A stretch of DNA of 11,779 nucleotides from Pseudobacteriovorax sp. (GTDB lineage: Bacteria; Bdellovibrionota_B; Oligoflexia; Oligoflexales; Oligoflexaceae): assembly GCA_050293845.1 (NCBI GenBank), contig JBNKNM010000181.1:1-11779 (forward strand), given 5' to 3'. The position numbers and the translations under genes are program-made. Under the pieces are notes generated by a model that was not told where the DNA came from, made no database searches, and saw nothing but the letters and a program-made list of their open reading frames with translations. This document shows positions 1 to 11,779 of this stretch, piece by piece. The stretch's first letter is position 1. Each line of letters begins with the position of its first letter.

Positions 1-771
1 TGAAATATGAGTTTTTAGGAATAGGTGGGTGAAGGCTACAGCGAGAATACTGGAGAGGGGGACAAAAAAAGTGGCTATTACGTAGATGATCCCAAACTGG
101 AAAACATGAGCTATATCTACCAGTATGGCTGGTAGAAATATGGTAAGTATAAAAGTTACATAGTAAAGGTGGAGCTTTGCCCGCGTCGCAATCAAAAAAA
201 TTAAATTGTAGAAAATCATAGAGCCAACGACCCCAAAATAAAGAGCTTTAAAGCTATTCAGCATATACTCCCTATCAAGAAGCTCCTGCTTATGAATCAG
301 TTCAAATAAGTTAATTTGCTTGACTTCAAGGTTTAATCGAAGCCATAGGAAATCAGGTTTTTTGGTGTCAGGAATTTTGGCAACGTCGGTTAAGGAAAAA
401 AAATATTCCTGGCTTGACCCATGATGAATGCCACCCTTGATGTGCTTTAGAATATTTTTTCCTCGCACAAAATAGAAGTCGGACTCGCGGTGTTTGACAA
501 AGCTGTAAAAGTTCATATGAGGCACTTGCTCAATGCTAGTTAAGGGAAAGGCTAGCCACTTAACACCAGGAGATAGCTCGTTAGGAGTGATTTCTGAACT
601 GCAAGGGGGGGAAGGGCAAAGTTTCATAACATCGGTAATATTCAGGGAGCCATCTTGATCATCGATAATAGAGACGGCTTTGATAGATATTGTTTGGGCT
701 GAAATAACGGAAACAGTAGAAAAGCTAAGAAATGTAGCAGTTAAAGCTAGTAGTAGATTGATATAGTACAT
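1..771 (-). CDS. 7TM-DISM (7TMR-DISM_7TM)-type membrane sensor protein, N-terminal part (3' end outside window)
   Basis: Hand translation: ATG at 771-769, preceded by GGGGAGGAGCAAGGACA, open for 257 codons to the window edge. It has a signal-peptide-like start (MYYINLLLALTATFLSFSTVSVISAQ) and an extracytoplasmic region. It continues with YFGVVGSMIFYNLIFLIATRAKLHLYYVTFILTIF, matching the 7TM-DISM first-helix pattern (Y.G....M..YNL.....R....LYY), then further hydrophobic helices. The output domain is not visible. Confidence 0.8.
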   Translation of the reverse strand, partial: MYYINLLLALTATFLSFSTVSVISAQTISIKAVSIIDDQDGSLNITDVMKLCPSPPCSSEITPNELSPGVKWLAFPLTSIEQVPHMNFYSFVKHRESDFYFVRGKNILKHIKGGIHHGSSQEYFFSLTDVAKIPDTKKPDFLWLRLNLEVKQINLFELIHKQELLDREYMLNSFKALYFGVVGSMIFYNLIFLIATRAKLHLYYVTFILTIFLPAILVDIAHVFQFGIIYVIATFFVPLSSILAVAFTHLFLKTHIS

Positions 772-947
772 TGTCCTTGCTCCTCCCCATTGAATTTCCT
801 TAGGCTAGTCCCATGGAATAGGGGTTTGTCTCCATTAATATATTTTGCAGGATGAATTTAAGGAAGCTGACAGAGTAGTTTACGCTAAAATACCTGATTT
901 CACGATGCCATTTAAGTAGTATTCATTACATTAAGGGCACCAAACCT

Positions 948-969
948 GGGGCTAGACCTTACTAGCCCT
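948..969 (-). terminator. Short hairpin just downstream of the transporter stop codon (possible weak terminator or RNA-stabilising stem)
   Basis: GGGCTAG (949-955) / ACCTTA loop / CTAGCCC (962-968) is a perfect 7-bp stem 14 nt past the stop at 983. There is no clean U-tract on the - strand (AGGTTTGG). Confidence 0.35.
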
Positions 970-982
970 TAGTTGTTCTAGC

Positions 983-2305
983 TTAACCTAGCCAATCTGC
1001 GATACCAAATGCCATGACAATAGCAACACCAAGGGGGGCAATGACTCTGGTAACCCAAATCAATCCTTTACTGAGAATACCTCCCTGTCCTATTGCTTCT
1101 TCGATGGTCTTTCGAGAAACCACCCAGCCAAAAAACAGGGCAGTGAGGAGTCCCCCTAAAGGCATCAGTATATGGGTTGTCGCTTTATCGAAGAGGTCAA
1201 AGAAATTAAATACATCCGATAGAACGTTGAATGATAGGCCGCATAAGATTCCGAGAGCCCAAATAAGTGAGGCGAATACTAAGGTCCCTTTCTTTTGGGA
1301 AATGCCAAATTCCTCGGTAAAGTAGGAAACCACAACTTCTAAAAGTGAAATCGCTGAAGTTAATGCTGCGAAGGTTACAAGCGCAAAAAAAGCGGCTATG
1401 AGATAGCTGCCAATTCCCATTTGACTAAATAATGTGGGCATGGTTGAAAACATCAGTGATGGTCCGCTGCTCGGCTCCTGATCATATGTAAAAATGATTG
1501 AAAACATCACTAACCCAGCGATGAGTGCGACTAGGGTGTCTAGTACGGTCACAGCTATAGCCATCTTAGAAATACTTTCTCCCTTTTTGAGAAAACTACC
1601 GTAGGTGATCATGGCTCCCATACCTAGACTGAGGGTGAAAAAACTATGGCCTACGGCCTCTAAAATAGCCTTGCCGGTTAGCTTAGAAAAATCAGCAGCA
1701 AAGAGGAAAGAAAATGCTTGATCAAAACCCTCTAAGGAAACGGTAAAGCCCAATAGTGCGAGCAGCAGTATAAAAAAAGCAGGCATTAACACCTTGGCCC
1801 AGCGCTCGATTCCTTCTTTGATTCCTCCTATTACGATGGCAGCGGTTATGACCATAAAAATCGTATGCCAAAATACAACAGCTTGCCAATCACCAAGGAG
1901 CTTACCTAGAATACCGCCAATAGCATCGGGGCTCAGCCCTTCAAATCCGCCTGTCAGCGCTTTATACTCGAAGGATAAAATCCAGCCACCTACGACACTG
2001 TAAAAGGAAAGAATTAAGAAAGCGCTGATAATCCCCAAAAAACCTATAATACGAAAAGGAGATTTTTTTCCATGAAGCTTATCGAATGCAGTAACTGCAT
2101 TTGTTTGGGCATTTTGACCTATTGAGACTTCTGCGATAAAAATGGGAAGGCCGACAATAAGTATGGTTATTAAGTAAACAAGTACAAATGCTCCACCACC
2201 ATTTTCACCTGCTATATAGGGAAATTTCCAGATATTTCCGAGGCCGATAGCCGAACCTGATGCTGCTAAGATAAAAGCAAGCCTTCCGCTCCAATGACTT
2301 CTCAA
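983..2305 (-). CDS. Sodium-dependent transporter, NSS/SNF (LeuT/MhsT-like) family, probable amino-acid:Na+ symporter
   Basis: TM1 signature GSAIGLGNIWKFPY..GENGGGAF, TM6 FFTLSLGMGAMITYGS, TM8 FAALTSAISLLE and many hydrophobic helices. Start moved from 2344 to the TTG at 2305: GGAGGAG (2319-2313) lies 7 nt upstream, and the typical family N-terminus (R..W..R..FILA) begins there. Confidence 0.95.
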   Translation of the reverse strand: MRSHWSGRLAFILAASGSAIGLGNIWKFPYIAGENGGGAFVLVYLITILIVGLPIFIAEVSIGQNAQTNAVTAFDKLHGKKSPFRIIGFLGIISAFLILSFYSVVGGWILSFEYKALTGGFEGLSPDAIGGILGKLLGDWQAVVFWHTIFMVITAAIVIGGIKEGIERWAKVLMPAFFILLLALLGFTVSLEGFDQAFSFLFAADFSKLTGKAILEAVGHSFFTLSLGMGAMITYGSFLKKGESISKMAIAVTVLDTLVALIAGLVMFSIIFTYDQEPSSGPSLMFSTMPTLFSQMGIGSYLIAAFFALVTFAALTSAISLLEVVVSYFTEEFGISQKKGTLVFASLIWALGILCGLSFNVLSDVFNFFDLFDKATTHILMPLGGLLTALFFGWVVSRKTIEEAIGQGGILSKGLIWVTRVIAPLGVAIVMAFGIADWLG

Positions 2306-2790
2306 GGGGTGTCTCCTCCATAATACTTCACTCATATCACCCATTGTGGTAGTTGAATCGCCTCAGAGGATAGTCTTTGGAGAGATTCCTGTAAAGACCC
2401 GAGAGTCTGATGCTGGTTATTTATTGTTCCTAATCCTATAGTTTCTGCTTTTTCCTGAGCAGACCATGTCGTTTTGTAAGCCAAAACACAAATTCTCACC
2501 TGATTCCGAGAAGTCTGGATCTGGGATCTAATTTATTTTATGTAGTCATAAATATTCACTTTCTGCTTTGGCCCTTAGTAAGAAAAATCTCTATAGCGAC
2601 TTTTATTAAATTAAGGGATGTTGATTTGAGTATAGGTACGCTAAAATATACATGAGGCTAGTAAATGCGGATGGGATGATTTGAAAAATCTTGATCCGGG
2701 AATCTGCAAGATTCAGTTCAGAAATTTCCCAGAAAGCCTTGAGTAGTAGCGATTTTTTCATCCAAGTTATATTCTACAAAGGGGGAGCCT

Positions 2791-3159
2791 GTGCTAAAGG
2801 TTTTACTAGTAGACAATGAAGAAGAAGTCATAGACACCTTTAGATTTGTCTTAGCGAAATCATTACCCAATGTGGAGCTATTGTTTGCAGAAAGTGGCTA
2901 CGATGCGATGGCGATCATTGACAAAGAGAAGCCGCAAGTGGTGTTGTCCGACTATCGCATGGAAGATGGAGATGGTGGTTCCTTAGCTCACTATTGCGTT
3001 AGTAAGAATATACCTTGTGTAATTCTTACCAGTTTTTCTACAGCGGACATTATTCCTTATATTCCAGAAGGAACCTTAGTTATGGCAAAAATGGAAGTGC
3101 TCAAAAAAGGACGATTGTTAAATCTCGTCAACTCAATGTTATCCCATCAGGCCAGCTAA
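2791..3159 (+). CDS. Stand-alone response regulator receiver (CheY-like) protein
   Basis: KVLLVDNE acidic pocket, phosphoacceptor D54 (VLSDYRM), T80 (VILTS) and K100. No output domain. GTG start with GGGGGAG RBS just upstream. Confidence 0.9.
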   Translation: MLKVLLVDNEEEVIDTFRFVLAKSLPNVELLFAESGYDAMAIIDKEKPQVVLSDYRMEDGDGGSLAHYCVSKNIPCVILTSFSTADIIPYIPEGTLVMAKMEVLKKGRLLNLVNSMLSHQAS

Positions 3160-3186
3160 CTCGAAAATTTTCACATGAGTGAGGAT

Positions 3187-3435
3187 TTACTCTGGGACAG
3201 GTAACTCAAAAAATCGCTGAGAGGGGAACGACAAGAACTTACTCAAGCTGTGAACACGATCATAAAAAAAGTATTGATCCTTCCATTCGTGTTTACAAGT
3301 GTAAAAAGCGTGATTTCCGTTTTCCCAGAGATCTTCAATCAACATTAAACTTTGTGAAACGATAGGAATCAGCTCTGAGGCAGGGCCTTTCTGGAAATCT
3401 TCCAGATAGTAGCAGGAAACTAGAGCTGGCTCCAT
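3187..3435 (-). CDS. Hypothetical protein (82 aa); may be the 3' part of a disrupted gene starting at 3644
   Basis: ORF track call; GAGGT lies about 10 nt upstream of the ATG. The same frame stays open upstream to a TGA at 3513-3511 and again to 3570. No recognisable family. Confidence 0.5.
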   Translation of the reverse strand: MEPALVSCYYLEDFQKGPASELIPIVSQSLMLIEDLWENGNHAFYTCKHEWKDQYFFYDRVHSLSKFLSFPSQRFFELPVPE

Positions 3436-3527
3436 TCTCCTGTAAACCTCAAGTAAGCGTGGCTCACGTGACCATGCTTCGGATGTCCTAACTACAAGAT
3501 GCTTTCGACTTCAGTCGAGAGAGGATG

Positions 3528-3644
3528 TCACATGAGACCAGTCTTGATTGGTTTCTTTAGAACGTTCTGATCATAGACTTGCTCAAAGTACAAGGCTATT
3601 TGTTCCAAGGTTAATACTAAGTTCCAATACTTTTCGTCGCTCAT
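3528..3644 (-). CDS. Small ORF (38 aa, MSDEKYWNLVLTLEQIALYFEQVYDQNVLKKPIKTGLM); small protein or 5' fragment of a pseudogene
   Basis: Hand translation. A good RBS (AAGGGAG) sits 7 nt upstream of the ATG at 3644, with an AT-rich promoter-like region further upstream. Confidence 0.5.
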   Translation of the reverse strand: MSDEKYWNLVLTLEQIALYFEQVYDQNVLKKPIKTGLM

Positions 3645-3668
3645 GACTAAGCTCCCTTAATGATGAGG

Positions 3669-3713
3669 TTAATCAAGATTAAGAAATATTAACCTATATT
3701 AATTTTCTATCAA
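3669..3713 (-). promoter_or_regulatory. Candidate sigma70-type promoter overlapping four helically phased TTAA repeats
   Basis: On the - strand TTGATA (3713-3708), 16 nt, TAATAT (3691-3686). TTAA occurs at 3669, 3679, 3689 and 3699, and TTAATC-AA-GATTAA forms an inverted repeat at 3669-3682. Confidence 0.35.
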
Positions 3714-3782
3714 AGCAAAAAAGAGAGAAAAATCAAAAAAATAGATCAGTTATTCGGTGATATAGATAATGTCAAAGAATGG

Positions 3783-6308
3783 CTAAACAGCATGGGAATC
3801 CTTTTCATAGGATTCAATGGTCCCTTGGTGACCTTCGATATGAACCATTTCCCCATCACCTAACAACCGGCCCGCCTGGGGAACATTTAGAGCCGCTGGC
3901 ACTAAAAATATCCTGGCTAGGCTTGTAAACTGGTTAGCCTGACGACTTTGCTCAACTATGATCCCTTTGACCAACGGTAGTAATAAACTCAAGAAATAAC
4001 TATCTTGGGCTAGATAAAGGATATTGCGATTAAGCAAACATGCATAAATGTCATTATAGCAGGCTACTTTCCTTATGGCACCATTGGCATTTGTATCTGT
4101 TAATCCATGTCCTTTTATTTGTCCCCATGGAGTTACTGAGTCGGACTTCAGATTTGTGGTTATATCGTCAAATTTTGCGGGGGGGTTACGACCTCTATAT
4201 TGGGAAAACAAAAGAGCTTCCTTCTGGTTTTGCAGGTAGCTATTGCGTCTGCGTTTGATAAGGGATTTAATTTCTGTGGCATCTATGTAACCACCTAGCT
4301 CTATAGCTTCTAACTCTTCCACTAATAGAAAATGAATATCATCAGGGCTTTCAAGATAATGACAATTCGAAAGTTGGTGTCCCATTTGCGTGAGAAGACT
4401 TTTTTGGGAGGAGAAGAACGCGGCGCGCGCTAATTTAAGCTTCTCTCCTGTGGCTGTAATGGCGGAAATTTTTTTGTAGATGTTCCTGACTTCTTGAGCA
4501 AGAGGGTTATGGATTCCTGTACCAATTTCACGTAGAAAGTAAGATGGTGTGCGTTGGTGTTCTGCTATGCGAAGCCGCTCCTTGATTATCGAGAGTTGAT
4601 TCCCATAGTTGGCTAAAATCGGTAATAGAAATTTGGGTTTTGCAGATATATTGTCAAACTCAGACTTATTATCGAAAAGGCTAAGAAATCCAAACCTATC
4701 GATAAATTGTTCCAGTTCACCTGCGACTGATGGAAAATCTTGTTTTAACATATAAAAAAATTTTTCTGGACGCGAGCTGTCAAGCCTCGTAAACACCTTG
4801 TGTTCTTGAAAAGTGGTTGCTAACAGCCAAAATGCTTCAAAGTAGTCAGGGACCGGGAGGCAAATCGAATATTCCAGAGTGTGGCGTTGCCAGGGAACAC
4901 GATGCTTTTGAAGGAGATTGTCCAAGATCTCAATTTGCTCATTTTTGTCAATATTATTCTTTAAAATTTCCTGTTGTGTTAGTTTGAGGTAATGGAAAAA
5001 ATGATCAAACTTTCTAAATAATTCATCCATATTGTTTCTGTATATATTGTTTTTCGTTTGATTTTGGACTTTGCTAACAAGGTTTAAAGCTATACTTTGC
5101 TTGGAGGATAGAAAAATTGATTGCGGATGAAGTAAAGGAGATTTTATACGCCGCTGCCATTTGAAGCCTTTTGGGTATAGTGAAAGCTTAGTAGAGCCAC
5201 TAAGTAAAAAATCACAAAACTTCTCTTTCTGATTTTCAGAGGGAAGAAAGGTTGCTATTGCATGGACGACACTTGTATTCAAAAACATTTGTCCTTTGAT
5301 GTAGGAAAGCAAGTGCAGCAACTTGGGACCAAAGGTCGATAGTGTGGATTTTTCTATACCAAGAAAGCGGAGTAGCTCTTCTATCGCAGAACTATATGTT
5401 GCGCGTGAAATGGAAAATGATAATGGTGTGGTTATTCCCAAAAAACTAGAATCAAGGCTTTCACAGGACCAAATATTCTCTAGATGATTAAATTCATGTA
5501 TCGCAGGAAAATATAGAGGTTTCTTTATACTAATGAGGTGGTAACCATCATCATCTATGAAATAGTGAATCCGTAATGGATGCTGAAATTTTCTACAAAC
5601 TGCATGAACATGTGCCAGCATGGAACTTATCAATTTATTTTTAGAATCATCCAGCTTTTGTTTTTGATTGTCCATGGGATCGTTTAGTAATTGCAGCTCT
5701 TGGCTTTCCCAACAGTGAATCAAGTTTAATTTTTGTGAACAGGATTGCCACTGAATAATAGCTTCTTTGCGATTTCCAGTATTAGGGTTGGCACTGTATA
5801 TAAACGCTTCACTTGATGCTGATACTTGCTTTTGGATCATAATAGCCCCTCTAAAGGGAAGACCCCTAAGCTTTACTTCATTTGCAAGAATATGCTTGAT
5901 CGCCTGCTCTAGGGAGTGGAGCTTACTGATATTGGATATTATTCTAAAATTGGAATGATAGGCAGGCTCAGATAGAGATATCCTGAGCAGTAGTGGGCTG
6001 TTTTCATTCAACATGCCCGCAAGCGATGATCCTAAGAATTGGCTGAGATCTACTTTTTCTATGGTCTCTTGGATCATATGATGGAGCATATTGCGAGTAT
6101 TGGTGTCTTTAAGAGTTTTTTTTGCTAATTTACAAAATACGTGTGAGTTTCCATGACCAAGAATTTCATTGCAGGTGGATACTGGTATCACCCAAAATCT
6201 GGGAGTGTTCATATCTCCAGTTATTTGAGCAAGTCGATAGCACTTTATCCCTATTTCTTCTATACTGCTGTCGATACATTCCAGTTGGTTGAGAACTTTT
6301 TGGGACAT
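3783..6308 (-). CDS. PEP-synthase / rifampicin-phosphotransferase (RPH/PigC)-like three-domain protein, catalytically degenerate
   Basis: N-terminal ATP-grasp remnants: IGIK..RL, TPRFWVI, PLLLRIS, AIMIQKQV..S..FIYSANPNTGNRKEAII. Central domain starts IWSCESLDSSFLGITTPLSFS and includes FIDRFG and PDDIHFLLVEEL. C-terminal mobile His domain GIIVEQSRQANQFTSLARIFLVPA...GDGEMVHIEGHQGTI has Gln at the phospho-His position. Start taken as ATG 6308 (GAGGT RBS, 1 nt after the upstream stop) rather than 6320. Confidence 0.85.
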   Translation of the reverse strand: MSQKVLNQLECIDSSIEEIGIKCYRLAQITGDMNTPRFWVIPVSTCNEILGHGNSHVFCKLAKKTLKDTNTRNMLHHMIQETIEKVDLSQFLGSSLAGMLNENSPLLLRISLSEPAYHSNFRIISNISKLHSLEQAIKHILANEVKLRGLPFRGAIMIQKQVSASSEAFIYSANPNTGNRKEAIIQWQSCSQKLNLIHCWESQELQLLNDPMDNQKQKLDDSKNKLISSMLAHVHAVCRKFQHPLRIHYFIDDDGYHLISIKKPLYFPAIHEFNHLENIWSCESLDSSFLGITTPLSFSISRATYSSAIEELLRFLGIEKSTLSTFGPKLLHLLSYIKGQMFLNTSVVHAIATFLPSENQKEKFCDFLLSGSTKLSLYPKGFKWQRRIKSPLLHPQSIFLSSKQSIALNLVSKVQNQTKNNIYRNNMDELFRKFDHFFHYLKLTQQEILKNNIDKNEQIEILDNLLQKHRVPWQRHTLEYSICLPVPDYFEAFWLLATTFQEHKVFTRLDSSRPEKFFYMLKQDFPSVAGELEQFIDRFGFLSLFDNKSEFDNISAKPKFLLPILANYGNQLSIIKERLRIAEHQRTPSYFLREIGTGIHNPLAQEVRNIYKKISAITATGEKLKLARAAFFSSQKSLLTQMGHQLSNCHYLESPDDIHFLLVEELEAIELGGYIDATEIKSLIKRRRNSYLQNQKEALLFSQYRGRNPPAKFDDITTNLKSDSVTPWGQIKGHGLTDTNANGAIRKVACYNDIYACLLNRNILYLAQDSYFLSLLLPLVKGIIVEQSRQANQFTSLARIFLVPAALNVPQAGRLLGDGEMVHIEGHQGTIESYEKDSHAV

Positions 6309-6309
6309 A

Positions 6310-8910
6310 TTACACCTCAAGCCAGGCTATGATAGATTGCAAATTTTGCAGATATAATTCGAAATGATTTGAGTAATCGAAGTAGTTTTGAATTAATTTT
6401 ATGGGAAACAAGCAGATGCAATACAACCGTATTGATAATTGTAATCCATAGTGCCAATCCTTGTCATTTCCACTAAATAACTGTCTTTTTACCAGGTCGT
6501 CATAGAATTGACAGCTAAGAGTGTCTAAATTATGTTGAAAAAGATTGGGCTCATGAACCAAAATTTCTATAAATTCACACTGGGGAGGTAGGAATGAAAG
6601 AAGGTGATAACGGGTGACTCGCAAATTCTCGTTGCCCATGGCAACAGCACTAGTATCTGCCAGACTAGGAATTTTGTCGAGTTGCTGCCATGGTATCAAC
6701 CAAGCCTTGAAGTTTTGCAAATAGCTTAGTTGTTTTAGAAAGAGTTGATCGGGTTTCCATTCCGCAAAGAGTTTGCGTGTGCAGTATATAAGGTTTAACC
6801 AAAAAGCAGTATCTTCTAAACAAAGCTTTGGCTGGAATTTAAAGATAGAGGGAAATTGAGATTGATTAAGCTTATTCATGAGTAAGGTCCATAATGTGAG
6901 CTTCTGAGCAATACCCATGGGAGCAGCCTTAGCATCCTCCTCGATTAATAAAATTTGATCCGTGCCGTTATATTTTAATAAGTGGTGGTGGGGAAAGATA
7001 TCTTGGTTTTTTTGCTGTAAAAAACTGTCCCAGTGTCGCAGCTCTGAGTGATAGTATATGATATTTTTGGGATGAAAAAGGAGTGATGCCGTTTTTGGAT
7101 CAAAGCAACGCAGTTTGGTAATGAAATTTATAAACTGTTGGTCGTTATCAGGTTGAAGATAAAATTTAAAAATTTGGCTCCGGTTTTTATAGTTGATATT
7201 GAGTTTCGCTTGAGAAAAAATTTGTGAGTTTTCAGCCGAACTATGATTCCAAGAAATTGAGTTGATCTGGTTGTCTACTTCTTGGAGTTGATGGCATAAG
7301 TTCTTAAGGTTGATGTTACGTTGAGTGGTTGCAAAATGATTAAACAACACCAGTCGCTCGTTTGTAATATGATCTACTAATGAAGCAATATGGGCGGCTA
7401 AGGAAAAACCTACTAGGATTTCTCCCAAACGGGATTCTTTTCCAGAGCCGAAACAGTCCATCATGTTTAAAGTGTGGCGACTATCCCCGAGTTGTCGGGA
7501 ATCGTTGGTATTAATATTCCAATAAGGGGATAAAAAGGATGCGAAAATTCCTTGGTCTCGCTCTTCTAAGTAAAATGATGATTGCAAAGAGTCAGTGGCT
7601 AGACATTGACCTGTAGCCATGGCTACCTGTGATAAGAGCCATTCATAGAGGTGTTGGTGACTGTGAGTCCCTACGACCATGGCTTGATAGGCGAGCATCA
7701 GGTCGGTGGATGAACAGTCGAAGGCTGACCGGAGTCTTTTTTCCGACAAAAAGCAGGAGCTATAAGCCTGTATGCCTGACATACAATTTAAGCCCCTTGG
7801 TAGTTGAAAGAGCAAGGGGTCGCTTTCGATCTTACAAGATCGTATGAAATTTTCGCCAAACTGGTTGGCTTTCACAACCATAGATCGCAATAATTGCCAT
7901 GCATGATGCAGATAAAAGATAGAAGTTGACGCATCGTTAATCTTAATTTGTAACAAAAGCAGGATTTTGGTGCCTAGAATTTGGTGTTGAAAATTGCAGC
8001 TTGTAATTCCTACTATGTCAAGCAGAGGTTGCACCACTTCGTCTTTGTTGACTTCCAGCCAATGTAGGAATTCAAAGGAGCGGTCTTGGGATTCGAATTC
8101 AAAAGTGTAAAAGTATGGTAAATATTTGCTTGTAACGGATGTATGAATTCCCTGTTCAGCTGTTATAGCTTTGCACACTGACTCTAGAATAGAGAGCTTA
8201 GTTTGAGCTTGAGGGGCAACAGGCAAATACACAGATTCTAAGACCCTTTGCCCCTTAAGGTGTAGAGGGCCTACAACCCCTATTGGTGTTTCCAGTCCGC
8301 CTATGAGGTGACCTACTTGAGCAAATGCTTGAGAACTTTGGGTTTTACATAAATCTAATCCTTGAATGGATCGCGATGTTTGAATGCGTAAAAAGTTGAG
8401 GCGTCGTTGCCTACCTTCATCGGTGATATCATCCCCGTAGGGAACAGACTGCCAAGCTGGTAATGCTACGATATCGATGTTTTGATCTGCGAATGCTTCA
8501 TGATAAATGTGGTATAGTGTGGCTCTATCCTCGGTTTTAACAGGAGTCATAACTATTTGGATATCCGAACGTTTCATATTAAATGTGACGCGTTTTACAA
8601 TACAGCATAAGGGCGGGAATGTTTTATGAGGGCCACTAACGATGACATTTTCAATAATTCTTCCTGAAACAAAGAATTGATGGGTATCTTCGTGGGCCGT
8701 TATAGCCAGACCTCCTTGAGAAATATTTGTAATATTGAAGCTTTGCTGCTCTGCATGTTGGGCGACTCCTATTTTCCATTGGCCGCGGCTGACTACAAAC
8801 CGAACTGATTGTCGCTTACTTTTGTGCATCGCTATATCCGTAGAGTTTCTTTTTTCTATCGGAATTTCACAAAATGGGTTAACTATTAAAAAGTGGTTAT
8901 AATTATCCAT
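6310..8910 (-). CDS. Multidomain protein: PilZ + degenerate class I HMG-CoA-reductase fold + probable degenerate APH/choline-kinase-like domain
   Basis: PilZ motifs RQSVR (33-37) and NISQGG (62-67). HMGR scaffold at about residues 155-525: R..RL.FL, LIGGLETPIGVVGPL..KG....VYLPVA, CKAIT...GI, ATGQCLA, LNMMDCFGSGKESRLGEILVGFSLA. The C-terminal region resembles a kinase-like fold (FP......LLIEED; WQQLDKIP...LPPQCEFIEIL), with lower confidence. The true start may be ATG 8829 (Met28), just before the RxxxR motif. Confidence 0.8.
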   Translation of the reverse strand: MDNYNHFLIVNPFCEIPIEKRNSTDIAMHKSKRQSVRFVVSRGQWKIGVAQHAEQQSFNITNISQGGLAITAHEDTHQFFVSGRIIENVIVSGPHKTFPPLCCIVKRVTFNMKRSDIQIVMTPVKTEDRATLYHIYHEAFADQNIDIVALPAWQSVPYGDDITDEGRQRRLNFLRIQTSRSIQGLDLCKTQSSQAFAQVGHLIGGLETPIGVVGPLHLKGQRVLESVYLPVAPQAQTKLSILESVCKAITAEQGIHTSVTSKYLPYFYTFEFESQDRSFEFLHWLEVNKDEVVQPLLDIVGITSCNFQHQILGTKILLLLQIKINDASTSIFYLHHAWQLLRSMVVKANQFGENFIRSCKIESDPLLFQLPRGLNCMSGIQAYSSCFLSEKRLRSAFDCSSTDLMLAYQAMVVGTHSHQHLYEWLLSQVAMATGQCLATDSLQSSFYLEERDQGIFASFLSPYWNINTNDSRQLGDSRHTLNMMDCFGSGKESRLGEILVGFSLAAHIASLVDHITNERLVLFNHFATTQRNINLKNLCHQLQEVDNQINSISWNHSSAENSQIFSQAKLNINYKNRSQIFKFYLQPDNDQQFINFITKLRCFDPKTASLLFHPKNIIYYHSELRHWDSFLQQKNQDIFPHHHLLKYNGTDQILLIEEDAKAAPMGIAQKLTLWTLLMNKLNQSQFPSIFKFQPKLCLEDTAFWLNLIYCTRKLFAEWKPDQLFLKQLSYLQNFKAWLIPWQQLDKIPSLADTSAVAMGNENLRVTRYHLLSFLPPQCEFIEILVHEPNLFQHNLDTLSCQFYDDLVKRQLFSGNDKDWHYGLQLSIRLYCICLFPIKLIQNYFDYSNHFELYLQNLQSIIAWLEV

Positions 8911-9065
8911 TATTATTGCTATAACCGAGATCTAAAATTAAGTTCGCATTTTTTAAACGACTCCTTTGCCCGCTAGCGATGCGACCAGGTTCCTGTGGTG
9001 CATAGTAGGGGACGAATTGGAGCTACATTTTGCTCTATGAAGAGCTAGAAAAACATGAGAAGTGC

Positions 9066-9093
9066 TTGAATTATGTTTTAAGATACATAGTAT
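9066..9093 (+). promoter_or_regulatory. Candidate sigma70-type promoter for the RelA/SpoT-like gene
   Basis: TTGAAT (9066-9071), 16 nt, TAGTAT (9088-9093), about 30 nt upstream of the start codon. Matches of this quality are common in AT-rich DNA. Confidence 0.3.
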
Positions 9094-9120
9094 TTGTTAG
9101 CCAGTTGAAGTAGTGAGATA

Positions 9121-10197
9121 TTGAACATGGATGCGTCGGATGATTTATCGGAACTAAATGAGTCAGCCCTTTGGATGGTCACGCAGGAACCTGCTTTAAA
9201 CGATTTTGTCATATATTTAACAAATAAAAAACGACTGATCTTAGCTAAACCAGACGGTGAGCATATTTTAAGGTTTTCTCATAGCCATTTAGATCAAGTT
9301 AAATCTGCTTTCTCTAGGATGATATTGCGGGGAGAAAGCAAACTGCATAAGCTCTGTGGCCTTTTAGCCGAAGAATTATTTCAGGGGCATGTCTCATTGC
9401 AGTCGGTGGTTGTTGGTCGCCTTCATAACGGGAATCGTTTTACTTTGTCGCAAATTGTTTCCCAGCAGGATATTTACGAACGAACCGACTTAGATTTGGG
9501 CAATTGGCTTTTGGGAAAGCTACTATATCAAGCCGAAGATAGCTGGACTCAACCAGAACTCATAGCAAATTTTGTCGAATATCAACCCTTGATGGGAAAT
9601 CGATACAGTATTCATAAAATGATTTCTCGCATCAAGGCAGAAGAGGAAATTTGGGCTAAAACTGTTGATGAAATTTTCGAGTTGGACAAGTTGGTATTGC
9701 GTGATAAAGAGTTGCGCGAGCTGAGTTGTTATATCAAGGATGTTTTTGGAATAAAGTTGGTTGTTACTAGTGCAGCTGAAGTACCACAGATACTAAATAT
9801 GCTAAAGAACAGGAAATGGACAGGTGAACTTTTAGCACGGCAGAGAATTCCAGATCTGCAGACCAATCGACAATTAGAAATACTCGAAATCAAAAACCAT
9901 ATGGGACCAGTAGTGCAAAAAAGTAGCGGCTGGCAGGCACTTAAAGTCGTTGTCGAGTGGTGGGGAAAGGTTTTTGAATTACAAATCCAACCTCTTGAGA
10001 TCTACCTTCGCGAGAGAGAGTATCTGACCAAGGAATCCCATGCCAATTTTAAAGAAAGGAGAGAGCGCATAAGGCAGGAGGTAGTCGCTAAAATACCGCT
10101 ATTTGGATTTTATTTAGAATTGCTAAAATGGTTTTTTATAGATCCAAAGCAGCCCCAACCAACAATGAAGGGCGTAAAGGTTCAGATTCAGGAATAA
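9121..10197 (+). CDS. Divergent RelA/SpoT synthetase-domain (nucleotidyltransferase fold) protein with an uncharacterised N-terminal domain
   Basis: RSH SYNTH-like motifs in the correct order: SRIK (169-172), KDVFGIK (206-212), EIKNH..KSSGWQALK (256-275), FELQIQP (285-291), SHANFK (306-311). No HD hydrolase, TGS or ACT domains are apparent. Start is TTG 9121 or ATG 9127. Confidence 0.75.
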   Translation: MNMDASDDLSELNESALWMVTQEPALNDFVIYLTNKKRLILAKPDGEHILRFSHSHLDQVKSAFSRMILRGESKLHKLCGLLAEELFQGHVSLQSVVVGRLHNGNRFTLSQIVSQQDIYERTDLDLGNWLLGKLLYQAEDSWTQPELIANFVEYQPLMGNRYSIHKMISRIKAEEEIWAKTVDEIFELDKLVLRDKELRELSCYIKDVFGIKLVVTSAAEVPQILNMLKNRKWTGELLARQRIPDLQTNRQLEILEIKNHMGPVVQKSSGWQALKVVVEWWGKVFELQIQPLEIYLREREYLTKESHANFKERRERIRQEVVAKIPLFGFYLELLKWFFIDPKQPQPTMKGVKVQIQE

Positions 10198-10218
10198 CTG
10201 AGGAAACGCAACCTTTTT

Positions 10219-10253
10219 AAGCTTTGCCCAAAAGCTTCAGTGTCATGTAGCAT
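10219..10253 (+). promoter_or_regulatory. Inverted repeat overlapping a candidate promoter of the desaturase operon
   Basis: AAGCTTT (10219-10225)-GCCCA-AAAGCTT (10231-10237). It overlaps TTGCCC (10224-10229), which lies 18 nt before TAGCAT (10248-10253). Confidence 0.3.
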
Positions 10254-10284
10254 AATTAACCGAGCTAAACTAGGGAGTTAGTCA

Positions 10285-11115
10285 TTGGCTTTTAAAATTG
10301 TAAAACCGGCAGGTATTCACCTTATCATCATCCATATTATCTTTGTTTTATCCTTATTCTATGTAGAATTTTCTTGGAAATGGATAGCTCTTTGTGCTTT
10401 CTGCTATTATTTACGAATGTTTGCTATAACTGCAGGCTTTCACCGGCTTTTTTCCCATAAATCATATCGGACTGGCAGGTTTTTCCAGTTTGTTCTTGGG
10501 TTCTTAGGCACGTCTTCGCTGCAGCGAGGTCCCCTTTGGTGGGCGGGGGTGCATCGCCATCACCACCGTTATTCTGATACGGAGAAAGATATCCATTCGC
10601 CGGTTGCCCATGGCCTTTGGGAGTCCCACATCGGTTGGGTGATGAATAAGTCCTACAAGGGTAAAGTTGATTTATCTACTGTTCAGGATTTAAGTAAATT
10701 TCCTGAGCTAGTATGGCTCGATCGCTACTATCTTCTACCGGCCATTATTTTTGCTCTAACGTTATTTTTGTGGGGTGGTTTGCAAGCTTTTCTTTGGGGA
10801 ACAATTGTTAGTACAGTTCTACTGTGGCATGGGACATTTACTGTCAATTCTGTTACTCATGTATTTGGTAGTCGTCGCTTTGAAACTAAGGATCAGAGTC
10901 GTAATAATTGGATTGTCGCATTGCTTACCCTTGGTGAAGGATGGCATAATAATCATCATTTCTACCCTCGTTCCGTTCGTCAAGGGTTCGTTTGGTGGGA
11001 ACTTGATATTAGCTACTACTTGTTAAGAATTCTAAGCTGGTTGGGTATTGTTAGGGACCTACAGGGCACTAATCTTACTCACATTTTACCACTTGCTAAG
11101 AAGGGAAATGTATAA
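10285..11115 (+). CDS. Membrane fatty-acid (acyl-CoA/acyl-lipid) desaturase, Delta-9/OLE1-like
   Basis: Three His boxes (HRLFSH, HRHHH, HNNHH) plus ITAGFHR, GPLWWA, DIHSP, GEGWHNNHH and WWELD family motifs. TTG start with GGGAG RBS at 10273-10277. Confidence 0.95.
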   Translation: MAFKIVKPAGIHLIIIHIIFVLSLFYVEFSWKWIALCAFCYYLRMFAITAGFHRLFSHKSYRTGRFFQFVLGFLGTSSLQRGPLWWAGVHRHHHRYSDTEKDIHSPVAHGLWESHIGWVMNKSYKGKVDLSTVQDLSKFPELVWLDRYYLLPAIIFALTLFLWGGLQAFLWGTIVSTVLLWHGTFTVNSVTHVFGSRRFETKDQSRNNWIVALLTLGEGWHNNHHFYPRSVRQGFVWWELDISYYLLRILSWLGIVRDLQGTNLTHILPLAKKGNV

Positions 11116-11118
11116 TTC

Positions 11119-11779
11119 ATGGAACGACTTGCTATCATTGGCAGTGGTATTGCTGGGATGGGTGCAGCTCATTTCTTAAAGCAGAACTTCGATATTACCA
11201 TTTTCGAAAAGGCTAACTATATCGGAGGTCATACCAATACTGTTTATGTTGAAGAAAATAACCAGCAAGTTCCTATTGATACAGGGTTCATGGTTTTTAA
11301 CCGTATAACTTACCCCAATCTTTTAAGACTGTTTCGTCAATTAGACGTTCCCATCCAAAAAACCTGCATGAGCTTCAGTGTGCGGGATTCTAAGGCTAAC
11401 CTTGAATACTGTGGCACTGGTCTGAATGGTCTTTTCCGCCAGCGCCGTAATTTATTCAATGCGAGATTTATACGCATGCTCCTCAGTATCAATCGATTTA
11501 ATCAAGACGCTCCCGCAGTACTTAGCAGCCCTGCTTATGAAAATGTGACAATTGGAGAATTTGTCGAACAGAAGGGCTATGGTGCAGATTTTTTGAACAA
11601 ATATCTTGTACCAATGAGTGGAGCCGTATGGTCAACTCCCCCAGAAAAAATGCTGGAATTTCCCGCTAAAACATTGATTCGTTTTTTTTATAATCATGGC
11701 TTTCTTGGCCTAAGTACCCAACACCAATGGTATACCCCAACTGGGGGAAGCGAAGAGTATAAAAAACGATTAATTGCTC
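11119..11779 (+). CDS. FAD-dependent oxidoreductase, COG2907 (amine-oxidase-like), N-terminal part (3' end outside window)
   Basis: Hand translation from ATG 11119, 3 nt after the desaturase stop: MERLAIIGSGIAGMGAAHFL..FEK..YIGGHTNT...IDTGFMVFN..TYPNL..LF...MSFSV...YLVPMSGAVWS...FPAKTLIRFFYNHG. It has a Rossmann GxGxxG and typical COG2907 motifs, and is open to the window edge. Not in the ORF track. Confidence 0.93.
   Translation, partial: MERLAIIGSGIAGMGAAHFLKQNFDITIFEKANYIGGHTNTVYVEENNQQVPIDTGFMVFNRITYPNLLRLFRQLDVPIQKTCMSFSVRDSKANLEYCGTGLNGLFRQRRNLFNARFIRMLLSINRFNQDAPAVLSSPAYENVTIGEFVEQKGYGADFLNKYLVPMSGAVWSTPPEKMLEFPAKTLIRFFYNHGFLGLSTQHQWYTPTGGSEEYKKRLIA

Follow-up and report, generated by a model that had tools for sequence, protein, structure and literature searches.

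A translationally coupled pair of probable pseudoenzymes headed by a PilZ domain in Pseudobacteriovorax

LapD, FimX and PelD are c-di-GMP receptors with degenerate GGDEF/EAL domains, in which nucleotide binding is the work of the dead enzyme domain itself. Many pseudoenzymes have been described in eukaryotic signalling and, to our knowledge, bacterial examples made up of entire pairs of metabolic enzymes are few. Class I HMG-CoA reductases (HMGR), such as those of Methanothermococcus (6hr7) and human (1dq8/1hw8), use catalytic Glu/Lys/Asp(/His) residues and NAD(P)H-binding motifs, and HMGR folds are obligate oligomers. Rifampin phosphotransferase of Listeria (RPH-Lm; 5hv1, 5fbs) and PEP-synthase-like dikinases have an ATP-grasp domain, a helical substrate domain and a C-terminal swivel domain. 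In the available part of the text of a PilZ survey (10.1101/814665), the motifs with which PilZ domains bind c-di-GMP are defined as RxxxR and [D/N]hSxxG, and the word “reductase” occurs 0 times. The literature search found no PilZ fusion to dead metabolic-enzyme folds in print, nor any work tying PilZ to HMGR or, together with c-di-GMP, to pseudoenzymes.

The closest intact system is an uncharacterised gene pair of Bdellovibrionota and other bacteria, which encodes a PilZ-HMGR-APH/EcKL fusion and a protein annotated as “phosphoenolpyruvate synthase” (PRK06241.2-4). The two genes stand side by side in G003 (L026:7453-10200 and L026:10212-12917; HMGR 366.7 bits, PPDK_N 258.7 bits, PilZ E 8.9e-4) and within larger clusters in G001 (L028), G002 (L029) and G033 (L030), where the neighbours are AMP-binding ligase, UbiA, DUF3419, P450, CN-hydrolase, methyltransferase and MMPL genes. 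The first-pass annotation had stated that an HMGR-phosphotransferase fusion and a PEP-utilising enzyme are paired in uncharacterised bacterial clusters, which is what these genomes contain. With 1105 bits, the intact partner passes the NCBIfam NF004883 cut-off of 1063, and intact relatives of the fusion match Pfam APH and EcKL in the kinase region. A search for literature linking DUF3419 with HMG-CoA reductase found nothing relevant.

The window, which is the whole stretch of 11,779 nucleotides analysed here from a Pseudobacteriovorax sp. contig (genome G000), carries on its minus strand a divergent version of this pair, with the following features:

6310..8910, minus strand: gene 1 (P0001), 866 aa, stop TAA at 6312-6310; PilZ domain, apparently dead HMGR fold and apparently dead APH/choline-kinase fold
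8470..8814, minus strand: PilZ domain, residues 33-147 of P0001, from the AlphaFold2 fold and motifs
8800-8814, minus strand: RxxxR motif, R33..R37, read K32-R33-Q-S-V-R37
8710-8727, minus strand: [D/N]hSxxG motif, N62-I-S64-Q-G-G67
7342..8460, minus strand: class I HMG-CoA-reductase fold, residues 151-523 of P0001, catalytic and cofactor motifs replaced
6313..7332, minus strand: APH/choline-kinase-like fold, residues 527-866 of P0001
6314..6318, minus strand: Shine-Dalgarno-like GAGGT, lying within the end of gene 1 and 5 nt ahead of ATG 6308
3783..6308, minus strand: gene 2 (P0004), 841 aa from ATG 6308, stop at 3785-3783; rifampin-phosphotransferase/PEP-synthase-like three-domain protein, apparently without catalytic residues
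5493..6308, minus strand: ATP-grasp-like domain, residues 1-272 of P0004, 9/42 near-invariant columns kept
4209..5492, minus strand: central helical domain, residues 273-700, corresponding to the RPH substrate-binding domain, 26/76 columns kept
3786..4208, minus strand: swivel (PEP-utilisers mobile) domain, residues 701-841, 12/35 columns kept

Gene 1 and gene 2 share domain order, gene order and adjacency on one strand with the intact pair, the same layout being present at L025 and L026, and an N-terminal PilZ domain with RxxxR and D/NxSxxG is common to both. The intact family is the next relative of the two proteins after a small degenerate clade. Intact members score 356-367 bits with HMG-CoA_red, 220-259 with PPDK_N and 75-80 with PEP-utilizers, whereas the proteins of the window reach 44.6 bits with HMG-CoA_red (PF00368, above the cut-off of 27), have no PPDK_N match, give 11.4 bits with PEP-utilizers (cut-off 23.1) and appear to have lost the catalytic motifs. 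Unlike the intact clusters, the window has no ligase, UbiA, DUF3419 or P450 neighbours. A fatty-acid desaturase/cyclopropane-synthase-type operon neighbours the gene pair.

The ORF listing gives 6310..8910(-) as 866 aa and 3783..6320(-) as 845 aa from TTG, and the 841-aa form of gene 2, which starts at ATG 6308, is the entry in the protein database. On the minus strand the junction reads cttGAGGTgTAAtATG, in which TAA of gene 1 (6312-6310), the single base 6309 and ATG of gene 2 (6308-6306) follow one another, leaving a 1-nt gap. Gene 1 and gene 2 are a translationally coupled pair. Translation of gene 1 may in fact begin at M28 (ATG 8829), with a 27-residue leader that is possibly untranslated, since all relatives start just before RxxxR and residues 1-32 are modelled at pLDDT below 50. 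Neither the 866 codons of gene 1 nor the 841 of gene 2 contain an in-frame stop, whereas over the same stretches every one of the five other frames has 43-67, and 1000 mononucleotide shuffles have a mean of 51-53 (minimum 29-31). The two ORFs of about 840-870 aa 1 nt apart, the GAGGT ribosome-binding site (6318-6314) in the end of the upstream gene and the lack of stops or frameshifts over about 5.1 kb, all described by the first-pass annotation, thus hold. The ORF listing contains no overlapping ORF of at least 80 aa within 3783-8910 beyond the two genes. Codon signal is 0.18-0.21 bits per codon in frame versus about 0 in shifted frames, and the coding potential of the two genes falls at the 4th and 11th percentile among the 2255 ORFs of the genome. 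Three DNA runs of a single study have contigs over both genes, with 0 other letters. Both proteins are also carried by a 35.6-kb contig, and a repeat search found no internal repeats in 3100-3800. A search for related loci with P0001 found nothing in genome contigs nor in metagenome contigs, the same search with a 6-row family alignment (A4) had no conserved stretch to work from and likewise gave nothing, and word-based protein searches returned the query itself and only 1, 3 and 2 weak matches.

Residues 33-147 of P0001 are modelled by AlphaFold2 at pLDDT about 90 as a six-stranded β-barrel with a C-terminal helix, which matches MrkH (Z 12.8, rmsd 2.5, 110 aligned), YcgR (Z 12.3) and PP4397 (Z 12.2) in structure comparison. 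The Pfam PilZ model (PF07238) gives 14.5-15.2 bits (E 0.028 for the higher score), under its gathering cut-off of 22.5. Of nine N-terminal domains in the family, seven match PilZ at E<=1, the best at 2.6e-5. Both c-di-GMP-binding motifs are present in the form given by the available text of the survey (10.1101/814665), as R33-QSV-R37 and N62-I-S-Q-G-G67, and the earlier description of them as perfect was correct. R33, S35, R37 and G67 are invariant in a 6-row alignment (A4). Among intact members the HMGR domain has 42-66% identity, versus 12-25% for PilZ; in the degenerate copies HMGR identity (23-26%) has fallen to the PilZ level (20-24%). The genome has 10 GGDEF matches, so c-di-GMP signalling is present, and the PilZ domain of P0001 is predicted to be a c-di-GMP sensor.

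The region of P0001 that follows PilZ shares the fold and the Gly/Pro scaffold of class I HMG-CoA reductases. In the AlphaFold2 model (mean pLDDT 75.4), residues 151-523 match 6hr7 with a VIA Z of 25.2 (rmsd 3.9, 310 aligned) and a Foldseek E of 7.9e-17. NCBIfam TIGR00533 gives 35.2 bits, far under its cut-off of 441.8, and the ESM Atlas lead, which holds at family level only, is HMG-CoA_red at 0.77. Gly204, Pro209, Gly211, Gly214, Pro215, Pro230 and Gly254 of the scaffold are retained. In contrast to class I HMGR, the positions of the catalytic Glu/Lys/Asp and of DAxGxN and GTxGGGT appear replaced, and the fold is part of a fusion that also has PilZ and a kinase fold. The aligned motifs change from NIEN to QVGH, TGDAAGQN to INDASTSI, SGDKK to ESDPL, ATGQD to ATGQC and GTVGGGT to NT-NDSR, which would place Gly200 at the catalytic Glu position, D-P-L at DKK and Cys436 in GQD. 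Only 31/91 near-invariant HMGR columns are kept (canonical minimum 77/91).

Residues 527-866 form a bilobal kinase fold in a model of moderate confidence (pLDDT 35-90), with similarity to APH(9)-Ia (Z 13.0, rmsd 3.8, 274 aligned) and choline kinase (Z 12.6); no Pfam match (PF01636, PF02958) is found for this region at E<=1. The β3 lysine (K599) is retained. The HxDxxxxN catalytic loop appears to be gone, HNDFNPRN aligning with a gapped DTSAVAMGN, as does the metal-binding Asp (DWE to RYH), and 8/29 near-invariant kinase columns are kept, against a canonical minimum of 22/29. P0001 thus differs from the PilZ receptors YcgR, MrkH, PP4397 and BcsA PilZ in that its PilZ domain is fused to two metabolic-enzyme folds, both apparently dead.

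P0004 (mean pLDDT 73.5) has the three-domain architecture of RPH-Lm and the PEP-synthase-like dikinases. Its full length is matched by 5hv1 (Foldseek E 7.5e-26, 929 columns), and 5hv6, the ATP-binding domain alone, also matches (E 7e-10). The NCBIfam scores are 111.2 versus 883 for NF004881 and 31.5 versus 999 for NF041857 (RIF_Ptrans_rph), and the ESM Atlas lead, again at family level only, is to PPDK_N/PEP-utilizers clusters at 0.96. In the ATP-grasp domain, GGK reads GIK, SFAGQ seems lost, GxGEGxVSG deleted, DIEW is replaced by RIHY and LQxRP by ISIKKP, changes that would turn the D..E pair into R..H and Q260 into Ser; of the ligand-contacting elements, K22/R109/S111/Q159 survive. The central domain is the best-kept part of the protein, with the W..S..G.T.PL.FS...Y block at 280-305 largely intact. 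In the swivel domain TDPGW aligns with QDSYF and the phospho-carrier His is apparently replaced by Gln793 (codon 3930-3932), which aligns with residue 825 of chain 5fbs and with the invariant His of 16 intact relatives. Compared with RPH-Lm, then, P0004 would have Gln for the catalytic His and would lack the acidic and Gly-rich ATP-grasp motifs, and there is no reason to expect that it inactivates rifamycin. In intact relatives the median column retention of the dikinase domains is about 0.99.

Sequence alignments at about 20% identity thus indicate that none of the four enzyme modules has kept its catalytic motifs. The three enzyme folds proposed earlier (HMG-CoA reductase, APH/choline kinase, ATP-grasp/His-swivel dikinase) are recovered by structure comparison of the AlphaFold2 models, and the kept scaffold with lost catalytic motifs is borne out by the column counts given above.

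Because nearly all catalytic residues appear lost while PilZ is kept, the gene pair is probably a signal-responsive binding module and not a pair of enzymes, and its role may be non-catalytic and c-di-GMP-responsive. Comparison shows that it descends from the conserved uncharacterised lipid-type pair, in which one partner fuses PilZ, a class I HMGR-type thioester reductase and an APH-choline-kinase-type kinase, and the other is a rifampin-phosphotransferase-type ATP-grasp/His-swivel dikinase. One copy, confined to a narrow Pseudobacteriovorax-type lineage, appears to have lost the catalytic residues in all four enzyme modules. PilZ would sense c-di-GMP, and the dead enzyme folds would act as ligand- or partner-binding surfaces, for which the best-kept candidates are the N-terminal block of the central substrate-binding domain of the dikinase and the HMGR N-terminal scaffold. 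Lipid or envelope remodelling would be the likely target, given the family ancestry and the neighbouring desaturase/cyclopropane-synthase-type operon. That a copy of the lipid-type pair lost catalysis, remains under selection and now binds rather than catalyses in response to c-di-GMP has, in our judgement, about an even chance of being right. As in LapD, FimX and PelD, catalytically dead enzyme domains would be retained in c-di-GMP signalling, whereas the sensor here is a canonical PilZ domain and the dead lipid-type metabolic domains would be the output.

The gene pair could instead be an eroding relic of a dispensable pathway, released from constraint and drifting to loss with no present function, which we consider unlikely. 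Among 1.84 billion proteins there are only about five representatives at 50% identity, for which erosion is also a possible reading. The distribution is patchy, degenerate copies being found only in Pseudobacteriovorax-type relatives, in 3/131 genomes of the class, and this too suits a relic, as do the coding potential at the low end, the very long terminal branches of the degenerate copies (3.1-5.6 versus a median of 0.99) and the identity of the window's copy to its nearest relatives (24-27%, versus 58-72% for neighbouring genes). On the other hand, the same degenerate state is shared by at least 3 genomes, which belong to two genera, and by another two metagenomic clusters. G001 and G002 each carry intact and degenerate copies. 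In G002, the cultured Pseudobacteriovorax antillogorgiicola, both partners are degenerate (fusion copy P0009 = WP_132323514.1) and the genes overlap by ATGA, so translational coupling is retained there as in the window. G001 has a degenerate fusion (P0008) without a degenerate partner, followed by an MMPL-LolA gene; the pair is therefore not obligatory, and the missing partner would fit erosion, as would the intact cluster not being found in the assembly of the window's genome. The G001 copy has as neighbours the desaturase and amine-oxidase genes known from the window (66% and 67% identical, respectively) and is thus a positional ortholog. Four-fold sites of these neighbours are near random between the two genomes (0.33-0.37 the same), yet P0001 and P0008 still align nearly end to end (residues 31-865, E 1.5e-72). 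The lack of any stop in 1707 codons, when about 50 would be expected in each gene, and the invariant PilZ motifs also speak against a relic. Since the frames are open and the positional ortholog is alignable despite saturated synonymous sites, the degenerate copy is indirectly shown to be subject to purifying selection at the protein level, even if its evolution is much faster than that of its neighbours. The same stop counts and comparison support the earlier contention that stops would have arisen under neutral decay.

Distinctly unlikely is that the proteins are neofunctionalised enzymes, with new active-site residues for a different reaction and substrate and still gated by c-di-GMP. The complete, confidently modelled folds would agree with this, as would the survival of K599, of the four ATP-grasp contacts and of the central-domain block, and the ENxxG glutamate that P0009 retains. 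The four modules, however, seem to have jointly lost nucleophile, general-base and metal-binding residues, including the phospho-histidine that is indispensable to the swivel mechanism, and the replacements vary among degenerate members at E200 (G, D, E or P) and D436 (C, S, S or D), unlike a new conserved active site.

Dead copies that bind and regulate intact paralogs, as in pseudoenzyme-enzyme pairing, would make use of the obligate oligomerisation of HMGR folds and of the coexistence of both kinds of copy in G001 and G002. This “regulatory subunits” proposal of the first-pass annotation is very unlikely and does not fit the genome of the window, because no intact fusion, intact dikinase partner or DUF3419 gene was found in its assembly (96.4% complete, 741 contigs), although an intact copy may lie in an unassembled part; its other HMGR is a stand-alone protein of 413 aa, next to an FMN_dh (IDI-2-like) gene, and it has two ordinary PPDK_N proteins of 802-804 aa. 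A secreted effector, suggested by the fast evolution, is rejected, as the PilZ domain is a sensor of a cytoplasmic second messenger and the sequence shows no evident leader-like N-terminus. PADLOC gave no defence-system match for either protein.

Returning to the PilZ-gated binding module, both partners would have lost catalysis together and yet remain full-length, coupled and under selection, with a canonical putative c-di-GMP sensor attached. A further, tentative proposal is that they form a new c-di-GMP effector, in which two co-degenerated pseudoenzymes of an uncharacterised lipid pathway act as a PilZ-gated sensor or scaffold, still bind the ancestral lipid/acyl-phosphate-type ligand and couple c-di-GMP to envelope-lipid remodelling in predatory-type Bdellovibrionota. 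The question is experimentally testable because the cultured P. antillogorgiicola has both the intact and the degenerate pair. If the module is real, it would be a new type of output for PilZ receptors and a natural separation-of-function variant for the role of PilZ in the intact, uncharacterised PilZ-HMGR-kinase/dikinase lipid pathway.

The gene pair lies on one entire contig of 11,779 bp, in an assembly of 6.68 Mb that is 96.4% complete, and comprises two reading frames:

6310-8910, minus strand: gene 1, an 866-codon open reading frame that encodes P0001
3783-6308, minus strand, 3' of gene 1: gene 2, of 841 codons from ATG 6308 (P0004, the protein-database form) or 845 codons from a TTG

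The junction sequence is cttGAGGTgTAAtATG, in which the gene 1 stop (6312-6310) is followed by one spacer base and the gene 2 ATG at 6308, with GAGGT 5 bases 5' of this ATG. Neither gene has an in-frame stop, while the other five frames have 43-67 stops each and 1000 shuffles of both stretches gave means of 51-53 and minima of 29-31. Read in frame, the two genes carry a codon signal of 0.18 and 0.21 bits per codon, whereas shifted frames give about 0; the signal is genuine though at the genome's low end (4th and 11th percentile of 2255 genome ORFs of at least 300 codons), and the well-conserved neighbouring desaturase gene has an equally low value, 0.179. Codons 1-27 of gene 1 (8829-8910) have no counterpart in any relative and their residues have pLDDT below 50 in the model; the true start may be M28 (ATG 8829), and no clear Shine-Dalgarno site was found 5' of either candidate ATG.

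Sequence-profile searches barely recognise either protein. HMG-CoA_red (44.6 bits, cut-off 27) is the sole Pfam family above cut-off in P0001, whose PilZ domain scores 14.5-15.2 bits, under the cut-off of 22.5. The gene 2 protein as ORF-called, P0002, misses every Pfam cut-off and reaches 111 bits on NCBIfam NF004881, against a cut-off of 883. AlphaFold2 models, built from alignments of 50 rows (P0001) and 18 rows (P0004), have mean pLDDT of 75.4 and 73.5, and the folds that they predict are clear:

P0001 33-147: PilZ barrel, matching MrkH (Z 12.8) and YcgR (Z 12.3)
P0001 151-523: class I HMG-CoA reductase (HMGR) fold, matching 6hr7 (Z 25.2; Foldseek E 7.9e-17)
P0001 527-866: APH/choline-kinase fold, matching APH(9)-Ia (Z 13.0)
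P0004, full length: Listeria rifampin phosphotransferase fold (Foldseek 5hv1, E 7.5e-26)

The enzyme folds that the first-pass annotation had read from the sequence are thus borne out by the models and by their matches to 6hr7, APH(9)-Ia and 5hv1.

Related proteins with intact catalytic motifs are found in other genomes. A search of 41 related genomes at E<=0.001 matched P0001 in 12 and P0002 in 22, numbers that include the genome of the window itself. The intact fusion has 900-950 aa, with PilZ, HMGR (356-367 bits) and APH/EcKL kinase domains, and in the relatives' loci it adjoins or neighbours a protein of about 900 aa with PPDK_N and PEP-utilizers domains, which passes NCBIfam NF004883 ('phosphoenolpyruvate synthase') at 1105 bits. 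In G003 one gene directly adjoins the other, and in G001, G002 and G033 both lie within larger clusters, together with genes for an AMP-binding ligase, a UbiA-like prenyltransferase, DUF3419, a P450, a CN-hydrolase-domain protein, a methyltransferase, an alpha/beta-hydrolase and MMPL. These clusters represent an uncharacterised lipid-type pathway, and literature searches found no published account of the intact PilZ-HMGR-kinase fusion.

The degenerate type, in which these motifs are replaced, is much narrower. When 1.84 billion representatives were scanned in full with HMMER, 159 matched at E<=0.001 but only five at E<=1e-30, which are P0001, P0008 (from G001, of the same genus as the window's genome by genome grouping), P0009 (WP_132323514.1, from G002, P. 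antillogorgiicola) and two metagenomic clusters, one being P0010/P0158 and the other P0011, a fragment. With the threshold at E<=1e-25, this type occurs in 3 of the class's 131 genomes, which belong to two genera. The fusion alignment consists of 45 representatives out of the 150 listed, one of them P0001, and five ORFs from relatives' loci, giving five degenerate rows and 45 intact rows, the rows outside the degenerate clade being chosen by length as full fusions. Near-invariant columns (at least 85% identical among the 45 intact rows; n=121) are retained by P0001 at 31 of 91 HMGR-domain positions, for which the intact rows have a minimum of 77 and a median of 88, and at 8 of 29 in the kinase domain (minimum 22, median 28). 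NIEN (E to G200), TGDAAGQN, SGDKK, ATGQD (D to C436) and GTVGGGT are gone from the former, and HNDFNPRN and DWE from the latter; in HMGR and APH-type kinases, these motifs are the ones for catalysis and cofactor binding. Compared with 16 intact relatives, eight of them N-terminally cut by locus ends, P0004 retains 9 of 42 ATP-grasp, 26 of 76 central-domain and 12 of 35 swivel columns. In the swivel domain the invariant histidine, which is the phospho-carrier, is replaced by Gln793, which aligns with residue 825 of chain 5fbs.

Both partners of the degenerate pair in G002, whose genes overlap by ATGA, have the same loss pattern (swivel His to Tyr, PPDK_N only 30 bits). As had been proposed, conserved catalytic motifs appear from the alignments to be lost, and this holds for all four enzyme modules. 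Degenerate copies of the fusion are also present in G001, G002 and two metagenomic clusters; the gene pair descends from the intact enzyme pair. In the 50-row tree, a branch with SH-aLRT 99 sets the five degenerate rows apart from the others; P0158 stands there in place of P0010, a shorter member of its 90% cluster. The tree fits a single origin but does not prove one, as the terminal branches of these rows have 3.1-5.6 changes per column, where the median is 0.99, and the tree tool warns of long-branch attraction.

The PilZ domain has fared differently. Motifs for c-di-GMP binding are described as RxxxR(hxh) and [D/N]hSxxG (10.1101/814665), and P0001 matches both, with K-R33-QSV-R37-F-V-V and N62-I-S-Q-G-G67, so the motifs earlier described as intact do fit that consensus. 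R33, S35, R37, W45 and G67 are invariant in the five degenerate members and one intact member. Intact members are 42-66% identical in HMGR and 12-25% in PilZ, whereas in degenerate members HMGR has come down to the PilZ level (23-26% against 20-24%). The enzyme domains have shed their extra constraint, and the PilZ domain keeps its usual one. The window's genome has at least 10 GGDEF matches.

In the window and in G001 an operon for a desaturase and an amine-oxidase-type flavoprotein is divergent to the degenerate fusion gene. Between G001 and the window, the fatty-acid desaturase (window 10285-11115) shares 66% identity and the amine oxidase (window 11119-11778) 67%; in G001 the operon (L027:2-4120) goes on with DUF1365 and a cyclopropane-fatty-acid-synthase gene. 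Since they share these neighbours, P0001 and P0008 are probably positional orthologs. In the window's genome only, the fusion and desaturase genes have a further gene inserted between them (9121-10197, plus strand). Its 358-aa product matches RelA/SpoT nucleotidyltransferase weakly (E 0.0029, under the cut-off); a 58%-identical homolog lies on a different contig in G002, and none was found in G001 or G003. Directly after its degenerate fusion gene, where the window has the dikinase-like gene, G001 has a gene whose 1126-aa product joins an MMPL/sterol-sensing-type transporter to a LolA-like domain (L027:7033-10410).

Just downstream of gene 2 lies a dispersed repeat of about 340 bp (3192-3531), which overlaps an 82-aa ORF (3187-3435, minus strand). 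It has 25 own-genome matches of 83-100% identity, many truncated at one end. In run X1 its summed contig depth is 135, against about 8, and variant letters are numerous. No internal inverted repeats were found in it; it looks like a MITE-type element. A stand-alone response-regulator receiver of 122 aa (2791-3159, plus strand) and a 7TMR-DISM sensor that runs off the contig, leaving its N-terminal part (1-771, minus strand), are signalling proteins.

P0001 and P0008 are 24% identical, against 66-72% for other orthologs of the two genomes, and they align over residues 31 to 865 (E 1.5e-72). At four-fold degenerate sites, the conserved neighbours are already near random between the two genomes (0.33-0.37 same); unconstrained DNA would be unalignable. 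That the pair is an eroding relic is therefore unlikely: the rarity of the degenerate type speaks for it, as does G001, which has the MMPL-LolA fusion after P0008 in place of a degenerate partner gene, but the open frames and the alignability despite saturation argue for purifying selection on a fast-evolving protein rather than neutral decay. The expectation that such decay would have brought in stop codons is supported by the same data. The protein is constrained, with folds, length, coupling and PilZ motifs retained. Neofunctionalised enzymes are a somewhat poorer prospect again.

The search of the same genome for intact paralogs gave only two ordinary PPDK_N proteins and a stand-alone intact HMG-CoA reductase (G000:C47, L033:50-2643; 413 aa, 356.7 bits) after an FMN_dh-type (IDI-2-like) gene, presumably the organism's real mevalonate-pathway enzyme, while neither the intact fusion nor the intact dikinase partner was found in the window's assembly. 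No close ortholog of the cluster's ligase was found there (best 25% identity), nor any match to DUF3419, a weak negative as the control matched nowhere. A role as regulatory subunits of intact paralogs, which is possible in G001 and G002, is improbable overall, being unsupported in the window's 96.4%-complete assembly.

The chances are about even that the pair is a functional, non-catalytic, c-di-GMP-responsive module. It would act by binding, with the PilZ domain sensing c-di-GMP, and its field of action may be lipid or envelope remodelling, as suggested by its descent from the enzyme pair and by the desaturase/CFA-type operon next to it. PilZ receptors, pseudoenzymes and HMGR, APH and RPH folds are already known kinds of components; a PilZ sensor attached to a two-gene enzyme pair whose partners have degenerated together is a new combination as far as literature searches go. 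The source pathway of the pair is itself uncharacterised. The gene pair is a well-supported and testable curiosity, whose functional role is a prediction and for which a cultured relative exists.
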